Virus record (IMG/VR): IMGVR_UViG_2600255005_000007 | Span: 1 to 8,899 of that record | From: a virus | Lineage: Duplodnaviria > Heunggongvirae > Uroviricota > Caudoviricetes | Length of the DNA stretch: 8,899 nucleotides | Strand: one strand, 5' to 3' | Shown here: in pieces, positions 1-8,899 of the stretch | Position numbering within the stretch: position 1 is the stretch's first letter | How the letters are laid out: every line of letters starts with the position of its first letter | Notes under the pieces: model-generated | The model's database searches: none | The model's input: the letters and a program-made list of their open reading frames with translations, nothing else | Told to the model about the DNA's origin: nothing | Translations under genes and position numbers: made by a program

Positions 1-477
1 GTGATAAAGCGTGTTTTGCAGGCTGCGTTCGATGTCATCAACGCTGCGCCGCTGGCTGGCAGAGAGCGAGGCAATAAACGCTTCGGCTTTTTCCGGCGAC
101 TGCTGGCGATAAAGATTCGCCAGCCCGCGCACGGCGTTAGTGTTGCTACTGTCCATACGCAGCGTCTGCTGGTAATAGCGTTCAGCGGCGGGGTAATCTT
201 TGCGCGCCATCGCCACATCGCCCAGCCCCAGCACCGCATAGCTGTCGGCGTTATCGACATTGCGCGCCTGCTGGAACAGGCGTTCTGCCCGGTCGGGATT
301 ATTGGCTTTCAGCGCAGCATCGCCCTGCTGGATCGCCAGCCAGTAGCGATTCACCTTCAGCAGACTGTTCCATTTGTCGTTGTTGCTGCTGTGCGGATCC
401 AGCGCGAGGGCTTTTTCCAGATTCGCCACCGCATTAGCACGATCGCCATTCTGAGAATACGCCTGCCCCAGCGCCCC
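1..477 (-). pseudogene. bcsC: Internal fragment of cellulose synthase operon protein C (BcsC, TPR region). The N-terminal side is cut at 477/478; the gene continues past the window start.
   Basis: Reverse-complement translation of 477..1 reads GALGQAYSQNGDRANAVANLEKALALDPHSSNNDKWNSLLKVNRYWLAIQQGDAALKANNPDRAERLFQQARNVDNADSYAVLGLGDVAMARKDYPAAERYYQQTLRMDSSNTNAVRGLANLYRQQSPEKAEAFIASLSASQRRSVDDIERSLQN. I recognise this as the central TPR part of enterobacterial BcsC, nearly identical to my recollection of the E. coli protein. It is missing from the ORF track because it has no start or stop inside the window. Similarity ends abruptly at 477/478. Confidence 0.85.
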
Positions 478-2088
478 CGGAACGCGGCGAAAACATCAGA
501 GACGAATGCAGGTAACAGCGCGAAAGCGGCAGCTTCTTCAAAAACAGCCGCACAAAATGCAGCAACAGCGGCAGAACATTCAGAGACAAATGCCCGTGCG
601 TCAGAGGAAGCCTCCGCAGACAGTGAAGAGGCTTCCCGCCGTAATGCAGAGTCAGCCGCTGAAAATGCCGGAATCGCCACCACAAAAGCGCGGGAGGCCG
701 CAGCAGACGCAACAAAGGCCGGGCAGAAAAAGGATGAGGCTCTGTCGGCAGCGACACGAGCAGAAAAGGCGGCAGACCGCGCAGAAGCCGCAGCGGAAGT
801 GACTGCAGAGCCCTATGCGAATATAGTGCCGCCGCTGCCTGATGTATGGATACCGTTTAACGATACACTGGATATGATTACGGGGTTTTCGCCATCATAT
901 AAAAAGATTGTTATTGGTGACGATGAAATAACAATGCCAGGCGACAAGATTGTTAAGTTTAAACGTGCTTCAACAGCAACGTATATTAATAAGTCCGGCC
1001 AACTCAAGCTTGCTGAAGTTGATGAACCGCGATTTGAGCGCGATGGCTTATTGATTGAAGGACAGAGGACAAATTATCTGAGGAACTCAAATAAACCAGA
1101 CTCATGGACTGTTCATTCCGCACTGAATAAAACATTTGGCACTGATAAACAGGGGTTCAATTATGCCACGGTGACACCCACGGAAAGTATAGTGGGAACA
1201 ACAGGTGGCTATACTGTGCATGGTGTGGTTGCAGCAGACAGATTCCCGCTGGCAAGTGGTGAATGTTTCACTTTTTCGTGCCGGGTTAAAGGCGCTAAAG
1301 CACGATGCAGGTTAAGAGTTTCAGTTATTATTGGTGGAACAGATACATTCTCTGCTGACTCTTATCTTGATCTGGATACCCGGATCGCAACAGTAAGCGG
1401 TAATACATCCCTTATAACAGCCAAAGCTGAACAACAGGGCGAGTGGACCTACTATGAGGCCACTTATACAGCTAATACGGACATTGATACCGTTAACTGT
1501 GCTTTTTATATGACAAATAAAATAAGTAATGAGCCATTCTATGATGACTCAACATTAACCATGACGACGCCGCAAATTGAACTGGGCAATACGGCATCGT
1601 CATTTATTGTAACTACAATGCCAACAACACGCGCAAGTGATGTGGTTACTATCCCATCGCAGAATAACCTGTCAACACGGCCTTTTACGGTATTGTGCGA
1701 AGTAAGCAGGAACTGGAGTACACCGCCCAATGTTGCGCCAAGGATATTTGATGTTGGAGGGCACAGTATTGATGATAATTATTTATCGCTGGGGTTTGTT
1801 TCAACAGGAAAGATAAGCGCCAACGTAGGAATGGTTCAGCCACAAATTTCCTCAGATGGAGAAAGGTTCATTGTGGGTGTGAGAGCTAAATCTGATTTAT
1901 CAGTAAATGCAATATGCAGTGGTAATTATACAACAAACCTTAATGGTAAAATATTTGGAGTTACAGCAACATCGTACCGGTTTGGTGGGCAGACCGCAGC
2001 AGGAACGCGTCATTTGTTTGGACACATCAGAAATTTCAGAGTCTGGTTTAAAGAATTAAATGACAGGCAAATCAAGGAGGCAGTATGA
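478..2088 (+). CDS. Phage side tail fibre protein, 5'-truncated: Ala/Ser/Thr/Glu-rich shaft repeats followed by a distal receptor-binding region
   Basis: From 478 the frame reads RNAAKTSETNAGNSAKAAASSKTAAQNAATAAEHSETNARASEEA..., the low-complexity shaft repeat typical of lambdoid Stf-like fibres. A globular distal part follows, about 420 aa, ending ...TRHLFGHIRNFRVWFKELNDRQIKEAV. That tail resembles the usual end of LamG/ConA-like jelly-roll domains. The TGA stop at 2086-2088 overlaps the next ATG. There is no start codon of its own; the upstream open frame (1-477) is bcsC antisense. Confidence 0.8.
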   Translation, partial: RNAAKTSETNAGNSAKAAASSKTAAQNAATAAEHSETNARASEEASADSEEASRRNAESAAENAGIATTKAREAAADATKAGQKKDEALSAATRAEKAADRAEAAAEVTAEPYANIVPPLPDVWIPFNDTLDMITGFSPSYKKIVIGDDEITMPGDKIVKFKRASTATYINKSGQLKLAEVDEPRFERDGLLIEGQRTNYLRNSNKPDSWTVHSALNKTFGTDKQGFNYATVTPTESIVGTTGGYTVHGVVAADRFPLASGECFTFSCRVKGAKARCRLRVSVIIGGTDTFSADSYLDLDTRIATVSGNTSLITAKAEQQGEWTYYEATYTANTDIDTVNCAFYMTNKISNEPFYDDSTLTMTTPQIELGNTASSFIVTTMPTTRASDVVTIPSQNNLSTRPFTVLCEVSRNWSTPPNVAPRIFDVGGHSIDDNYLSLGFVSTGKISANVGMVQPQISSDGERFIVGVRAKSDLSVNAICSGNYTTNLNGKIFGVTATSYRFGGQTAAGTRHLFGHIRNFRVWFKELNDRQIKEAV

Positions 2089-2363
2089 AAGATTTAACTT
2101 TGAAATTTCCTGGTAACAGAGAGTTTAAATCCTTCCTGTCATCTCTTGACTGGGAGGAAGATGAAGACCTCCAGAATAAACTGTTAGTCGATGAAATTGG
2201 TTTCACCTACACAGAAACAGGGGTAACTGAAGAGGGAGAACCTGTCTGTATCCGGAATAACGGTTATTTTGTCAACATTCGCATTCTTGATGACTTGTTT
2301 GATGTTTCTGTATTCTCTGATTATGTCGTGGAGCTGGAAACACCGCTTCGGGAATGGAGCTGA
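2085..2363 (+). CDS. Small acidic protein (92 aa), translationally coupled to the tail fibre gene. Possibly a fibre chaperone or accessory protein; function unknown.
   Basis: ATGA start/stop overlap with the tail fibre gene. Strong SD (caAGGAGGcagtATG). Acidic composition (DWEEDEDL, TEEGEP). It does not match the classic Tfa sequence I know, so the function is inferred from position only. Confidence 0.6.
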   Translation: MKDLTLKFPGNREFKSFLSSLDWEEDEDLQNKLLVDEIGFTYTETGVTEEGEPVCIRNNGYFVNIRILDDLFDVSVFSDYVVELETPLREWS

Positions 2364-2375
2364 AAGGAGGAAATA

Positions 2376-2669
2376 ATGGATATAAGCCCCTTACTTCATG
2401 CACTTTGTGCTGTGGCTGCGCAGATACTGGTTGGTCTTTTTACCGGAAACTGGGCTTACGGAGCGATAGCCGGTTGTACGTTCTTCATTGCGCGTGAACA
2501 TACCCAGGCAGAATATCGCTGGATTGAAATGTTCGGGCATGGCAAGCGAATGAATATGCCGTGGTGGGGCGGATTTGATCCGCGCGCGTGGGATGTGGCA
2601 AGCCTGATGGATTTTGCTGTGCCGGTGGTGGCGTGTCTGCTGGTCTGGCTGTTGGTTAATCGTGGGTGA
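2376..2669 (+). CDS. Small integral membrane protein (97 aa, about 3 hydrophobic segments), prophage accessory or moron-like
   Basis: Strong SD (gaAAGGAGGaaataATG). Hydrophobic stretches are ISPLLHALCAVAAQILVGLFTG, AYGAIAGCTFFIA and LMDFAVPVVACLLVWLLV. It sits 12 nt after the previous stop. The 3' end lies next to the junction with the recombinase fragment, so the native C-terminus is uncertain. Confidence 0.6.
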   Translation: MDISPLLHALCAVAAQILVGLFTGNWAYGAIAGCTFFIAREHTQAEYRWIEMFGHGKRMNMPWWGGFDPRAWDVASLMDFAVPVVACLLVWLLVNRG

Positions 2670-2679
2670 AAAAAGGTGG

Positions 2680-3033
2680 GCTGTATATGCAACGGAGGAA
2701 GAAACCCGGGAGAAAGCGCGGATACAGAAACCGGGTGCCTGTCACATCTTCCGGCACTCGATGGCAACGCAGATGCTGGACAACGGCGCAGACACGCGGC
2801 ACATCCAGGCGATCCTCGGCCATGAGAAGCTGGAGACGACGCAGATCTACACGCGGGTAGCCATCGGTCACTTACAGGAAGTTCACGCGCTGACGCACCC
2901 GGAAGAGCAGGACGAGACGTGGACGGATCGGCACGTTGCGGATGCGGTGGCAGAGCCGCAGACGCGCCGGGAGCGTAATCACGCAGAGATGGAGCGGGCG
3001 CTGGTCAGCAGGAAACGCCGCCGGAGACGCTGA
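2680..3033 (+). pseudogene. C-terminal catalytic fragment of a tyrosine recombinase/integrase; the N-terminal two thirds are missing
   Basis: The translation contains ...KARIQKPGACHIFRHSMATQMLDNGADTRHIQAILGHEKLETTQIYTRVAIGHL. This gives the H-x-x-R box, the LGH box and the catalytic Tyr (IYTRV) of the XerC/D-phage integrase superfamily. The first catalytic Arg and the core-binding domain are absent. The upstream part of ORF 2614-3033 only overlaps the membrane-protein gene in another frame. The left boundary is approximate, about 2670-2700. Confidence 0.8.
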
Positions 3034-3110
3034 TGCAGGCCGGAAGCGTGATCATCGCCGGACTGCCTGAAAAGTTAGCGGGCGATCCCTGTAAGGCCGT
3101 GGGGTGAGGT

Positions 3111-3154
3111 GCAGGGCAGACAACCGCCTTCCCTGGCGGTTGACTGCCCCCTGC
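3111..3154. repeat. Imperfect inverted repeat / hairpin 1
   Basis: Perfect 8-bp core caaccgcc (3121-3128) / ggcggttg (3135-3142) with a 6-nt loop, ttccct. The outer arms gcagggcaga / actgccccctgc extend the pairing with one A-A mismatch and a 2-nt bulge. Confidence 0.7.
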
Positions 3155-3174
3155 CAGCGGAGTGCGCGGGGGTA

Positions 3175-3240
3175 AATGCCGTTCGCCCCGTGGAGGCAGG
3201 CGTGTCCCATGCGGCCACGGCGCACGGGGCAAACGTCATT
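3175..3240. repeat. Imperfect inverted repeat / hairpin 2
   Basis: The 18-nt arms aatgccgttcgccccgtg (3175-3192) and cacggggcaaacgtcatt (3223-3240) pair at 16 of 18 positions around a 30-nt loop. Confidence 0.7.
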
Positions 3241-3242
3241 CA

Positions 3243-3339
3243 ACATAATGCGGGGGATTATGCGCACTCTCGCCGGGTGGCAACGGCGGCGAACCCGACC
3301 CGCTGTGCGCGGCTCGTGTTCGCACAATCCGCATTATGT
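3243..3339. repeat. Imperfect inverted repeat / hairpin 3
   Basis: Perfect 11-bp outer stem acataatgcgg (3243-3253) / ccgcattatgt (3329-3339). After a GGG bulge, an inner stem attatgcgcac (3257-3267) pairs with gtgttcgcaat-type sequence (3318-3328) at 9 of 11 positions. The apical region is about 50 nt. Confidence 0.7.
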
Positions 3340-3975
3340 CTTGCGCCCCCGCGTTCAGCCCCTTAACCAGTGCCACGCGCAGCAGCTCGCTGGCGCTCGC
3401 TCCTGCCGTCTCAGCGGCGGTGTCCTTCCTCAGCGCCGCAGTCGCCGCCATCCCTGGCGGCTCCGGTGCCGTTCTGCGGCGGCGTCATCGTGTGGCAGTC
3501 AGTCAGAAAAGGGTGTCGGCCTGGCGGCCTCCGCTTGTAAGGGCTTTATGCCCGCCCGGCGTCGTCTGGCTGCGGCGGCTCGTGCCGCGCAAAAAGGCCG
3601 CGCGTCACTCGTTCCCGCCTCGCCAGCTTCCGCTGCCCGCCCCGGTCCGGTGTGGTCATGCAAAGGCCAGCTCCGGTCAGGCAGCGGTGCCACAGAGCGC
3701 CGTTCCGTCGCTTGCGGACTCTCTGCCGCCCGCACCCGCAGACCCCGCGCCGTGGCCCCGCCATGCCGCCGGAGGCGGCCTGGCGGCCCCCCGTCACGGG
3801 TTGCCGGAAACGGACTTAGTGGAAAGCGGAATGACAGGTTCGTGGCGGTGGTGATATGGTGAGCGGGCGTGAAAACGCGCGTCGGGAAAGCCGGGTTAAC
3901 GTGCTGTTAAATAATTAAAAGGTGATAGCCGTGAAGCCAGAAACGGCGCGGGCGGTAGCGTGTTAAAAAGTATGA

Positions 3976-4401
3976 CCCGCACCGGATCGTCCCGATGACC
4001 CGATAGGGCTGAGAGGCGGATTAAACTTATACCAATACGCGCCTAATCCAGTAAACTGGATCGATCCTTTGGGTTTGAAATGTGGGCAACCTGAATGGAC
4101 AAATCATGGATACAAACATTTTCCTCCAAAAAACAAATCATGGAAGGATATAATTAAATCAACAAAATCAGGCCCGGCAAAATATTCTCCAGATATTGAT
4201 ATTAAAACGTTGGAATACGATGTTTTTAATACAGGCACACCTGTTACGAACGGTAAACCATGGAAAGTAAAAGATATGGGAAAAGTTATTGGGGCCAGTG
4301 AGGGTAAAGAATCTCAATGGGTTCGAGTTGAACTTAGCGGTGGGACAATACATGGACATCCTATATCAATCGATGAATTCCGAAGGCTAACAACATCATG
4401 A
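3976..4401 (+). CDS. Orphan Rhs C-terminal toxin tip 1: core-end remnant plus a toxin domain of unrecognised family, about 110 aa, with no start codon of its own
   Basis: The open frame reads [49 protein letters not shown]...[27 protein letters not shown]. DPIGLxGGxNxYxYxxNPxxxxDPxGL is the hallmark boundary between the Rhs/YD core and its variable toxin tip. The 'start' in the ORF track (4069) is only the TTG encoding a Leu of DPLGL. Upstream, tatgacccg (YDP) sits in another frame, so the remnant is frameshifted. Confidence 0.8.
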
Positions 4402-4691
4402 ACATTGATTTCTTAGGAAAAAAAGGGAATATAGTTTTTAATGACTTCTCCCTGAAACAAAGCATCCCTCTTAATGAACAGCGAGATGAACTTAAGGAAG
4501 ATATGCTCCAGGTTGAATATCCTGGTGGGTATCTTTTGGATGTTGGGTGGCGACCATCTTTTGATATAAATGGGAAGTTTTATATTTGTTTAATAAAGGA
4601 TTTTGATTGGGATTATCCCATTTATAATGGTTCTGCGAAAGATATTGTCTCATTATTATTTGAAATTAACCAAGCTATAAATAAACTTTAA
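4398..4691 (+). CDS. Putative cognate immunity protein 1 (97 aa)
   Basis: ATGA overlap with the toxin stop. AT-rich. The small cytoplasmic-looking protein sits immediately 3' of an Rhs-CT, the canonical immunity position. A terminator hairpin follows. Confidence 0.65.
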
Positions 4692-4700
4692 ATAAACTTT

Positions 4701-4740
4701 AAAAAAACTGGGAAGAAAATTAAATCTTCCCGGCTTTTTA
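4701..4740. terminator. Bidirectional rho-independent terminator between immunity 1 and SymE-like copy A
   Basis: Stem ctgggaag (4708-4715) / cttcccgg (4726-4733), 8 bp including one G-U pair, with a 10-nt loop. It is flanked by an A7 run on the left (4701-4707) and T5 on the right (4735-4739). Confidence 0.7.
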
Positions 4741-5006
4741 TTATTTAACTCTCGTTCAGCACACTAAACATCCCGTTCCGCATCCCCTTAACCGCCTGTT
4801 TGACCTGGTAAAGTTCCCTGCGCAGTTCCTGTACTTCGTTGTTATCCGCTAGCAGGATCAGGCAACCTTCCGAGATCTTCACGGTAACGCCCGTGCCGAT
4901 CTCAAATCCCGCTTCTCTCAGCCATTTGGCGCTGATTTTGATCACCGGCGTGTCGCTTCGGTTGGGCAGATAGCCCACGGTACAGTGGCGCTGTGTTTTG
5001 GAAATG
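4719..5006. repeat. Direct repeat copy A (288 bp): right half of the terminator plus the SymE-like ORF
   Basis: Aligns base for base with 7311-7599, with 7 substitutions and 1 T-run indel. Identity ends sharply after ...gtgttttggaaatg. Confidence 0.9.
4745..4978 (-). CDS. SymE-family (AbrB/SpoVT-fold, type I toxin-like) protein, copy A, probably 5'-truncated
   Basis: The translation ...TVGYLPNRSDTPVIKISAKWLREAGFEIGTGVTVKISEGCLILLA... matches the SymE signature as I recall it from E. coli SymE ([48 protein letters not shown]). The only available start is the GTG that encodes the Val of TVGY, and it has no SD. The frame stays open upstream to a TAA with no start codon. Confidence 0.7.
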   Translation of the reverse strand: MGYLPNRSDTPVIKISAKWLREAGFEIGTGVTVKISEGCLILLADNNEVQELRRELYQVKQAVKGMRNGMFSVLNES

Positions 5007-5159
5007 ATATTTTTGTATTTAACCTGCTGATTAGATAGTAAAATAAACTTCGTGCAGATAGCTTACTTTGTCAGGGTGTGGCGGTAGCGTATGAACTATG
5101 ACGTGATGGTTTTAGTGATTTATAGACGAAACTGACAGTACGATCCGGACTTCGATTAG

Positions 5160-5621
5160 ATTGCGCGATTTGACCCGATAGGGCTGGCGGGGGGGCTGAA
5201 TCTTTATCAGTATGCGCCGAATCCGTTAAACTGGATCGATCCGCTTGGATTAAGTTGCTCTAGTGATGCAAAAAAATTATCTGGTAATTTAGGATCAGCA
5301 CCAAGTAGTCACTATCGACCACATCATATGGTTATGTCTAATTCCAGCGATGTGCGTATGCGGTGGTTACGTAGAAGGATGGATCGGTTAGGTATAGATA
5401 TAAACGATTCCAAAAATGGTGTATGGCTACCCAAAAACTCTGATTATCGGTTACCGGGGACAAAAGCTACTGCTCATGGTGGTGAAGGTGTACATGGAAA
5501 TGCATATAAACAACATGTGTGGGATACGTTGAAAAATGCAAGAACAAAAGCTGATTTTGAAGCAGGGCTTGCGCAACTTAAAGTAGAGCTAAGTACTGGC
5601 AAAACGTTTCCTGTCCAATAA
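5160..5621 (+). CDS. Orphan Rhs C-terminal toxin tip 2: HNH/EndoVII-superfamily AHH-type nuclease domain, no start codon of its own
   Basis: The open frame after TAG (5157-5159) reads [40 protein letters not shown]...[10 protein letters not shown]...[16 protein letters not shown]...[15 protein letters not shown]. The xHH dyad, the downstream NG-x-x-LP and the H-x-x-H-x-x-Y fit the AHH nuclease toxin family, here with PHH. The M at 5328 in the ORF track is internal, in the middle of the HH motif. Confidence 0.8.
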
Positions 5622-5634
5622 GGAGTATGATCAC

Positions 5635-6252
5635 ATGAAAGATTTTCTGAAAAGTTTATATGAAGATTACAATGGAAAGTATTCGGAACTGATAGAACAG
5701 ATGAACGGAGAAAAGGCTACTTGTAGATGGGGGTATGGTGTTATGCCTGCCTTCTCTATAGAACCTTATGCATCCGAGCTTTTAGGTCATAAACCGGGAC
5801 GAATGTTGAAAAATAACTCAATCGCAGGAGTAAATAAACAATGCTATTATGTTGATGAACAAAACAGGATAATAGAAGGAATTACATACGCCAGCCATCG
5901 TAAGAAAGATAATGAATGGATTGTGTATAGAAATTTTTATATTTACCAAGAAAATACCATTCTTGGGCTTTTGTATAGTAGTACATTTGAAGATAGTAAA
6001 AACACAGGATTGAATAAGATTGTATTTATAAGCATTGATAATAAATTAATAAATAATAAGTATACTTTCATGTATGATGGGGAGTATTCTGAGGTAGATT
6101 ATATTTATAATAAAGATAAAATAATAAAAATAGACCAAAGGGTATGGTCTTCGTTTTATTTTGAACGCACTTATCTGATAGAGTCAAATGATCCATTGAT
6201 TATTAATGAATACTTAGAAAATAGTGGGAACATCAGGATCTACCCTACTTAA
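5635..6252 (+). CDS. Putative cognate immunity protein 2 (205 aa)
   Basis: Good SD (taAGGAGtatgatcacATG) 13 nt after the toxin stop. Very AT-rich. Immunity position. I recognise no domain. Confidence 0.65.
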   Translation: MKDFLKSLYEDYNGKYSELIEQMNGEKATCRWGYGVMPAFSIEPYASELLGHKPGRMLKNNSIAGVNKQCYYVDEQNRIIEGITYASHRKKDNEWIVYRNFYIYQENTILGLLYSSTFEDSKNTGLNKIVFISIDNKLINNKYTFMYDGEYSEVDYIYNKDKIIKIDQRVWSSFYFERTYLIESNDPLIINEYLENSGNIRIYPT

Positions 6253-6345
6253 TTTATCAAAGTAAGAGACTAATATATGGACTATGATGCGGCTGTTTCA
6301 GGGATATGCGATTGAAGCCAGTAGTATGATCCTGCGATGGGGTAG

Positions 6346-6801
6346 ATTCACCGTCCTGATCCGATAGGGCTGGCGGGGGGAATAAACCTCTATGCTTATG
6401 CGCCGAATCCAGTAAACCACATTGATCCTCTTGGGCTATCTTGTGGAAAGGTTGGTAACGTTGAATATCGTAATTTTGAGCGTTCTCCGGGAATGTTTTC
6501 TCGGTTATTAAAGAATAAACGTGACTTTGATTATGTTGCCAGATATAACATCTCAAGATATAAAGCTACATTGAGAAAAAATAATCCGGATGGTTTTGGT
6601 AATATTAGCCATTATTTCGATGGTGTAGATGCAAAAGGAAATAAAGTCGTTATTGAGGTGGCGAATACAGGGCATAAATCTTCAAGCGGTGGTTTTGAGC
6701 CTCCACATATTAAAATTCAAATAAAAGACGCTGATAACAAAGTGATACATAATGCCAAATATTTTTTGGAAGATGATATATATAGAATTACGGGCAAATA
6801 A
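6346..6801 (+). CDS. Orphan Rhs C-terminal toxin tip 3: toxin domain of unrecognised family, about 125 aa, with no start codon of its own
   Basis: The open frame after TAG (6343-6345) reads [76 protein letters not shown]...PPHIKIQIKDADNKVIHNAKYFLEDDIYRITGK. It has the same core/toxin boundary motif. The M at 6493 in the ORF track is internal. Confidence 0.8.
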   Translation: MHRPDPIGLAGGINLYAYAPNPVNHIDPLGLSCGKVGNVEYRNFERSPGMFSRLLKNKRDFDYVARYNISRYKATLRKNNPDGFGNISHYFDGVDAKGNKVVIEVANTGHKSSSGGFEPPHIKIQIKDADNKVIHNAKYFLEDDIYRITGK

Positions 6802-7260
6802 ATGAAAAATATTAGAGAGTTAAATAATGCAGAATTCTCCGGGCTTATTAACAATGCTTTACCATTCTTACATATTAATCCTATAAGCGAAGCTGTTTGT
6901 ATTCATGCAGAAGCTTATAAAAGTGGTATTGATGTTAACTATATCCGTTGCAACGTTGACTGGGAGGGGTTTTCTTCTTTAACTGAAGCGTTGGAAACGT
7001 TATACCATGAATTATTTAAAGATGGTATTCCATCAGGCGAATTGTTGTTTTTTTACCCGTTTGATAGAACAAAGAAAGGGAATTATGGTGTTATACTGGA
7101 ATCATCTCAGCTATTAGATTTCTTAATAAAAGAGCATTTGAAGATTTATCCTGAATGTTTTAATGTAGAAATGTGTAGCTTCGGTTTTTATTTTATAGAT
7201 CACGAAATATTTTACGGCATGGAACATCCTGATTTTTTATATAGTTTCTGTGTAAGATAA
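6802..7260 (+). CDS. Putative cognate immunity protein 3 (152 aa)
   Basis: The ATG directly abuts the toxin TAA (taaATG), implying translational coupling. AT-rich. Immunity position. A terminator hairpin follows. Confidence 0.65.
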   Translation: MKNIRELNNAEFSGLINNALPFLHINPISEAVCIHAEAYKSGIDVNYIRCNVDWEGFSSLTEALETLYHELFKDGIPSGELLFFYPFDRTKKGNYGVILESSQLLDFLIKEHLKIYPECFNVEMCSFGFYFIDHEIFYGMEHPDFLYSFCVR

Positions 7261-7297
7261 TTAATAAAGTGAGGAGTATATTTCTCTTTCTTAATCG

Positions 7298-7332
7298 CCG
7301 GGAAAGGTAGATTAAATCTTCCCGGCTTTTTT
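7298..7332 (+). terminator. Rho-independent terminator after immunity 3, homologous to the one at 4701-4740
   Basis: Stem ccgggaa (7298-7304) / ttcccgg (7319-7325), followed by gc and T6 (7327-7332). Confidence 0.7.
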
Positions 7333-7599
7333 ATTATTTAACGTTCGTTCAGCACACTAAACATCCCGTCCCGCATCCCCTTAACAGCCTGTTTAACCTG
7401 ATAAAGTTCCCTGCGCAGTTCCTGTACTTCGTTGTTATCCGCTAGCAGGATCAGGCAACCTTCCGAGATCTTCACGGTAACGCCCGTGCCGATCTCAAAT
7501 CCCGCTTCTCTCAGCCATTTGGCGCTGATTTTGATCACCGGCGTGTCGCTGCGGTTGGGCAGATAGCCCACGGTACAGTGGCGCTGTGTTTTGGAAATG
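7311..7599. repeat. Direct repeat copy B (289 bp)
   Basis: See copy A. The repeat ends at the same ...ggaaatg, after which the primase-like frame begins. Confidence 0.9.
7338..7571 (-). CDS. SymE-family protein, copy B, probably 5'-truncated. The ORF track extends it to 7619.
   Basis: Same sequence as copy A with 2 amino-acid differences (N/D, and terminal S/R). The 16 extra N-terminal codons in the track (7572-7619) begin with a GTG that lies outside the repeat, on the antisense of the primase fragment, and has no SD. I treat that extension as fortuitous. Confidence 0.7.
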   Translation of the reverse strand: MGYLPNRSDTPVIKISAKWLREAGFEIGTGVTVKISEGCLILLADNNEVQELRRELYQVKQAVKGMRDGMFSVLNER

Positions 7600-8824
7600 G
7601 TGGGCCGCACTGCTGGCACACGGCGTCAGGCAGGTACTGATCGCCTACGACAACGATCCGGCGGGCAATGAGGCGGCGGTGAAACTGGCTTCTTCCTTAG
7701 CCGCTTCCGGGATCGCCACGTTCCGCGTACTGTTCCCGGCGGGCATGGATGCGAACGGTTATCTGTGCAGTGTGGCAGAGCCGGAACAGGCGTTCAGTCT
7801 GTTGCTGGATGGCGCGGTGCCCATGAGTGACCTGGCCGATGCGGAGAGTATCGCGCCGCAGGCCAGCGCGGAGCCTGCACACCTGACTTCATTAGCTGCC
7901 GGGGTTGCGGTCTTACCCGCAGCCGCCGCGCCTGCACCGGGCGTCAGCGTGGAAACCCTGGCCGATGGCGAACTGATGGTAGCCTTACCCGGCGAACGCT
8001 GGACTATCAGGGGCGTAAGCCGCAAACCGAACGTCGCCGCGATGAAGGTCAATGCGCAGGTGCTGGACACCAACAGCGGCGTGGTGTTCGCTGATGCGGT
8101 GGATATGATGAGCGCCCGCAGCCGTTCCGGTTATGCGCGGGCCGCAGCGGCAGAGCTTGGGCTTGCCGAAGGCGACCTGCGCCGTTCGCTGGGTAAGGTG
8201 CTGCTGGCGCTGGAGCACTGGCAGGCGGCACCGGAGCCGGAGAGCGTCGCCCCGGAGATGACGCCGGAAGATCGGGAGGCGGCGCTGGATCTGCTGCGCG
8301 ACGAGTGTCTTGCCGGGCGCATCGCTTCTGATATGGCGGCGTGTGGCGTGGTGGGTGAGTCCACCAACCTGACGGCGGCGTATCTGGCGGCGGTGTCACG
8401 CAAACTGGAGCGCCCGCTTGCCGTTCTCATCCAGTCGTCGAGCGCGGCGGGTAAGTCCAGCTTAATGGATGCGGTGCTCAATCTGATCCCGCCAGAGGAA
8501 CGGCTGCAATACAGCGCCATGACCGGGCAGAGCCTGTTCTACCTCGGCGAAACCAACCTGCAACACAAGATCCTCGCCATCGCAGAAGAAGAAGGTGTGC
8601 GCCAGGCGGCGTATGCGCTGAAACTGTTGCAATCAGACGGGGAACTGACCATCGCCAGTACGGGCAAGGACGACGCCAGCGGCAACCTGGTCACCAAACA
8701 GTACACGGTGAAAGGCCCGGTGATGCTGATGCTGACCACCACGGCGATCGACGTCGATGAAGAACTGTTAAACCGCTGCCTGGTGCTGACGGTGAACGAG
8801 TCGCGGGAGCAGACGGAGGCCGAA
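7598..8824 (+). pseudogene. Internal fragment of a Toprim / P-loop NTPase primase-helicase-like protein of an integrative or conjugative element, truncated at both ends
   Basis: VLIAYDNDPAGNEAAVKLA...FRVLFPAGMDANGYL looks like the distal Toprim DxD region. Later, LIQSSSAAGKSSLMDAV is Walker A-like and HKILAIAEEEG is Walker B-like. The codon usage is GC-rich and coding-like, and all minus-strand ORFs here are shadows. There is no native start because the frame enters from the SymE repeat. At the 3' end the reading frame runs into the rrn leader and stops there fortuitously. Confidence 0.7.
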
Positions 8825-8899
8825 CTGCTCTTTAACAATTTATCAGACAATCTGTGTGGGCACTCGAAGATACGGATTCTTAACGTCCTCGGACGATAA
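8824..8899 (+). promoter_or_regulatory. rRNA operon leader including the boxA antitermination element; 16S rRNA expected just downstream of the window
   Basis: actgctctttaacaatttatcagacaatctgtgtgggcactcgaagatacggattcttaacgtc is identical to my recollection of the E. coli rrn leader downstream of P2. boxA tgctctttaacaa is at 8826-8838. The following small hairpin differs in a compensatory way (cgtcctcggacg versus cgtcgcaagacg), consistent with a natural rrn variant. Confidence 0.8.

Follow-up and report, generated by a model that had tools for sequence, protein, structure and literature searches.

In all likelihood, the odd gene neighborhood of the window, by which we mean the whole 8,899-nucleotide stretch analyzed here, is an artefact of assembly and not biology. 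Four of the five junctions flagged in it are very probably points at which separate short-read contigs were abutted without gap markers in a draft pseudomolecule. The fifth, at 3996/3997, belongs to an Rhs toxin-gene array, in which it is an ordinary boundary that has been conserved.

At 100% identity, the window corresponds to bases 4,231,089-4,239,987 of AEMF01000001.1 (GCA_000208585.2). This 2011 draft of Escherichia sp. TW11588, cryptic clade IV, is one record of 4.46 Mb. In our excerpt of this source record (L003), the window occupies positions 4367-13265, and the source record has no N letters at the joins. The window consists of the following parts.

1-477, minus strand: bcsC fragment from within the gene (TPR region, with TPR Pfam matches); identity to E. 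coli bcsC about 94%
478-2707, plus strand: lambdoid prophage piece holding the 3' 1.6 kb of stf (5' end missing), orf92, orf97, and 38 bp beyond
2085-2363, plus strand: orf92, within the lambdoid prophage piece
2376-2669, plus strand: orf97, within the lambdoid prophage piece
2708-3033, plus strand: xerC-type tyrosine recombinase gene, its 3' end only, from about codon 258 of 366 to the stop
3034-3996, no strand: conserved GC-rich (67%) non-coding spacer, natively 3' of xerC, with about 91% identity both among unit copies and with E. coli
3997-4691, plus strand: orphan Rhs tip 1, a core-end remnant (DPIGL...DPLGL) and C-terminal toxin domain (to 4401), with a putative immunity gene at 4398-4691
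4745-5006, minus strand: SymE-family toxin gene remnant, copy A, with a SymE_toxin Pfam match; a 97% direct repeat with 7328-7599
5172-6252, plus strand: orphan Rhs tip 2, a core-end remnant and AHH nuclease toxin domain (to 5621, Pfam), with a 205-aa putative immunity gene at 5635-6252
6358-7260, plus strand: orphan Rhs tip 3, a core-end remnant and toxin domain without a known family (to 6801), with a 152-aa putative immunity gene at 6802-7260
7338-7601, minus strand: SymE gene, copy B, its 5' end cut by a join; the native form is 97 aa and is followed by an HTH gene
7602-8821, plus strand: internal fragment of a primase gene, about codons 289-695 of a 983-aa gene; the diverged, copy-2-specific part, with Toprim Pfam matches
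8822-8899, plus strand: start of a collapsed rrn repeat piece, a leader with boxA leading into a complete 16S gene just beyond the window

Four joins are peculiar to the TW11588 record

A sequence-only reading of the window had described five clean junctions between truncated modules of different origin. Four of them exist in the sequence, within a few base pairs of where that reading put them. The first was placed correctly at 477/478, with the bcsC alignment running to 481 and the stf alignment starting at 476. The second is present but lies at 2707/2708 rather than at about 2670-2700, the phage block extending to 2707 and xerC homology beginning at 2706. The third, given as 7599/7600, we place at 7601/7602 (the SymE direct repeat reaches 7599, and collinearity with an intact relative reaches 7602), and the fourth, given as about 8824, at 8821/8822-8824 (identity to the primase stops at 8821, and that to the rrn leader begins at 8824). 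The sharp contrasts in base composition between modules are likewise real. As that reading had also stated, the four joins carry no IS ends, target-site duplications, or att-like repeats; tRNA genes are absent as well, and no direct or inverted repeats flank 477, 2707, 7601, or 8821. Having found no inverted repeats, duplicated target sites, att-type repeats, or tRNA target, we rejected mobile-element insertion and site-specific integration as explanations of these joins.

The pieces themselves are ordinary sequences that have been cut short. The bcsC fragment is part of a longer bcsC piece of 1,872 bp (SRC 8606-10477), which the source record cuts short on either side and which is 92% identical to bcsC of locus L019. 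Positions 476-2707 are 98.8% identical to Lambda_2E9 and other lambdoid phages. The xerC remnant matches the Phage_integrase Pfam profile at positions 120-169 of 172, and 773 bp of its 5' end are missing at the 2707/2708 join; in E. ruysiae OPT1704 (L004) the full 366-aa gene occupies 6299-7399, and the window picks up at L004 7072. The rrn leader and 16S gene are 99.4% identical to E. coli (16S at L017 11385-12926).

We found the joins nowhere else. Two ORFs that span them, of 695 and 437 aa, occurred in one contig only when the whole collection was searched, whereas the ordinary putative immunity proteins of the window recurred exactly in 46 (205 aa) and 50 (152 aa) blocks. None of 5,426 complete E. 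coli genomes placed bcsC next to stf or primase next to an rrn leader.

The relatives show the native arrangement directly. In OPT1704, window positions 2706-7602 are matched at 99.98% identity and 7602-8821 at 100% (L004 13465-14684), with an intact xerC at the left and, between the two matching blocks, 1,496 bp comprising the 5' end of SymE, the HTH gene, and the 5' end of the primase. Collinearity with the window stops at L004 11968, where OPT1704 instead carries a 97-aa SymE (L004 11704-11997) and then HTH and primase. Block 2706-7602 is also 99.1-99.7% identical in three further assemblies; loci L005, L006, and L008 hold it complete, and L007, whose contig begins inside the block, holds 4011-7602. 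In L005-L007, SymE runs on into an intact HTH gene and primase at the point where the window has its 7601/7602 join. Counting OPT1704, five assemblies thus share this DNA, at 99-100% identity. The presence of the same arrangement in related isolates had been proposed as a sign that a junction is genuine; it is absent for the four joins and present for 3900-3970, which is thus genuine.

Several pieces end at repeats

Short-read and overlap assemblers stop contigs where repeats start and collapse near-identical repeat copies, which would explain why the pieces of the window end at repeat edges. These edges would be those of a duplicated SymE-HTH-primase-XerC unit, of prophage tail-fibre repeats, and of the 7-copy rrn operon. 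A 129-bp exact repeat, shared by the two unit copies, lies 3 bp ahead of the start of block 2706-7602, and the last base of the block is the first of a 165-bp exact repeat; for a randomly chosen point, the chance of falling within 4 bp of an exact-repeat edge of this kind is p = 0.023. The phage block ends where the 3' end of the tail-fibre-assembly gene tfa begins, a sequence found in a median of 2 and a maximum of 8 places per genome, and the last piece starts in the rrn leader, which E. coli genomes carry at a median of 7 places. The coincidence with a repeat edge is clear for four piece ends (L004 7072, L004 11968, the tfa 3' end, and the rrn leader). For the 5' end of stf it is circumstantial, the stf sequence upstream of the phage block occurring in up to 14 places per genome. 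Both ends of the primase piece fall at a change in copy-to-copy identity (from about 97% to 90%) and not at the edge of a long exact repeat, and no repeat could be tied to either end of the bcsC fragment, both of which lie in a normally single-copy gene.

What was retained and what was lost also differ in similarity between unit copies, retained pieces being about 90% identical and missing or displaced ones about 97%. The primase fragment shows 90.3% identity compared with about 97% on both flanks, and the missing 1,496-bp segment is 96.9% identical. Two pieces have their native continuations inverted a few kilobases upstream. That of the primase piece begins at exactly the next base (L004 14685) but sits inverted 9 kb upstream and is a mosaic of copy-1 and copy-2 alleles, switching inside exact repeats; that of the phage block (the tfa 3' end and sitDCBA) is inverted at SRC 4358->1 and abuts exactly. 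The same pattern continues outside the window, with 8 joins in 28.9 kb. Past the window, the complete 16S gene and 56 bp of ITS are followed by a 2.3-kb internal fragment of a YadA adhesin in place of ITS-23S-5S, and the chromosomal backbone resumes 8 bp past the 5S position.

From these observations we infer that the pieces originated as separately assembled contigs, which a person or a scaffolding tool would have laid end to end without N spacers, some of them inverted. Abutting pieces in this way would yield clean joins of truncated genes lacking mobile-element scars, and long chimeric ORFs crossing the joins. The record resembles concatenations of repeat-broken short-read contigs in its repeat-edge ends, collapsed or missing near-identical repeats, lone 16S piece, arbitrary orientations, lack of biological scars, and joins absent from independent assemblies. 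It differs in looking contiguous, having no N spacers, and in having had chimeric proteins of 695 and 437 aa called from it.

Alternatively, the joins could be real, the TW11588 region having been scrambled by repeated illegitimate recombination, deletion, and inversion around the Rhs island, the prophage, and rrnA. Illegitimate recombination would give clean joins with slight microhomology, and the parent alignments do overlap by 0-6 bp (at 476-481 the overlap reaches 6 bp, somewhat more than would usually be expected by chance). At two points, L004 14684|14685 and the phage CCC|CGTTGC point, the paired breaks are reciprocal to the exact base, and blocks 2706-7602 and 7602-8821 keep the order and orientation of the native sequence, which a simple deletion of 1,496 bp would likewise produce. 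However, at least 8 independent events in 29 kb would be needed, in orientations that fit no single inversion, and their outcome would have to include pieces from inside bcsC, stf, primase, and the YadA adhesin as well as an rrn operon in which 16S is followed by an adhesin fragment. The breaks match repeat edges and changes in copy-to-copy identity, features that affect an assembler but are of no consequence for illegitimate recombination; one displaced piece is a mosaic of two repeat copies; and none of the four joins was found in any other assembly. We therefore regard real rearrangement as very unlikely. A degraded recombination hotspot, one of three options that the sequence-only reading had offered, is similarly unsupported, given breaks at assembly-type repeat edges and pieces that include internal fragments of single genes.

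A second artefact, mis-joining within the assembler itself (k-mer graph or overlap chimeras) instead of later concatenation of finished contigs, would account equally well for joins that are confined to one record and for relatives in which the arrangement is intact, and the allele-mosaic piece suggests that the assembler did cross between repeat copies. Such mis-joins need a shared k-mer, though, and the joined sequences are unrelated, with overlaps of 0-6 bp that are too short for k-mer graph mis-joins. A single 4.46-Mb contig with 8 joins in 29 kb and no N is better fitted by deliberate concatenation, and we consider joining inside the assembler highly improbable.

An engineered or cloned construct, or cloning chimeras, would also show clean, scarless joins of unrelated fragments, and an engineered construct had been another of the options raised. 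Yet the sequence shows no sign of a vector, marker, linker, or restriction-site pattern, all pieces are natural Escherichia chromosomal or prophage DNA, and the window lies inside a 4.46-Mb genome record beside the normal backbone genes mobB, mobA, yihD, and dsbA, making this origin extremely improbable. The remaining option, a chimeric contig, is the one favored for the four joins: the evidence supports a chimeric pseudomolecule of separately assembled pieces.

Consequences for use of the record

Neighborhood, operon, or island inferences drawn across 477/478, 2707/2708, 7601/7602, or 8821/8822 are invalid. The same applies to at least four additional joins immediately beyond the window, and the record contains no N gaps to alert its users. 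Two chimeric proteins are already in protein collections. The 695-aa ORF begins antisense to bcsC and continues into stf; the 437-aa ORF begins antisense to symE and passes through the primase fragment into the rrn leader. Only positions 2706-7602 can be used for neighborhood arguments.

Block 2706-7602 carries a native Rhs orphan-tip array

Block 2706-7602 is biologically coherent, forming part of a T6SS-associated Rhs orphan-tip array. The claim of an illegitimate join at about 3900-3970 fails here, since 2706-7602 is one collinear block in relatives. The GC drop near 3900 falls within the conserved spacer, and the module boundary, between spacer and rhs core-end remnant at 3996/3997, falls on the identical nucleotide in five of five xerC-linked units from E. 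ruysiae and E. coli. Further native boundaries, which had not been listed, lie at 5006/5007, 5171, and 6357. The spacer has indels of 1, 2, and 11 bp, its variable sites are spread 47/43/46 over codon positions, and an Rfam search of it gave no match. A comparable GC-rich stretch lies downstream of xerC in other genera too.

Three 81-nt rhs core-end remnants occur, at 3996, 5171, and 6357, and each heads a tip: the remnant encodes DPxGL...DPxGL, the toxin domain after it varies, and a small ORF (97, 205, and 152 aa) that putatively confers immunity lies downstream. Tip 1 was assigned from the 81-nt repeat family (D2), its translation, and ORFs, and its module is attached to a full-length rhs in E. 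coli (L002 6001-6922). The SymE copy at 4745-4978 scores 43.9 bits against a Pfam cut-off of 29 (SymE_toxin), and both SymE copies in the window are shortened, at 77 aa as called versus 97-109 aa in relatives. The window itself shows no full-length rhs gene, but such genes lie upstream of the array in relatives, as a 1,550-aa Rhs in OPT1704 and as vgrG, a DcrB-related gene, and rhs in E. coli.

Orphan toxin/immunity arrays of Rhs, arising from C-terminal displacement, were described by Jackson et al. (2009, PMC2935791). Positions 3997-7260 resemble those arrays in holding three dissociated tips, each with an approximately 81-nt core-end remnant and a small putative immunity gene, and in lying, in relatives, downstream of a full-length vgrG-linked rhs. 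They differ in that the tips are interleaved with a repeated SymE-HTH-primase-XerC unit and the GC-rich spacer. For bee-gut bacteria, integrase-like genes have been noted in the vicinity of Rhs loci (Steele et al. 2017, PMC5727410). Like those loci and integrons, the array links a tyrosine recombinase gene to cassettes in series, which have a short conserved boundary sequence in common. Unlike them, each unit here has its own predicted recombinase together with primase, HTH, and SymE genes, and the boundary common to the cassettes is made of coding sequence from the target gene, namely the rhs core end.

We also observed that the Rhs-tip/SymE/HTH/primase/XerC unit is conserved in six genera. 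In the literature searched, we found no description of this unit, with or without the spacer.

The core-end motif lies 860-1,360 bp past xerC at 18 loci in six genera, and Xenorhabdus has the same unit gene order. On a tentative reading, 3996/3997 may be the right attachment junction of a widespread integrative element composed of Rhs toxin tip, immunity gene, SymE, HTH, primase, XerC, and GC-rich spacer. Such an element would insert by site-specific recombination at the conserved 3' end of the rhs core, fusing its own toxin tip to the Rhs protein already resident there and leaving the previous one orphaned downstream. A circular 8,758-bp record, H31, is ambiguous with respect to this possibility, which we hold to be somewhat doubtful. 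If true, the integrative element would provide the integrase and the circular intermediate that are missing from the C-terminal displacement model.

Composition and origin of the window

All 8,899 bases of the window are 100% identical to positions 4,231,089-4,239,987 of AEMF01000001.1 (locus L003, 4367-13265), a single record of 4,463,584 bp in assembly GCA_000208585.2. The AEMF accession belongs to Escherichia sp. TW11588, a cryptic clade IV strain from soil (strain table, PMC7716201). We split the window into blocks by BLAST against complete E. coli genomes, plasmids, and phages, and the Pfam matches (TPR repeats, the Phage_integrase C terminus, AHH nuclease, SymE_toxin, and Toprim) agreed with these modules. 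There were no Ns in the source-record loci that we examined.

Blocks of the window identified by BLAST
13-481, minus strand: bcsC, about 94% identity
476-2707: lambdoid side-tail-fiber (stf) block, 98.8% identity
2706-8821: xerC, Rhs tips, SymE, and primase, a neighborhood found repeatedly in E. coli
about 8824-8899: rrn leader

The sequence-only reading had proposed five junctions lacking mobile-element scars. Four of these are in the sequence, within a few bases of the places proposed, at 477/478 (bcsC-stf), 2707/2708 (stf block-xerC), 7601/7602 (symE-primase), and 8821/8822-8824 (primase-rrn leader), while the fifth, at about 3900-3970, is no join. The contrasts in base composition between segments were borne out, as was the lack of scars: neither direct or inverted repeat pairs nor tRNA genes flank any of the four joins.

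The four joins are unique to the source record. The two open reading frames that cross joins (1-2088, 695 aa, and 7586-8899, 437 aa) were each found on one contig of the whole collection, AEMF01000001.1; for comparison, the window's ordinary immunity proteins occur in 46 and 50 blocks of that collection. Among complete genomes of E. coli (n = 5,426), none had bcsC beside stf or primase beside an rrn leader. The exact 40-mer spanning 477/478 had no match in a collection of species-representative genomes. The species is represented there by Escherichia ruysiae OPT1704, so the source record itself is apparently absent, and the result speaks for the representatives in that collection only. Gene callers have turned two of the joins into long chimeric "proteins" (695 and 437 aa), which are stored in public protein collections.

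An intact arrangement in E. ruysiae and displaced partners in the source record

The arrangement is intact in E. ruysiae OPT1704 (GCA_902498915.1, locus L004), whose gene order begins with Rhs, imm, SymE(-), HTH(-), primase (983 aa), XerC (366 aa), and a spacer. Three orphan tips (orphan Rhs toxin ends) follow, then SymE(-), HTH(-), primase, XerC, and a second spacer, and finally a tip, SymE, and yafV/ivy/fadE. The unit from SymE to spacer is present as copies 1 and 2. The corresponding block of the window begins within xerC (L004 7072) and ends within symE (L004 11968); the next 1,496 bp are absent, and the window then picks up 1,220 bp of primase at 100% identity to L004 13465-14684. None of the four joins is shared with this relative.

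Natively, the primase piece runs straight on into L004 14685, the base that follows its end. In the source record, this continuation is instead found about 9 kb upstream in inverted orientation, abutting the bcsC fragment at its other end. This displaced piece is a mosaic: of 162 columns at which the copies differ, 142 follow copy 2 and 18 follow copy 1, with the copy-1 alleles grouped at 14692-14889 and 15995-15998 and the switches adjoining exact repeats of 97 and 765 bp. The phage block behaves similarly. In phage Lambda_2E9 it continues as the tfa 3' end and then sitDCBA; in the source record these are inverted and further upstream, and their end meets the end of the phage block to the base. 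BLAST did not reveal this abutment because Lambda_2E9 lacks about 260 bp that are present in TW11588, and it was direct reading of the ends that showed it. As an observation in its own right, the iron/manganese transporter operon sitABCD lies directly 3' of the tail-fiber genes as cargo in some lambdoid phages (Lambda_2E9 locus L018, 3592-9735), and TW11588 seems to be organized in this way too, a tfa 3' remnant intervening (L016 1-4358).

Past the window's end, the rrn leader leads to a complete 16S gene, and the piece ends 56 bp into the ITS. In place of ITS-23S-5S there are 2,299 bp from the interior of a YadA-like adhesin gene, and the usual backbone (mobB, mobA, yihD, dsbA) returns 8 bp past the 5S position. 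The rrnA locus of this record holds the 16S piece alone. Altogether, 28.9 kb of the source record contained 8 joins of this kind.

Four further joins, probably artifactual, within 10 kb of the window (source-record coordinates)
4358/4359: sitD-distal sequence to SymE
8605/8606: primase to bcsC
20566/20567: 16S plus 56 bp to YadA fragment
22864/22865: YadA fragment to 5S-distal region

The remainder of bcsC and the collapsed SymE-HTH-primase piece were not located within the roughly 29 kb of the TW11588 record examined. We also considered a single inversion or reciprocal events as the source of the piece order, but the orientations of the pieces do not fit.

Breaks at repeat edges

We took repeat edges from an alignment of the two OPT1704 unit copies. 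Position 7072 of L004 lies 3 bp past a 129-bp exact repeat, and at position 11968 a 165-bp exact repeat begins (P = 0.023 for a random position being equally near such an edge). The segments retained in the window are the diverged ones, with copy-to-copy identities of 90.3% and 90.9%, and those skipped or displaced have identities of 96.9% and 97.5%. The end of the phage block coincides exactly with the start of the conserved 3' portion of a tail-fiber-assembly gene, a multicopy sequence (2 places per genome at the median and as many as 8), and the stf sequence directly upstream of the block's 5' end is likewise multicopy (up to 14 places per genome). The last piece starts at the rrn leader, a sequence found at a median of 7 places per genome.

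We conclude that the record is very probably a pseudomolecule, built from contigs that broke at repeats and were then put end to end with nothing to mark the gaps; the separate contigs, their deliberate concatenation, and the tool that ordered them are inferred. Such abutments would give the four joins of the window. Of the options raised by the sequence-only reading, the chimeric contig is supported by joins restricted to one record, native order in OPT1704, and breaks at repeat edges, and there was no sign of an engineered construct. Some features sit less easily with abutted contigs: the ends of the primase piece match a shift in copy identity without a long exact repeat there, the blocks overlap by 6 bp at 476-481, and both ends of the bcsC fragment are left unexplained.

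Alternatively, the region may truly be scrambled in the strain. This would require at least 8 events, which must leave behind pieces from inside genes and an interrupted rrn operon while striking, for no biological reason, positions that matter only to assemblers, and we consider it very improbable. Mis-joins made inside the assembler seem slightly less probable again, as the joined sequences have just 0 to 6 bp in common; because of these short overlaps, we rejected k-mer-graph mis-joins.

A native boundary within the Rhs block

Window positions 2706-7602 form a coherent stretch of an Rhs locus linked to T6SS. They are collinear with OPT1704, with 1 mismatch in 4,897 bp, and 99.1-99.7% identical to three more independent assemblies, so the arrangement at 3900-3970, unlike that at the four joins, recurs in related isolates. 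The real module boundary there is 3996/3997, at the identical nucleotide in 5 of 5 xerC-linked units whose downstream toxins differ; in E. coli, likewise, xerC is followed by a GC-rich spacer and an rhs core-end remnant. The block contains three orphan tips interleaved with SymE genes, each headed by an 81-nt core-end remnant (DPxGL...DPxGL) and followed by a small putative immunity gene. In intact genomes, tips alternate with the unit SymE(-), HTH(-), primase, XerC, and spacer.

Spacer and SymE-associated features
Window 3034-3996: spacer after xerC, about 950 bp, 67% GC in a genome of about 50% GC
L004 16857-17802; L001 12916-13873; L002 (E. coli FDAARGOS_1373) 11891-12804 and 18658-19616: spacer homologues
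Window 4575-5008 and 7057-7601, plus strand: subthreshold Ssr1/isrA matches, opposite/over both SymE copies

The spacer is about 91% conserved. Its indels measure 1, 2, and 11 bp, its variable sites number 47/43/46 across the codon positions, and on this pattern it looks noncoding. We did not accept its long open reading frames (228 and 172 aa) as genes, given indels that are not multiples of three and substitutions with no codon-position bias. An Rfam search of the spacer gave no match. A comparably GC-rich stretch (58-68% GC) lies 3' of xerC even in low-GC Xenorhabdus and Photorhabdus, and candidate roles are an att region, an RNA, or regulatory DNA.

The SymE copies gave subthreshold Rfam matches to Ssr1 (Shigella small RNA 1; 260-265 bits versus a gathering score of 820) and isrA (32-34 bits versus 51). 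By analogy with SymR for symE, these may mark antisense regulatory RNA. Similarity between the SymE copies stops at 5006 (5006/5007) and 7599, 3 bp before the large-unit copies turn identical (L004 11965-11968), which suggests that the native unit ends within the 5' portion of symE. Loss of a unit backbone seems to have left SymE copy A (4745-5006) as a residue.

A XerC-linked unit in six genera

Scanning species-representative genomes with XerC yielded 18 loci in which a same-strand Rhs core-end motif lay 860-1,360 bp 3' of xerC, from Escherichia, Citrobacter, Edaphovirga, Pectobacterium, Photorhabdus, and Xenorhabdus (lowest XerC identity, 57%). A second core-end motif often lay one unit (about 6.2-7.5 kb) upstream, and the gene order was the same in Xenorhabdus japonica. 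The conserved unit, between rhs core-end remnants, reads Rhs toxin tip, immunity, SymE(-), HTH(-), primase, XerC, and GC-rich spacer, and it is often in tandem in Rhs loci of these six enterobacterial genera. We found no description of the Rhs-tip/SymE/HTH/primase/XerC unit in the literature searched; integrase-like genes have been noted near Rhs loci of bee-gut bacteria (Steele et al. 2017, PMC5727410).

Places where the unit or its tip module was seen
Window 2706-7602; L004 1-19000; L001; L002; L043 27-10000; loci L022-L048: conserved unit
Window 3997-4928 versus L002 6001-6922: tip/immunity/SymE module

In E. ruysiae the tip/immunity/SymE module lies behind XerC as an orphan, and in E. coli FDAARGOS_1373 it belongs to the full-length rhs; in the reverse case, the main-rhs tip of OPT1704 (L004 1311) is an orphan behind XerC in FDAARGOS_1373 (L002 12805). 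Because placement is reciprocal in these two genomes, tips appear to shift between expressed and orphan positions, with exchange always at core-end sequence. Judged from gene arrangement, the pattern would fit C-terminal displacement (Jackson et al.) in an integrase-borne form; an equally good account of the tip exchanges is homologous recombination at the core end.

A circular 8,758-bp "plasmid" record from Shigella flexneri (NZ_CP055112.1; L021, 1-8758) is exactly one unit period, holding HTH, SymE, an immunity gene, ISEc1, xerC, and a primase over the origin. Such a record could represent the unit in excised, circular form, or else a tandem repeat of the chromosome that was wrongly closed into a circle during assembly, and the record itself does not separate the two.

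The feature originally flagged is one native module boundary together with what is very probably an assembly artifact, and the practical use of this result is caution over AEMF01000001.1 and the chimeric proteins derived from it.

Follow-up and report, generated by a model that had tools for sequence, protein, structure and literature searches.

Sequence comparison places the AT-rich toxin array of the window (the whole 8,899-nt stretch of DNA analysed here) between two successive copies of a conserved primase-recombinase module, and indicates that the truncated genes beside it result from the joining of contigs in a poor genome assembly, not from biological decay. It is highly probable that positions 2707-8821 are a slice of the orphan-toxin array behind a T6SS Rhs gene in an Escherichia ruysiae-like genome, and we have little doubt that this slice comprises the 3′ end of one module, three orphan tip/immunity cassettes and the next module copy. 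We are just as confident that the source of the window is a pseudo-chromosome of concatenated short-read contigs, broken at near-identical parts of the multi-copy module. More tentatively, the module may serve as backbone to an integrative, plasmid-like element by which new Rhs tips are installed; as a whole, we hold the explanation developed below to be the best one with moderate confidence. The features of the window discussed here are as follows:

2706/2707, apparent artificial join of a Rac-type prophage tail-fibre region to the interior of a recombinase gene
2707-3033, plus strand, 3′ part of the recombinase gene, about the last 108 aa (about aa 259-366 of 366) and the stop codon
3034-3995, no strand, non-coding spacer, 962 nt, 67% GC
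3237-3339, no strand, palindrome with two inverted dif-like (Xer-type) core sites
3997-4401, plus strand, orphan Rhs fragment 1, an 81-nt core-end (3997-4077) and a ~108-aa tip with no assigned family
4398-4691, plus strand, putative immunity gene 1, 97 aa, overlapping the tip 1 stop codon by 4 nt
4702-5006, minus strand, SymE copy 1, 5′-shortened (ORF 4745-4978, 77 aa)
5137-5621, plus strand, orphan Rhs fragment 2, ~35 nt of degenerate Rhs core, core-end from 5172, AHH tip
5635-6252, plus strand, putative immunity gene 2, 205 aa
6323-6801, plus strand, orphan Rhs fragment 3, ~35 nt of degenerate core, core-end from 6358, tip with no assigned family
6802-7260, plus strand, putative immunity gene 3, 152 aa
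7301-7601, minus strand, SymE copy 2 and its 3′ flank, cut ~30 nt before the start by the next join
7601/7602, apparent artificial join, 1,496 nt skipped
7602-8821, plus strand, internal fragment of the next unit's primase gene, codons ~289-695 of 983
8821/8822, apparent artificial join of the primase interior to an rRNA operon leader (boxA region)

The complete module spans ~6.3 kb and consists of SymE and HTH repressor genes on the minus strand, a gene for a DnaG/Toprim primase with a P-loop extension and one for an XerC/XerD-like recombinase on the plus strand, and a spacer. This spacer, ~930 nt of GC-rich non-coding DNA in intact loci, is followed on the right by a Rhs core-end and a toxin tip with its immunity gene, and the unit recurs in tandem downstream of the T6SS Rhs gene. 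E. coli loci read VgrG, Eag-like protein, Rhs and immunity, then repeats of a unit made up of tip, immunity, SymE, HTH, primase, XerC, spacer and Rhs fragment, an architecture also found in Pectobacterium, Photorhabdus, Xenorhabdus, Marinibactrum, Burkholderiales and Geobacteraceae. Overall, the primase-recombinase pair was syntenic and Rhs-linked at 69 loci from several bacterial phyla, and the recombinase gene came next in all primase copies with enough downstream sequence (70/70); SymE was limited to Enterobacterales and a few other copies. As the primase lies upstream of the recombinase in intact loci, the window holds the end of one unit, the array that separates it from its successor, and the beginning of that successor.

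The window matches GCA_000208585.2 (AEMF01000001.1; positions 4367 to 13265 of our locus L005) at 100%. This 4.46-Mb draft is a single record of butt-joined, unrelated pieces, here in the order bcsC, prophage tail fibre, toxin array and rrn leader. In a near-identical locus from Escherichia ruysiae (L006), the recombinase and primase genes are both whole; L006 7072-11968 equals window 2706-7602 at 99.98%, and L006 13465-14684 equals window 7602-8821 at 100%. Window positions 476-2706 share 99% identity with prophage DNA of E. coli, where each genome has a different sequence beyond this stretch, while L006 is unbroken across the position equivalent to 2706/2707. The 7601/7602 join has lost the SymE 5′ end, the complete HTH gene and primase codons 1-288; the missing piece (L006 11969-13464) is largely 97-100% identical between unit copies, and contigs of four other short-read assemblies stop at SymE/HTH here and begin within the recombinase gene. 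Beyond the last join, the final 78 nt of the window were matched in 5,426 of 5,426 E. coli genomes (median 7 places per genome), and in L005 a complete 16S gene follows 8822, with a YadA-like gene 73 nt on where the spacer and 23S would stand. The direct continuation of window position 8821 is L006 14685-17657, whose reverse complement forms L005 1-2971, an inverted piece 8.9 kb upstream that holds the 3′ end of the primase gene and the 5′ end of the recombinase gene absent from the window. Because both genes are whole in the relative and their missing ends lie inverted upstream, we read the truncations as assembly artefacts.

It is very unlikely that true rearrangements or deletions in the strain instead produced the truncations and the incongruous neighbours (bcsC, tail fibre, rrn leader). 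Such a reading can draw on the deposition of the record as one contiguous sequence with no N runs and on the long-standing view of Rhs loci as 'rearrangement hot spots', but it would have to accommodate four places within 8.9 kb at which unrelated DNA is bluntly joined, a 16S gene lacking its spacer and 23S, the exact complement of the 8821 break in inverted orientation 8.9 kb away, and two chimeric junction ORFs that occur only on AEMF01000001.1 among ~15 billion proteins; moreover, most breakpoints are boundaries of near-identical repeat segments and contig ends in the four other assemblies. Even harder to credit is the decay of a single recombinase- and primase-bearing integrative element whose interior was replaced by the Rhs orphan array, as the earlier note had proposed. 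It is true that both fragments are GC-rich, share a strand and are incomplete in the window, and they do come from one element family, the genes being adjacent in every relative examined. Yet this proposal has the wrong topology, since the primase gene directly precedes the recombinase gene in all intact copies, with a gap of only ~120-340 nt, and therefore no recombinase-to-primase 'interior' exists; in the near-identical relative, moreover, both genes are whole and this array again lies between two units, and the recombinase cut lies away from the array.

Other parts of that note fared better, and we regard its observation as partly confirmed and its interpretation as partly supported. The GC contrast is real (0.663 at 2707-3995, 0.371 in the array at 3996-7337, 0.643 at 7602-8821), the fragments were correctly named as tyrosine recombinase and Toprim/P-loop primase and placed on the plus strand, and the toxin tips are physically linked to the recombinase-primase module. 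The statement that both genes are truncated on the side facing the array was wrong for the pair: in the recombinase part, the 3′ end towards the array is preserved with its stop codon (3031-3033) and the cut is at the 5′ end, while the primase part has the array-facing cut and, in addition, one at 8821/8822 on the far side. The 'decayed' island was mostly the concatenated-contig artefact, leaving one apparently genuine remnant. By its context, SymE copy 1 is what is left of a deleted backbone and the one true decay here: it is directly followed by a Rhs fragment in place of HTH-primase, this junction is repeated in six related assemblies, and the homologous tip-immunity-SymE block of E. coli CP028739 (L002) runs on into an intact HTH-primase-recombinase backbone. 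SymE copy 1 forms a 272-nt direct repeat (97%) with 7328-7599; the intact counterpart of copy 2 (L006 11704-11997) encodes 97 aa, and SymE homologues match Pfam SymE_toxin.

The recombinase fragment includes the HxxR, H and catalytic Y region in translation. The whole gene (L006 6299-7399) encodes a protein that scores 527 bits against NCBIfam NF002331 (cut-off 371) and 124 bits against the integron-integrase model, below its cut-off of 265, with E. coli XerD (1a0p) as the nearest solved structure. The complete primase (983 aa) is of the CHC2-zinc-finger/DnaG/Toprim type, its DnaG-like portion forming the N-terminal third ahead of a long C-terminal extension; the fragment in the window starts within the Toprim domain and covers the P-loop region, both its ends being assembly joins. 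The spacer always follows the recombinase gene, measures 903-963 nt in Enterobacterales with conserved sequence islands in the alignment, and keeps a GC content of 62-68% even in AT-rich Photorhabdus and Xenorhabdus; it gives tblastx matches in every frame, lacks 3-nt periodicity and has fold z-scores of -3.1 and -3.6. Its final ~45 nt (..TAAAAAGTATGACCCGCACCGGATCGTCCCGAT) adjoin the Rhs core-end.

Within the spacer, the palindrome occurs once per backbone and comprises a left site, ATTCAACATAA-TGCGGGGG-GATTATGCGCA, a loop and a right site, TTCGCACAA-TCCGCA-TTATGTCTTGC; it is predicted to form a hairpin of two helices around a bulged centre. In a covariation test on 15 copies from Pectobacteriaceae, Photorhabdus and Scandinavium, 96.1% of cells were paired versus 85.7% in shuffles and 21-49% in slid controls, and 7 pairs had changed on both sides. 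The dif-like arms (CATAA/TTATG) look cognate to the recombinase and lie 130-450 nt past its gene; they are intact in all integrated copies and bear no resemblance to the Rhs core-end junction, which counts against the tip-delivery mechanism proposed below. The paired sites are the likeliest candidates for the binding sites of the recombinase.

Between the two modules, three orphan Rhs C-terminal tips stand in frame with a conserved DPIGL..DPLGL core-end (from 3997, 5172 and 6358), each followed by a small ORF, along with the two minus-strand SymE copies. Fragment 1, with a core-end of 27 residues, belongs to repeat family D2 and matches TIGR03696 (Rhs_assc_core), as does fragment 3; fragment 2 belongs to families D2 and D3, and its tip is an AHH-family HNH/EndoVII nuclease (Pfam PF14412, E=1.3e-10). 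Family searches returned no match for immunity genes 1 and 2; the former is conserved in position with tip 1 in E. coli CP028739, and the product of the latter has exact copies on 24 contigs in unchanged context. Tips 2 and 3 carry ragged Rhs-core remnants and no backbone, and other routes of tip accumulation therefore also operate.

In every genus, the DPxG codons mark the limit of backbone homology, which ends at their first base (in the window, exactly at 3996/3997), and the tip1-immunity-SymE homology between E. ruysiae and E. coli begins exactly at 3997. Two tandem duplications also bear on the unit ends: the one in Xenorhabdus sp. TCT-1 is perfect, measures 6,908 bp and is bounded by 12-13 nt (GACCCCATCGGG), and the one in Marinibactrum covers 6,977 bp with an 11-nt boundary. 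The longest identical runs that flanking core-ends have in common measure 11-15 nt, which is below what RecA needs. All 12 Escherichia core-ends carry CCG-ATA-GGG unchanged, and among 10 from Pectobacteriaceae it hardly varies (two have GGT), whereas nearby Gly and Pro codons, equally conserved as residues, vary freely (1.3-2.0 bits). The apparent confinement of the crossover to 12 nt is partly due to conservation, because the 11-12-nt motif is the most conserved DNA of the core-end. In tandem copies (L038 and L064), the tip and immunity gene are duplicated with the backbone and a different tip stands at the far right. Two Xenorhabdus japonica backbones, identical over 5,846 nt, have different tips on both sides, a pattern that fits cassette shuffling or cargo-free backbone movement better than strict cargo linkage, and in Xenorhabdus mauleonii the duplicated block reaches 535 nt into the Rhs core. 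Circular records from Lonsdalea (11.3 kb, carrying tips) and Shigella (8.76 kb) are such units with the spacer end joined to the core-end; both could be long-read assembly artefacts of tandem repeats. We found no empty-site/occupied-site pair and no experimentally verified circle.

Under the tip-delivery mechanism that we tentatively propose, the cargo would be the tip and immunity pair to the left of the backbone. In the circular form, the spacer end would meet the Rhs core-end (GACCCGATAGGG..., encoding DPIG...) with the new tip next, and recombination of this short sequence with the same codons in a resident rhs gene would attach the incoming tip, in frame, to the Rhs shell already present. 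The earlier tip would be displaced downstream, behind the backbone, amounting to 'C-terminal displacement' with an enzyme attached. The excised form might be replicated by the primase, repressed by the HTH protein and, where present, stabilised by SymE, and the dif-like sites could serve multimer resolution or act as a folded single-strand site as in CTX phage.

It is rather unlikely that the module is instead a plasmid-like episome that enters and leaves through the Rhs core-end by homology or microhomology, with an XerC-like enzyme that is no integrase and only resolves multimers, as Cre/loxP does for P1. This would suit dif-like sites that adjoin the recombinase gene, are intact in every copy and do not resemble the core-end junction, the closeness of the recombinase to XerD, the reach into the Rhs core in X. 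mauleonii, which is expected of homologous exchange, and the RecA-dependent orphan activation established in Salmonella (Koskiniemi 2014, cited in PMC5727410). The flanking core-ends, however, mostly share just 11-15 identical nt, the unit end is nucleotide-precise in distant genera, and CCGATAGGG is invariant at synonymous sites. We think it improbable that the tips are neighbours and not cargo, with the module either a selfish element using Rhs arrays as a safe landing site or a resident Rhs platform. The X. japonica backbones, the orphan tips without backbone in the window and the ~25-point GC difference between backbone and tips all speak for this, but tip and immunity gene are co-duplicated with the backbone in three genera as well as in E. 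coli and Shigella, the tip1-immunity-SymE block sits on a backbone in E. coli and on a backbone remnant here, and tips are present on the circular Lonsdalea record.

Among known systems, P4-like satellites and PICI-type islands are small integrative replicons with an integrase, a repressor and a primase-helicase. The module resembles them in its divergent HTH repressor and primase genes, adjacent tyrosine recombinase, size of 6-9 kb, multiple copies and possible circular forms; it differs in having no recognised packaging or capsid-redirection genes, an rhs gene and not a tRNA gene as target, and a recombinase of Xer type with no arm-binding domain. The attP of CTX phage, in work attributed to Val and colleagues in 2005, reportedly contains two inverted dif-like sites whose single-stranded fold is the XerCD substrate. 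Here, too, two inverted Xer-type core sites flank a short loop in a predicted hairpin with paired arms and a partly unpaired centre, and the HTH protein resembles the CTX repressor RstR at a sub-threshold score (62 bits, cut-off 80). Unlike CTX, the element encodes its own recombinase, is not integrated at chromosomal dif, keeps its palindrome intact in every integrated copy and has no filamentous-phage genes. Integrons share an Xer-clade recombinase, promoterless cassette arrays at one place and a hairpin-forming candidate recombination site, but the recombinase here falls below the integron-integrase cut-off, the palindrome occurs once per backbone and not once per cassette, insertion takes place within a coding sequence, and the 'platform' is itself present in repeated copies. 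XerC/D genes adjoining polyimmunity loci (Zhang et al. 2012, PMC3482391) and recombinase-associated acquired interbacterial defence (rAID) loci of Bacteroidales (Ross et al. 2019; see also bioRxiv 10.64898/2026.07.13.738213, 2026) likewise link an Xer-type tyrosine recombinase physically to toxin-immunity arrays, and the hosts found here include Xenorhabdus and Photorhabdus; the parts of these descriptions available to us concern immunity arrays and contain no mention of a primase, an HTH partner, units of 6-7 kb in tandem or a junction within the DPxG codons of Rhs. Orphan toxin/immunity arrays built by 'C-terminal displacement' (Jackson et al. 2009, PMC2935791; Koskiniemi et al. 2014) comprise a full-length rhs and immunity gene followed by truncated Rhs fragments that start from or near the core-end (PxxxxDPxGL), with AT-rich variable tips that each have their own immunity gene, and the three cassettes of the window fit this description exactly. 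The classical model involves no dedicated enzyme, whereas here the cassettes are interspersed with a recombinase-primase-repressor module whose end matches the core-end to the base.

The interval 2680-8824 of the window falls into three blocks of base composition (66% GC at 2707-3995, 37% at 3996-7337 and 64% at 7602-8821), and these blocks, together with the gene calls, agree with the composition contrast, the strands and the gene identities described in an earlier note on this DNA. In the list that follows, a core-end is the 81-nt conserved end of the Rhs core (DPxGL..DPxGL), a tip is the variable C-terminal toxin domain, and a backbone is the set of SymE, HTH, primase and XerC-like recombinase genes with a GC-rich spacer, which is taken to form a unit together with the tip and immunity genes beside it.

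Features of the window
1-475, minus strand: BcsC TPR region, the left-hand neighbour
476-2706: side-tail-fibre region of a Rac-type prophage, with 99% identity to E. coli
stop codon at 3031-3033, plus strand: 3' end of the recombinase gene, then 962 nt without a credible ORF
3237-3339: palindrome, 130-210 nt past the recombinase stop codon, one intact copy per backbone
3997, 5172 and 6358 (starts): three 81-nt Rhs core-end copies, each in frame with a different C-terminal tip
4398-4691, 5635-6252 and 6802-7260: putative immunity ORFs, assigned by position, adjoining or overlapping each tip
4745-4978 and 7338-7601, minus strand: SymE copies, forming a 272-nt direct repeat of 97% identity
7602-8821: internal piece of the primase gene, cut at both ends
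8822-8899: rRNA operon leader (boxA), joined to the primase fragment; about seven copies in every E. coli genome

The core-ends scored 35-36 bits against the TIGR03696 Rhs_assc_core model (cut-off 32.5), and tip 2 matched the AHH-family nucleases in Pfam (E=1.3e-10); tips 1 and 3 and the three putative immunity proteins had no family match in Pfam or NCBIfam. Rfam searches of the whole window gave zero matches at gathering thresholds, and its E-value mode on 3000-4100 gave chance-level matches only. PADLOC assigned no defence system beyond generic primase and HTH similarity, the phage collection held DnaG-domain matches only, all distant (<30%), and for 5007-5136, which separates SymE copy 1 from Rhs fragment 2, no homologue was found outside the same lineage.

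The earlier note had proposed that the AT-rich array replaced the interior of a decayed recombinase/primase island, with both flanking genes truncated on the side facing the array. The truncations run otherwise: what is left of the recombinase is its C-terminal third (with HxxR, H and catalytic Y), so that its gene is cut at the 5' end, away from the array, and the primase fragment, which is cut on both sides, holds only the end of Toprim and the P-loop region. An exact-protein search with the 205-aa ORF led to the source: the window is 100% identical to about 4.231-4.240 Mb of AEMF01000001.1, the single record (4.46 Mb) of GCA_000208585.2, and five observations on this record and its relatives show that the breaks are contig joins. 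The Escherichia ruysiae record NZ_CABVLQ010000001.1 (L006) is 99.98% identical over window 2706-7602 and 100% over 7602-8821, its recombinase gene is whole, and SymE, HTH and primase lie whole between those two stretches; the 1,496 nt absent at 7601/7602 and the sequence absent after 8821 are largely 97-100% identical between the two unit copies, and the parts kept in the window are the copy-specific ones (87-92% identity between copies). The continuation of 8821 (L006 14685-17657: primase 3' end, entire recombinase and spacer) sits inverted 8.9 kb upstream in AEMF01000001.1, where it abuts the bcsC piece. In the matching region of the same record (L005), a complete 16S rRNA gene (13336-14877) is followed 73 nt later by a YadA-like adhesin gene instead of spacer and 23S. 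Four other short-read assemblies carry the same unique segment, from recombinase interior to SymE/HTH, on 5.8-6.2-kb contigs, and the two junction-spanning ORFs were found on this record only among about 15 billion proteins. The appearance of a decayed island is thus a product of a concatenated draft assembly; the window shows an Rhs array of ordinary appearance that was damaged in assembly, and no reliance should be placed on annotation derived from the GCA_000208585.2 record, with its two chimeric ORFs and its cut-off recombinase and primase.

In many short-read assemblies of E. coli, too, the primase lies on contigs of about 5.3-6.2 kb, roughly the length of one unit; collapse of the module into a contig of its own is routine, and draft genomes thereby lose its Rhs context. 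At the left of the window, positions 1-2088 form a chimeric 695-aa ORF, present in one database record only, whose first 475 nt are the antisense bcsC TPR region, joined at 475/476 to a 5'-truncated prophage side-tail-fibre gene. The stretch 476-2706 holds a tail fibre, two small ORFs and the beginning of a tail-fibre-assembly remnant and matches E. coli B/REL606 and lambda-like phages at 99% identity, while chromosomal pieces in this record match E. coli at only about 90-95%, a gap that suggests recent phage exchange between Escherichia species.

Intact loci revealed the architecture from which the window derives. In E. coli CP060946 and CP028739, the ansP-pptA (RhsE) locus carries a repeating series of tip, immunity, SymE (minus), HTH (minus), primase (plus, 983-988 aa), a gap of about 200 nt, XerC-like recombinase (plus, 366-369 aa), GC-rich spacer (about 960 nt) and Rhs core-end fragment, with VgrG and a DcrB/Eag-like protein upstream of the array. 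The same series occurs in the E. ruysiae relative, where a 1,550-aa PAAR-RHS protein precedes unit 1 and the 6.26-kb repeat unit extends from about 40 nt past the stop of SymE through the whole core-end. Aligned with these loci, the window reads as unit 1 (its 3' end), the array between the two units and the beginning of unit 2, and so no interior was replaced. What stands of the island proposal is that recombinase and primase belong to one tip-linked element family; its topology was wrong and the decay artefactual. The one real remnant in the window is SymE copy 1, which lacks its 5' end and passes directly into Rhs fragment 2; in CP028739 the tip1-immunity-SymE homologue (90% identity, aligning from exactly 3997) continues into an intact HTH-primase-recombinase backbone.

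Family tests were run on the module proteins. An intact recombinase homologue scored 527 bits against NF002331 (cut-off 371) and matched the Pfam Phage_integrase and SAM-like N domains; its scores against the XerC and XerD equivalog models (224/335 and 222/330 bits) were both below cut-off, indicating a Xer-like enzyme distinct from host XerC, and those against the integron integrase models were 124 bits for TIGR02249 (cut-off 265) and 73 for NF011946 (cut-off 435). The primase matched Zn_ribbon_DnaG, DNAG_N (below cut-off) and Toprim_2/3/4 in Pfam, with a weak P-loop match (AAA_29), and residues 8-350 matched the DnaG structure 2au3 in the PDB; it is predicted to be a DnaG-type primase (CHC2 zinc finger, core, Toprim) with a P-loop domain. 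Pfam SymE_toxin matched homologues of the window copies, both of which were assigned by homology; the NCBIfam SymE equivalog score was 49.5, below its cut-off of 132, and SymR antisense RNA had no Rfam match at the gathering threshold. The best match of the HTH protein, sub-threshold, was the CTX repressor RstR.

The module is widespread. Scanning one genome per species gave 73 loci, from Enterobacterales (Scandinavium, Dickeya, Pectobacterium, Samsonia, Photorhabdus and Xenorhabdus), other Gammaproteobacteria, Betaproteobacteria, Geobacteraceae and MAGs labelled Acidobacteria, Puniceicoccaceae and 'delta proteobacterium'. Of the full-length primase copies with sufficient sequence downstream, all 70 were followed by the recombinase. 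At least 34 of 43 copies had an Rhs gene or core-end no more than 4 kb upstream, and at least 14 of 33 had one no more than 2.6 kb downstream, both Rhs counts being lower bounds because Cellvibrio-type variant fragments (GGCYVGNDPVNKxDPTGM) escaped the search pattern. Many genomes held several module copies, often on 4-8-kb contigs, and SymE was limited to Enterobacterales and a few others. Across Enterobacterales, GC was, whatever the host, 58-64% in the backbone and mostly 62-68% in the spacer, against about 36-54% in the tips, so the composition contrast noticed earlier is a property of the family.

Within the spacer, whose length is conserved in Enterobacterales (903-963 nt), a protein-coding role was rejected, as its 217-228-aa ORF lacks codon periodicity and tblastx conservation extends to all frames. 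The palindrome has arms of ATTCAACATAA...TTATGCG and CGCA(C/T)AA-N6-8-TTATGTC, that is, two inverted Xer-type core sites, and nearly all family members have at least one dif-like site past the recombinase gene; the Aliikangiella right arm is identical to the XerD arm of E. coli dif, and the left arm of one Nitrosomonadales copy matches the XerC arm at 10/11 positions. Folded as a hairpin, 15 short-form copies have 96.1% of cells paired versus 85.7% in shuffles, with compensatory changes supporting pairing (seven pairs altered on both sides; slid controls 21-49%), figures that come from 15 sequences related to one another and a structure derived from the same sequences. As the palindrome is intact once per backbone, with no half-site at the array edges, it was rejected as the integration crossover. 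It is the most plausible candidate for the binding site of the XerD-like recombinase, and it may serve multimer resolution or act as a folded single-strand site like the CTX-phage attP.

Loose matches to the dif pattern elsewhere (L006 1748 and 18366; locus L001 12447) look like chance in AT-rich DNA; the one at L006 18366-18394, inside the final cassette and close to where the E. ruysiae array ends on the right, is a near-perfect dif-like palindrome (ATCCCACATAA-CATAGGG-TTATGTCGTGA) that could be either chance or a terminal site. At window 3114-3149 and 3445-3460 the spacer also contains a second strong hairpin with a 15-bp stem (GGGCAGACAACCGCC-ttccct-GGCGGTTGACTGCCC) and two copies, 321 nt apart, of the palindromic motif CCGCC(A/T)TCCCTGGCGG, the second copy being 90-92% conserved between Escherichia and Photorhabdus. 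At about 3541-3640 (alignment A1 columns ~585-690), a block of about 100 nt is 80-90% identical in Dickeya, Pectobacterium, Photorhabdus and Xenorhabdus, hosts with recombinases only about 50-68% identical to the query; Escherichia has a different version and one Pectobacterium copy is hybrid, a pattern that implies recombination among spacers.

The right end of the spacer is defined to the base. In every genus compared, the non-Rhs spacer ends at the first base of the core-end DPxG codons (in Escherichia, ...GGATCGTCCCGAT meeting GACCCGATAGGG...). The complete chromosome of Xenorhabdus sp. TCT-1 (L038 4343-18170) carries a tandem duplication, perfect at 100% identity, whose 6,908-bp unit has GACCCCATCGGG at its bounds; its left limit is this same base, the first of the DPxG codons, in the full-length rhs gene; the duplication's right limit lies 12 nt into the next, different core-end. 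Such identity points to a very recent event and makes this tandem unit a good experimental system. Marinibactrum has an equivalent 6,977-bp tandem duplication with an 11-nt boundary, and in both genomes tip and immunity are duplicated together with the backbone, a different tip stands at the far right, and a direct repeat of 11-13 nt at the first DPxG codons bounds the perfect tandem units; flanking core-ends otherwise have only 11-15 identical bases in common. The CCG-ATA-GGG codons are invariant in 12 distinct Escherichia core-ends, though ATA is a rare codon, and among 10 Pectobacteriaceae core-ends the Gly codon alone varies, in two (GGT), whereas Gly and Pro codons further along the motif, which are just as conserved, show 1.3-2.0 bits of synonymous diversity. 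The base-precise ends, short repeats and synonymous invariance argue for the core-end being a DNA-level site, used by short-core recombination rather than RecA-type exchange. On the other hand, in Xenorhabdus japonica (L052 9147-21668) two backbones are identical over 5,846 nt with different tips flanking on both sides; exchange of tips can outpace mutation of the backbone. In Cellvibrionaceae and Oxalobacteraceae MAGs (L061, L076 and L077), the Rhs-like fragment after the recombinase begins in the second half of the core-end (GGCYVGNDPVNKxDPTGM), not at DPxGL, and the junction position may differ between lineages.

From the observed module, with its gene order, Rhs linkage, base-precise right end, tandem units bounded by 11-13 nt and dif-like palindrome, a mechanism can be proposed. 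The unit (core-end, tip, immunity, SymE where present, HTH, primase, recombinase and spacer) would be an episome-like element that recombines with a resident rhs gene through the DPxG codons, fusing its own tip to the resident shell and displacing the old tip behind the backbone; an excised circle would have the spacer end joined to GACCCGATAGGG-tip, with the rhs gene restored. Two circular records have a spacer end joined to a core-end in this way: the plasmid-annotated 11,289-bp NZ_CP072857.1 of Lonsdalea populi, in which one unit is complete and the other truncated in its primase, both having a nuclease tip and an immunity gene, and the 8,758-bp NZ_CP055112.1 of Shigella flexneri, which amounts to a single period of the E. 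coli CP060946 array, ISAs1 copy included. They may be excised forms or, equally, long-read assembly artefacts of tandem repeats. The Lonsdalea record also has a RelE/DinJ toxin-antitoxin pair inserted in the spacer, between recombinase gene and palindrome. K-12 rhsE was considered as an empty site and rejected, since it carries a different, unrelated tip.

It is possible, if in our judgment rather doubtful, that the module is a self-replicating 'tip shuttle', integron-like, with its attachment site inside the Rhs DPxG codons, swapping toxin-immunity pairs in frame and archiving the old pair, the paired inverted dif-like sites forming a CTX-like folded single-strand site. Integration would then be in frame, recombinase-dependent, RecA-independent and dependent on the core-end motif CCGATAGGG. 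In the main rival the element is still an episome, but it would integrate through homology, with the recombinase acting as a Cre/loxP-like resolvase. The dif-like sites lie 130-450 nt past the recombinase gene and are never split, they do not lie at the core-end junction, no dyad symmetry was recognised there, and one Xenorhabdus locus has a longer homologous boundary; the short repeats and invariant codons at the junction favour short-core recombination over RecA-type exchange.

Previously, new Rhs C-terminal tips were explained only by generic homologous recombination, with an integrase explicitly noted as missing (PMC2935791). Integrase-like genes are associated with Rhs in bee-gut symbionts, XerC/D adjoin polyimmunity loci (PMC3482391), and Martinkus et al. 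2026 (Curr Biol 2026;36:176), as cited, describe systems in Xenorhabdus and Photorhabdus that depend on Xer and lie beside Rhs poly-immunity arrays. In the literature we found no account of a primase-recombinase module linked to Rhs, of its tandem units, of the junction at the core-end or of paired dif-like sites; that last study, judged by its citation, likely overlaps. If true, the tip shuttle would supply, across Proteobacteria and beyond, the enzyme and vehicle missing since 2009 from the C-terminal-displacement model, in which a new tip is fused to the Rhs shell and the old one left downstream as an orphan. With a module welded base-precisely to the core-end from Escherichia to Geobacteraceae, often in tandem and possibly as small circles, the question of tip acquisition becomes directly testable, and the module would account for the GC-rich/AT-rich mosaic of Rhs loci and the shattering of short-read assemblies there.

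Overall, the module is a little-described variant of recombinase-associated toxin loci. The window's cassettes are ordinary Rhs orphans, whereas the interleaved module falls outside the classical orphan description. The system resembles integrons in logic, but it has no IntI-type integrase and carries one palindrome per backbone, with none between backbone-free cassettes, where integrons have an attC per cassette. Its logic is also like that of IMEX of the CTX type, which use host XerCD, and paired inverted dif-like sites are present here; unlike IMEX, which lack their own recombinase and sit at chromosomal dif, this element carries its own recombinase and resides in rhs arrays.

What the first reader, a model, noticed from the sequence alone, without database searches (positions are those of the whole stretch)
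3111..3339. Three back-to-back long imperfect hairpins just 3' of the recombinase fragment
Within 229 nt there are three large inverted repeats at 3111-3154, 3175-3240 and 3243-3339. Their perfect cores are 8, 8 and 11 bp, and the extended arms total 18-22 bp. The hairpins almost abut each other. No convincing ORF explains them and none carries a T-tract, so they are not simple terminators. Candidate roles are a structured ncRNA, folded single-strand recombination or origin sites, or the terminal recognition region of the element that encoded the recombinase.
Basis: seen in the sequence. Interest (0 to 1): 0.55.

Follow-up and report, generated by a model that had tools for sequence, protein, structure and literature searches.

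The report
Conserved hairpins carrying dif-like sites
The three hairpins are real and are kept by compensatory mutations from Escherichia to Betaproteobacteria. The largest is built from two inverted dif-like (Xer recombinase) sites, so they are most likely the folded DNA recombination region of a little-studied recombinase-primase mobile element that sits inside Rhs toxin-gene arrays.

Summary
Observation confirmed. The inverted repeats lie at 3114-3149, 3175-3240 and 3243-3339 and fold better than shuffles (z -3.1 on the + strand, -4.7 on the - strand).

They belong to an ~830-950-nt GC-rich non-coding tail that follows a XerC-family recombinase (NCBIfam PRK01287). That recombinase is part of a three-gene module (HTH, DnaG-type primase fused to an AAA+-like ATPase, XerC) found interleaved with Rhs toxin cassettes in many phyla.

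- Across 20 enterobacterial copies the hairpins are 90.7% paired, against 29-38% for slid controls. 23 pairs show double compensatory changes.
- With 35 non-redundant sequences, hairpins 2 and 3 plus a closing helix form a three-way junction.
- Hairpin 3 consists of two inverted dif-like sites. Site 1 matches the E. coli dif arms 20/22 with a 9-nt spacer. This is the architecture of the CTXphi attP(+) forked hairpin.
- Mismatch asymmetry and folding energies favour the minus strand.

Best reading (about 0.45): a folded single-stranded DNA Xer-type recombination site with accessory hairpins. Rivals are a replication origin or priming signal, a minus-strand ncRNA, and a double-stranded cer-like site.

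The hairpins are not the element terminus. The right junction lies about 650 nt downstream, at the Rhs DPIGL codons. There is no Rfam match.

The parts
2706..3033 (+). 3' fragment (last ~108 codons plus stop) of a XerC-family tyrosine recombinase. The 5' part was lost by deletion in this genome.
   Evidence: Matches E. coli D6 xerC (L001 5228-6337) from L001 6001 onward. The intact protein scores 528 bits against NCBIfam NF002331/PRK01287. The closest solved structure is XerD, 1a0p.
3057..3110 (+). Conserved leader between the xerC stop and hairpin 1 (CCGGACnGCC ... AAAGTTAGC ... TCCCTGT).
   Evidence: Nucleotide block conserved as far as Photorhabdus.
3114..3149 (.). Hairpin 1 (H1). Invariant base helix GGCAG/CTGCC, a purine-purine mismatch, a covarying GC-rich distal helix, and a conserved loop TCCCTG (CAGGGA on the - strand).
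   Evidence: The same design is present in relatives whose XerC is ~45% identical. The distal part is absent in the Xenorhabdus lineage.
3165..3172 (.). 5' strand of closing helix P0 (CGCGGGGG). It pairs with 3346-3353.
   Evidence: Consensus folds. Pair 7-210 is GC in 31 sequences and CG in 4. The MFE fold of the window - strand contains this helix.
3175..3240 (.). Hairpin 2 (H2). 18-nt arms, with strong covariation.
   Evidence: 12 of 18 pairs show changes on both sides. Arm sequences are completely different in Escherichia and Xenorhabdus, yet remain complementary.
3238..3268 (-). dif-like site 1: AGTGCGCATAA-TCCCCCGCA-TTATGTTGAAT. It forms one arm of hairpin 3. Its XerD-type arm reaches into the H2/H3 junction.
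   Evidence: 2 mismatches to the E. coli dif arms with a 9-nt spacer; 0/200 shuffles match. The dif 28-mer was verified next to hipA in MG1655. An equivalent site is present in all 19 homologous tails.
3243..3339 (.). Hairpin 3 (H3). Tier 1 is ACATAATGC/GCATTATGT. A 3-nt bulge follows, then the covarying tier 2 (ATTATGCG/CGCACAAT), then a terminal part of variable length.
   Evidence: It occurs once per element unit, in + orientation in every fetched locus.
3317..3344 (+). dif-like site 2 (weaker, inverted): TGTTCGCACAA-TCCGCA-TTATGTCTTGC, with a 6-nt spacer.
   Evidence: Read directly from the sequence. It matches the dif arms 14/22, below the 15/22 threshold used. It pairs with site 1 in H3.
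3346..3353 (.). 3' strand of closing helix P0 (CCCCCGCG).
3434..3470 (.). Conserved block holding a second TCCCTG-loop hairpin (H4, 3445-3460, CCGCCATCCCTGGCGG).
   Evidence: 36/37 identical to the Photorhabdus australis copy (L011). It is a direct repeat of the tip of H1 (family D3). An H4-like hairpin also follows P0 in distant relatives.
3706..3742 (.). Conserved block D of the tail. Function unknown.
   Evidence: Identical in the Escherichia copies; 3-6 mismatches in Xenorhabdus.
3034..3996 (+). The whole GC-rich (66-77%) non-coding tail of the element. Its right end abuts the Rhs core-end fragment that begins at 3997 (GACCCGATAGGG, encoding DPIG).
   Evidence: Composition. The junction was mapped by comparing a full-length rhs gene (L083) with the orphan in L001.

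Best explanation
The hairpins are the cis-acting, folded-DNA recombination region of a mobile element. The element encodes an HTH regulator, a DnaG-type primase fused to an AAA+-like ATPase, and a XerC-family recombinase. It resides in Rhs toxin-cassette arrays.

Hairpin 3 is formed by two inverted dif-like sites with unequal central regions (9 and 6 nt). When one strand folds, most likely the minus strand, the two sites pair. This creates one duplex Xer-type site with a bulged central region and a variable tip. That is how the CTXphi attP(+) forked hairpin works, and it resembles an integron attC site.

Hairpin 2 and the closing helix P0 hold this site in a three-way junction. Hairpin 1, and a twin hairpin (H4) downstream, carry a conserved CAGGGA loop and would be accessory protein-recognition hairpins.

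The element's own XerC paralogue, possibly together with host XerD, would bind and exchange strands here. That would integrate, excise or resolve circular copies of the unit.

Shown here: the structure, its conservation and covariation, the dif-like sequence, the strand asymmetry and the linkage to xerC.

Inferred, not shown: that the folded molecule is DNA, that a recombinase binds it, and what the partner site and the reaction product are.
For: 1. Structure under selection. 90.7% of cells are paired against 29-38% for slid controls. 23 pairs have compensatory double changes. 0/500 shuffles reach the observed values. RNAalifold finds the same helices independently.

2. Conservation far beyond the flanking protein. 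The module is recognisable in Enterobacterales, other Gammaproteobacteria and Betaproteobacteria, where XerC is only 43-62% identical.

3. dif-like sequence. Site 1 matches the E. coli dif arms 10/11 + 10/11, with 0/200 shuffles matching. Every homologous tail has such a site. As in natural Xer sites, the XerD-type arm is conserved (9-11/11) and the XerC-type arm is variable.

4. Architecture equals CTXphi attP: two dif-like sites in opposite orientation with unequal central regions (12 and 7 nt in CTXphi, 9 and 6 nt here) that pair in single-stranded DNA (PMC3089051). A 3-5-nt bulge between tiers 1 and 2 is seen in 8 of the 10 representative H3 folds; it is absent in L030 there and in L125.

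5. The XerC-type arms of sites 1 and 2 change together. They stay complementary rather than staying constant. This argues for pairing rather than mere protein binding to duplex DNA.

6. One strand is favoured. A.C mismatches (= G.T on the minus strand) occupy 33 cells in at least 11 events. G.T mismatches occupy 5 cells in 2 events. The minus strand is more stable in 23/23 sequences with RNA parameters and 19/23 with DNA parameters.

7. In betaproteobacterial relatives H3 has 43-45 predicted pairs (2-3 of them G.U) within 101-107 nt, with only a short bulge and a small tip left unpaired. Yet H3 sequence identity between relatives is only 70-80%. This fits DNA-level homogenisation of the arms.

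8. Linkage. The module follows this xerC in 22 of 30 genuine metagenomic hits and in all genome loci that have the module.

9. The recombinase is a Xer-family member. The HTH gene's best family match is the CTXphi repressor family RstR, at 68 bits, below the cut-off of 80.

10. No Rfam family matches.
Against: - No enzyme that would generate single-stranded DNA (HUH Rep or relaxase) was found. The large protein looks like a primase fused to an AAA+/MCM- or SF3-like ATPase, from a weak model (pLDDT 64.6, TM <= 0.27).
- No partner (attB-like) site was identified. Integrated copies lie in Rhs loci about 57 kb from dif, not at dif.
- The unit junction I could map is at the DPIGL codons, not at the hairpins.
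- In the fold, only 7 of the 11 positions of the XerD-type arm are paired within H3.
- In Acidimicrobiia, Holophagae, Myxococcota and Bacteroidia the tails carry short simple palindromes (ACATAA-N3-5-TTATGT and CGATAA-N6-TTATCG). These could work as ordinary duplex sites.
- Tolerance of wobble pairs on one strand is also what an RNA would show.
- The strand that folds best is the leading-strand template at the E. coli rhsE locus, the strand less often single-stranded. This is an inference.
Confidence: 0.45

Rival explanations
1. Replication origin or priming signals. The hairpins are recognised by the element's own primase-helicase on single-stranded or unwound DNA, like G4-type or RSF1010 ssi hairpins. 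They would start replication of the excised circular unit. Under this reading the dif-like site is a separate, adjacent function.
For: - The element encodes a DnaG-type primase (TIGR01391, first 360 aa).
- That primase is fused to a P-loop domain whose model best resembles MCM, RuvB, clamp-loader and ASFV PrimPol AAA+ ATPases. An origin must therefore exist somewhere.
- The tail is the element's largest non-coding region.
- H1 and H4 are repeated hairpins with an identical loop (TCCCTG) that contains CTG, the E. coli DnaG start trinucleotide (own knowledge). They flank the three-way junction also in distant relatives.
- Near-identical tandem copies and many broken assemblies suggest a multicopy state.
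Against: - TCCCTG is not significantly enriched in the window: 7 found, 3.3 expected, 10/200 shuffles as high.
- The CTG lies on the + strand, whereas the mismatch asymmetry points to the - strand as the folding strand.
- H1's distal part and loop are missing in the Xenorhabdus lineage.
- This reading does not explain the 20/22 match to dif or the paired inverted sites.
- There are no iterons or AT-rich unwinding element. The tail is 66-77% GC.
Confidence: 0.2
2. A structured non-coding RNA transcribed from the minus strand, antisense to the 3' end of xerC. It would regulate the recombinase or the neighbouring cassette, or act as a cofactor of the recombinase.
For: - The three-way junction has a conserved closing helix, conserved junction nucleotides and covarying stems.
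- On the minus strand, G.U cells outnumber A.C cells 67 to 12, or 32 to 12 without one invariant pair.
- The minus strand folds better in 23/23 sequences with RNA parameters.
- Three independent deletion variants lose xerC and primase but keep the module next to the cassette.
Against: - No Rfam match, even at E <= 10.
- No sigma-70-like promoter on the minus strand within 2900-4100.
- The 43-45-bp helices with only 2-3 wobble pairs in the beta lineage are unusual for an RNA and would be RNase III substrates (own knowledge).
- The stems are built from recombinase half-site sequences.
- No transcription data were available.
Confidence: 0.15
3. An ordinary double-stranded Xer site, like cer or psi on plasmids. 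Host XerCD or the element's XerC would use it to resolve multimers of the circular form. The surrounding palindromes would be accessory protein-binding sequences that never fold.
For: - Site 1 has XerC and XerD arms and a 6-10-nt spacer. One natural variant (L125) has a canonical 6-nt spacer.
- cer has an 8-bp spacer and ~180 bp of accessory DNA (PMC5357621).
- Distant phyla have simple palindromic sites.
Against: - Duplex binding sites should be conserved in sequence. Here arms with no dif similarity (H2, the distal part of H1, the tip of H3) change completely yet stay complementary.
- The one-strand bias in mismatches is not expected for duplex DNA.
Confidence: 0.12

Closest known systems
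CTXphi attP(+) forked hairpin (integrative mobile elements exploiting Xer, IMEX)
   Same: Two dif-like sites lie in opposite orientation on one strand, with unequal central regions. They pair to give one duplex Xer site with a bulge. The XerD-type arm is highly conserved. The neighbouring HTH gene's best match is the RstR family.
   Different: - The element encodes its own Xer-family recombinase, whereas IMEX have none.
- It is found in Rhs arrays, not at dif.
- It has no HUH replication protein or phage genes, and no close relatives in IMG/VR.
- The site sits in a three-way junction with a second hairpin and is flanked by CAGGGA-loop hairpins.
- The spacer between the two sites is ~48 nt rather than ~90.
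Integron attC sites
   Same: An imperfect hairpin of ~60-100 nt recombined as a folded single strand. It has a conserved basal box, unpaired bases between two paired boxes, a covarying second box and a variable terminal structure. It is associated with arrays of promoterless cassettes next to a Xer-related recombinase.
   Different: - The core motif is AACATAA/TTATGT, not RYYYAAC/GTTRRRY.
- The recombinase scores far below the integron-integrase cut-offs (124.6 against 265 bits).
- In enterobacteria there is one module per recombinase unit, not one per cassette.
- The cassettes are Rhs C-terminal toxin/immunity pairs joined at DPxGL codons.
Plasmid Xer sites cer and psi
   Same: A XerC arm, a spacer longer than 6 bp and a XerD arm, next to a few hundred bp of accessory DNA on a small replicon.
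   Different: cer and psi act as duplex DNA with PepA and ArgR or ArcA. No folding or covariation is known for them. Here the pairing itself is what is conserved.
Primase-recognised ssi hairpins (phage G4 origin, RSF1010 ssiA/ssiB)
   Same: Several adjacent hairpins on single-stranded DNA close to a replicon-encoded primase (own knowledge).
   Different: There is no sequence resemblance. The RSF1010 hairpins lie on opposite strands. Nothing here shows priming.
[quoted passage not shown] 2026, Curr Biol 36:176)
   Same: Probably the same loci and the same recombinase. This rests on a one-sentence citation in bioRxiv 10.64898/2026.07.13.738213.
   Different: The paper itself is not held. I could not check whether it describes the hairpins, the dif-like sites, the primase or the cross-phylum distribution.

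Membership tests
IMEX / CTXphi-type attP | Two dif-like sites in inverted orientation that can pair in one strand | tested here: met
   Site 1 is at 3238-3268 (20/22 to the dif arms) and site 2 at 3317-3344. They pair in H3.
IMEX / CTXphi-type attP | No recombinase of its own; relies on host XerCD | tested here: not met
   A PRK01287 XerC gene lies directly upstream in all genome loci with the module and in 22/30 metagenomic hits.
IMEX / CTXphi-type attP | Integrated at the chromosomal dif site | tested here: not met
   The E. coli copies lie at the rhsE-pptA locus. In MG1655 that locus is ~57 kb from dif.
IMEX / CTXphi-type attP | Single-stranded DNA form produced by a rolling-circle (HUH) replication protein | tested here: inconclusive
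   No HUH domain was seen in Pfam, NCBIfam or PHROGs scans of the three proteins. The C-terminal part of the primase protein is only weakly modelled.
Integron attC | R''/R' core RYYYAAC ... GTTRRRY | tested here: not met
   The basal boxes are AACATAA ... TTATGT(C) in all 35 sequences.
Integron attC | Integron integrase with its specific extra domain | tested here: not met
   TIGR02249 scores 124.6 bits against a cut-off of 265. NF011946 scores 71 against 435.
Integron attC | Unpaired or extrahelical bases between two paired boxes, and a variable terminal structure | tested here: met
   There is a 3-5-nt bulge between tiers 1 and 2. The tip varies from a 5-bp stem-loop to ~45 nt.
cer/psi-type plasmid resolution site | 28-30-bp XerC arm / 6-8-bp spacer / XerD arm | tested here: inconclusive
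   The arms match, but the spacer is 7-10 nt in most copies and 6 in one variant.
cer/psi-type plasmid resolution site | Accessory sequences bound by PepA with ArgR or ArcA | not tested
   No binding-site models were available.
Any Rfam RNA family | Covariance-model score at or above the gathering threshold | tested here: not met
   No hits at gathering. The best sub-threshold hits reach <= 18.5 bits with E >= 1.6.
Primase ssi / G4-type origin | Specific primer synthesis by a primase on the folded single strand | not testable with these tools
   Only circumstantial evidence: a primase gene in the element and CTG in the H1 and H4 loops.
Xer-family recombinase (for the adjacent gene) | NCBIfam subfamily score above cut-off, and a Phage_integrase catalytic domain | tested here: met
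   NF002331 scores 528 bits against a cut-off of 371. PF00589 E = 1.6e-37. XerD (1a0p) is the best PDB match.

The most novel reading that the evidence does not exclude
The module is the recombination site of a previously uncharacterised, cross-phylum class of cassette-mobilising elements. A self-encoded Xer-family recombinase and a primase-helicase would use a three-way-junction folded-DNA site to move or amplify units that each carry an Rhs core-end fragment, a C-terminal toxin and an immunity gene. The site would combine features of CTXphi attP and integron attC. This would be the enzymatic basis of Rhs 'C-terminal displacement' and of orphan toxin/immunity arrays.
Probability: 0.25. Interest if true: 0.85.

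Novelty: new variant of a known kind. Interest (0 to 1): 0.68.

Why it matters
Rhs and related polymorphic toxins diversify by swapping C-terminal toxin/immunity cassettes. The process has been attributed to homologous recombination, and no dedicated machinery is established.

This work links a strongly conserved folded DNA (or RNA) module carrying dif-like sites to a recombinase-primase element. That element is interleaved with Rhs cassettes from Escherichia to Actinomycetota, Myxococcota and Verrucomicrobiota.

If the module is a folded Xer-type site, it would be a further example, alongside CTXphi-like phages and integrons, of tyrosine recombinases acting on folded single strands. It would also give a directly testable mechanism for toxin-cassette mobility and tandem amplification.

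Even under the more ordinary readings (origin, or resolution site) it defines the cis-acting region of a widespread but apparently little-described element. The only mention I found is a one-sentence citation of a paper I could not read.

Tried and rejected
1. Coding explanation. ORFs on both strands overlap the region. The long + strand ORF has no protein similarity to its positional counterpart in Photorhabdus, and indels are not multiples of three. Rejected.

2. Known RNA family. Rfam at gathering and at E <= 10 gives nothing credible.

3. Independent ~500-nt mobile unit, or oriT mimic of IncHI2 plasmids. Plasmid pGD27-37 carries 266 + 236 nt of the tail around ISKpn21. Both outer junctions contain N. 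The same IS sits at the same backbone site without these flanks in another plasmid, and no other plasmid has the sequence. I judge this an assembly chimera. Rejected.

4. Hairpins as the element terminus. The junction maps to the DPIGL codons ~650 nt downstream. Rejected.

5. Phage origin. There are no close relatives of the recombinase in IMG/VR.

6. Anti-phage defence system. PADLOC finds only a generic DnaG-domain similarity.

7. Bryopsis chloroplast lead from a literature hit (rhs + primase + recombinase). Unrelated genes.

8. Search for a second dif-like partner site at the element's left end or in the cassettes. Nothing convincing at >= 15/22.

9. Enrichment of TCCCTG. Not significant.

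10. Fold of the primase C-terminal region, to look for an ssDNA-generating domain. The model is only moderate and gives generic AAA+ matches.

11. The key paper (Martinkus 2026) could not be read.
Full report

- 3114-3128/3135-3149 (15-nt arms, 93%)
- 3175-3192/3223-3240 (18 nt, 89%)
- 3243-3253/3329-3339 (11 nt, perfect), with further inner pairing

The stretch 3100-3350 folds better than dinucleotide-preserving shuffles on both strands. With RNA parameters z = -3.06 on the + strand and -4.66 on the - strand. With DNA parameters z = -3.55 on the + strand. No T-tract follows any stem.

**2. Context**

The window is an Rhs toxin locus of an Escherichia ruysiae-like genome (99.98% identical to L007 over 2706-7602).
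- Window 1-2088 is the 3' part of an rhs gene, followed by small ORFs.
- Window 2706-3033 is the last ~108 codons of a 369-aa XerC-family recombinase.
- Window 3034-3996 is a 66-77% GC tail.

In E. coli D6 the intact arrangement is symE(-), HTH(-), a 940-aa 'DNA primase'(+), xerC(+), the tail, then an Rhs core-end fragment. The window also holds a second, internally deleted copy of the primase (7602-8817) and two symE copies.

The recombinase scores 528 bits against NCBIfam NF002331/PRK01287. It is equally similar to the XerC and XerD equivalogs (228 and 223 bits, both below their cut-offs). Its closest solved relative is XerD. The large protein has a DnaG N-terminal primase region (zinc ribbon and Toprim). 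It also has a C-terminal P-loop region assigned to Pfam PF27228 in the precomputed annotation. A moderate model of that region (pLDDT 64.6) most resembles MCM, RuvB, clamp-loader and ASFV PrimPol AAA+ ATPases at low TM-scores.

**3. The element is widespread and tied to Rhs cassettes**

More than 558 relatives of the recombinase exist in one-genome-per-species data. In nearly all fetched loci the recombinase sits directly after a homologous primase, often with the divergent HTH. Hosts include Enterobacterales, Pseudomonas, Betaproteobacteria, Myxococcota, Acidobacteriota, Actinomycetota, Verrucomicrobiota, Planctomycetota and Bacteroidia.

Near-identical tandem units with periods of 6.6-9.5 kb are common. 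Many contigs break inside the tail.

Between units lie ORFs that start with Rhs/YD core-end motifs followed by variable C-termini, also in Actinomycetota and Myxococcota.

I compared a full-length E. coli rhs gene with the orphan that follows the tail in D6. Identity begins exactly at GACCCGATAGGG, the DPIGL codons (window 3997). So one unit consists of:
- the core-end fragment, C-terminal toxin and immunity gene
- symE, HTH, primase and xerC
- the tail

The hairpins are internal to the tail, 80-300 nt after the xerC stop and ~650 nt from the junction.

**4. The tail is non-coding but constrained**

The long GC-rich ORFs are not conserved. Yet blocks of the tail are conserved at the nucleotide level as far as Photorhabdus and Xenorhabdus, where XerC is only ~57-62% identical. 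These include a 37-mer at 36/37 identity.

**5. The hairpins are conserved structures**

In an alignment of 20 enterobacterial copies (A1), RNAalifold recovers the hairpins. 21 of 54 predicted pairs show compensatory double changes.

For a curated structure of 53 pairs:

| Measure | Observed | Slid controls |
|---|---|---|
| Cells paired | 90.7% | 29-38% |
| Pairs changed on both sides | 23 | 3-7 |
| Covariation score | 0.216 | <= 0.06 |

None of 500 shuffles reaches the observed values.

Hairpin 2 has entirely different arm sequences in Escherichia and Xenorhabdus but stays complementary. Hairpin 1 has an invariant base (GGCAG/CTGCC), a covarying distal helix and a conserved loop TCCCTG. The Xenorhabdus lineage lacks the distal part.

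A pattern scan of metagenomes gave 35 loci. Five are AT-rich chance matches without structure. The other 30 are genuine. With 35 non-redundant sequences folded as the minus strand, the consensus is a three-way junction:
- a closing helix P0 (GCGGGGG/CCCCCGC, with a G-C to C-G swap in the beta lineage)
- hairpin 3
- hairpin 2

A second TCCCTG-loop hairpin (H4, window 3445-3460) lies downstream. H1-like and H4-like hairpins flank the junction also in relatives whose XerC is ~45% identical.

**6. Hairpin 3 is made of dif-like sites**

On the minus strand, window 3268-3238 reads AGTGCGCATAA-TCCCCCGCA-TTATGTTGAAT. This is the E. coli dif XerC arm (10/11) and XerD arm (10/11) separated by 9 nt instead of 6. 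No shuffle out of 200 contains such a match. I verified the dif 28-mer itself next to hipA in MG1655.

The other arm of the hairpin (3317-3344, + strand) is a weaker inverted copy with a 6-nt spacer: TGTTCGCACAA-TCCGCA-TTATGTCTTGC.

Every homologous tail has the equivalent of site 1 (17-20/22 matches). The XerD-type arm is conserved, the XerC-type arm is variable, and spacers are 7-10 nt. One metagenomic variant (L125) has a canonical 6-nt spacer.

The variable XerC-type arms of the two sites change together, so they remain complementary. Gammaproteobacterial MAGs show the same pair of inverted sites. Betaproteobacterial relatives keep the AACATAA/TTATGT base on H3 hairpins with 43-45 predicted pairs within 101-107 nt, although H3 sequences there are only 70-80% identical. 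More distant phyla have two short palindromes instead.

According to PMC3089051, CTXphi carries attP1 (12-nt central region) and attP2 (7-nt) in opposite orientation ~90 bp apart. These pair in the (+) single strand to form the forked hairpin that XerCD recombines with dif. The present hairpin has the same logic. It also shares the basal box, bulge, second box and variable tip plan of integron attC sites (own knowledge).

**7. Which strand, and DNA or RNA?**

Across the curated helices, A.C mismatches on the + strand occupy 33 cells in at least 11 separate pair/clade events. These become G.T/U wobbles on the - strand. G.T mismatches occupy 5 cells in 2 events.

The minus strand is the more stable in 23/23 sequences with RNA parameters and 19/23 with DNA parameters. 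So one strand, the one complementary to the xerC coding strand, appears to be the folded one. This argues against a purely duplex or cruciform role.

The data do not settle DNA against RNA.
- For DNA: the stems are recombinase half-sites. The beta-lineage helices have almost no mismatches despite divergence. There is no Rfam family and no minus-strand promoter-like site.
- For RNA: wobble tolerance and a compact junction with conserved joining nucleotides.

At the E. coli rhsE locus the element points toward dif on the right replichore. The favoured strand would therefore be the leading-strand template (inference).

**8. Mechanism proposed**

Shown:
- a conserved three-way junction plus flanking hairpins
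- dif-like sites paired in hairpin 3
- physical linkage to a Xer-family recombinase

Inferred:
- The minus strand folds as DNA.
- The recombinase, perhaps with host XerD given the near-canonical XerD arm, binds the duplex site created in hairpin 3 and exchanges one pair of strands with a partner site.
- This integrates, excises or resolves circular copies of the unit. The frequent near-identical tandem arrays would follow from integration next to a resident copy.

Not explained:
- the source of single-stranded DNA
- the partner site
- the roles of H1, H4 and blocks 3434-3470 and 3706-3742

The rivals (origin or priming signal for the primase-helicase, minus-strand ncRNA, duplex cer-like site) are scored in their own sections.

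**9. Comparison with the known**

It works like CTXphi attP(+) and resembles attC. It fails membership of both on three counts: it has its own Xer paralogue, it is not at dif, and it has a different core motif and recombinase subfamily (see membership test).

[quoted passage not shown] I could not read it, so part of the context may already be described. I found no description of the hairpin module.

**10. Verdict**

The 'element terminus' idea is not supported. I rate this a new variant of a known kind, with interest 0.68.

Noticed in passing
window 7586-8899 (junction at 7602): A second copy of the element's primase gene lacks the HTH gene and about the first 288 codons. This is a 1.5-kb deletion relative to E. 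ruysiae L006 (2213 joins 3710).
   Followed up: partly
window 4702-5006 and 7297-7600 (- strand): Two symE (type I toxin) copies, each beginning at a bidirectional terminator hairpin, mark the left edge of element units. symE accompanies the element in Escherichia, Citrobacter (L008), Photorhabdus and Xenorhabdus.
   Followed up: partly
window 3997-4083, 5171-5252, 6357-6440: Repeated ~85-nt Rhs core-end fragments (DPIGL...DPLGL codons) head successive orphan toxin/immunity cassettes. The first one abuts the tail exactly at the DPIGL codons.
   Followed up: yes
window 3831-3860 (+): The only sigma-70-like promoter match in 2900-4100 (ATGACA-18-TATGGT with a TG extension) lies just upstream of the orphan cassette. 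It could drive orphan immunity expression.
   Followed up: no
window 3166-3172 versus 3250-3256 (the site 1 central region) and 3346-3352: The 5' strand of P0 (GCGGGGG) is complementary both to the P0 3' strand and to the central region CCCCCGC of dif-like site 1. An alternative pairing or switch is therefore possible.
   Followed up: no
L003 (plasmid pGD27-37, MN232191) 2356-2621 and 4897-5132: 266 + 236 nt of this tail flank an ISKpn21 copy in an IncHI2 plasmid record. There is an N at both outer junctions and a duplicated 30-bp IS end. This is probably an assembly chimera of a chromosomal IS insertion.
   Followed up: yes
L002 (Shigella flexneri NZ_CP055112, 8758-bp circular record): A small circular 'plasmid' record consists of one complete unit (core-end fragment, ART toxin, immunity, symE, HTH, primase, xerC, tail) plus ISEc1. 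It could be an excised circle or a misassembly.
   Followed up: partly
L013, L020, L023, L033, L046 and others: Tandem duplications of whole units at 98.7-100% identity (four of the five at >= 99.8%) with 6.6-9.5-kb periods occur in several phyla. Many assemblies break 190-560 nt after xerC.
   Followed up: partly
window 2706; L125 ~456; L101 263 / L117 5723: Three independent deletion variants lose HTH, primase and most or all of xerC (the window keeps only the last ~108 xerC codons). All keep the three-way junction, the tail and the downstream cassette.
   Followed up: partly
L080 6955-7313 and 8821-9182 (Verrucomicrobiota): A ~360-400-nt tail segment is repeated (89% identity) in front of each of two successive toxin cassettes. 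Only the first copy follows xerC. This is an integron-like layout.
   Followed up: partly
L046, L051, L056, L066 tails: Distant phyla carry two short palindromes about 45-60 nt apart: CGATAA-N6-TTATCG and TTACATAA-N3-5-TTATGTAA. These look like homodimer versions of the XerC-type and XerD-type arms.
   Followed up: partly
L013 (Photorhabdus cinerea) 2900-8300: The element stays mostly 52-69% GC while the sequence flanking it in this locus is 20-37% GC. The primase is 40-75% identical across phyla. This suggests recent spread or strong compositional constraint.
   Followed up: no

Follow-up and report, generated by a model that had tools for sequence, protein, structure and literature searches.

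Bacteroidales genomes carry rAID-1 clusters, which are recombinase-associated acquired interbacterial defence loci. The locus studied here, a stretch of 8,899 nucleotides that we refer to as the window, resembles several described systems. Among the closest are the orphan Rhs toxin tips of E. coli, Salmonella and Serratia (Jackson et al. 2009, PMC2935791; Poole 2011, PMC3150448), which share with it a DPxGL(18)DPxGL stub, a missing start codon, polymorphic AT-rich toxin domains with a coupled immunity gene, and the occurrence of tips (here CT1 and a relative of CT3) on full-length Rhs proteins in other strains. A circular intermediate has been proposed for tip displacement (Jackson et al. 2009, PMC2935791). 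In polyimmunity loci adjacent to XerC/D (Zhang et al. 2012, PMC3482391), as here, an Xer-like tyrosine recombinase lies beside orphan immunity genes and toxin fragments. Islands in tRNA genes and P4-type satellites likewise combine an integrase, a primase and a repressor, and insert within a conserved gene whose reading frame is restored by element DNA. Integrons and CTX-phage-type elements also have a tyrosine recombinase of the Xer/IntI clade; as with elements on which Xer acts through folded hairpins, the locus has an imperfect hairpin, conserved and about 70-110 nt long, with an invariant base resembling an Xer-binding arm, and as in integrons, promoterless cassettes lie behind a fixed expression platform.

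The features of the window are as follows.

2706-3033, plus strand: 3' end of an Xer-like tyrosine recombinase (integrase) gene, 5' part missing
3034-3996, plus strand: GC-rich (about 67%) non-coding spacer, ending TAAAAAGTAYGACC..CCGAT just before the D codon of DPIGL
3236-3347, plus strand: conserved imperfect hairpin in the spacer with the invariant base AACATAATG...CATTATGTC (RNAalifold, covariance model)
3997-4401, plus strand: orphan unit 1, stub 3997-4077 and toxin CT1 (predicted RNase), with no core remnant, abutting the element spacer
4398-4691, plus strand: imm1, orthologue of S. bongori A464_2173, overlapping the CT1 stop (ATGA)
4745-5006, minus strand: symE copy 1, 5'-truncated (ORF 4745-4978; homology to full symE reaches 5006)
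5139-5621, plus strand: orphan unit 2, stop-bearing core remnant 5139-5171, stub 5172-5252 and CT2, an AHH-family nuclease toxin (tblastn, Pfam)
5635-6252, plus strand: imm2 (205 aa), starting 13 nt past the CT2 stop, with its own AAGGAG SD
6325-6801, plus strand: orphan unit 3, core remnant 6325-6357 interrupted by stop codons, stub 6358-6438 and toxin CT3 (tblastn)
6802-7260, plus strand: imm3 (152 aa), starting directly after the CT3 stop (TAAATG)
7338-7601, minus strand: symE copy 2, first codons and promoter region lost at the assembly join at 7602
7602-8821, plus strand: internal fragment of a 983-aa DnaG-type primase gene from a second element copy, 100% identical to the E. ruysiae contig described below

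An earlier note on this DNA had read three units beginning at a DPIGL-type Rhs boundary, and they were located where it placed them: the motifs can be read directly, and the Rhs_assc_core model TIGR03696 matches units 1-3 with 35.8, 34.5 and 35.4 bits, above the curated cut-off of 32.5. Each hyperconserved stub has 27 residues, and the stop-to-stop frames are 3976-4401, 5160-5621 and 6346-6801. Using three full-length Rhs proteins as tblastn queries, we found the last 11-14 core residues before DPIGL in units 2 and 3 and zero in unit 1; the same search agreed with the note that no YD core is present across the whole window. The tightly coupled small ORF that it described in the immunity position is found in all three units (ATGA overlap, 13 nt gap and TAAATG, respectively), and BLASTP bore out that the three toxin domains are mutually unrelated, as are the three immunity proteins. 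Inspection of starts and SD sequences likewise confirmed that none of the three units has a canonical in-frame start codon upstream of the stub motif. The earliest in-frame starts are TTG 4069, ATG 5328 (past the catalytic HH) and ATG 6493, none of them with a good SD. Because start codons are absent, and because the core remnants of units 2 and 3 contain in-frame stop codons, the orphan toxins are predicted not to be translated. The immunity genes, with their own ribosome-binding sites, may still shield the cell from neighbours that deploy these toxins. By their sequence, the three units are displaced (orphan) Rhs toxin tips retaining their immunity genes, a well-known kind.

The note had called one toxin an AHH nuclease and two unrecognised. 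The first part stood: CT2 matches Pfam AHH PF14412 (E = 1.3e-10; 41.7 bits against a gathering cut-off of 22.3), with the HH catalytic pair present and a PHH motif upstream of ATG 5328. "Unrecognised" fell for CT1, which matches the Salmonella bongori PAAR-Rhs toxin of PDB 8QJC (E = 6.6e-81) and is judged its orthologue, a predicted RNase. The same tip was found on full-length Rhs elsewhere for CT1 (S. bongori 8QJC; RhsC of E. coli 14EC033, whose tip is 97% identical; E. coli FDAARGOS_1373, where CT1 is the active tip and homology begins exactly at 3997) and, in the form of a relative, for CT3 (E. coli 21F61, in which a VgrG-linked, full-length Rhs ends in a tip with 59% identity to CT3). The S. 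bongori orthologue could be produced only together with its immunity protein, an indirect sign of toxicity and of neutralisation by that protein, and the antitoxin primers of that system encode MNIDF... and ...AINKL. The gene imm1 also follows the CT1 toxin in loci L002 and L094, and the CT1-imm1-symE segment occurs in three states: as an active tip without backbone (L002), as an active tip followed by the backbone (L094), and as an orphan behind the backbone (window). E. coli A37 likewise carries a CT2 orphan (91.9% identity); among the records examined CT2 was found only as an orphan and not on a full-length Rhs. Its partner imm2 is kept beside it in locus L001 and had no family match in profile searches. 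The CT3 family is very rare and uncharacterised, with 5 representatives among 1.84 billion proteins, and imm3 is 30% identical to the immunity-position protein behind the 21F61 Rhs.

We also compared the window with an intact relative. The source of the window is a concatenated draft (AEMF01000001.1) with joins near 476, 2706, 7602 and 8821, and the draft break points coincide with the edges of near-identical repeats. Positions 2706-7602 correspond to 5905-10801 of an Escherichia ruysiae contig (L005) at 99.98% identity, and 7602-8821 to L005:12298-13517 at 100% identity; L005:10802-12297 is absent from the window. The 5' part of the integrase is missing because of the join at 2706. The last piece of the window is the primase fragment, the sole divergent, non-repeated stretch of the primase, to which an rrn leader and a solitary 16S gene are joined. 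In intact loci (L005-L007 and L014) the order is full-length Rhs, imm, SymE, HTH, primase, integrase, spacer, CT1/imm1, SymE, CT2/imm2, CT3/imm3, SymE, HTH, primase, integrase, spacer and a deaminase tip. In the real genome, the orphans are interleaved with two element copies. A position downstream of a full-length rhs gene, one criterion for an orphan module, is seen in the E. ruysiae contig, where such a gene (1550 aa) lies about 7 kb upstream of the orphan array with one element between, and is not visible within the window. The GC-rich genes are complete in this relative and were cut in the window by the draft joins. The note's description of the units as detached from any Rhs core and set in a truncated mobile-element context thus did not survive; judging from the intact order, both appearances are assembly artefacts. 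The refuting case that it named, in which misassembly would have split intact rhs genes and left their 3' ends as these frames, was ruled out, since the same orphan structure recurs in independent assemblies, namely one E. ruysiae contig of 4.65 Mb, two scaffolds from metagenomes and several drafts.

The intact GC-rich module between rhs and the array consists of SymE, an HTH repressor, the 983-aa primase, the Xer-like tyrosine recombinase and a structured non-coding spacer of about 1 kb. The full 366-aa recombinase in L005 matches NF002331 with 527 bits (cut-off 371). A housekeeping XerC, the enzyme of chromosome dimer resolution, was rejected, since TIGR02224 gives 224 bits where 335 are required and a genome can carry up to 6 copies of the gene. 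The primase is probably the replication protein of the element. The spacer shows no codon periodicity, its ORF has no protein-family match, and tblastn with full-length Rhs detected no Rhs-derived sequence in it; its nucleotide sequence is conserved across genera. GC content was 58-62% for the backbone in six loci (Escherichia, Pectobacterium, Photorhabdus, Xenorhabdus and Edaphovirga) and 53-67% over the 13 spacers measured. The hairpin has 24 pairs, 8 with compensatory changes (RNAalifold), and the copy in the window scores 94.5 bits with the covariance model. It lies about 0.2-0.4 kb past the integrase in 13 of 20 fetched Enterobacterales species loci, mostly those reaching that far, and the model also finds it in some Burkholderiales and Chromatiales elements. 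It is a candidate recombination or priming site, or an RNA.

The same module order and register were found in Citrobacter, Edaphovirga, Pectobacterium, Photorhabdus and Xenorhabdus, often as tandem units, with a unit length of 6.6-7.5 kb. The right end and junction of the element are conserved to the nucleotide: stubs following the integrase start at the D codon, directly behind some 33 nt of conserved element sequence in place of rhs core, and different tips diverge within about 11 nt past the D codon. No convincing inverted repeat was found at the junction. On a Salmonella IncF plasmid, a related backbone lies behind a CdiA gene at VENN, and another lies behind a Fluviicoccus toxin at VANN. 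Of 5426 complete E. coli genomes, 56 have the element; it occupies 197 chromosomal sites in them, with a median of 4 in each genome. Nothing but the element is present in two circular database records (8.8 and 11.3 kb), one of which has a RelE/DinJ module; the circular record L090 corresponds to a single tandem unit in E. coli D6 (98%), and the two records could be assembler circularisations of tandem repeats. The GC-rich surroundings, which the note had singled out as the unusual part, are indeed so: they form an element that is conserved, recurs and keeps a fixed register relative to the toxin boundary, and are no chance neighbour.

No description of this element was found in the searchable literature, and it differs from each of the systems above. 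Unlike the described orphan tips (PMC2935791; PMC3150448), unit 1 lacks any core remnant and abuts conserved element sequence, and complete primase-integrase modules are interspersed in the array, a feature that those descriptions lack. Compared with polyimmunity and rAID-1 loci, the recombinase here is accompanied by a primase, a repressor and a structured spacer; its register relative to the boundary in an active toxin gene is fixed, and it is tandemly repeated with toxin-bearing cargo. In contrast to tRNA-gene islands and P4-type satellites, the target is a protein-coding toxin gene and the replacement end encodes a different toxin and immunity protein, so integration would alter the phenotype instead of preserving it; the primase, DnaG-type and 983 aa long, would be a further difference.

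We consider that at least orphan 1 was made by a site-specific integrative element that swaps toxin tips, with a probability of roughly 60%. Its cargo begins at the D codon of DPIGL and consists of a toxin tip, an immunity gene and symE. A point against the model is that this cargo has a low GC and the backbone a high one, so that the cargo would have to be exchanged often. The element would be excised as a circle, a small episome able to persist or replicate, and its recombinase would insert it into an active rhs gene at the D-P-I-G codons (GAYCCNATHGG), fusing the rhs core in frame to the incoming tip. The resident tip would be pushed downstream behind the spacer as an orphan starting exactly at DPIGL, which fits unit 1. 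Repeated integration would give tandem arrays. Units 2 and 3, which keep 11-14 core codons, may be older displacements, possibly by homologous recombination; these units and the backbone-less terminal symE genes would need extra events such as deletions or displacements by homologous recombination, which also weighs against the model. If this is true, the interest of the locus lies in a surrounding GC-rich element that swaps toxins at the rhs boundary and leaves the old toxin as an orphan.

An alternative, which we regard as unlikely but the best of the competing accounts, is that RecA-dependent C-terminal displacement (the Jackson 2009 model) made all three orphans and that the primase-integrase module is an unrelated selfish element that prefers rhs arrays and does not move tips. 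The variable-length core remnants in units 2 and 3 are as homologous recombination predicts, and many rhs loci have orphans and symE without the backbone. Some Photorhabdus copies have about 400 nt of rhs core ahead of the stub, and the two backbone copies share patches of 100% identity, which shows that homologous recombination and gene conversion are active in these arrays. However, homology between the stubs and the resident rhs gene extends over no more than 56-86 nt (about 76% identity; longest exact match 11-22 nt), which is too short and too divergent to serve RecA recombination efficiently. The note's suggestion that orphan tips are reactivated through short core homology is doubtful here for the same reason. 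Backbone order and register are constant, in six genera the spacer stops at the D codon and closes with conserved element sequence, and related backbones sit at the VENN and VANN boundaries of other toxin classes. Passive insertion would also fail to explain an upstream tip fused in frame to the full-length gene together with a downstream tip starting exactly at DPIGL.

Less probable still is a domesticated chromosomal platform, akin to an integron, in which the recombinase shuffles tip-immunity-symE cassettes via the hairpin and boundary sites without transfer of the whole element between cells. The conserved imperfect hairpin, of attC-like size, adjoins the integrase, the same cassette is found with and without the backbone, and an association of XerC/D with polyimmunity loci was noted by Zhang et al. 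2012 (PMC3482391). The recombinase is weakly similar to integron integrases, but its 124 bits with the integron-integrase model TIGR02249 are far under the cut-off of 265, and the tandem repeat unit is the whole unit including the backbone. An integron proper was rejected on this score and because there is one hairpin per element instead of one for each cassette; this single hairpin lies about 650 nt from the junction, and, unlike in integrons, the insertion point is within a coding sequence. The foreign GC of the backbone, the primase, the repressor, the plasmid-type toxin-antitoxin pair sometimes present, and the occurrence on plasmids and small circles instead point to an autonomous element.

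It is very improbable that the orphans are not silent and that internal starts yield intracellular toxins paired with the downstream immunity proteins as toxin-antitoxin systems, as reported for a Salmonella Typhimurium orphan Rhs (PMC7043789): although every frame has an in-frame ATG or TTG and short ORFs are placed in these regions by gene callers, a convincing SD is lacking at all of these starts, ATG 5328 is located past the AHH catalytic histidines, and the promoter-like count of 10 is under the shuffled expectation of 12.1.

Two minus-strand symE genes, absent from the earlier note's description, were also identified in the window (Pfam SymE_toxin, E = 2.5e-11 for copy 1 and 7.9e-15 for copy 2). 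They are 97% identical across 289 nt. A bidirectional terminator-like hairpin lies at 4708-4733. Copy 2 is complete in L005, where it is followed by the HTH gene and then the primase.

The window contains three consecutive units, each consisting of an Rhs core-end motif (the DPIGL stub), a toxin domain (CT1, CT2 and CT3) and an ORF in the immunity position (imm1, imm2 and imm3). All three core-end motifs have the same orientation, and the three frames containing them score above the curated cut-off of the Rhs-associated core model TIGR03696. No canonical start codon was found 5' of the core-end motif in any unit; the earliest in-frame internal starts, at 4069, 5328 and 6493, all lack a good Shine-Dalgarno sequence. 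Each immunity-position ORF is tightly coupled to the preceding toxin frame.

Orphan units and symE genes in the window
3997-4077: Rhs core-end motif of unit 1, in stop-to-stop frame 3976-4401
4398-4691: immunity-position ORF of unit 1, sharing an ATGA overlap with the toxin stop
4745-4978, minus strand: symE copy 1, 5'-truncated, with homology reaching 5006
5172-5252: Rhs core-end motif of unit 2, in stop-to-stop frame 5160-5621
5635-6252: immunity-position ORF of unit 2, with an AAGGAG Shine-Dalgarno sequence
6358-6438: Rhs core-end motif of unit 3, in stop-to-stop frame 6346-6801
6802-7260: immunity-position ORF of unit 3, directly after the toxin stop (TAAATG)
from 7338, minus strand: symE copy 2

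Searching the window by tblastn with three full-length Rhs proteins, we found no YD core anywhere. Units 2 and 3 keep 11-14 core residues before DPIGL and have in-frame stops within these remnants, and unit 1 keeps none. The three toxin domains are unrelated to each other, as are the three immunity-position proteins. The earlier note's description of three start-less, mutually unrelated Rhs tips with coupled downstream ORFs and no YD-repeat core in the window was borne out on each point. The units are almost certainly orphan tips, and we conclude that they are displaced Rhs tips that have kept their immunity genes, which are probably still protective. That tips of Rhs and CdiA proteins occur as orphans together with their immunity genes is already textbook knowledge. 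SymE-family genes were observed to close almost every Enterobacterales Rhs tip/immunity unit, whether the backbone described below is present or not, also in the terminal units of many arrays (e.g. loci L002, L019, L029 and L092). SymE is an AbrB-fold 'type I toxin'.

CT2 is an AHH-family nuclease (Pfam E = 1.3e-10), as had been proposed, and in E. coli A37 it is likewise an orphan. The other two had been called unrecognised, which does not hold for CT1. Its match is the toxin of a crystallised Salmonella bongori PAAR-Rhs protein, PDB 8QJC (E = 6.6e-81, ~90% identity), and in E. coli 14EC033 a full-length RhsC ends in a tip with 97% identity to CT1. The authors of PDB 8QJC predicted an RNase fold for the S. 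bongori toxin, which could be produced only alongside its immunity protein A464_2173; both ends of A464_2173 match imm1. For CT3 the description stands. No family could be assigned, and an exhaustive HMMER search of 1.84 billion proteins returned only five representatives. A word-indexed protein search gave no match to CT3, a PDB sequence search gave matches at chance level only, and the AlphaFold2 single-sequence model (pLDDT 52) was too poor for a fold search. In E. coli 21F61, a full-length VgrG-linked Rhs has a tip that shares 59% identity with CT3, and the protein following that rhs gene shares 30% with imm3.

By an exact-protein look-up, the window was located in AEMF01000001.1, a single-contig draft of 4.46 Mb (L004:3200-12098), and is composed of mutually unrelated pieces that are joined gaplessly.

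Composition of the window
1-476: TPR/bcsC-like fragment
476-2706: tail-fibre DNA of a prophage, with 99% identity to E. coli B
2706-7602: rhs/element segment, matching one uninterrupted stretch of an Escherichia ruysiae contig (L005/L014) at 99.98% identity
7602-8821: internal primase fragment, 100% identical to an E. ruysiae stretch 1.5 kb further along
8822-8899: rrn leader (last 78 bases)

Past the end of the window, the draft continues with a single complete 16S gene; an adhesin gene comes next, without a 23S gene. The break points fall exactly at the edges of near-identical blocks of two module copies in the E. ruysiae contig, and L005:10802-12297 of that contig is absent from the draft. 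AEMF01000001.1 thus looks like a set of contigs concatenated at collapsed repeats, and the 'truncated' integrase and primase and the missing rhs gene are artefacts. In practical terms, the truncated mobile-element context proposed previously reflects the concatenated draft, and these genes are complete in E. ruysiae. Nor is the array detached from any full-length rhs gene, as had been claimed, since a complete rhs gene precedes it there.

Gene order in E. ruysiae
1: full-length 1550-aa Rhs and immunity gene
2: SymE and HTH repressor (both minus strand), 983-aa DnaG-type primase, 366-aa tyrosine recombinase
3: GC-rich spacer of ~1 kb
4: CT1/imm1, SymE, CT2/imm2, CT3/imm3
5: second SymE, HTH, primase, recombinase and spacer
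6: deaminase tip, its immunity gene and SymE, then yafV-ivy-fadE

We refer to the HTH repressor, primase, Xer-like recombinase and non-coding spacer as the element backbone, and to the tip, immunity gene and symE as its cargo. The recombinase matches NCBIfam subfamily NF002331 at 527 bits and falls below the cut-offs of the XerC, XerD and integron-integrase equivalog models. The repeat common to both module copies runs from just past symE through the end of the DPIGL stub. The two backbone copies (L005:1004-7266 and 10492-16706) alternate between blocks of ~100% and 80-92% identity, which suggests repeated gene conversion between them. Among 5426 complete E. coli genomes, the recombinase-spacer-stub segment was found in 56. 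These carry it at 197 places, every one of them on the chromosome, and the median is four per genome. XerC is the annotation of the segment in 39 of the 40 records among the matches listed, mostly alongside a fragment of an Rhs or polymorphic toxin. The exception is E. coli IH5 (NZ_CP168949.1, about 4977567-4978842), where the recombinase-spacer segment lies beside a MobH relaxase and may be inside a conjugative element.

A scan for the recombinase, using one genome per species, confirmed 551 relatives, and the 76 best distinct loci among them were retained. Citrobacter, Edaphovirga, Pectobacterium, Photorhabdus and Xenorhabdus share an invariant order: Rhs core, DPxGL, tip, immunity gene, SymE, HTH, primase, recombinase, a spacer of about 0.9-1.35 kb, and a DPxGL stub. 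In these genera the units frequently occur in tandem, repeating every 6.6-7.5 kb from DPxGL to DPxGL. GC content is 58-62% in the backbone (six loci from five genera) and 53-67% in the 13 spacers measured. The post-recombinase stub starts at the D codon in 17 of 19 junctions outside Escherichia; the other two are Photorhabdus copies in which rhs core precedes the stub. Immediately 5' of the D codon are ~33 nt of conserved element sequence (TAAAAAGTAYGACCGCACCGGA..CCCTAW), at the position where full-length rhs genes have genuine core. Different tips diverge within ~11 nt past the D codon, so any crossover lies in GAYCCNATHGG. We looked for a palindromic core site at the junction and found none that was convincing.

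The CT1-imm1-symE cassette was found in three states. In E. coli 14EC033 it is the active RhsC tip and has no backbone. In E. coli FDAARGOS_1373, whose homology to the window begins exactly at 3997, it is again an active tip, here on a VgrG-linked Rhs, and the backbone follows it. In the window it is an orphan immediately after a backbone. Integration of a later element at the DPIGL codons, with displacement of CT1, would be expected to give such a series. We propose that an element of ~7 kb would integrate site-specifically into an active rhs gene at the D-P-I-G codons, bringing a new tip, immunity gene and symE together with the repressor-primase-recombinase-spacer backbone, and that unit 1 was orphaned in this way. 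Units 2 and 3 would be older displacements, for which homologous recombination is a possible route. Excision, replication and integration are each inferred from comparative sequence, and we put the probability of the integrase-driven mechanism at roughly 0.6.

The main alternative is that homologous recombination alone moved the tips and the element is a passenger. The clear signs of gene conversion between backbone copies and the Photorhabdus units with long core fragments are in its favour, but it leaves unexplained both the nucleotide-precise junction across genera and the recurrence of the backbone at other toxin boundaries (VENN and VANN). The earlier note's suggestion that a silent library of tips can be reactivated through short core homology looks doubtful here. 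Stubs and the resident rhs gene share only 56-86 nt at ~76% identity, with exact runs of 11-22 nt, so RecA-mediated reactivation should be inefficient. Misassembly as the source of the orphan tips, a possibility raised with the original description, was checked and ruled out, as the same orphan structure recurs in at least nine other assemblies.

Related backbones were found beyond Rhs. On an IncF plasmid of Salmonella Rubislaw (CP074295.1, L093 1-17200), a CdiA-like gene with a ...SVENN-tip is followed by an immunity gene, HTH, primase, XerC and ParDE, and then by three VENN-initiated orphans. This array is the CDI counterpart of the Rhs arrangement. In Fluviicoccus keumensis, the backbone comes after a large toxin, at ...NVANN, and the orphans begin GASGGVDVANN. 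A 249-aa endonuclease-V-like protein occupies the SymE position there (L054 5597-6346 and 12725-13474, minus strand). The Fluviicoccus cargo toxin resembles a nucleic-acid deaminase (HAE...CxxC), and the pairing of a deaminase-like toxin with a relative of an enzyme that cuts deaminated DNA is intriguing. Analogous low-GC cargo 3' of a recombinase was found at one verrucomicrobial and one actinobacterial locus. In addition, two entries deposited as small circular plasmids contain nothing but the element, with its primase, XerC, spacer and DPIGx stub, and a toxin, immunity gene, SymE and HTH.

Circular records of the element
NZ_CP072857.1, Lonsdalea populi, 11,289 bp: RelE/DinJ pair in addition to two cargo cassettes, a complete backbone and a deleted one
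NZ_CP055112.1, Shigella flexneri, 8,758 bp: equal to one tandem unit of E. coli D6

Both records are compatible with an episomal form, but could also result from circularisation of tandem repeats by the assembler, and we are less confident in an autonomous episomal stage than in the integration mechanism itself. A broader reading, to which we give even odds, is that a widespread and hitherto undescribed family of small episome-capable elements with this backbone integrates site-specifically at the codons of the delivery/toxin boundary (DPxGL in Rhs, VENN in CdiA), each integration swapping the toxin/immunity pair and orphaning the old tip.

Orphan tips and arrays of immunity genes are central to the diversification of contact-dependent bacterial weapons, and how new tips arrive and old ones are displaced has been an open question since 2009. 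The only proposal was homologous recombination via a hypothetical circle, made by Jackson 2009 (PMC2935791), who remarked explicitly that no integrase accompanying Rhs was known. 'Rhs-associated integrases' in bee-gut bacteria were mentioned in passing, without analysis, by Steele et al., and passing remarks also exist on XerC/D adjoining polyimmunity loci (Zhang et al., PMC3482391) and on SymE adjoining Rhs. Our full-text search, of incomplete coverage, found no description of a primase-recombinase module at Rhs tips. The tips themselves are of a known kind; what appears to be new is an orphan array built around a proposed dedicated tip-swapping element and seen in its true context. If correct, such a boundary-targeting element would supply both the vehicle and the mechanism that have been missing for C-terminal displacement and for the horizontal mobility of toxin/immunity modules. 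It would account for orphans with precise DPxGL junctions, for tandem arrays, and for the way identical tip/immunity cassettes have spread from locus to locus and across species and toxin classes. Tip swapping would also become directly testable and could be used for re-arming T6SS or CDI effectors.

The spacer is conserved although it has no coding signal. That it is a decayed Rhs core was rejected as tblastn was empty, and a coding role was rejected because codon periodicity is absent and no ORF is conserved across genera; a 217-aa spacer ORF had no match in NCBIfam or PHROG. No known RNA or tRNA target was found in the window with Rfam and ARAGORN. Two further candidates were discarded: CCTGGCGG as iterons, which has four occurrences in Escherichia but lacks conservation across the other genera, and the sequence 5' of stub 2 as a spacer-end remnant implying a deleted backbone, for which the match is only 11 nt (E = 0.22). 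The spacer contains a conserved structured feature.

Structured feature of the spacer
3236-3347, plus strand: imperfect hairpin in the spacer, 3' of the integrase gene

The base of this hairpin is invariant (AACATAATG / CATTATGTC), eight pairs show compensatory changes and the inner stems covary. A covariance model of the hairpin, which scores far better on the plus strand, detects it in 13 of 20 Enterobacterales species loci, mostly those whose sequence reaches far enough, at 0.2-0.4 kb 3' of the recombinase. The model also detects it in some Burkholderiales and Chromatiales elements, and has no match in the Salmonella backbone linked to CdiA. The hairpin comes in a long (~110 nt) and a short (~75 nt) version. 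The invariant base resembles an Xer-binding arm, and the hairpin is a candidate recombination site, priming site or RNA. The symE-HTH intergenic region is also conserved, with TAGTTGCTTGTGGTGAGCG followed by a hairpin whose stem covaries between genera (L014:6243-6323 in E. ruysiae). Its counterpart is missing from the window owing to the join at 7602. This region may be a shared terminator or regulatory site of the divergent symE and HTH genes.

What the first reader, a model, noticed from the sequence alone, without database searches (positions are those of the whole stretch)
4719..7599. 288-bp direct repeats bracket a 2.3-kb two-toxin cassette and break at the identical nucleotide
4719-5006 and 7311-7599 are about 97% identical (7 substitutions, 1 indel). 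They flank orphan 2/immunity 2 and orphan 3/immunity 3. Both copies lose identity at exactly the same base (...gtgttttggaaatg|), inside the 5' part of the SymE-like ORF. Copy A is followed by AT-rich spacer and copy B by the GC-rich primase fragment. An R-X-R architecture predicts RecA-dependent loss or amplification of the cassette. It is also what insertion of a circular X-R intermediate into a pre-existing R would leave. This could be a mechanism for expanding or contracting an orphan toxin library.
Basis: partly seen in the sequence, partly recalled or inferred. Interest (0 to 1): 0.6.

Follow-up and report, generated by a model that had tools for sequence, protein, structure and literature searches.

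The report
symE repeats flank Rhs toxin cassettes
The two 288-bp repeats are copies of a small toxin gene (symE) that sit at the ends of swappable Rhs toxin-immunity cassettes and do recombine with each other, but the "break at the same base" is partly true by definition and partly an artefact of how this draft genome was stitched together.

Summary
The repeat is real: 4719-5006 and 7311-7599 differ by 7 substitutions and 1 indel. Each copy is the 3' ~90% of a symE-family gene on the minus strand, convergent with the immunity gene to its left.

The "identical break" carries no information.
- Two copies of a repeat always diverge at one column.
- Copy A is truly truncated at 5006. It is fused to a 164-bp spacer plus a degenerate Rhs core end. 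This junction is inherited and occurs in several Escherichia genomes, behind at least 4 unrelated immunity genes.
- Copy B matches intact symE up to 7602. Its join to the primase fragment is most likely a contig-concatenation joint. Eight or more independent assemblies show a full symE, a symR-like RNA, an HTH gene and a 983-aa primase there.

The R-X-R idea is supported.
- One relative differs from the window at 3 of 3,607 positions, and two are the same A>G at homologous sites of the two repeats. That is gene conversion.
- The content between immunity 1-symE and symE-HTH varies among relatives (four states, one empty).
- No isogenic strain pair differing by exactly the 2,593-bp unit was found.

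The array is cargo of a GC-rich HTH-primase-XerC element that forms tandem arrays downstream of Rhs genes. I rate it a new variant of a known kind, of moderate interest.

The parts
2707..3033 (+). C-terminal fragment of the XerC-like tyrosine recombinase of the element. Its left edge at 2706 is probably a contig joint.
   Evidence: Pfam Phage_integrase. The window is 99.98% identical to L011 from position 2706 on. The exact E1/E2 repeat in L011 ends 3 nt before this point.
3034..3995 (.). GC-rich (about 65-71%) non-coding stretch that follows XerC in every element. Its last ~60 nt are a degenerate Rhs core end ('E flank').
   Evidence: Composition. No homology to an Rhs core. Conserved among elements, with a variable patch at 3356-3500. 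Flank classes.
3996..4076 (+). Copy 1 of the 81-nt Rhs core-end motif (encodes DPIGL..NP....DPLGL). It is the left boundary of cassette 1.
   Evidence: Family D2. Flank analysis.
3997..4401 (+). Orphan Rhs C-terminal toxin 1 (CT1). No Pfam match.
   Evidence: The same CT is fused to a full-length Rhs in E. coli FDAARGOS_1373.
4398..4691 (+). Putative immunity gene 1 (97 aa).
4708..4733 (.). Bidirectional terminator-like hairpin between immunity 1 and symE copy A. The left edge of the repeat lies inside it.
4719..5006 (-). Repeat copy A: a symE gene lacking its first 32 nt, its promoter and symR. This is the 'type I' junction at 5006/5007.
5007..5170 (.). Spacer that always follows the type I junction: about 70 nt of AT-rich sequence plus about 95 nt of degenerate Rhs core end ('S flank').
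5171..5251 (+). Copy 2 of the 81-nt Rhs core-end motif.
5172..5621 (+). Orphan toxin 2 (CT2), an AHH-family HNH/EndoVII nuclease.
   Evidence: Pfam PF14412, E=1.2e-10.
5635..6252 (+). Putative immunity gene 2 (205 aa).
6357..6437 (+). Copy 3 of the 81-nt Rhs core-end motif, preceded by a degenerate core remnant at 6253-6356.
6358..6801 (+). Orphan toxin 3 (CT3). No Pfam match.
6802..7260 (+). Putative immunity gene 3 (152 aa).
7311..7602 (-). Repeat copy B: symE. It is identical to intact symE up to 7602, and the remaining 29 nt of the ORF are missing from this record only.
7603..8821 (+). Internal fragment of the element's primase (equivalent to residues ~289-695 of a 983-aa protein). Both ends are probably contig joints.
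   Evidence: 100% identical to L011 12298-13517. Each end lies 20-21 nt from an exact-repeat boundary. The continuation lies elsewhere, reversed.
4872..4903 (.). 13-6-13 imperfect palindrome inside the repeat. The second copy is at 7465-7496.

Best explanation
Each repeat is a symE-family gene (type I toxin, minus strand) that forms the conserved right-hand end of an Rhs C-terminal-toxin/immunity module. The conserved left-hand end is the 81-nt Rhs core-end motif.

In the real genome the locus is most likely organised as in the near-identical E. ruysiae relative: XerC - 1-kb GC-rich stretch - [CT1-imm1-symE(truncated)] - spacer - [CT2-imm2][CT3-imm3-symE(intact)] - symR-like RNA - HTH - primase - XerC. 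That is the cargo of a roughly 7-10-kb GC-rich integrative element, which sits in tandem arrays downstream of a T6SS-linked full-length Rhs.

Copy A is a dead symE. An old illegitimate event fused it at codon 11 to a degenerate Rhs core end. This 'linker' has since been inherited and moved behind different immunity genes.

The symE segments act as portable homology. Crossovers and gene conversion within them, together with exchanges at the 81-nt core-end motif, add, remove and reshuffle cassettes. They probably also let circular forms enter by a Campbell-type crossover.

Shown here:
- the identity of the repeats;
- inheritance of the copy-A junction;
- linkage of the left part of symE to the immunity gene on its left, with the right part independent;
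- gene conversion between the two copies;
- cassette polymorphism.

Inferred:
- RecA dependence;
- the direction of the events;
- circular intermediates;
- the role of the XerC-like recombinase.

The abrupt join of copy B to a primase fragment in this window is most likely a contig joint, not biology.
For: - Repeat anatomy and Pfam SymE match.
- Intact relatives carry a symR-like RNA at the symE start (RF01809, 48.7 bits, E=3.5e-8).
- symE follows Rhs-imm in element-free loci and in arrays at three chromosomal rhs loci.
- The type I junction plus spacer is conserved: 3 complete E. coli genomes with 6 places, E. ruysiae and others. It lies behind at least 4 unrelated immunity genes.
- A second inherited junction (type II, symE fused to about 1.2 kb of Rhs core) lies behind 3. 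The same immunity gene is followed by type II in one genome and by intact symE in another.
- Among 25 distinct copies there are 13 type I, 7 intact, 4 type II and 1 window-specific.
- Alleles in the left ~90 bp follow immunity 1 whatever lies to the right. L021_1463 has a copy-A-like left part, a copy-B-like right part and an intact 5' end followed by HTH-primase.
- Gene conversion: L012 differs from window 3996-7602 at only 4865 A>G, 6003 C>T and 7458 A>G. Positions 4865 and 7458 are homologous repeat positions.
- Four cassette states are seen between imm1-symE and symE-HTH.
- The block CT1-imm1-symE(truncated)-spacer is 100% identical between two genomes whose flanks differ, with the joints at the 81-nt motif.
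- Copy B is intact in L011-L018.
- Contig-joint evidence.
Against: - No pair of otherwise isogenic genomes differing by exactly the 2,593-bp unit was found. Every assembly that carries imm2/imm3 has the full arrangement.
- The 'empty' state (L020) sits on a somewhat different backbone (HTH of 123 aa, primase of 951 aa). It is not a simple deletion derivative.
- RecA dependence, circles and rates cannot be tested in silico.
- The contig-joint reading of 7602/7603 is inferred from a relative and from neighbouring joints, not from reads.
- The HTH look-up did not locate the missing segment elsewhere in the source record.
- The 81-nt motifs in the window are only 73-75% identical, so they are poor substrates for homologous recombination within this array.
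Confidence: 0.72

Rival explanations
1. The base after ...TTTTGGAAATG is a specific recombination or cleavage site, for example the core site of the element's XerC-like recombinase. Independent events break symE there repeatedly.
For: - Three boundaries fall within 3 nt of each other: the type I junction, the end of copy B in this record, and the 3' end of the Rfam Ssr1 model.
- A XerC-like recombinase is encoded next to intact copies.
- The break lies where the symE 5' segment shared by both symE subfamilies begins.
Against: - The type I junction always carries the same homologous spacer, so it is one event inherited by descent.
- Copy B's end is best read as a contig joint.
- The Ssr1 boundary comes from an annotation-based 'intergenic region'.
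- Among species representatives, only intact symE or type I follows the 19-mer. The three other hits, in unrelated MAGs, are about the number expected by chance.
- A second inherited junction lies 35 nt away.
Confidence: 0.07
2. The source strain really carries a 1,496-bp deletion, made by illegitimate recombination at 1 nt of microhomology. It removed the symE start, symR, HTH and the first 288 primase codons, in a decaying element.
For: - The junction has a 1-nt overlap (G) and a weak flanking similarity, GA(A/G)ATG.
- Comparable decay exists elsewhere. E. coli 06-00048 has an intact symE followed by an N-terminally truncated primase and a frameshifted xerC.
- No HTH gene of this family was found on a contig of the source's length.
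Against: - All four odd joints in the window fall at or within 21 nt of exact-repeat boundaries of the 99.98%-identical relative.
- The missing segment is largely a 99-100% identical repeat between the two elements of that relative.
- The sequence that should follow 8821 starts at the very next base but lies reversed about 6 kb away.
- A lone 16S gene sits between the primase fragment and the middle of an adhesin gene.
Confidence: 0.15
3. The second repeat copy is an assembly duplication.
For: The source record is a poor, concatenated draft.
Against: - The copies differ at 8 positions.
- They have different left neighbours.
- Both are reproduced with the same differences in at least 8 independent assemblies.
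Confidence: 0.01
4. The repeated segment is kept because it works as a gene or RNA at each position (a symE/symR addiction module stabilising each cassette, or an antisense sRNA of the Ssr1/IsrA type). On this view, recombination is a side effect.
For: - Rfam Ssr1 matches both copies (260-265 bits, E about 1e-75), and isrA matches weakly.
- Ssr1 was detected as a transcript next to an Rhs gene in Shigella (PMC4782007).
- The central 150-200 bp is almost invariant among copies.
- A 13-6-13 palindrome is conserved in the repeat.
Against: - Internal copies always lack the start codon, the promoter and symR (17 of 25 copies). They cannot act as a toxin-antitoxin pair.
- The Rfam scores are far below the family threshold of 820 bits and cover only the part of the model that is symE antisense.
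- High conservation is equally explained by gene conversion, which is directly seen.
Confidence: 0.15

Closest known systems
Rhs orphan toxin/immunity arrays formed by C-terminal displacement (Jackson et al. 2009, cited from my own knowledge; Poole et al. 2011, PMC3150448; Koskiniemi et al. 2014, PMC3967940)
   Same: - CT/immunity pairs without a delivery domain lie downstream of a full-length Rhs.
- Each is preceded by a fragment of the conserved core end.
- Direct repeats allow homologous recombination to delete, amplify or activate orphans.
   Different: - Here the longest and most similar repeat is a symE gene remnant (288 bp, 97%) at the downstream end of the modules, not the Rhs core fragment.
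- A fixed linker (truncated symE, spacer, degenerate core) separates cassettes.
- The array rides on an HTH-primase-XerC element.
symE/symR type I toxin-antitoxin locus of E. coli K-12 (Pfam PF08845, Rfam RF01809)
   Same: - The protein family is the same (55 bits against a cut-off of 29).
- Intact relatives have a 75-nt antisense RNA that starts a few nucleotides inside the ORF, as symR does.
   Different: - Both window copies lack the 5' end. Copy A truly does, and copy B does so in this record only.
- The gene is not in the hsd region. It is tied to polymorphic-toxin loci: Rhs in Escherichia and Pectobacterium, CdiA in Serratia and Proteus.
- The symR match is below the Rfam threshold of 61 bits.
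Immunity-gene arrays shaped by recombination between tandem paralogues or flanking conserved sequence: V. cholerae T6SS (PMC5361080), T7SS esaG arrays (PMC9484751), and polyimmunity loci next to XerC/D recombinases (Zhang et al. 2012, PMC3482391)
   Same: - Arrays grow and shrink by homologous recombination.
- A tyrosine recombinase is sometimes encoded next to them.
   Different: - Here the homology is an unrelated third gene (symE), not the immunity or effector genes.
- The recombinase is part of a primase-bearing element that is itself tandemly repeated.
Rfam Ssr1 (RF02627), a Shigella flexneri sRNA mapped between Rhs gene SF0268 and SF0269
   Same: The plus strand of both repeats aligns to the 3' ~285 nt of the model, which is symE antisense.
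   Different: - The scores are 260-275 bits against a threshold of 820.
- The upstream half of the model (immunity-gene region) does not match.
- No transcript data exist for this locus.

Membership tests
SymE type I toxin (PF08845 / NF010128) | Protein matches the SymE_toxin profile above the curated cut-off | tested here: met
   Copy B ORF: 55.1 bits against a cut-off of 29. The intact relative scores 47 bits against NCBIfam PRK13605, below that model's 132-bit equivalog cut-off. It is therefore a family member, not the K-12 equivalog.
SymE type I toxin (PF08845 / NF010128) | Complete ORF with start codon and its own promoter | tested here: not met
   Copy A lacks the first 32 nt. Copy B lacks the first 29 nt in this record. 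Copy B is complete (97 aa) in relatives.
SymE type I toxin (PF08845 / NF010128) | Cis-encoded antisense RNA (SymR) overlapping the 5' end | tested here: inconclusive
   Absent from the window. In relative L011 a full-length RF01809 match lies at 10825-10899 (48.7 bits, E=3.5e-8), below the gathering score of 61.
Rhs orphan toxin/immunity module | CT preceded by the conserved Rhs core-end motif (DPxGL ... PxxxxDPxGL) but lacking the Rhs core and N-terminus | tested here: met
   Three copies of the 81-nt motif at 3996, 5171 and 6357. The same motif ends full-length Rhs genes in relatives. There is no Rhs core in the window.
Rhs orphan toxin/immunity module | Located downstream of a full-length, T6SS-linked Rhs gene | tested here: met
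   Not visible in the window, because of the contig joints. In relatives the order is VgrG - DcrB - Rhs - ... - same cassettes.
Rhs orphan toxin/immunity module | CT is a toxin neutralised by the adjacent small ORF | not testable with these tools
   Only CT2 has a toxin-domain match (AHH nuclease). CT1, CT3 and all three immunity ORFs have no Pfam match.
Direct-repeat (R-X-R) substrate for homologous recombination | Long, highly similar direct repeats flanking the unit | tested here: met
   288 bp at 97% identity. The right 197 bp is 99.5% identical.
Direct-repeat (R-X-R) substrate for homologous recombination | Evidence that the two copies exchange sequence | tested here: met
   The same A>G change occurs at homologous positions 4865 and 7458 in one relative. 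These are two of only three differences in 3,607 bp.
Direct-repeat (R-X-R) substrate for homologous recombination | Presence/absence polymorphism of exactly the R-X unit in otherwise identical backgrounds | tested here: inconclusive
   Cassette content between the repeats differs among relatives, and an empty state exists. No isogenic pair was found.
Direct-repeat (R-X-R) substrate for homologous recombination | RecA dependence; deletion, tandem or circular products detectable | not testable with these tools
   This needs reads or experiments.
Site-specific cassette system (integron-like or Xer-type) | A short defined core site at every cassette boundary, recognised by the adjacent tyrosine recombinase | tested here: inconclusive
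   - Cassette joints fall at the 81-nt motif and inside symE.
- The motif is mosaic on both sides, and the symE joints cannot be narrowed below about 150 bp.
- A 13-6-13 palindrome exists in the repeat, but by my reading of the alignment it is not kept in the 330-bp symE subfamily.
Rfam Ssr1 (RF02627) | Score at or above the gathering threshold over the full model | tested here: not met
   260-265 bits against 820.

The most novel reading that the evidence does not exclude
symE is the attachment handle of a previously undescribed family of small HTH-primase-XerC integrative elements in Enterobacterales. These elements carry Rhs (and possibly CDI) toxin-immunity cassettes as cargo. They enter polymorphic-toxin loci by recombining through symE, either site-specifically or by a Campbell-type crossover. 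Serial entries would build the tandem arrays and the orphan toxin libraries seen downstream of Rhs genes. If so, the elements are a dedicated vehicle for horizontal spread of interbacterial toxins and immunities.
Probability: 0.35. Interest if true: 0.75.

Novelty: new variant of a known kind. Interest (0 to 1): 0.45.

Why it matters
How new toxin tips and immunity genes reach Rhs and CDI loci, and how orphan arrays grow, is only partly understood. The usual answer is homologous recombination through fragments of the conserved core.

Here a different gene supplies the best homology. A dead or live symE copy sits at the end of each module, and the two copies in this array demonstrably exchange sequence.

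The array also rides on a GC-rich element with its own primase and tyrosine recombinase. That element occurs in up to four tandem copies behind Rhs genes in Escherichia and in at least three in Pectobacterium.

If symE is the handle by which such elements enter, several things would be explained:
- the scattered reports of symE next to T6SS, Rhs and CDI genes;
- a mechanism for toxin-library turnover that can be tested directly.

The finding also gives a practical warning. This window comes from a record made of concatenated contigs, so abrupt junctions in it should not be read as biology.

Tried and rejected
1. Recombinase attachment site. I tried to decide whether the element enters at the Rhs core/CT boundary or at symE.
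   - K-12 rhsE was uninformative because its CT is different.
   - The yafV locus of E. coli 06-00048 has a third, unrelated CT.
   - Array ends look the same under both models.
   - Pectobacterium L066 fits entry through symE, but it is a single case.
2. The 1-kb GC-rich stretch as a degenerate Rhs core. There is no DNA or translated similarity.
3. Hot spot at the break. The 19-mer census found only intact symE or type I after it.
4. Exact look-up of the 93-aa symE-fusion ORF. It is not on record, because the gene caller used the 77-aa start. The 77-aa form occurs in other arrays, but only the source has the primase fusion.
5. Finding the 'missing' HTH segment elsewhere in the source record. 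The exact HTH protein is not recorded on that contig, so this check was not decisive.
6. The AT-rich half of the spacer. It has no match anywhere except behind the type I junction, so its origin is unknown.
7. Literature. symE next to Rhs, CDI or hcp genes is mentioned in passing in Pantoea, Erwinia, Proteus and Xenorhabdus papers. I found no description of symE as a module boundary, or of the HTH-primase-XerC element, in the searchable library. This library does not cover all journals.

Full report
**1. The observation**

The window holds a direct repeat at 4719-5006 and 7311-7599, with start-to-start spacing 2592/2593. A pairwise alignment shows 7 substitutions and one 1-nt indel in a T-run. 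The two copies share no similarity on either side beyond a few bases of a terminator hairpin. Six substitutions and the indel lie in the left 90 bp, and the right 197 bp differ at one position (4959/7552).

Each copy overlaps a minus-strand ORF that matches Pfam SymE_toxin (55 bits against a cut-off of 29). Each copy sits convergently just downstream of a small plus-strand ORF. A bidirectional terminator-like hairpin lies at the left edge of copy A.

Between the repeats lie two modules, each opening with an 81-nt motif that encodes the Rhs core end (DPIGL...DPLGL). There are three copies of this motif, at 3996, 5171 and 6357.
- CT2 is an AHH nuclease (E=1.2e-10).
- CT1, CT3 and the three putative immunity ORFs have no Pfam match.

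**2. Where the window comes from, and why that matters**

An exact-protein look-up places the window at 4,231,089-4,239,987 of AEMF01000001.1 (GCA_000208585.2). An E. ruysiae record (CABVLQ01, locus L011; title) is 99.98% identical to window 2706-7602 and 100% identical to 7602-8821. Between those two stretches it has 1,496 extra bases. These carry the symE start, a symR-like RNA, an HTH gene and the first 288 codons of a 983-aa primase.

The source record is a chain of contigs joined without gap markers.
- Immediately after the primase fragment come an rrn leader and a complete 16S gene. About 50 nt later comes the middle of a YadA-like adhesin gene.
- The sequence that should follow window 8821 starts at exactly the next base of the relative, but lies reversed about 6 kb upstream.
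- The odd joints at 2706, 7602/3 and 8821 each fall 0-21 nt from the edge of an exact repeat in the relative.
- The 'missing' 1,496 bp is largely a 99-100% identical repeat between the relative's two elements.

I therefore read the join of copy B to the primase fragment as a contig joint (about 0.8), not a deletion. It is absent from 5,426 complete E. coli genomes. Eight or more independent assemblies with the same cassettes have a full 97-aa symE followed by HTH and primase.

**3. 'Break at the identical nucleotide'**

For a two-copy repeat this is true by construction. Measured against intact symE, copy A stops after ...TTTTGGAAATG (5006), 32 nt into the ORF. Copy B continues as genuine symE for three more bases, to 7602.

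Copy A's junction is old and inherited.
- The same junction, followed by a homologous 164-bp spacer, occurs twice in E. coli 06-00048, in two further complete E. coli genomes, in E. ruysiae and in many draft or metagenome contigs. The spacer is about 70 nt of AT-rich sequence of unknown origin plus about 95 nt of degenerate Rhs core end.
- A second inherited junction ('type II') cuts symE 35 nt further in and fuses it to about 1.2 kb of Rhs core.
- Among 25 distinct copies in the fetched loci, 13 are type I, 7 are intact, 4 are type II and 1 is the window-specific join.
- A scan of 185,579 species representatives for the 19-mer at the break found only intact symE or type I after it. Three further hits in unrelated MAGs are roughly the number expected by chance.

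There is no sign of a hot spot.

**4. What the repeats do**

Three results show that symE segments are used as homology.

(a) The type I junction is a unique event, yet it lies behind at least 4 unrelated immunity genes, and type II lies behind 3. One immunity gene is followed by type II in one genome and by intact symE-HTH in another. Alleles in the left ~90 bp of symE follow the immunity gene on the left, whatever lies to the right. This requires crossovers inside symE.

(b) The metagenome scaffold L012 differs from window 3996-7602 at only three positions: 4865 A>G, 6003 C>T and 7458 A>G. Positions 4865 and 7458 are the same site in the two repeats. My rough estimate of the chance probability is about 3e-4. 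This is gene conversion between copy A and copy B.

(c) The content between 'immunity 1-symE' and 'symE-HTH-primase' differs among close relatives:
- AHH CT2/imm2 plus CT3/imm3 (window, L011-L019);
- a Deam_C toxin with a 118-aa immunity ORF (L021, L026);
- an ART-HYD1 toxin with a 107-aa ORF (L028);
- nothing (L020/L021_1463). There the single symE has copy-A-type alleles on the left, copy-B-type alleles on the right and an intact 5' end.

On the left side of cassettes, exchanges occur at the 81-nt core-end motif. The block CT1-imm1-symE(truncated)-spacer is 100% identical between two genomes whose flanks differ. Three unrelated classes of sequence (full Rhs core, post-XerC flank, post-spacer flank) abut the motif.

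What I could not find is a pair of otherwise identical genomes that differ by exactly the 2,593-bp unit.

**5. The larger structure**

In E. coli, symE follows Rhs-immunity pairs even where nothing else is inserted.

In many genomes the next genes are an RstR-like HTH repressor on the minus strand, a primase of about 950-983 aa (zinc ribbon, Toprim and a P-loop region) and a XerC-family recombinase (NF002331, 526 bits). Then come about 1 kb of GC-rich non-coding DNA and the next cassette.

Other observations on this unit:
- It is repeated up to four times in tandem with different cargo (E. coli EC77).
- It occurs at three different rhs loci.
- It is 60-70% GC, against 27-45% for its cargo.
- One unit appears as an 8,758-bp circular 'plasmid' record in Shigella flexneri. 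That could be a true circle or a collapsed tandem repeat.
- Homologues of the HTH gene lead to the same gene order behind Rhs in Pectobacterium atrosepticum SCRI1043 (three or more tandem units). They also lead to a symE-HTH-primase remnant behind a CdiA gene in Serratia.

I could not fix the attachment site. In Pectobacterium L066 the order is Rhs-CT-imm-symE(intact)-backbone-CT-imm-symE(truncated)|core fragment-old CT. That is what a single crossover between a circular element's symE and a resident truncated symE would give.

**6. Comparison with what is known**

Orphan Rhs and CDI toxin arrays, and their rearrangement through direct repeats of core sequence, are established (PMC3150448, PMC3967940). 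Immunity arrays shaped by homologous recombination are known in V. cholerae and in T7SS loci (PMC5361080, PMC9484751). Polyimmunity loci next to XerC/D recombinases were noted in 2012 (PMC3482391).

symE next to T6SS, Rhs or CDI genes is mentioned in passing in several genome papers without explanation. The Shigella sRNA Ssr1 maps next to an Rhs gene, and its Rfam model matches both repeats only partially.

I found no description of symE as the module boundary, or of the HTH-primase-XerC carrier, in the searchable library. That library is incomplete.

**7. Verdict**

The repeat is real and biologically active as homology. The R-X-R reading is largely right. The 'identical break' is a tautology combined with a probable assembly joint.

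The finding is a new variant of a known kind: an orphan toxin array whose repeat is a symE remnant, carried on a primase-recombinase element. My interest score is 0.45. The more novel reading, symE as the handle of a toxin-cassette vehicle, has a probability of about 0.35 and would deserve about 0.75.

Noticed in passing
window 1-481, 479-2707, 8822-8899; L010 12169-13790: The window is a mosaic of unrelated pieces: an antisense bcsC fragment, a prophage tail-fibre region, element pieces, then the rrn leader (boxA region). In the source record a complete 16S gene follows, and then the middle of a YadA-like adhesin gene. The record (AEMF01000001.1) appears to be contigs concatenated without gap markers.
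   Followed up: yes
window 4667-4699: An 11-bp unit (TAAATAAACTT) between the immunity 1 stop codon and the terminator varies in copy number among otherwise near-identical assemblies: one unit fewer in L013, one more in L015, L018, L019 and L034.
   Followed up: partly
window 4872-4903 and 7465-7496: A 13-6-13 imperfect palindrome (GAGATCTTCACGG TAACGC CCGTGCCGATCTC, 11 of 13 complementary) lies inside each symE repeat. It has the layout of a tyrosine-recombinase core site or an RNA hairpin. It is nearly invariant in the 294-bp symE subfamily but, by my reading of the alignment, is not kept in the 330-bp subfamily.
   Followed up: partly
window 4575-5008 and 7057-7601 (+); L011 1174-1302 and 17624-17752 (+): Curated sRNA families lie antisense to symE. 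Rfam Ssr1 (a Shigella sRNA mapped beside an Rhs gene) matches both window repeats partially. isrA (a Salmonella island sRNA) matches the 330-bp symE subfamily above its threshold (115 bits). Both 'sRNAs' may simply be symE-antisense or read-through transcripts of Rhs immunity modules.
   Followed up: partly
window 7591-7596; L011 10790-10830: In intact copies a promoter-like pair (TTGGAA, 16 nt, TAATAT) sits just upstream of the symR-like RNA. This is my own reading of the sequence, not a tool result. The type I junction keeps the first hexamer and replaces the second. In copy A a TAACCT lies at the same spacing, so read-out towards the next cassette is conceivable.
   Followed up: no
window 3034-3995; L011 6233-7195 and 15690-16635: About 1 kb of 65-71% GC non-coding DNA follows xerC in every element. 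It is conserved except for a variable patch around 3356-3500. It has no similarity to the Rhs core. Gene callers place spurious ORFs of 111-219 aa in it.
   Followed up: partly
L003 (NZ_CP055112.1, whole record): An 8,758-bp circular 'plasmid' record of Shigella flexneri equals one unit of the tandem array (xerC, GC-rich stretch, ISEc1-interrupted CT, immunity gene, symE, HTH, primase). It may be an excised circle or a collapsed tandem repeat.
   Followed up: no
L067 (Pectobacterium atrosepticum SCRI1043, 3.80-3.82 Mb); L068-L070 (Serratia): The same symE-HTH-primase-XerC unit occurs in three or more tandem copies in Pectobacterium, some with two adjacent symE genes. A symE-HTH-primase remnant, with a ParE-type toxin nearby, follows a CdiA gene in Serratia.
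   Followed up: partly
L049 (GCA_018428365.1), L006 (E. coli 06-00048): Some arrays hold three or more truncated symE copies with different cassettes between them, for example a Barstar-like immunity gene. ISEc1/ISAs1 copies are often inserted inside cassettes.
   Followed up: no

Follow-up and report, generated by a model that had tools for sequence, protein, structure and literature searches.

The window analysed here, the whole stretch of 8,899 nt, has a sequence equal to AEMF01000001.1 (GCA_000208585.2). It carries three orphan Rhs cassettes on the plus strand, two SymE-family gene bodies on the minus strand, and fragments of a recombinase and a primase gene that belong to a larger repeat unit discussed below. 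The features and the evidence for each are:

2706-3033, plus strand: the C-terminal part of a XerC-type tyrosine recombinase that belongs to the unit; prophage DNA adjoins it at 2706 (Pfam Phage_integrase; BLAST to full-length XerC genes).
3054-3995, plus strand: conserved, GC-rich (66-68%) spacer of the unit with a 228-aa ORF (3176-3862) without family match (BLAST, ORF).
3996-4691, plus strand: orphan Rhs cassette 1, in which a core remnant (DPIGL...DPLGL) leads to a C-terminal toxin ORF of 110 aa (4069-4401) and then to the 97-aa immunity ORF (4398-4691) (repeat family D2, ORFs, BLAST to locus L001).
4708-4733, matching both strands: bidirectional intrinsic terminator hairpin in the interval between immunity gene 1 and SymE copy 1 (terminator scan).
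4745-5006, minus strand: SymE-family copy 1, a relic that has lost its 5' end and retains 86 codons and the stop codon (Pfam PF08845, 43.9 bits).
4875-4982, plus strand, with a second copy at 7468-7575: match to Rfam isrA on the strand opposite SymE, below the gathering score of 51 bits (33.6 bits here and 31.9 in the second copy).
5007-5136, no strand assigned: cassette junction, consisting of ~59 nt of filler and then a degenerate Rhs-core remnant leading into the core motif of orphan 2 (BLAST/alignment).
5137-6252, plus strand: orphan Rhs cassette 2, in which the core remnant is followed by an AHH nuclease toxin (5328-5621) and then by the 205-aa immunity ORF (5635-6252) (repeat families D2 and D3; Pfam AHH PF14412).
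6323-7260, plus strand: orphan Rhs cassette 3, in which a 102-aa toxin ORF (6493-6801) lies between the core remnant and a 152-aa immunity ORF (6802-7260) (repeat families D2 and D3; ORFs).
7338-7599, minus strand: SymE-family copy 2, its gene body cut at ~7600-7602 (Pfam PF08845, 55.1 bits).
7600-8821, plus strand: an internal stretch of the CHC2/Toprim primase gene that belongs to the unit, beginning at ~codon 289 (Pfam Toprim_2 and Toprim_3; BLAST to the primases of loci L002, L006 and L008).

An 81-nt core motif occurs at 3996, 5171 and 6357, each time with the PxxxxDPxGL ending by which Rhs orphan cassettes are recognised, and cassette 3 is convergent with SymE copy 2. Rhs orphan toxin/immunity arrays reportedly arise by C-terminal displacement, as Jackson, Poole and Koskiniemi and their colleagues are said to have proposed in 2009, 2011 and 2014. 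The window conforms to this picture in having three short DPxGL core remnants, behind each of which come a variable toxin tip and an immunity ORF, but in the literature searched, and as far as we know, a convergent SymE gene is not treated as a regular part of such cassettes. A 219-aa homologue of the ORF in the GC-rich spacer found no match in Pfam or PHROG.

The two SymE-like ORFs lie in a direct repeat of 289 nt (4719-5006 and 7311-7599), in which MAFFT and BLAST located 7 mismatches and one 1-nt gap. The gap corresponds to a stretch of A5/A6 that follows the stop codon and precedes the terminator hairpin, and so does not touch the ORF. All seven substitutions affect the minus-strand frame, which terminates at 4745 in one copy and at 7338 in the other. 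As proposed in the first-pass annotation, both ORFs belong to the SymE family, with scores above the cut-off of 29 bits of Pfam SymE_toxin. Against the NCBIfam equivalog PRK13605, which represents K-12 SymE, they reached 40 and 46 bits in an alignment extending to profile position 88 of 113, below the orthologue cut-off of 132 bits.

In E. coli K-12, SymE/SymR is an SOS-induced type I toxin-antitoxin system; the RefSeq name of K-12 SymE is now "nucleoid-associated protein". This protein shares PF08845 with the window ORFs, at 46% identity over 68 aa, a stretch that spans the AbrB-like core and reaches into the C-terminal helix, and its gene is likewise a small gene at the edge of a hypervariable, horizontally exchanged locus. 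Judged by the PRK13605 score, however, the window genes form a paralogous subfamily, with a different N-terminus (MAEHDITPEV...) and with Rhs cassettes as neighbours, whereas K-12 symE adjoins hsd and mcr genes. The idea that a C-terminal helix-like tail sets these proteins apart from E. coli SymE had to be abandoned, since the K-12 tail is longer and the first part of its helix can be aligned with the window ORFs. A pattern scan that recovered the LexA box of the K-12 control found none in the window or upstream of the intact relatives in L008, L050 and L006. AlphaFold2 modelled an intact homologue at a mean pLDDT of 50, too low for the model to be usable, with the order beta-alpha-beta-beta and a long helix, which fits an AbrB/MazE-like swapped hairpin by this order alone, and a profile search of PDB sequences with SymE gave no match. 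By family membership, the intact gene may encode a type-I-toxin-antitoxin-like, AbrB-fold nucleic-acid-binding protein restrained by a cis-antisense RNA (IsrA in Salmonella), and it could stabilise the cassette or element in which it resides. In addition, its conserved DNA could act, together with the Rhs core, as a second homology arm when cassettes are exchanged.

Intact homologues of 97-109 aa, equipped with an ATG and an SD, are common and conserved in protein sequence. Of 58 SymE copies, which came from 37 loci and over 20 named species of Enterobacterales, 51 have a convergent Rhs core end at a distance of up to 1.6 kb (median 781 nt); for six further copies the distance is up to 2.6 kb, and the remaining one is located at the edge of a locus. 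The repeated tail-to-tail arrangement of SymE and Rhs modules first noticed in the window is thus borne out, and the pairing is real and near-obligate. The first-pass annotation knew of no described system of this kind; the pairing does appear in public annotation and, in passing, in several papers, which do not analyse it. In Enterobacterales, this SymE subfamily probably forms the conserved 3' boundary of Rhs C-terminal-toxin/immunity cassettes: its transcription converges with that of the immunity gene, and a bidirectional terminator lies between the two.

As the window stands, neither copy has the ATG or SD of the family, in agreement with the first reading: the first canonical start of copy 1 is a GTG at 4978, and copy 2 has a GTG at 7619, which falls in the antisense of the primase gene. 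In annotated E. coli genes the native start reads GAGG...ATGGCTGAACACGATATTACGCCAGAAGTCACC, followed by ATTTCC, and the two window copies, which both lack the first 11 codons, diverge from it at points no more than 3 nt apart. The loss of the native 5' end had been ascribed to both copies, but very probably it applies only to copy 1. The site of copy 2 is intact, with an ATG, a GGAG SD and a 97-aa product, in four near-identical sequences (L006, L007, L008 and L011), and the copy 2 protein is identical to these intact genes over 86 codons. By BLAST, L008 matches the window at 99.94% and 100% identity on either side of the copy 2 join, where it carries 1,505 bp more, namely the SymE 5' end, an HTH gene and the primase N-terminus; in the near-identical genomes an Xre-HTH gene lies upstream of intact copy 2. 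The record has other joins as well: bcsC occupies 1-477, a prophage fibre matched at 99% takes up 476-2706, and the XerC interior begins at 2706. The primase fragment runs from SymE copy 2 to an rrn leader, the primase interior ending at 8821. A complete 16S rRNA gene begins 71 nt past the window end and is followed 73 nt later by an unrelated adhesin gene.

The window thus appears to be part of a pseudo-chromosome whose contigs follow one another with no gap in between (bcsC, prophage fibre, XerC interior ... primase interior, 16S rRNA). Because of this gap-free contig record and the four intact near-identical sequences, the truncation of copy 2 is very probably an artefact of a contig join, a property of the record and not of the organism. 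The join lies at the end of an exact 48-nt repeat common to copies 1 and 2 and hence sits at a branch point of the assembly graph; in the real genome, position 7599 would continue into GACTTCTGGCGTAATATCG.... The evidence for this reading comes from the structure of the record and from relatives, and the window would look no different if the strain had very recently lost 1.5 kb by a real deletion reaching from SymE codon 12 to primase codon ~289. Such a deletion would be in keeping with the microhomology of just 1-2 nt at the junction, as seen in illegitimate deletions, and with the 10 nt past the join, which match a primase allele other than that of L008, so that the two genomes differ at this point. 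We nevertheless consider it unlikely, as the join coincides with the repeat end and branch point, as 8.9 kb contain three more gene-interior joins to unrelated DNA, including that between the primase interior and the rrn leader with its isolated 16S gene, and as the SymE/primase junction was absent from all of 5,426 complete E. coli genomes.

Copy 1 lacks a promoter, an SD and the first 11 codons, its homology to intact genes starting at CATTTCCAAAACACAGCG. The frame is open from an upstream TAA, and the first canonical start, the GTG at 4978, has no SD and would yield 77 aa; neither a minus-strand promoter nor an SD was predicted upstream. The junction recurs in L003, in L004 (twice) and in L006-L012, corresponding to E. 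coli R32_14_1F, 06-00048 (twice) and 7 other contigs. Because the same junction is present in E. coli, in other assemblies and in metagenome contigs, the truncation of copy 1 is, on this comparison, real and inherited, or else copied between loci. The exact 77-aa product falls in a cluster of 428 members, with E. albertii and E. fergusonii represented among them. In E. coli, the sequence at 5007-5136 is found again upstream of truncated SymE; it can be aligned with what precedes the core of orphan 3 and, weakly, with the last part of the XerC spacer. Copy 1 is a scar, the 3' 86 codons of a SymE gene left between orphan cassettes 1 and 2 after loss of the SD and codons 1-11, along with which an ancestral HTH-primase-XerC module was presumably lost. 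Most likely it is not expressed as a protein.

The first-pass annotation had counted seven substitutions between the copies, all in the SymE-like ORF, and MAFFT, BLAST and codon counts confirmed five synonymous pairs (CGA/CGC Arg, TAC/TAT Tyr, GTC/GTT Val, GCG/GCT Ala and GAG/GAA Glu) and two non-synonymous ones (AAC/GAC, N/D; AGT/CGT, S/R). With S=60.2 and N=197.8 sites, the Nei-Gojobori method gave dS=0.088, dN=0.010 and dN/dS=0.116; the binomial probability of at least 5 of 7 changes being synonymous is P=0.009. Such values could be expected if both copies were truly truncated yet encoded functional SymE proteins of 77-86 aa, started at GTG or ATT and held under ongoing purifying selection. 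This would also suit the finding that the 86-codon frame is open in all 11 truncated copies sampled, whose private variants are mostly synonymous (11 synonymous to 5 non-synonymous, or 9:5 once two variants later met in an intact gene are removed), as well as the annotation of 261-nt versions as genes by PGAP and the retention of the whole Pfam domain and the helix in the 77-aa ORF.

We regard functional short forms as improbable nonetheless. Since copy 2 is intact in near-identical genomes, the comparison of the two copies is one of a relic with a functional gene. Variants of copy 1 occur in intact genes as well: TAC, GTC and GCG are all present in one intact E. coli SymE gene, and D77N, E85E and S86R are found in intact and truncated copies alike. 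An intact E. coli gene with all copy 1 variants was searched for and not found, the best match (97.4%) having three of the four synonymous states that distinguish copy 1. Furthermore, no SD or promoter was found, the 20 N-terminal residues absent from the 77-aa form rank among the most conserved of the family, and conversion from many intact paralogues can imitate constraint. The 5:2 synonymous bias is, as far as these alignments tell, the mark of purifying selection on intact family members and not proof that the relic works; the relic may have acquired it by descent, by gene conversion or by both. The earlier statement that the ORF "was, or is" a real gene therefore stands in its first half, given the common and conserved intact homologues, whereas the selection pattern does not serve as a sign of present function, because the body of copy 2 is that of an intact gene and three copy 1 states occur in one. 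Some residual constraint on the relic may still act, because all 11 frames are open and the private variants are mostly synonymous. Altogether, we consider it probable that the repeat is the body of a SymE-family gene which marks the 3' boundary of Rhs cassettes, copy 1 being a scar and copy 2 being cut by a contig join.

A symR-like antisense unit had been described as missing. This is correct for SymR, since Rfam symR (RF01809) had no match in the window at E values up to 10 or in 8 related loci at the gathering score, while the K-12 control scored 95 bits. It is not correct for antisense RNA as such, because IsrA is documented for the Salmonella homologue and Rfam isrA (RF01385) matches antisense to 109-aa relatives from Salmonella, Escherichia, Citrobacter and Yersinia with 99-122 bits. 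IsrA is encoded in SPI-6 of Salmonella Typhimurium and is expressed inversely to the overlapping STM0294.1n (Padalon-Brauch et al. 2008, PMC2330248). The Rfam match suggests that STM0294.1n is a SymE homologue, and the Salmonella locus has the same layout, VgrG-DcrB-Rhs-Imm-SymE-HTH-primase-integrase. The window copies, in contrast, are of a 97-aa subtype with a 12-codon deletion that isrA matches with just 32-34 bits, and the 5' region in which the overlap matters is gone from both. No recognisable -10/-35 was present at the start of the isrA model, and no plus-strand promoter was predicted inside either SymE copy. A strong covarying hairpin upstream of the SD was considered as a terminator of an antisense RNA and rejected, its U-tract being missing in some genera and the hairpin itself from several loci.

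Rfam Ssr1 (RF02627) also aligned with the plus strand of both window copies, at 265-274 bits and under its gathering score. The model is a 654-nt predicted intergenic region, of which the 3' 270 nt are the antisense of the SymE body; in Shigella this region contains an unannotated 106-aa immunity ORF, a terminator and a frameshifted SymE. The Ssr1 RNA of Shigella flexneri is ~150 nt long, and its 5' end maps to a point 130 nt inside the region (Wang et al. 2016, PMC4782007). Both the mapped end and the ~150-nt band fall in the immunity ORF, upstream of the terminator and short of SymE, and Ssr1 was rejected as the missing SymE antisense RNA. It could still be argued that the functional product lies on the plus strand, either as an IsrA- or Ssr1-like sRNA antisense to SymE or as a promoter for the downstream orphan cassette, since both Rfam models align there over both copies and since experiments have revealed IsrA in Salmonella and Ssr1 in Shigella. 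We give this view little credence, as both matches are under the gathering score in the window, Ssr1 RNA maps away from SymE, and promoters were predicted neither within the copies nor, as -10/-35 elements, before the isrA model start.

In some lineages, SymE is part of a 7-9 kb repeat unit with Xre-HTH, primase and XerC genes. The backbone of the unit, ~6 kb and high in GC, consists of a CHC2/Toprim primase, an Xre-HTH gene, SymE and a recombinase, and occurs in tandem with toxin-plus-immunity cargo. The primase-XerC backbone accompanies SymE in Escherichia, Salmonella, Citrobacter, Erwinia and Lonsdalea and is foreign in base composition. The window holds neither a complete recombinase nor a complete primase gene but only the C-terminal and internal fragments listed above; complete units are present in relatives. 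Two small circular records hold the unit, of which the Shigella one could be a collapsed tandem repeat. Viral contigs yielded no primase relative and one SymE locus, with no sign of phage-satellite packaging. No common att core of the unit was found, relic junctions varying by lineage. A XerC att site at the breakpoint shared by the two copies was considered and rejected: the break of copy 2 is a contig join at a repeat end, that of copy 1 is flanked by a divergent spacer end and an Rhs-core remnant, no second core-like site exists, and the fixed junction of other lineages lies elsewhere. The element was also rejected as the supplier of the SymE 5' end, as the MAEHDITPEV start is found in loci without primase or XerC too.

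Recombinase-associated acquired interbacterial defence arrays were reportedly described by Ross and colleagues in 2019. Genes for XerC/D-type tyrosine recombinases adjoin orphan immunity gene arrays (Zhang et al. 2012, PMC3482391). The unit resembles these polyimmunity and acquired defence arrays in the XerC/D-type recombinase beside immunity genes, but differs in its primase-HTH-SymE backbone, tandem arrangement, toxin-plus-immunity cargo and circular records, and in its occurrence in Enterobacterales, the arrays being those of Bacteroidales. We tentatively suggest that SymE, Xre-HTH, CHC2/Toprim primase, XerC and at least one Rhs toxin-tip/immunity cassette might make up a 7-9 kb episome, existing as a small circle and integrating in tandem downstream of rhs. 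SymE and its antisense RNA would be the maintenance module, the recombination anchor would lie either in the 5' block of SymE that is invariant in nucleotide sequence (-12 to +52) or in the Rhs core remnant, and relics such as copy 1 would be footprints of decayed elements. We hold this to be possible rather than probable.

A cassette in an array has an Rhs-core fragment at one end and a SymE fragment at the other. The relic junction is fixed within each lineage, at codon 12 in Escherichia and at ~codon 44 in L035, while a junction of the copy 1 type adjoins different cassettes in different loci. Moreover, SymE bodies and upstream regions occur in every combination. These observations would suit a mechanism in which the DNA and not the protein matters, with SymE (including its relics) and the Rhs core as two homology arms for the exchange of cassettes by swapping or stacking, and with relics persisting as cassette ends. 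We view this with some doubt, because the conservation at the protein level and the synonymous-biased divergence imply that the intact gene is selected as a protein too. Homology arms are compatible with the explanation given above, that of a SymE gene body at the 3' boundary of Rhs cassettes, rather than an exclusive rival to it.

For the window itself, the preferred reading, a cassette-boundary SymE with one scar and one contig join, is corrective: one "truncated" gene is an artefact of assembly, and the selection signal is inherited from intact genes and silent on the present function of the relic. For Rfam, the sRNA family Ssr1 proves to consist largely of an immunity gene and the antisense of a SymE pseudogene. 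For the SymE family, the survey turns a scattered curiosity of annotation into a rule, in that the subfamily faces an Rhs cassette in essentially every sampled locus. Were the episome reading true, enterobacteria would possess a dedicated vehicle that gives them new Rhs toxin/immunity cassettes. If the unit is truly mobile, it would provide a concrete, testable mechanism for the building and exchange of orphan Rhs arrays, usually credited only to homologous recombination in the core, and a biological role for a SymE paralogue outside the SOS response.

The window carries a direct repeat (4719-5006 versus 7311-7599; 289 nt with seven mismatches and one 1-nt gap), and each repeat copy holds one minus-strand ORF, ending at 4745 (copy 1) and 7338 (copy 2), respectively; both exceed the Pfam SymE_toxin threshold. 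DNA of ~91% identity was found in 233 of 5,426 complete E. coli genomes. Alignment defined the native 5' end of the gene, consisting of a GAGG or GGAG Shine-Dalgarno (SD) sequence, an ATG and codons for MAEHDITPEVT, followed by ISKTQR..., the point at which the window repeat starts. In complete units, an Xre-HTH gene lies upstream of SymE; diverging from it are a 983-aa CHC2/Toprim primase gene and a XerC-type recombinase gene, followed by a GC-rich spacer and the next Rhs cassette (core remnant, toxin and immunity gene) with its SymE.

The first-pass annotation had concluded that both copies lost their native 5' end. This holds for copy 1. Upstream of the shared CATTTCC, copy 1 borders ~59 nt of filler and then a degenerate Rhs-core remnant leading into the second of the three orphan Rhs cassettes. 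The same SymE'-filler-core junction is present in E. coli R32_14_1F, in E. coli 06-00048 (twice) and in seven other contigs, and the exact 77-aa product of the copy 1 ORF falls in a cluster of 428 members in which E. albertii and E. fergusonii are represented. By these comparisons, copy 1 is a relic whose truncation is genuine and was inherited. It has neither an ATG nor an SD, no promoter was predicted upstream, and it is presumably not expressed. In the related loci L003 (11756-12016) and L004 (11756-12016, 16822-17082) the first codon of relic entries corresponds to ATT, and public protein sets therefore hold many relics as if they were genes.

Copy 2 is a different case. The window matches GCA_000208585.2 AEMF01000001.1, a 4.46-Mb "contig", at 100% identity; the joins below all fall inside a stretch of 8.9 kb.

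Features and joins in the source record (window positions unless a related locus is named)
1-477, antisense: bcsC interior, joined to the interior of a prophage tail-fibre gene
476-2706: prophage tail-fibre interior, 99% identical to E. coli prophages
from 2706: XerC interior, joined to prophage DNA
7600: join of SymE codon 12 to primase codon ~289
8821: end of the primase interior, then a sequence present ~7 times per E. coli genome, the rrn leader
L005 4468-6009: complete 16S rRNA gene, beginning 71 nt past the window end

An unrelated adhesin gene lies 73 nt after the 16S gene, where the rest of the rrn operon is expected, and there are no Ns. Such joins between gene interiors are what concatenation of contigs at repeat boundaries would produce, and the source record looks as if contigs had been strung together gap-free. 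The join at 7600 coincides exactly with the end of a 48-nt exact identity between the SymE copies, that is, with an assembly-graph branch. Contig L008 (GCA_037023105.1) matches window 4011-7602 at 99.94% identity and window 7613-8821 at 100%; an additional 1,505 bp separates the two stretches in L008 and contains the start of SymE (SD and ATG included), an Xre-HTH gene of 136 aa and the N-terminal part of the primase gene. Three further loci (L006, L007 and L011) are also intact at this position, with SymE proteins identical to that of copy 2, and the SymE-primase junction of copy 2 occurred in none of the 5,426 E. coli genomes. Altogether, copy 2 is intact in near-identical genomes, and its truncation is very probably an artefact of the record; a real, recent deletion in the source strain, separable from an artefact only by reads, is unlikely. 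Chimeric ORFs of 695 aa (1-2088) and 93 aa (7338-7619) were also noted in the window.

The seven substitutions between the copies listed by the first-pass annotation, five synonymous and two non-synonymous, were reproduced exactly (dS 0.088, dN 0.010, dN/dS 0.12; P = 0.009 for at least five of seven changes being synonymous, given 23% synonymous sites), and the sole indel lies 3' of the stop codon. Copy 2 has the sequence of an intact gene. The TAC, GTC and GCG codons of copy 1 are also found in an intact SymE gene of the E. coli yafV rhs locus (L050), and N/D, GAG/GAA and S/R are polymorphisms common to intact and truncated SymE copies, leaving CGA as the only one of the seven distinguishing states private to copy 1. 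Since copy 2 equals an intact gene and most copy 1 states are seen in intact or other copies, the 5:2 pattern reflects standing variation within a gene family subject to purifying selection. The proposal that the ORF "was, or is" a real coding gene is thereby upheld in its first half; about the second the pattern says nothing. The reading frame was open in all 11 truncated copies sampled, and synonymous changes prevailed among their private variants (11 against 5, or 9 against 5 once L050 was taken into account), as counted against six intact comparators in genomes with many SymE paralogues. Because the comparators are few and the paralogues many, gene conversion is the likelier cause of this excess, although it is not separable here from constraint.

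The MAEHDITPEVT N-terminus and a C-terminal helix (EVQELRxELYQVKQxVKGM) are kept in Escherichia, Salmonella, Citrobacter, Erwinia and Pectobacterium. The first-pass annotation had noted the helix-like tail as a feature not known from E. coli SymE. It is no novelty, as K-12 SymE can be aligned over 68 residues (46% identity) that extend into the first part of the helix, and its tail is longer. Nevertheless, the subfamily is not orthologous to K-12 SymE: the NCBIfam equivalog for the latter gives it 40-46 bits against a cut-off of 132, and neither an Rfam symR match nor a LexA box was detected for the subfamily, although the same searches recovered both in K-12.

Rfam isrA (RF01385) matched antisense to 109-aa homologues in Salmonella, Escherichia, Citrobacter and Yersinia with 99-122 bits, and both window copies at a sub-threshold 32-34 bits. 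IsrA is a 423-nt Salmonella island RNA, antisense over the 5' end of STM0294.1n and inversely expressed (PMC2330248); judging from the isrA match, STM0294.1n is probably a SymE homologue. Rfam Ssr1 (RF02627) also aligns over both copies (window 4500-5008 and 7057-7601). This 654-nt model represents a whole predicted intergenic region (Shigella flexneri L022, 8025-8678), where it takes in a 106-aa Rhs immunity ORF that lacks annotation, a bidirectional terminator and the antisense strand of a frameshifted SymE; the mapped Ssr1 RNA stops short of SymE, and its published 5' end is inside the immunity ORF (PMC4782007).

At intact loci, the SD and first 17 codons (-12 to +52 from the SymE ATG; L008 7336-7399) are nearly nucleotide-invariant across genera, third positions included, with a majority fraction of 0.97 versus 0.68 for codons 18-30, while the DNA 5' of this block and the gene body diverge. 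Antisense-RNA pairing, translational control or a recombination anchor are possible causes. The window retains only the last ~18 nt of the block (4989-5006 and 7582-7599). A stem-loop at about -70 to -35, between the HTH stop codon and the SymE SD (L008 7282-7315), is absent from the window. Eight of its 12 pairs show compensatory double changes (Escherichia, Erwinia, Yokenella, Salmonella, Lonsdalea); it is not clearly a terminator, since neither strand has a consistent U-tract.

In the window, the SymE copies are surrounded by three orphan Rhs cassettes, each with a core remnant, toxin tip and immunity ORF. One toxin is an AHH nuclease; the other two tips (4069-4401, 6493-6801) and all immunity ORFs (4398-4691, 5635-6252, 6802-7260) had no Pfam or NCBIfam match. 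Each SymE copy is convergent with an immunity gene across a hairpin, which at copy 1 scores as a terminator on both strands. As to whether homologues systematically neighbour Rhs modules, a question raised by the first-pass annotation, we surveyed one genome per species and obtained 37 loci from more than 20 named Enterobacterales species (genera including Escherichia, Shigella, Citrobacter, Erwinia, Yersinia, Yokenella, Buttiauxella, Rahnella, Kluyvera, Phytobacter and Atlantibacter). They do: 51 of 58 SymE copies face an opposite-strand Rhs core end at most 1.6 kb from the stop codon (median 781 nt, the length of a toxin tip and an immunity gene together); for six more the distance is at most 2.6 kb, and the remaining copy is at the edge of a locus. 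VgrG is upstream in 11 loci. The survey patterns select this subfamily, for which, rather than for all PF08845 proteins, convergent pairing with Rhs emerges from these loci as near-obligate. In arrays, Rhs-core fragments and SymE (complete or partial) alternate, and the relic junction is fixed per lineage and differs between lineages (codon 12 in Escherichia, ~codon 44 in L035). The latter locus (1-10400; Enterobacteriaceae MAG UBA5654) carries, downstream of one full rhs gene, an array in which eight to nine SymE fragments, spaced ~1.2 kb apart, alternate with pieces of the Rhs core; 65-aa ORFs starting MSVIISLHGK... span its recurring junction.

The complete unit occurs in Escherichia and Salmonella, and at least partially in Citrobacter sedlakii, Erwinia tracheiphila and Lonsdalea, with tandem repetition at a period of 6.6-8.8 kb. 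Its GC content falls into three tiers: 62-69% for primase, XerC and spacer (window 2801-4000, 7601-8400; L006 features), 53-55% for HTH and SymE, and 28-40% for toxin and immunity genes. The nearest plasmid-borne primases (51-57% identity) are from Ralstonia, Paraburkholderia and Janthinobacterium, and also Enterobacter, Salmonella and Providencia; tiers and relatives would fit an imported backbone. Among these plasmid relatives, two records deposited as small circular plasmids carry the whole unit. S. flexneri NZ_CP055112.1 (8,758 bp) shares 98% identity with a single unit of the chromosomal tandem array in E. coli EC77 and might represent a tandem repeat that was collapsed. Lonsdalea populi NZ_CP072857.1 (11,289 bp), with two units and a RelE/DinJ pair, is harder to explain that way. 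Among the viral contigs searched, no relatives of the primase and a single SymE locus were found. These data support, rather than prove, that SymE may be part of an integrating episome carrying Rhs cassettes. Because SymE is linked to Rhs in 37 loci versus five for primase or XerC, the Rhs link is the more basic. The spacer contains a conserved, putatively coding ORF of 219-228 aa (window 3176-3862, plus strand; L006 11117-11776), overlapped by ORFs on both strands and lacking a Pfam or PHROG match.

The filler at the copy 1 junction weakly resembles the end of the post-XerC spacer of complete units. In the simplest history, the SymE 5' end, the HTH, primase and XerC genes and most of the spacer would have been lost in an old deletion, and the junction so formed would then have been copied along with its cassettes.

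SymE genes in Rhs, T6SS or CdiA/HecA clusters have been mentioned in passing (e.g. Erwinia, Pantoea, Proteus, Dickeya), and the literature searched contained no analysis of the association. We propose that intact SymE may be a type-I-TA-like, AbrB-fold DNA- or RNA-binding protein under IsrA-type antisense RNA control that would stabilise the cassette or element, with its DNA possibly serving as a downstream homology arm. The gene family itself is known, but its context in the window, SymE convergent on Rhs cassettes, is both recurrent and undescribed.

Follow-up and report, generated by a model that had tools for sequence, protein, structure and literature searches.

A stop codon shared by two Rhs orphan leaders is probably an inherited lesion of an old non-coding junction

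Two neighboring Rhs orphan cassettes with unrelated toxin tips carry an in-frame TAG at the same codon just upstream of the segment with which the tips begin, which raises the question of how two diverged leader sequences came to share one stop. The cassettes lie in a window of 8,899 nucleotides (positions 1 to 8,899 of the virus record IMGVR_UViG_2600255005_000007), for which a sequence-only reading had proposed either a common ancestor of the junction or selection that keeps the orphan tips translationally closed against read-through from the preceding immunity gene. Our analysis favors the first proposal: the shared TAG is probably an inherited lesion of an old, decayed non-coding junction, of which the leaders would be diverged copies travelling with the module upstream of them. 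Selection for closure is unnecessary and unsupported, and no special function of the stop could be demonstrated.

Two parts of the window correspond to a contiguous contig of Escherichia ruysiae (L004), with 2706–7602 matching 7072–11968 of the contig at 99.98% and 7602–8821 being 100% identical to 13465–14684. In the contig, a full-length Rhs gene is followed by the three orphans; the window itself lacks the main gene. The DPIGL of the full-length Rhs lies at 1311 in L004, with at least 436 open codons to the locus edge, and a second contig (L013) has 1416 open codons. Each orphan begins with an 81-nt hyperconserved segment (repeat family D2, 3 copies with 73–75% identity), which translates as DPIGLxGGxNLYxYAPNPxxxIDPLGL and continues into unrelated sequence; the DPIGL codons, GAYCCGATAGGGCTG, begin at 3997, 5172, and 6358. 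All three orphans and their leaders are on the + strand. Orphan 1 (3997–4691) comprises the hyperconserved segment (DPIGL..IDPLGL, 3997–4077), a toxin tip to 4401, and a 97-aa immunity gene (4398–4691); orphan 2 (5172–6252) has, after its segment, a predicted AHH-nuclease tip to 5621 and a 205-aa immunity gene (5635–6252); and orphan 3 (6358–7260) has a toxin tip to 6801 and a 152-aa immunity gene (6802–7260). These features were delimited from open reading frames together with the D2 repeat (orphans 1 and 3) or a Pfam AHH match (1.3e-10, orphan 2), the latter being the only predicted toxin domain among the orphans. Orphan 3 matched nothing in Pfam or NCBIfam, and the immunity ORFs of the orphans had no family match in the same two collections. 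Between orphan 1 and the leader of orphan 2 lies a 5'-truncated symE-family gene on the − strand (4745–5006; Pfam SymE_toxin, 2.5e-11, with the NCBIfam SymE model under cutoff), which is included in a 272-nt repeat (D1, 4735–5006 and 7328–7599) and whose homology to a full-length symE copy ends at 5006 (9372 in L004). The second symE copy (7338–7602, − strand) has its 5' end cut by an assembly join. Rfam matches to isrA and Ssr1 lie antisense to symE and fall below the gathering scores.

By main-gene order, hyperconserved start, and missing core and start, the arrays are Rhs orphan modules, which arise by C-terminal displacement (Jackson et al. 2009, PMC2935791; Poole et al. 2011, PMC3150448; Koskiniemi et al. 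2014, PMC3967940). As in the classical arrays, the tip and immunity cassettes lie downstream of a full-length rhs, with the newest tip beside the core, and they share the hyperconserved start (DPIGL...PxxxxDPxGL), the lack of a start codon, and frequent frameshifts or premature stops. The orphans of the window have neither an N-terminal core nor a start of their own, and 4–7 codons are open before DPIGL.

Leader 2 (5007–5171) consists of a symE-proximal part (5007–5064) and a 107-nt family leader (5065–5171), and leader 3 (6253–6357) is the entire interval between the immunity stop codon and DPIGL. The gapless alignment of 5094–5183 with 6280–6369, earlier put at roughly 60% by eye, holds at 55 of 90 positions (61%), and the TAG indeed lies 15 nt before the DPIGL codons in both leaders (5157–5159 and 6343–6345), the toxin frame of leader 3 ending in stop-YDPAMG-stop-IHRPDPIGL. 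Its position opposite the canonical Arg was likewise confirmed by the full-length rhs of the same species, which has CGG there (GGG CGG TTT, read as GRF). The homology extends further to the left than had been recognized, 5065–5171 matching 6251–6357, and covers the whole 107-nt interval from the stop of the 205-aa immunity gene to DPIGL; the local alignment has a z-score of 5.9, and none of 300 shuffles reached its score. A second common in-frame stop, previously overlooked, lies 29 codons before DPIGL (TAG at 5085–5087 in leader 2, TAA at 6271–6273 in leader 3), and one codon after it both leaders have ATG-RAC-TAT-GAY. With 3–5 in-frame stops in the last 40 codons of each leader, an accidental match between two unrelated, stop-rich non-coding stretches has to be considered. 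By our estimate, 30-codon stretches with 3–4 stops share one position about one-third of the time (hypergeometrically, about 36% for one common position and about 4% for two when the stretches hold 3 and 4 stops), and the coincidence of stops is by itself weak evidence; what counts is the homology of the leaders. Given this homology, two stop positions in common, and intermediates that bridge the leaders, the chance explanation is already refuted.

About 10 distinct variants, from E. ruysiae, a small number of E. coli genomes, and gut metagenomes, make up the single sequence family to which leaders 2 and 3 belong. The census, made up of the E. coli variants and a metagenome scan, did not demand TAG: the scan pattern, TAYGAYCC-N13-ATT-N9-GAYCCNATHGG, left the TAG codon free and fixed ATT. 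Leader 2 was present in 3 of 5,426 E. coli genomes (94–96% identity) and in metagenome contigs L106 and L107, leader 3 in 5 of the 5,426 (90.5% identity) and in contigs L099 and L109, and leader L4 of E. coli 06-00048 is an intermediate connecting the two. The sequence-only reading had proposed testing whether the TAG is kept while its flanks drift, and had named patternless sense codons at this position as the mark of chance or recent duplication. The flanks are almost random and TAG occupies the codon in 8 of the approximately 10 variants, but sense codons do occur, CAG in L101 and ATG in L096, which comes close to that contrary outcome. In a crude tree built from 57 ungapped columns with the TAG codon excluded, both exceptions are nested within TAG-bearing groups, the nearest relative of L101 being the TAG-bearing leader 2. 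In L100, the TAG is the sole stop among the 34 in-frame codons before DPIGL, which suggests that it is the oldest lesion of the family. TAG thus appears, from these comparisons, to be both the majority state and, most parsimoniously, the ancestral one in a single family, as the common-ancestor proposal would have it. The leaders are 40–54% identical to the canonical core end and have Y..YDP..G..DPIGL in common with it, which points to the Rhs core end as their source.

The same codon could have been reached by parallel mutation, if the ancestor had CAG (the codon of L101 and of the GQY-type core ends in Pectobacterium, Xenorhabdus, and Edaphovirga) and several lineages independently changed C to T. 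L101 does read CAG ATT, many Rhs cores have Q at this position, and CAG/TAG and CGA/TGA alternate at other leader codons, namely −36, −39, and −45. On the crude tree, however, this course would take at least 3 independent gains, as opposed to two losses with an ancestral TAG; codon −36 is mixed (4 TAG, 3 CAG), whereas the codon in question is TAG in 7 of 9; and L101 is closest to a TAG-bearing leader. We regard parallel mutation as improbable.

The absence of codon periodicity and the presence of 2–5 in-frame stops in every family leader show that the leaders evolve as non-coding DNA. Upstream of DPIGL, pairwise differences are 0.44, 0.35, and 0.45 at codon positions 1, 2, and 3, with no third-position excess; in the coding region downstream of DPIGL, they are 0.23, 0.20, and 0.47. 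Recoding or programmed read-through of the stop was rejected, there being no upstream periodicity and several further in-frame stops. According to the second of the original proposals, purifying selection would hold the stop so that read-through or ribosomes started upstream cannot make a free toxin domain. The prevalence of TAG between almost random codons would agree with this, as would a new TAA in L096 three codons downstream of its ATG and two codons before DPIGL, an extra stop at the same place in E. coli AR_0077, and the coordinates of the 205-aa immunity gene, which is in frame with the toxin of orphan 3. Yet because every leader contains several in-frame stops, at a density expected of non-coding DNA, the TAG is redundant; no stop interrupts the last 13 codons of L101 before DPIGL; in homologous loci, other orphans run into the tip through 23–476 open canonical codons, with CGG at the TAG position; and there is no start codon between the TAG and the tip, the first ATG, GTG, or TTG after the TAG of orphan 2 being at 5328. 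Moreover, an internal promoter and a CTG start give weak expression of orphan tips in Salmonella (PMC7043789), and strict silence is no general requirement. Selection for closure, in our judgment, is an unlikely reason for the shared stop.

Descent from one decayed junction leaves the question of which module the junction belongs to. The leaders had been described as core remnants of orphans 2 and 3, and their descent from a core end stands, but they follow the upstream module and not the downstream toxin. In E. coli, they are linked to the immunity gene or symE on their left, while the toxin on their right varies. E. coli A37 shares 5171–6410 of the window, that is, DPIGL, AHH tip, immunity gene, leader 3, and the next DPIGL with 52 nt, at 92% (91.9%) and then continues into another toxin, and its own AHH tip is preceded by a different, canonical leader with CGG. 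All five E. coli genomes with leader 3 have the same immunity gene upstream and a different toxin downstream. Leader 2 always stands behind the truncated symE in its three E. coli genomes, and also does so in metagenome contigs; across both sets, it precedes at least 4 different toxins. Since the leaders stay with the upstream module while the toxin changes, they are not remnants of each orphan's own former core, and this linkage, with the 40–54% core identity, led us to reject them as classical displacement stumps of the downstream tip. A classical stub is leftover resident core, whereas the TAG leaders form a short propagated family tied to the upstream module and recur with the same architecture before unrelated toxins.

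The events behind this arrangement may be pictured as follows. The ancestor of leaders 2 and 3 would have been the last ~30 codons of an Rhs core (Y..YDP..G-x-I...DPIGL), inactivated long ago, with the TAG at codon −5 already present in the family ancestor. Its copies would then have drifted as non-coding DNA, gaining more stops, mostly by CAG-to-TAG and CGA-to-TGA transitions, and two lineages would have lost the TAG. Each leader would be the tail of the module on its left and not the stump of the toxin that follows. An incoming module of DPIGL-toxin-immunity, with or without symE, plus a trailing leader, may recombine into the DPIGL...DPLGL segment of the resident rhs, which would fuse the new tip to the core and leave the trailing leader before the displaced tip; we infer the direction of insertion. 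By itself, the shared TAG changes little; it marks the common descent of a junction that has become a pseudogene. As a tracer, it shows that the short sequence preceding an orphan may come with the module that moves in and not with the one that is displaced. Such stubs are usually read the other way round, and the reversed reading helps in working out the order of insertions in an array.

The element context to which the stop led, a fixed carrier unit that adjoins orphan 1, is of more interest than the stop itself. Orphan 1 had been thought to be closed by a 7-nt deletion and frameshift at 3971–3996. Leader 1 (3885–3996) is indeed frameshifted there and 7 nt short of the canonical core end, but this is no private lesion: leader 1 is the conserved right end of the element and recurs at that end across genera. 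It has CGG ATC where leaders 2 and 3 have TAG ATT, and the codon states (CGG ATC in leader 1, TAG ATT in the family, CAG ATT in L101, CGG TTT in the canonical core) are linked by transitions. The terminal sequence, TTAAAAAGTAYGAC..GGATCG..CCCKATGAYCC, is found downstream of an integrase homologue in Citrobacter, Edaphovirga, Pectobacterium, and Xenorhabdus, at a distance of 0.8–1.3 kb (about 0.8–1.0 kb if Citrobacter is set aside), and every intact Escherichia/Shigella copy of the element has it as well. Leader 2 has a modest similarity to the leader 1 region (z = 3.8); that between leaders 3 and 1 was not significant.

The element is a fixed 6.3-kb unit of symE, a helix-turn-helix (HTH) gene, a 983-aa primase-helicase gene, a recombinase gene, a structured GC-rich spacer, and a closed leader abutting DPIGL. 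It is interleaved with Rhs tips in at least 7 genera (Escherichia, Shigella, Citrobacter, Pectobacterium, Edaphovirga, Lonsdalea, and Xenorhabdus), at two different rhs loci in E. coli, and in two small circular records; the circular Lonsdalea record has a leader-1-type sequence directly before the tip cassette and no Rhs core. The window holds the 3' end of the XerC-like tyrosine recombinase gene (2706–3033, + strand; Pfam Phage_integrase match), truncated on its left side by an assembly join or a rearrangement, and an internal part of the primase-helicase gene (7602–8821, + strand; Pfam Toprim_2 and Toprim_3 matches). The full 366-aa recombinase in L004 scores 527 bits against NCBIfam NF002331 (XerC subfamily, cutoff 371), and the HTH protein weakly resembles RstR and the VC1465 Xer-activation family. 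A search of a phage collection returned distant primase matches only.

Cross-genus comparison and folding identify 3034–3884 as the conserved non-coding spacer of the element, with 67% GC in the window and 61–67% in E. ruysiae, Citrobacter, Edaphovirga, Pectobacterium, and Xenorhabdus. Its tblastx matches are equal in all six frames, and a 217–228-aa ORF was discarded as not conserved at the protein level. Folding gave z-scores of −3.1 on one strand and −3.6 on the other, and compensatory changes occur in helices at 3115–3148 and at 3243–3253 paired with 3329–3339; no known RNA family in Rfam matched the spacer. The minus strand at 3238–3268 contains a putative dif-like Xer core site, AGTGCGCATAA - 9 nt - TTATGTTGAAT, each arm of which matches the E. 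coli dif arms at 10 of 11 positions in the inverted 11-bp arrangement. Xer-type enzymes recombine core sites with a central region of 6–8 bp. The site is kept in 11 of 12 spacers from different species, with central regions of 7–10 nt: 9 nt in E. ruysiae, 7 nt in Citrobacter, Edaphovirga, Pectobacterium, and X. bakwenae, and 10 nt in the other site-bearing Xenorhabdus spacers. The left boundary of the element lies ~45 nt beyond the symE start and the right one at or inside the DPIGL segment, and identity between the two DPIGL copies that flank it is patchy to >150 nt. Homologous (Campbell-type) insertion accounts for this pattern no less well than site-specific insertion does, and flanking att repeats or an empty site were rejected. 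So was a recombinase core palindrome at the leader–DPIGL junction (CCCTAT-GACCCG-ATAGGG), which is neat in Pectobacterium and Edaphovirga, is not maintained in Xenorhabdus, and has nothing similar on the full-length rhs side.

These neighbors bear on a further explanation, in which TAGATT is a DNA or RNA signal that reads as a stop by chance, either a site for the recombinase or an accessory protein or a −10-like element for the tip and immunity gene. TAG and ATT form a conserved island between two almost randomised 9-nt blocks, and the conservation of TAG is matched by only 1 of 17 unforced codons. That is beyond what pure neutral drift predicts, and partly an effect of ascertainment, ATT being fixed in the scan pattern. 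A signal would be in keeping with the conservation of six bases as a block and not of the stop codon alone, with their fit to TAnnnT, with the junction adjoining a recombinase-bearing element, and with the internal promoter P2 and its start site, mapped in the corresponding ~90 nt of canonical cores (PMC7043789). In Salmonella rhs, P2 starts transcription 89 nt upstream of the PxxxxDPxGL coding sequence, with a CTG start and in-frame stops annotated in the orphan (Starsta et al. 2020, PMC7043789), and this 5' leader occupies the same ~90–110 nt just upstream of the hyperconserved segment as the TAG leaders. In the latter, however, the P2-equivalent −35 and −10 hexamers are, by eye, degraded (ATGACG-17-TATAGA in leader 2, with no T at position 6), and a consensus scan of the + strand called no sigma-70-like promoter in either leader, where there is also no usable −35 at 16–18 nt. 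Folds of the leaders on both strands gave z-scores of 0 to +1.3, with no hairpin or secondary-structure signal; only L2, L3, and L4 are independent of the fixed ATT; leader 1, the only leader on intact elements, lacks TAGATT; and the dif-like site is about 750 nt from the leader–DPIGL junction, not at it. A signal function of TAGATT is accordingly doubtful.

We tentatively propose, as a possibility short of an even chance, that the leaders are junctions of a plasmid-like carrier capable of forming circles and inserting at the rhs DPIGL segment, with symE, an HTH repressor, a primase-helicase, an XerC-like recombinase, a dif-like site in a structured GC-rich region, and a silent Rhs tip with its immunity gene. 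Orphan 1 would then represent the arrangement proposed above for leaders 2 and 3 with its carrier intact, its leader being the right end of the SymE-HTH-primase-XerC-like element. No intact element ending in a TAG-family leader was found, and for this reason we only infer that decayed carriers left leaders 2 and 3 behind; the crossover might be homologous or site-specific. If the proposal is true, many Rhs orphan arrays of Enterobacterales would have been built by successive insertions of mobile elements, beyond the RecA-mediated displacement of naked DNA, and the conserved blocks of the leaders, TAGATT among them, would have a function in the junction. Jackson et al. (2009, PMC2935791) stated that no "stable episomal circle plus integrase" was known in the case of Rhs; should the unit move tips, it would supply both and make toxin-tip exchange experimentally tractable.

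Xer-type recombinases have been described beside Rhs or poly-immunity arrays (Zhang et al. 2012, PMC3482391; Martinkus et al. 2026, Curr Biol 36:176, as related in bioRxiv 10.64898/2026.07.13.738213). As far as that account goes, those arrays, Xenorhabdus included, resemble ours in having an XerC-like recombinase and a dif-like site inside Rhs tip and immunity arrays, and differ in that the recombinase here is part of a fixed 6.3-kb unit, present in six further genera; the overlap with Martinkus et al. (2026) is uncertain. Literature searches, the coverage of which did not extend to that study, found no description of the TAG leaders. Like integron cassettes, the modules are promoterless, share one orientation, lie beside a tyrosine recombinase, and have a sequence family at their boundaries, but the leaders lack attC-like inverted repeats or hairpins and the boundary is a protein-coding hyperconserved segment. 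A boundary of the integron attC type was rejected on the leader folds and on integron-integrase models, whose scores of 124 and 73 bits stay far below their cutoffs of 265 and 435. The IMEX of CTXphi and TLCphi exploit Xer recombination, as do the plasmid resolution sites cer and psi. These share with the element a dif-like core site and inverted partner sequences able to form a hairpin, whereas the element has its own XerC-like enzyme and primase-helicase, a central region of 7–10 nt, and a place at rhs loci, not at dif.

Classical-type stubs are also present in the homologous loci, as genuine core stumps of 23–476 canonical codons with CGG. E. coli FDAARGOS_1373 has the tip and immunity gene of orphan 1 joined to a full-length rhs, and in E. 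coli PapRG-06-5 a 408-codon core fragment precedes them.

Leaders 2 and 3, the short sequences directly before the DPIGL motif of the silent tip cassettes called orphans 2 and 3, align gaplessly over 5094-5183 and 6280-6369 (55 of 90 nucleotides identical) and carry a common in-frame TAG 15 nt before GAYCCGATAGGGCTG (5157 and 6343), opposite the canonical Arg, where the full-length core of Escherichia ruysiae has CGG (YDPDVGRFTQPDPIGL); the sequence-only reading was correct on all of these points. Their similarity is significant (z = 5.9) and fills the whole 107 nt from the stop codon of the 205-aa immunity gene to DPIGL (5065-5171 versus 6251-6357), with another common in-frame stop 29 codons upstream (TAG at 5085, TAA at 6271). 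Some public annotations give the tips of orphans 2 and 3 as genes of 153 and 151 aa whose start is the ATT right after the TAG (6085-6546 and 7271-7726 in locus L008, 4178-4633 in L010); such starts are the annotator's choice and no evidence for translation.

Of 5,426 complete E. coli genomes, 3 carry leader 2 (94% to 96% identity) and 5 carry leader 3 (90.5% identity); a third variant, L4 of E. coli 06-00048, combines the 5' half of leader 2 with a separate, diverged 3' half that keeps the TAG. A metagenome scan with TAYGAYCC, ATT, and GAYCCNATHGG fixed and the TAG-position codon left free yielded 6 more variants. Together with the adjacent ATT, the TAG stands out as conserved, the 9-nt blocks on either side being close to random. 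It is present in 8 of the approximately 10 distinct variants; leader L101 has CAG at this position, and in leader L096 the codon is ATG, followed 3 codons further downstream by a new TAA. In a crude tree built without the TAG-position codon, these two exceptions are nested within TAG-bearing groups, so that the TAG would most parsimoniously be ancestral in the family and twice lost. In leader L100, the 34 in-frame codons preceding DPIGL contain no other stop, suggesting that the TAG was the founding lesion. The homology, census, and tree support the proposal that the junction derives from a common ancestor, and we consider it likely that leaders 2 and 3 share the TAG by descent within one family of non-coding junctions. 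As far as we found, neither this family nor its linkage to the upstream module has been described, although both are ordinary in kind; the interest of the shared TAG is low to moderate, and its genomic context merits follow-up.

The leaders differ pairwise without codon periodicity (0.44/0.35/0.45 at codon positions 1/2/3), and the hyperconserved coding segment downstream has the normal third-position excess (0.23/0.20/0.47). At codons -36, -39, and -45, counted from DPIGL, CAG alternates with TAG and CGA with TGA between variants, apparently the product of C->T decay. Parallel CAG->TAG mutation would likewise give leaders 2 and 3 the same stop, an explanation that we regard as improbable. Neither a folding signal nor a consensus promoter was found in the leaders. 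Only 1 of 17 unforced codons matches the TAG in conservation, partly because of ascertainment; some constraint on TAGATT may exist, and a DNA-level motif is an unlikely reason for the conservation of the TAG.

The second proposal, that selection keeps the stop so that orphan tips stay translationally closed, is opposed by several observations. The TAG is redundant, leaders 2 and 3 each holding 3 to 5 in-frame stops within the final 40 codons, a density expected for non-coding DNA, and two variants dispense with it. Homologous loci of E. coli and Shigella contain other orphans that follow 23, 159, 231, 408, or 476 open canonical codons, and these have CGG at the TAG position. Strict silence is also no general rule, because an internal promoter, with its start site in the region equivalent to the leaders, drives transcription of the orphan tips of Salmonella, which are weakly translated from CTG (PMC7043789). 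We therefore give selection for closure little credence.

Comparison of flanking genes shows that the leaders travel with the module on their left. E. coli A37 matches 5171-6410 at 92% identity, in a block that opens with the DPIGL of the AHH tip, takes in the immunity gene and leader 3, and extends 52 nt into the sequence after the next DPIGL; the toxin beyond differs, and the AHH tip of A37 itself follows another, canonical stub carrying CGG. Leader 2, in E. coli and metagenome contigs, always has the same 5'-truncated symE on its left and is followed by at least 4 different toxins, among them that of orphan 1, in contig L106. Describing the leaders as core remnants of orphans 2 and 3 thus holds for the first half only: with 40% to 54% identity to the canonical core end and the common landmarks Y, YDP, G, and DPIGL, they are very old core-end derivatives, but they go with the left module while the downstream toxin varies. 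Campbell-type insertion would yield this linkage: crossover of a circle (leader-DPIGL-tip-immunity-(symE...)) within the DPIGL segment of a resident rhs would fuse the new tip to the core and place the circle's leader before the displaced tip.

The window is 100% identical to E. ruysiae GCA_000208585.2, and 2706-7602 is 99.98% identical to a 4.65-Mb contig of a second E. ruysiae genome (L004/L013), which supplies its uninterrupted context. There, a full-length Rhs and a 143-aa immunity gene are followed by symE(-), HTH(-), a 983-aa primase-helicase, a 366-aa XerC-like recombinase, and a GC-rich spacer; leader 1, orphan 1, a 97-aa immunity gene, and the truncated symE(-); leader 2, orphan 2 (AHH nuclease), and the 205-aa immunity gene; leader 3, orphan 3, and a 152-aa immunity gene; another symE(-), HTH, primase, recombinase, and spacer; and a second leader-1 copy with a deaminase tip, immunity gene, and symE.

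Leader 1 (3885-3996) is shorter and frameshifted, in line with the 7-nt deletion noted earlier, but this is no private lesion, its terminal sequence recurring across genera. In Citrobacter sedlakii, Edaphovirga, Pectobacterium, and many Xenorhabdus, it abuts DPIGL 0.8-1.3 kb downstream of a recombinase homologue, and given a sufficiently long flank, a full-length rhs DPIGL is present approximately 5 kb upstream. Leader 1 closes a unit (terminator, symE, HTH, primase-helicase, recombinase, spacer, leader 1) that is interleaved with Rhs tips and has its components in one constant order in Citrobacter, Edaphovirga, Pectobacterium, Xenorhabdus, Lonsdalea, and Shigella. The 6.27-kb unit has 2 copies in E. 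ruysiae, 92.7% identical (L004 2171-8433 and 11659-17873; window parts 2706-3996 and 7338-8821), and occurs in 66 of the 5,426 E. coli genomes, at rhsC-type (ybfA...ybgA) and rhsE-type (yncE...nhoA) loci, with leader 1 at the end of every intact copy. In both copies, 78-nt GTCGG-rich repeats flank the primase-helicase stop codon (L004 5869-5946 and 6095-6172; 15326-15403 and 15552-15629). Published reports describe integrase-like genes close to the Rhs genes of bee-gut bacteria (Steele et al. 2017), XerC/D genes adjoining poly-immunity loci (Zhang et al. 2012, PMC3482391), and Xer-dependent systems adjoining Rhs poly-immunity arrays in Xenorhabdus and Photorhabdus (Martinkus et al. 2026, as cited), so that this carrier is already known at least in part.

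The TAG-position and next codons are CGG ATC in leader 1, TAG ATT in the TAG family, CAG ATT in L101, and CGG TTT in the canonical core. The link of leaders 2 and 3 to this element is weaker than that of leader 1: leader 2 against leader 1 gives z = 3.8, the similarity of leader 3 to leader 1 is not significant, and no intact element ending in a TAG-type leader was found. Primase homologues also lie on two small circular 'plasmid' records, from Lonsdalea populi (NZ_CP072857.1, 11,289 bp; leader-1-type sequence, tip, immunity, SymE, HTH, primase, recombinase, and a RelE/DinJ pair, without an Rhs core) and Shigella flexneri (NZ_CP055112.1, 8,758 bp; two tips), which may be episomal carrier forms or collapsed tandem repeats, an assembly artefact. 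Several Xenorhabdus genomes tandemly repeat whole units with a period of approximately 6.6-6.7 kb, identical tip and immunity genes included (L034 5218-6076 versus 11832-12690; L033 11989 and 18727; L031 6677 and 13422), which suggests that one and the same element inserted more than once or was amplified.

The spacer after the recombinase gene (3034-3884) is 0.8-1.0 kb long with 61% to 67% GC in all genera, Xenorhabdus included, and is conserved at the nucleic acid, not the protein, level. It folds better than shuffled sequences on both strands (z = -3.1 and -3.6), with compensatory base changes in at least 2 helices (3115-3148 and 3243-3253/3329-3339); an Rfam search of the spacer gave no match. 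A structured RNA is one possible identity, a replication/resolution region another. On its minus strand is a dif-like Xer site (3238-3268; AGTGCGCATAA-N9-TTATGTTGAAT), which 11 of 12 species retain and whose central region measures 7-10 nt, and the element recombinase is an XerC-subfamily enzyme; the site may serve episome multimer resolution, gain or loss of whole units between tandem copies, or another role.

As assembled, the window departs from the L004 order at approximately 2706 and at 7602. Its context changes abruptly at approximately 480, where an antisense bcsC/TPR fragment and a phage tail-fibre gene form a single 695-aa ORF; at approximately 2706, where phage genes pass into the recombinase 3' end; at 7602, where symE passes into the middle of the primase gene and L004 11969-13464 is absent; and at approximately 8821, from where the final 80 nt or so look like the leader of an rrn operon. 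The source record was probably stitched into a pseudo-chromosome, or else it is heavily rearranged. On the plus strand, Rfam matches to Ssr1 and isrA that stay below threshold occupy 4575-5008 and 7057-7601, antisense to both symE copies, and would fit a predicted SymR-like RNA transcribed towards leader 2.

What the first reader, a model, noticed from the sequence alone, without database searches (positions are those of the whole stretch)
6358..7260. Toxin tip 3 and its 152-aa partner are both unrecognised
The tip (…SCGKVGNVEYRNFERSPGMFSRLLKNKRDFDYVARYNISRYKATLRKNNPDGFGNISHYFDGVDAKGNKVVIEVANTGHKSSSGGFEPPHIKIQIKDADNKVIHNAKYFLEDDIYRITGK) shows no nuclease, deaminase, ART or peptidase motif that I can identify. 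The abutting ORF (taaATG) is also unassignable. The pair is a good candidate for an undescribed toxin/immunity family.
Basis: inference. Interest (0 to 1): 0.5.

Follow-up and report, generated by a model that had tools for sequence, protein, structure and literature searches.

The report
Orphan Rhs toxin tip with immunity gene
This is a silent spare copy of a bacterial contact-weapon toxin and its antidote gene; the family is rare and unnamed, the toxin is probably a small nuclease, and the pair is an ordinary kind of module whose exact chemistry is unknown.

Summary
Window 6358-6801 encodes the last 27 residues of an Rhs core, ending in PNPVNHIDPLGL. A 120-aa basic toxin domain follows. A 152-aa acidic ORF abuts it (TAA-ATG, 6802-7260). 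Neither protein matches Pfam, NCBIfam, PHROGs, PADLOC or any PDB sequence.

The pair is real. The same tip ends full-length T6SS Rhs effectors (VgrG, DcrB/Eag chaperone, then a 1519-1565-aa Rhs). The 152-aa homologue always follows, from Escherichia and Salmonella to a Bacteroidota genome. dN/dS is 0.02-0.04 for the toxin and 0.10-0.14 for the partner.

In this window the module is an orphan. It is the third of three, its 5' core remnant is broken, and the whole domain has no start codon.

A 2026 preprint assigns Salmonella Rhs2-SciX to the same structural class, which it calls BECR RNase-like. A weak profile match to the DNase family Tox-HNH-EHHH exists, but the key catalytic histidine is an invariant alanine here.

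Best reading: an undescribed sequence family of a known structural class, probably a nuclease and more likely an RNase. It is a new member of a known kind.

The parts
6323..6357 (+). Decayed remnant of the Rhs core 3' end (…YDPAMG / RFTV…). It is out of frame and contains TAG at 6343-6345.
   Evidence: Three-frame translation. The 121-nt repeat 5137-5257 / 6323-6443 is 72% identical.
6358..6438 (+). Conserved Rhs core end, [27 protein letters not shown]. It includes the PxxxxDPxGL autocleavage motif at 6409-6438.
   Evidence: NCBIfam TIGR03696 Rhs_assc_core positions 49-76, E 1.3e-7. The 81-nt repeat has three copies, at 3996, 5171 and 6357.
6439..6801 (+). Toxin domain ('tip 3'), 120 aa plus stop, pI 9.6. 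The predicted fold is two N-terminal strands, one helix, a five-stranded antiparallel sheet and a short C-terminal helix. Family-invariant residues are E76 (6655-6657), A78, G81-H82 (6673-6675), G87-G88, E90-P91, H93 (6706-6708), K95 (6712-6714), K99, K110-Y111-F112, E114, D116 and R119. Residue numbers count from L = 6430.
   Evidence: alignment. (AlphaFold2 model: pLDDT 76.9 overall, blocks covering residues 31-110 at 79-96). (dN/dS 0.02-0.04). (pI).
6493..6801 (+). The only start-codon-bearing ORF inside the tip (ATG, 102 aa). It retains the helix, the sheet and all invariant residues, but no clear ribosome-binding site precedes it.
   Evidence: ORF list. (upstream sequence GAGCGTTCTCCGGGAATG).
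6802..7260 (+). Cognate immunity gene, 152 aa, pI 4.8, 17.7 kDa. The predicted fold has 4 helices and 6 strands. An invariant C-terminal FYG-x-EHP-x-x-LY block is present.
7297..7335 (.). GC-rich hairpin (CCGGGAAAGG…CUUCCCGG) followed by a U-run. It is a likely intrinsic terminator between the immunity gene (+) and the SymE-like gene (-).
   Evidence: RNA fold -16.1 kcal/mol, z -3.05. The homologous hairpin after module 1 was detected on both strands.

Best explanation
**What it is.** 6358-7260 is an orphan Rhs toxin-immunity module.

**The family elsewhere.** The 120-aa domain is the C-terminal cargo of large prePAAR/PAAR-Rhs effectors. These are loaded on VgrG with a DcrB/Eag-type chaperone and fired by a type VI secretion system. 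The toxin is released by autocleavage after DPLGL and acts in the target cell's cytoplasm.

**Likely activity.** The toxin is a small, basic, alpha-plus-antiparallel-sheet enzyme. Its invariant E76, H82, E90, H93, K95, K110/Y111 and R119 most likely form a nuclease active site on the sheet face and the strand-connecting loop. I think the substrate is most likely RNA (rRNA or tRNA, blocking translation), as in the 5T86 CdiA-CT, CdiA-CT(ECL)/colicin E3 and Rhs2 class.

**The partner.** The 152-aa acidic protein is the cognate immunity protein. It has the CdiI(5T86)/SciX-like fold and probably binds over the active site.

**In this genome.** The copy has no start for the whole domain and a broken 5' remnant, so it is probably silent as a toxin. 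It would act as a recombination reserve for a main rhs gene, while the immunity gene may still protect against neighbours that fire this toxin.

**Shown versus inferred.**
- Shown: the module anatomy, orphan status, conservation, linkage, T6SS context of relatives, purifying selection, and the fold similarity of the immunity model.
- Inferred: nuclease activity, RNA as substrate, active-site occlusion, silence of this copy, and the recombination role.
For: **Anatomy and orphan status:**

**Same tip at the end of full-length Rhs genes, always followed by the partner:**
- L003: Hcp, VgrG, DcrB, 1519-aa Rhs, 152-aa partner.
- L004.
- E. coli 21F61: VgrG, DcrB-related, 1557-aa Rhs, 163-aa partner, SymE.
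- N-termini carry AAK/AAR-x-x-D-x-x-x-H, prePAAR-like.

**Linkage holds as the pair diverges (tip % / partner % identity to the window):**

| Locus | Tip | Partner |
|---|---|---|
| L003 | 91 | 79 |
| L004 | 91 | 70 |
| L005 | 92 | 64 |
| L006 | 81 | 56 |
| L014 (Rapidithrix, Bacteroidota) | 60 | 30 |
| L074 (E. coli 21F61) | 55 | 30 |
| L076 (marine metagenome) | 49 | weak match only |

Sources.

**Selection and charge:** purifying selection on both genes. Toxin pI 9.6, partner pI 4.8.

**Structure:**

**Literature:**
- The A0 34/86 CdiA-CT family is related to the E. cloacae CdiA-CT, which is a colicin-E3-like 16S rRNase.
Against: - The tip model rests on only 5 sequences. Its first 20 and last 5 residues are unreliable.
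- There is no sequence similarity to 5T86, colicin E3 or cloacin.
- 5T86 itself has no published activity.
- Immunity folds can be shared by inhibitors of unrelated toxins.
- The only above-background sequence signal points to a DNase family, Tox-HNH-EHHH.
- Nothing was tested experimentally.
Confidence: 0.55

Rival explanations
1. The tip is a highly divergent offshoot of the Tox-HNH-EHHH family (PF15657; characterised member TseI of Aeromonas dhakensis). It would act as a DNase. Its immunity protein would have been replaced by an unrelated one.
For: - The two best full-coverage hits of the first search are PF15657 members.
- hhalign of the tip profile against a 50-sequence EHHH profile aligns 48 columns: G-[SN]-K-[IV]-V-I-[QE], G-H, G-G, P-H-[FI]-x-[VI]. 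Score 24.8, P 1.3e-3.
- 150 column-shuffled decoys gave mean 11.7, sd 2.4, maximum 19.8.
- Both families start with a helix and are otherwise beta-rich.
- TseI degrades plasmid DNA.
Against: - There is no PF15657 hit for any of 8 family members, even at E <= 10. hhalign probability is only 18%.
- The histidine of the [ED]H motif is H1497 in TseI and is essential there. In the tip family it is an invariant alanine (IE-V-A78).
- The N of PHFN is K95, and the C-terminal H of HY-x-F is K110.
- EHHH toxins are followed by Imm50 or TsiI. Neither is related to the 152-aa protein.
- The candidate came out of a search seeded partly by the shared Rhs core, so there is some selection bias.
Confidence: 0.2
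2. The toxin has some other activity on a similar alpha-plus-sheet scaffold. Examples are a nucleotide-modifying or pyrophosphokinase-type enzyme (RelA/SpoT-like), or a non-nucleolytic translation inhibitor that binds a factor such as EF-Tu.
For: - Rhs2, in the same structural class, binds EF-Tu, and its enzymatic activity has not been shown.
Against: - All these matches are non-significant (Foldseek E >= 0.05, TM <= 0.41).
- The domain core is about 95 residues, roughly half the size of a synthetase domain (my own knowledge).
- No Pfam RelA_SpoT hit.
- The 5T86-type immunity fold favours the CDI nuclease class.
Confidence: 0.1
3. In this genome the region is only decaying debris. Neither the tip nor the 152-aa ORF is expressed or useful, and its conservation reflects recent descent rather than function here.
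For: - The 5' remnant is broken and the full domain has no start codon.
- No above-chance promoter signal is present in 3900-7700: 9 sites against 12.8 expected.
- The module is 100% identical in E. ruysiae L013, so this copy offers no within-lineage divergence to judge selection.
Against: - Both ORFs are intact. The immunity ORF has its own ATG and a terminator.
- Orphan copies in Salmonella (L005) and E. coli (L001, L002) also keep both ORFs intact.
- The family-wide dN/dS is very low.
- Orphan Rhs modules are documented to be re-activated by recombination (Koskiniemi 2014, cited). I did not read that paper.
Confidence: 0.15

Closest known systems
CdiA-CT/CdiI complex of E. coli A0 34/86 (PDB 5T86; unpublished structure)
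   Same: - It is a two-protein toxin/immunity module of a contact-dependent competition system.
- The tip model superposes on the toxin chain over 78 of 104 residues at 2.8 A.
- Both toxins are about 100-120 aa, with a helix and an antiparallel sheet.
   Different: - There is no detectable sequence similarity. Identity over the aligned residues is 7% for the immunity protein and 13% for the toxin.
- Delivery is by Rhs/T6SS rather than CdiA/CdiB.
- The toxin match is not distinguishable from background on its own.
- The activity of 5T86 is not published.
Rhs2 (Rhs-orphan)-SciX of Salmonella Typhimurium SPI-6 (bioRxiv 10.64898/2026.05.10.723254)
   Same: - It is an orphan-type Rhs fragment with a PxxxxDPxGL motif, a small C-terminal toxin and a roughly 17-kDa immunity protein.
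- SciX has 6 strands and 4 helices, as does the model here.
- The immunity surface is acidic and the toxin surface basic.
   Different: - Sequences could not be compared, because none is available to the tools.
- SciX was not among the homologues found for the 152-aa protein.
- The residues named in the preprint (Rhs2 D192, H204, H208, R224; SciX R47, I114, Y119-E121, H138) do not match the spacing of the conserved residues here.
- It is therefore at best a remote relative.
CdiA-CT(ECL) of Enterobacter cloacae and the colicin E3 / cloacin DF13 cytotoxic domain (16S rRNase)
   Same: - All are small basic toxins with one helix plus a twisted antiparallel sheet and an acid/His/Lys-type active site.
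- The 5T86 toxin family is reported as related to the ECL CdiA-CT.
   Different: - No Pfam Cytotoxic or Cloacin hit.
- hhalign against colicin E3/cloacin gives no signal.
Tox-HNH-EHHH (PF15657) with Imm50; TseI-TsiI of Aeromonas dhakensis
   Same: - It is an Rhs C-terminal toxin of similar size, with an N-terminal helix and a beta-rich remainder.
- It shares the pattern G-x-K-[IV]-V-I-[QE]-x-x-x-x-G-H…G-G…P-H-[FI]-x-[VI], with an above-background profile score.
   Different: - Three signature residues are replaced: H to A78, N to K95, H to K110.
- No HMM hit.
- The immunity family is different.

Membership tests
Rhs C-terminal polymorphic toxin module | The toxin is immediately preceded by the Rhs core end with the PxxxxDPxGL autocleavage motif. 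| tested here: met
   PNPVNHIDPLGL lies at 6409-6438. TIGR03696 matches positions 49-76 with E 1.3e-7, at 32.1 bits against a cutoff of 32.5, because only the last 27 residues remain.
Rhs C-terminal polymorphic toxin module | The same tip is found at the C-terminus of full-length YD-repeat Rhs proteins in T6SS context (VgrG, Hcp, Eag/DcrB chaperone, PAAR/prePAAR). | tested here: met
   L003, L004 and L074. N-terminal motifs are shown. This is not the case in the window itself, which holds no Rhs core.
Rhs C-terminal polymorphic toxin module | A small immunity gene lies directly downstream and co-varies with the toxin. | tested here: met
   The homologous partner follows the tip in every locus recovered, with toxin identity running from 92% down to 49%.
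Rhs C-terminal polymorphic toxin module | Toxicity of the tip and specific neutralisation by the partner. | not testable with these tools
   This needs expression and rescue experiments.
Orphan Rhs module | Only a short 3' fragment of the core is present, with no N-terminal Rhs or start codon, and the module sits in an array after other modules. | tested here: met
   The core-end repeat has three copies. Stops and indels lie upstream of 6358. The first in-frame start codon is at 6493.
Tox-HNH-EHHH (PF15657) | Match to the family HMM. | tested here: not met
   No PF15657 hit for the window tip or for 7 relatives at E <= 10. The positive controls P0001 and P0026 score E 1e-27.
Tox-HNH-EHHH (PF15657) | [ED]H motif at the end of the first strand. 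This is H1497 in TseI, which is essential there. | tested here: not met
   The aligned column is an invariant Ala78, in I-E-[VIY]-A.
Tox-HNH-EHHH (PF15657) | The two further conserved histidines and the Asn (P-H-F-N and the C-terminal H-Y-x-F). | tested here: not met
   P-H93 is kept. N is replaced by an invariant K95, and the C-terminal H by an invariant K110.
Tox-HNH-EHHH (PF15657) | Profile-profile similarity. | tested here: inconclusive
   hhalign probability 18%, P 1.3e-3, score 24.8, against shuffled decoys with a maximum of 19.8.
Tox-HNH-EHHH (PF15657) | Imm50 (or TsiI) immunity partner. | tested here: not met
   Imm50 follows P0001 and P0026. hhalign of the 152-aa family against Imm50 and TsiI gives probability below 1%.
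5T86-type CdiA-CT/CdiI pair (called BECR-fold in the Rhs2-SciX preprint) | Immunity protein with the CdiI(5T86) fold. | tested here: met
   [not shown]
5T86-type CdiA-CT/CdiI pair (called BECR-fold in the Rhs2-SciX preprint) | Toxin with the CdiA-CT(5T86) fold. | tested here: inconclusive
   [not shown]
5T86-type CdiA-CT/CdiI pair (called BECR-fold in the Rhs2-SciX preprint) | Acid / His / basic catalytic set positioned on the sheet face; RNase activity. | not testable with these tools
   Invariant E76, H82, E90, H93, K95, K110 and R119 exist. Model coordinates could not be inspected, and no activity data exist.
5T86-type CdiA-CT/CdiI pair (called BECR-fold in the Rhs2-SciX preprint) | Sequence homology to 5T86 chains or to Rhs2/SciX. 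| tested here: not met
   PDB sequence and profile searches were empty.
Colicin E3 / cloacin cytotoxic rRNase domain | Sequence or profile similarity to the cytotoxic domain. | tested here: not met
   No Pfam hit. hhalign probability 0.15%.

The most novel reading that the evidence does not exclude
The tip family is an evolutionary offshoot of the Tox-HNH-EHHH scaffold that swapped its catalytic and metal-binding residues: H to Ala78, N to Lys95, H to Lys110. It also acquired a CdiI(5T86)/SciX-type immunity protein. It would then work by a different, probably metal-independent, chemistry or on a different substrate than the parent DNase. That would link two toxin classes now filed under different folds (His-Me finger and BECR-like).
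Probability: 0.12. Interest if true: 0.55.

Novelty: new member of a known kind. Interest (0 to 1): 0.3.

Why it matters
Rhs and CDI tips are a large reservoir of small enzymes with unusual specificities. Most are unnamed.

This family has several useful properties:
- It is rare but spans two phyla.
- It is under very strong constraint.
- It occurs in complete T6SS effectors of E. coli that could be tested directly.

Defining its activity would add one family to the catalogue. It would give a second, independent entry point into the 5T86 / Rhs2-SciX structural class, whose substrate is still unknown. It could also clarify whether the weak link to Tox-HNH-EHHH is real.

For this genome it is an ordinary orphan module. 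Its practical meaning is a possible reserve toxin plus a possibly protective immunity gene.

Tried and rejected
- **Curated libraries.** Pfam, NCBIfam, PHROGs and PADLOC gave only sub-threshold noise for both proteins (rve_2, PDC-S02, MTase_II).
- **PDB by sequence.** Single sequences and profiles of both families, plus the EHHH profile, Imm50 and cloacin, gave no link to 5T86 or 4NTQ. I therefore could not obtain the 5T86 sequences.
- **Word-index search with the tip alone.** It found nothing, although full-length Rhs proteins with this tip exist. I treat this as a limit of the index, not as absence.
- **Structure prediction with locus-derived sequences.** The tip model therefore rests on 5 sequences.
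- **afdb50 fold search.** The library was not available.
- **Foldseek against the PDB for the tip.** Nothing significant.
- **tblastn of both proteins against plasmids.** No match.
- **Colicin E3/cloacin and TseI/TsiI comparisons.** No similarity to the tip or to the partner.
- **Imm50 as the partner family.** Rejected.
- **RelA/SpoT-like reading.** Considered because of recurrent weak structural hits. Rejected as the main explanation on grounds of size and lack of any sequence support.
- **Rfam on the whole window.** Nothing found.
- **Promoter scan.** Not above chance.

Full report
**1. What is in the sequence**

Frame 1 from 6358 reads [27 protein letters not shown], then SCGKVGNVEYRNF…DDIYRITGK. 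The stop is at 6799-6801 and a 152-aa ORF starts at ATG 6802. The first 27 residues are the end of the Rhs core (NCBIfam Rhs_assc_core positions 49-76, E 1.3e-7). They end in the PxxxxDPxGL autocleavage motif at 6409-6438. The toxin domain proper is therefore 6439-6798, 120 aa.

Upstream, the frame is closed by TAG at 6343-6345. The text …YDPAMG / RFTV… is split over two frames in a way that suggests a +1 and a -1 indel about 15 nt apart. The first in-frame start codon is ATG 6493.

The 81-nt core-end sequence occurs three times, at 3996, 5171 and 6357, with 73-75% identity. This is therefore the third orphan module of an array:
- Module 2 carries a Pfam AHH nuclease tip.
- Modules 1 and 3 are each followed by a SymE-like gene on the other strand, inside a 272-nt repeat that is 97% identical.
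- A hairpin plus U-run at 7297-7335 separates the 152-aa gene from the SymE-like gene.

The window matches an Escherichia ruysiae genome at 99.98% over 2706-7602.

**2. Is it recognised?**

No curated family matches either protein:
- Pfam, NCBIfam, PHROGs and PADLOC give nothing.
- PDB sequence searches with single sequences and with family profiles give nothing.
- An exhaustive phmmer search of the tip against 1.84 billion cluster representatives found only four proteins, 49-60% identical over the longer matches, with one 30-aa fragment at 83%.

**3. Is it a real toxin-immunity pair?**

I looked up where homologues of the 152-aa protein (56-98% identical) are encoded. Two metagenomic contigs place it directly after complete Rhs genes of 1519 and 1565 aa. 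These genes end in the same tip and are preceded by Hcp, VgrG and a DcrB/DUF1795-type (Eag) chaperone.

A more distant version sits in complete genomes of three E. coli strains. In strain 21F61 the order is VgrG, DcrB-related protein, a 1557-aa Rhs with a 55%-identical tip, a 163-aa partner at 30% identity, then SymE. The N-termini of the two metagenomic Rhs proteins carry AAK/AAR-x-x-D-x-x-x-H. From my own knowledge this is the prePAAR signature of effectors that enter the target cytoplasm.

Orphan copies with both ORFs intact occur in Salmonella (L005) and in E. coli (L001, next to the narZ-side genes).

A Bacteroidota genome, Rapidithrix thailandica, carries a 60%-identical tip in its own orphan array. 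A 162-aa ORF follows it and aligns with the partner family, including the C-terminal FYG-x-EHP-x-x-LY block. A marine metagenome contig with a 49% tip has an overlapping downstream ORF that resembles the partner weakly.

| Locus | Tip identity (%) | Partner identity (%) |
|---|---|---|
| L003 | 91 | 79 |
| L004 | 91 | 70 |
| L005 | 92 | 64 |
| L006 | 81 | 56 |
| L014 | 60 | 30 |
| L074 | 55 | 30 |

The partner diverges faster than the toxin. dN/dS is 0.02-0.04 for the tip and 0.10-0.14 for the partner. The tip is basic (pI 9.6) and the partner acidic (pI 4.8). All this is the standard signature of a cognate polymorphic toxin/immunity module.

**4. What fold and activity?**

Mean pLDDT is 76.9, the ten-residue blocks covering residues 31-110 average 79-96, and the ends are unreliable. 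It shows two N-terminal strands, one helix, a five-stranded antiparallel sheet and a short C-terminal helix.

*Literature on that class:*
- Rhs2 is toxic and is rescued by SciX. D192A and H204A abolish toxicity.
- Rhs2 binds EF-Tu. The authors call the fold BECR and propose RNA, probably tRNA, as substrate.
- No activity has been shown for Rhs2, and 5T86 itself is unpublished.
- Poole et al. 2011 relate the A0 34/86 CdiA-CT family to the E. cloacae ATCC 13047 CdiA-CT. That protein is a colicin-E3-like 16S rRNase with active site D203, D205, H207 and K214 and a helix-plus-six-strand topology.

The tip family's invariant residues are E76, H82, E90, H93, K95, K99, K110-Y111, E114, D116 and R119. 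They lie on the last three predicted sheet strands, the connecting loop and the short C-terminal helix. This fits such an acid/His/Lys nuclease site. I could not inspect the coordinates.

**5. The Tox-HNH-EHHH lead**

The two best full-coverage hits of the first homology search (P0001 and P0026) are Pfam Tox-HNH-EHHH members. Most of their score came from the shared Rhs core. Toxin-only BLASTP gives a 37-residue match to one of them and nothing to the other.

I built an EHHH profile from 50 sequences. hhalign against the tip profile aligns 48 columns. The shared pattern is G-x-K-[IV]-V-I-[QE], G-H, G-G and P-H-[FI]-x-[VI]. The score is 24.8, P is 1.3e-3 and probability is 18%. In 150 column-shuffled decoys the mean score was 11.7, the sd 2.4 and the maximum 19.8. 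The resemblance is therefore above background but far from proof.

The membership test fails on several counts:
- No family member hits PF15657.
- Aligning the characterised member TseI to the profile (probability 95%) shows that its essential H1497 is the histidine of the [ED]H motif. The tip family has an invariant alanine there.
- The N of PHFN is an invariant K95. The C-terminal H is an invariant K110.
- EHHH toxins are followed by Imm50 or TsiI. Neither is related to the 152-aa protein.
- The EHHH family has no solved structure detectable by sequence. Its His-Me-finger assignment is a prediction.

I keep 'divergent EHHH-like DNase' as the main rival.

**6. Conclusion**

The region is an orphan Rhs toxin-immunity module of an undescribed, rare sequence family. 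The family elsewhere forms the warhead of complete T6SS Rhs effectors.

The immunity protein belongs, by predicted structure, to the CdiI(5T86)/SciX class. The toxin is most likely a small nuclease of the associated class, and RNA is a more likely substrate than DNA.

In this genome the toxin part has no start codon for the full domain and a broken 5' remnant. It is probably silent. The immunity gene is intact, with its own ATG and terminator.

This is a new member of a known kind of system. It is interesting mainly as a tractable second example of the 5T86 / Rhs2-SciX class, and for the unresolved hint of a link to the EHHH family.

Noticed in passing
window 2706-3900 and 7602-8899 (flanks of the orphan array 3996-7620): The low-GC orphan array (31-41% GC) lies between high-GC blocks (67% and 63%). 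The left block holds a tyrosine-recombinase C-terminal fragment (ORF 2614-3033). The right block holds a long ORF (7586-8899) that I did not analyse. E. ruysiae L013 has the same arrangement, with an extra 1.5 kb at the right junction and further partial copies of the high-GC blocks.
   Followed up: partly
window 4745-4978 (-) and 7338-7619 (-); repeat 4735-5006 / 7328-7599: SymE-family toxin genes (Pfam SymE_toxin, E 8e-15) sit tail-to-tail with the immunity genes of modules 1 and 3, inside a 272-nt repeat that is 97% identical. A SymE-like gene is also next to, or one or two genes beyond, the immunity gene in L001, L003, L004, L005 and L074, and precedes the Rhs fragment in L012. This looks like a recurrent, unexplained association. 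No Rfam SymR-like RNA was found.
   Followed up: partly
window 4069-4691 and 5328-6252: Module 2's tip is a Pfam AHH (HNH/EndoVII) nuclease (E 8e-9), and its 205-aa partner has no family hit. Module 1's tip (110-aa ORF) and its 97-aa partner are also unassigned in Pfam and NCBIfam.
   Followed up: no
window 1-2088: A long ORF runs from the window start. Its C-terminal part looks like a phage tail-fibre or receptor-binding protein by eye. The left 2.7 kb of the window is not shared with the E. ruysiae locus L013.
   Followed up: no
[not shown]
   Followed up: partly
L014 (Rapidithrix thailandica) 5659-9530: A Bacteroidota genome carries its own array of short Rhs-fragment plus partner modules. 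One of them has the tip-3 family at 60% identity, which implies exchange of this module across phyla.
   Followed up: partly
method note: The word-index protein search returned no hit for the tip alone, although full-length Rhs proteins ending in this tip exist in the same collections. Tips embedded in long Rhs proteins are easily missed, so rarity estimates for such domains are lower bounds.
   Followed up: yes
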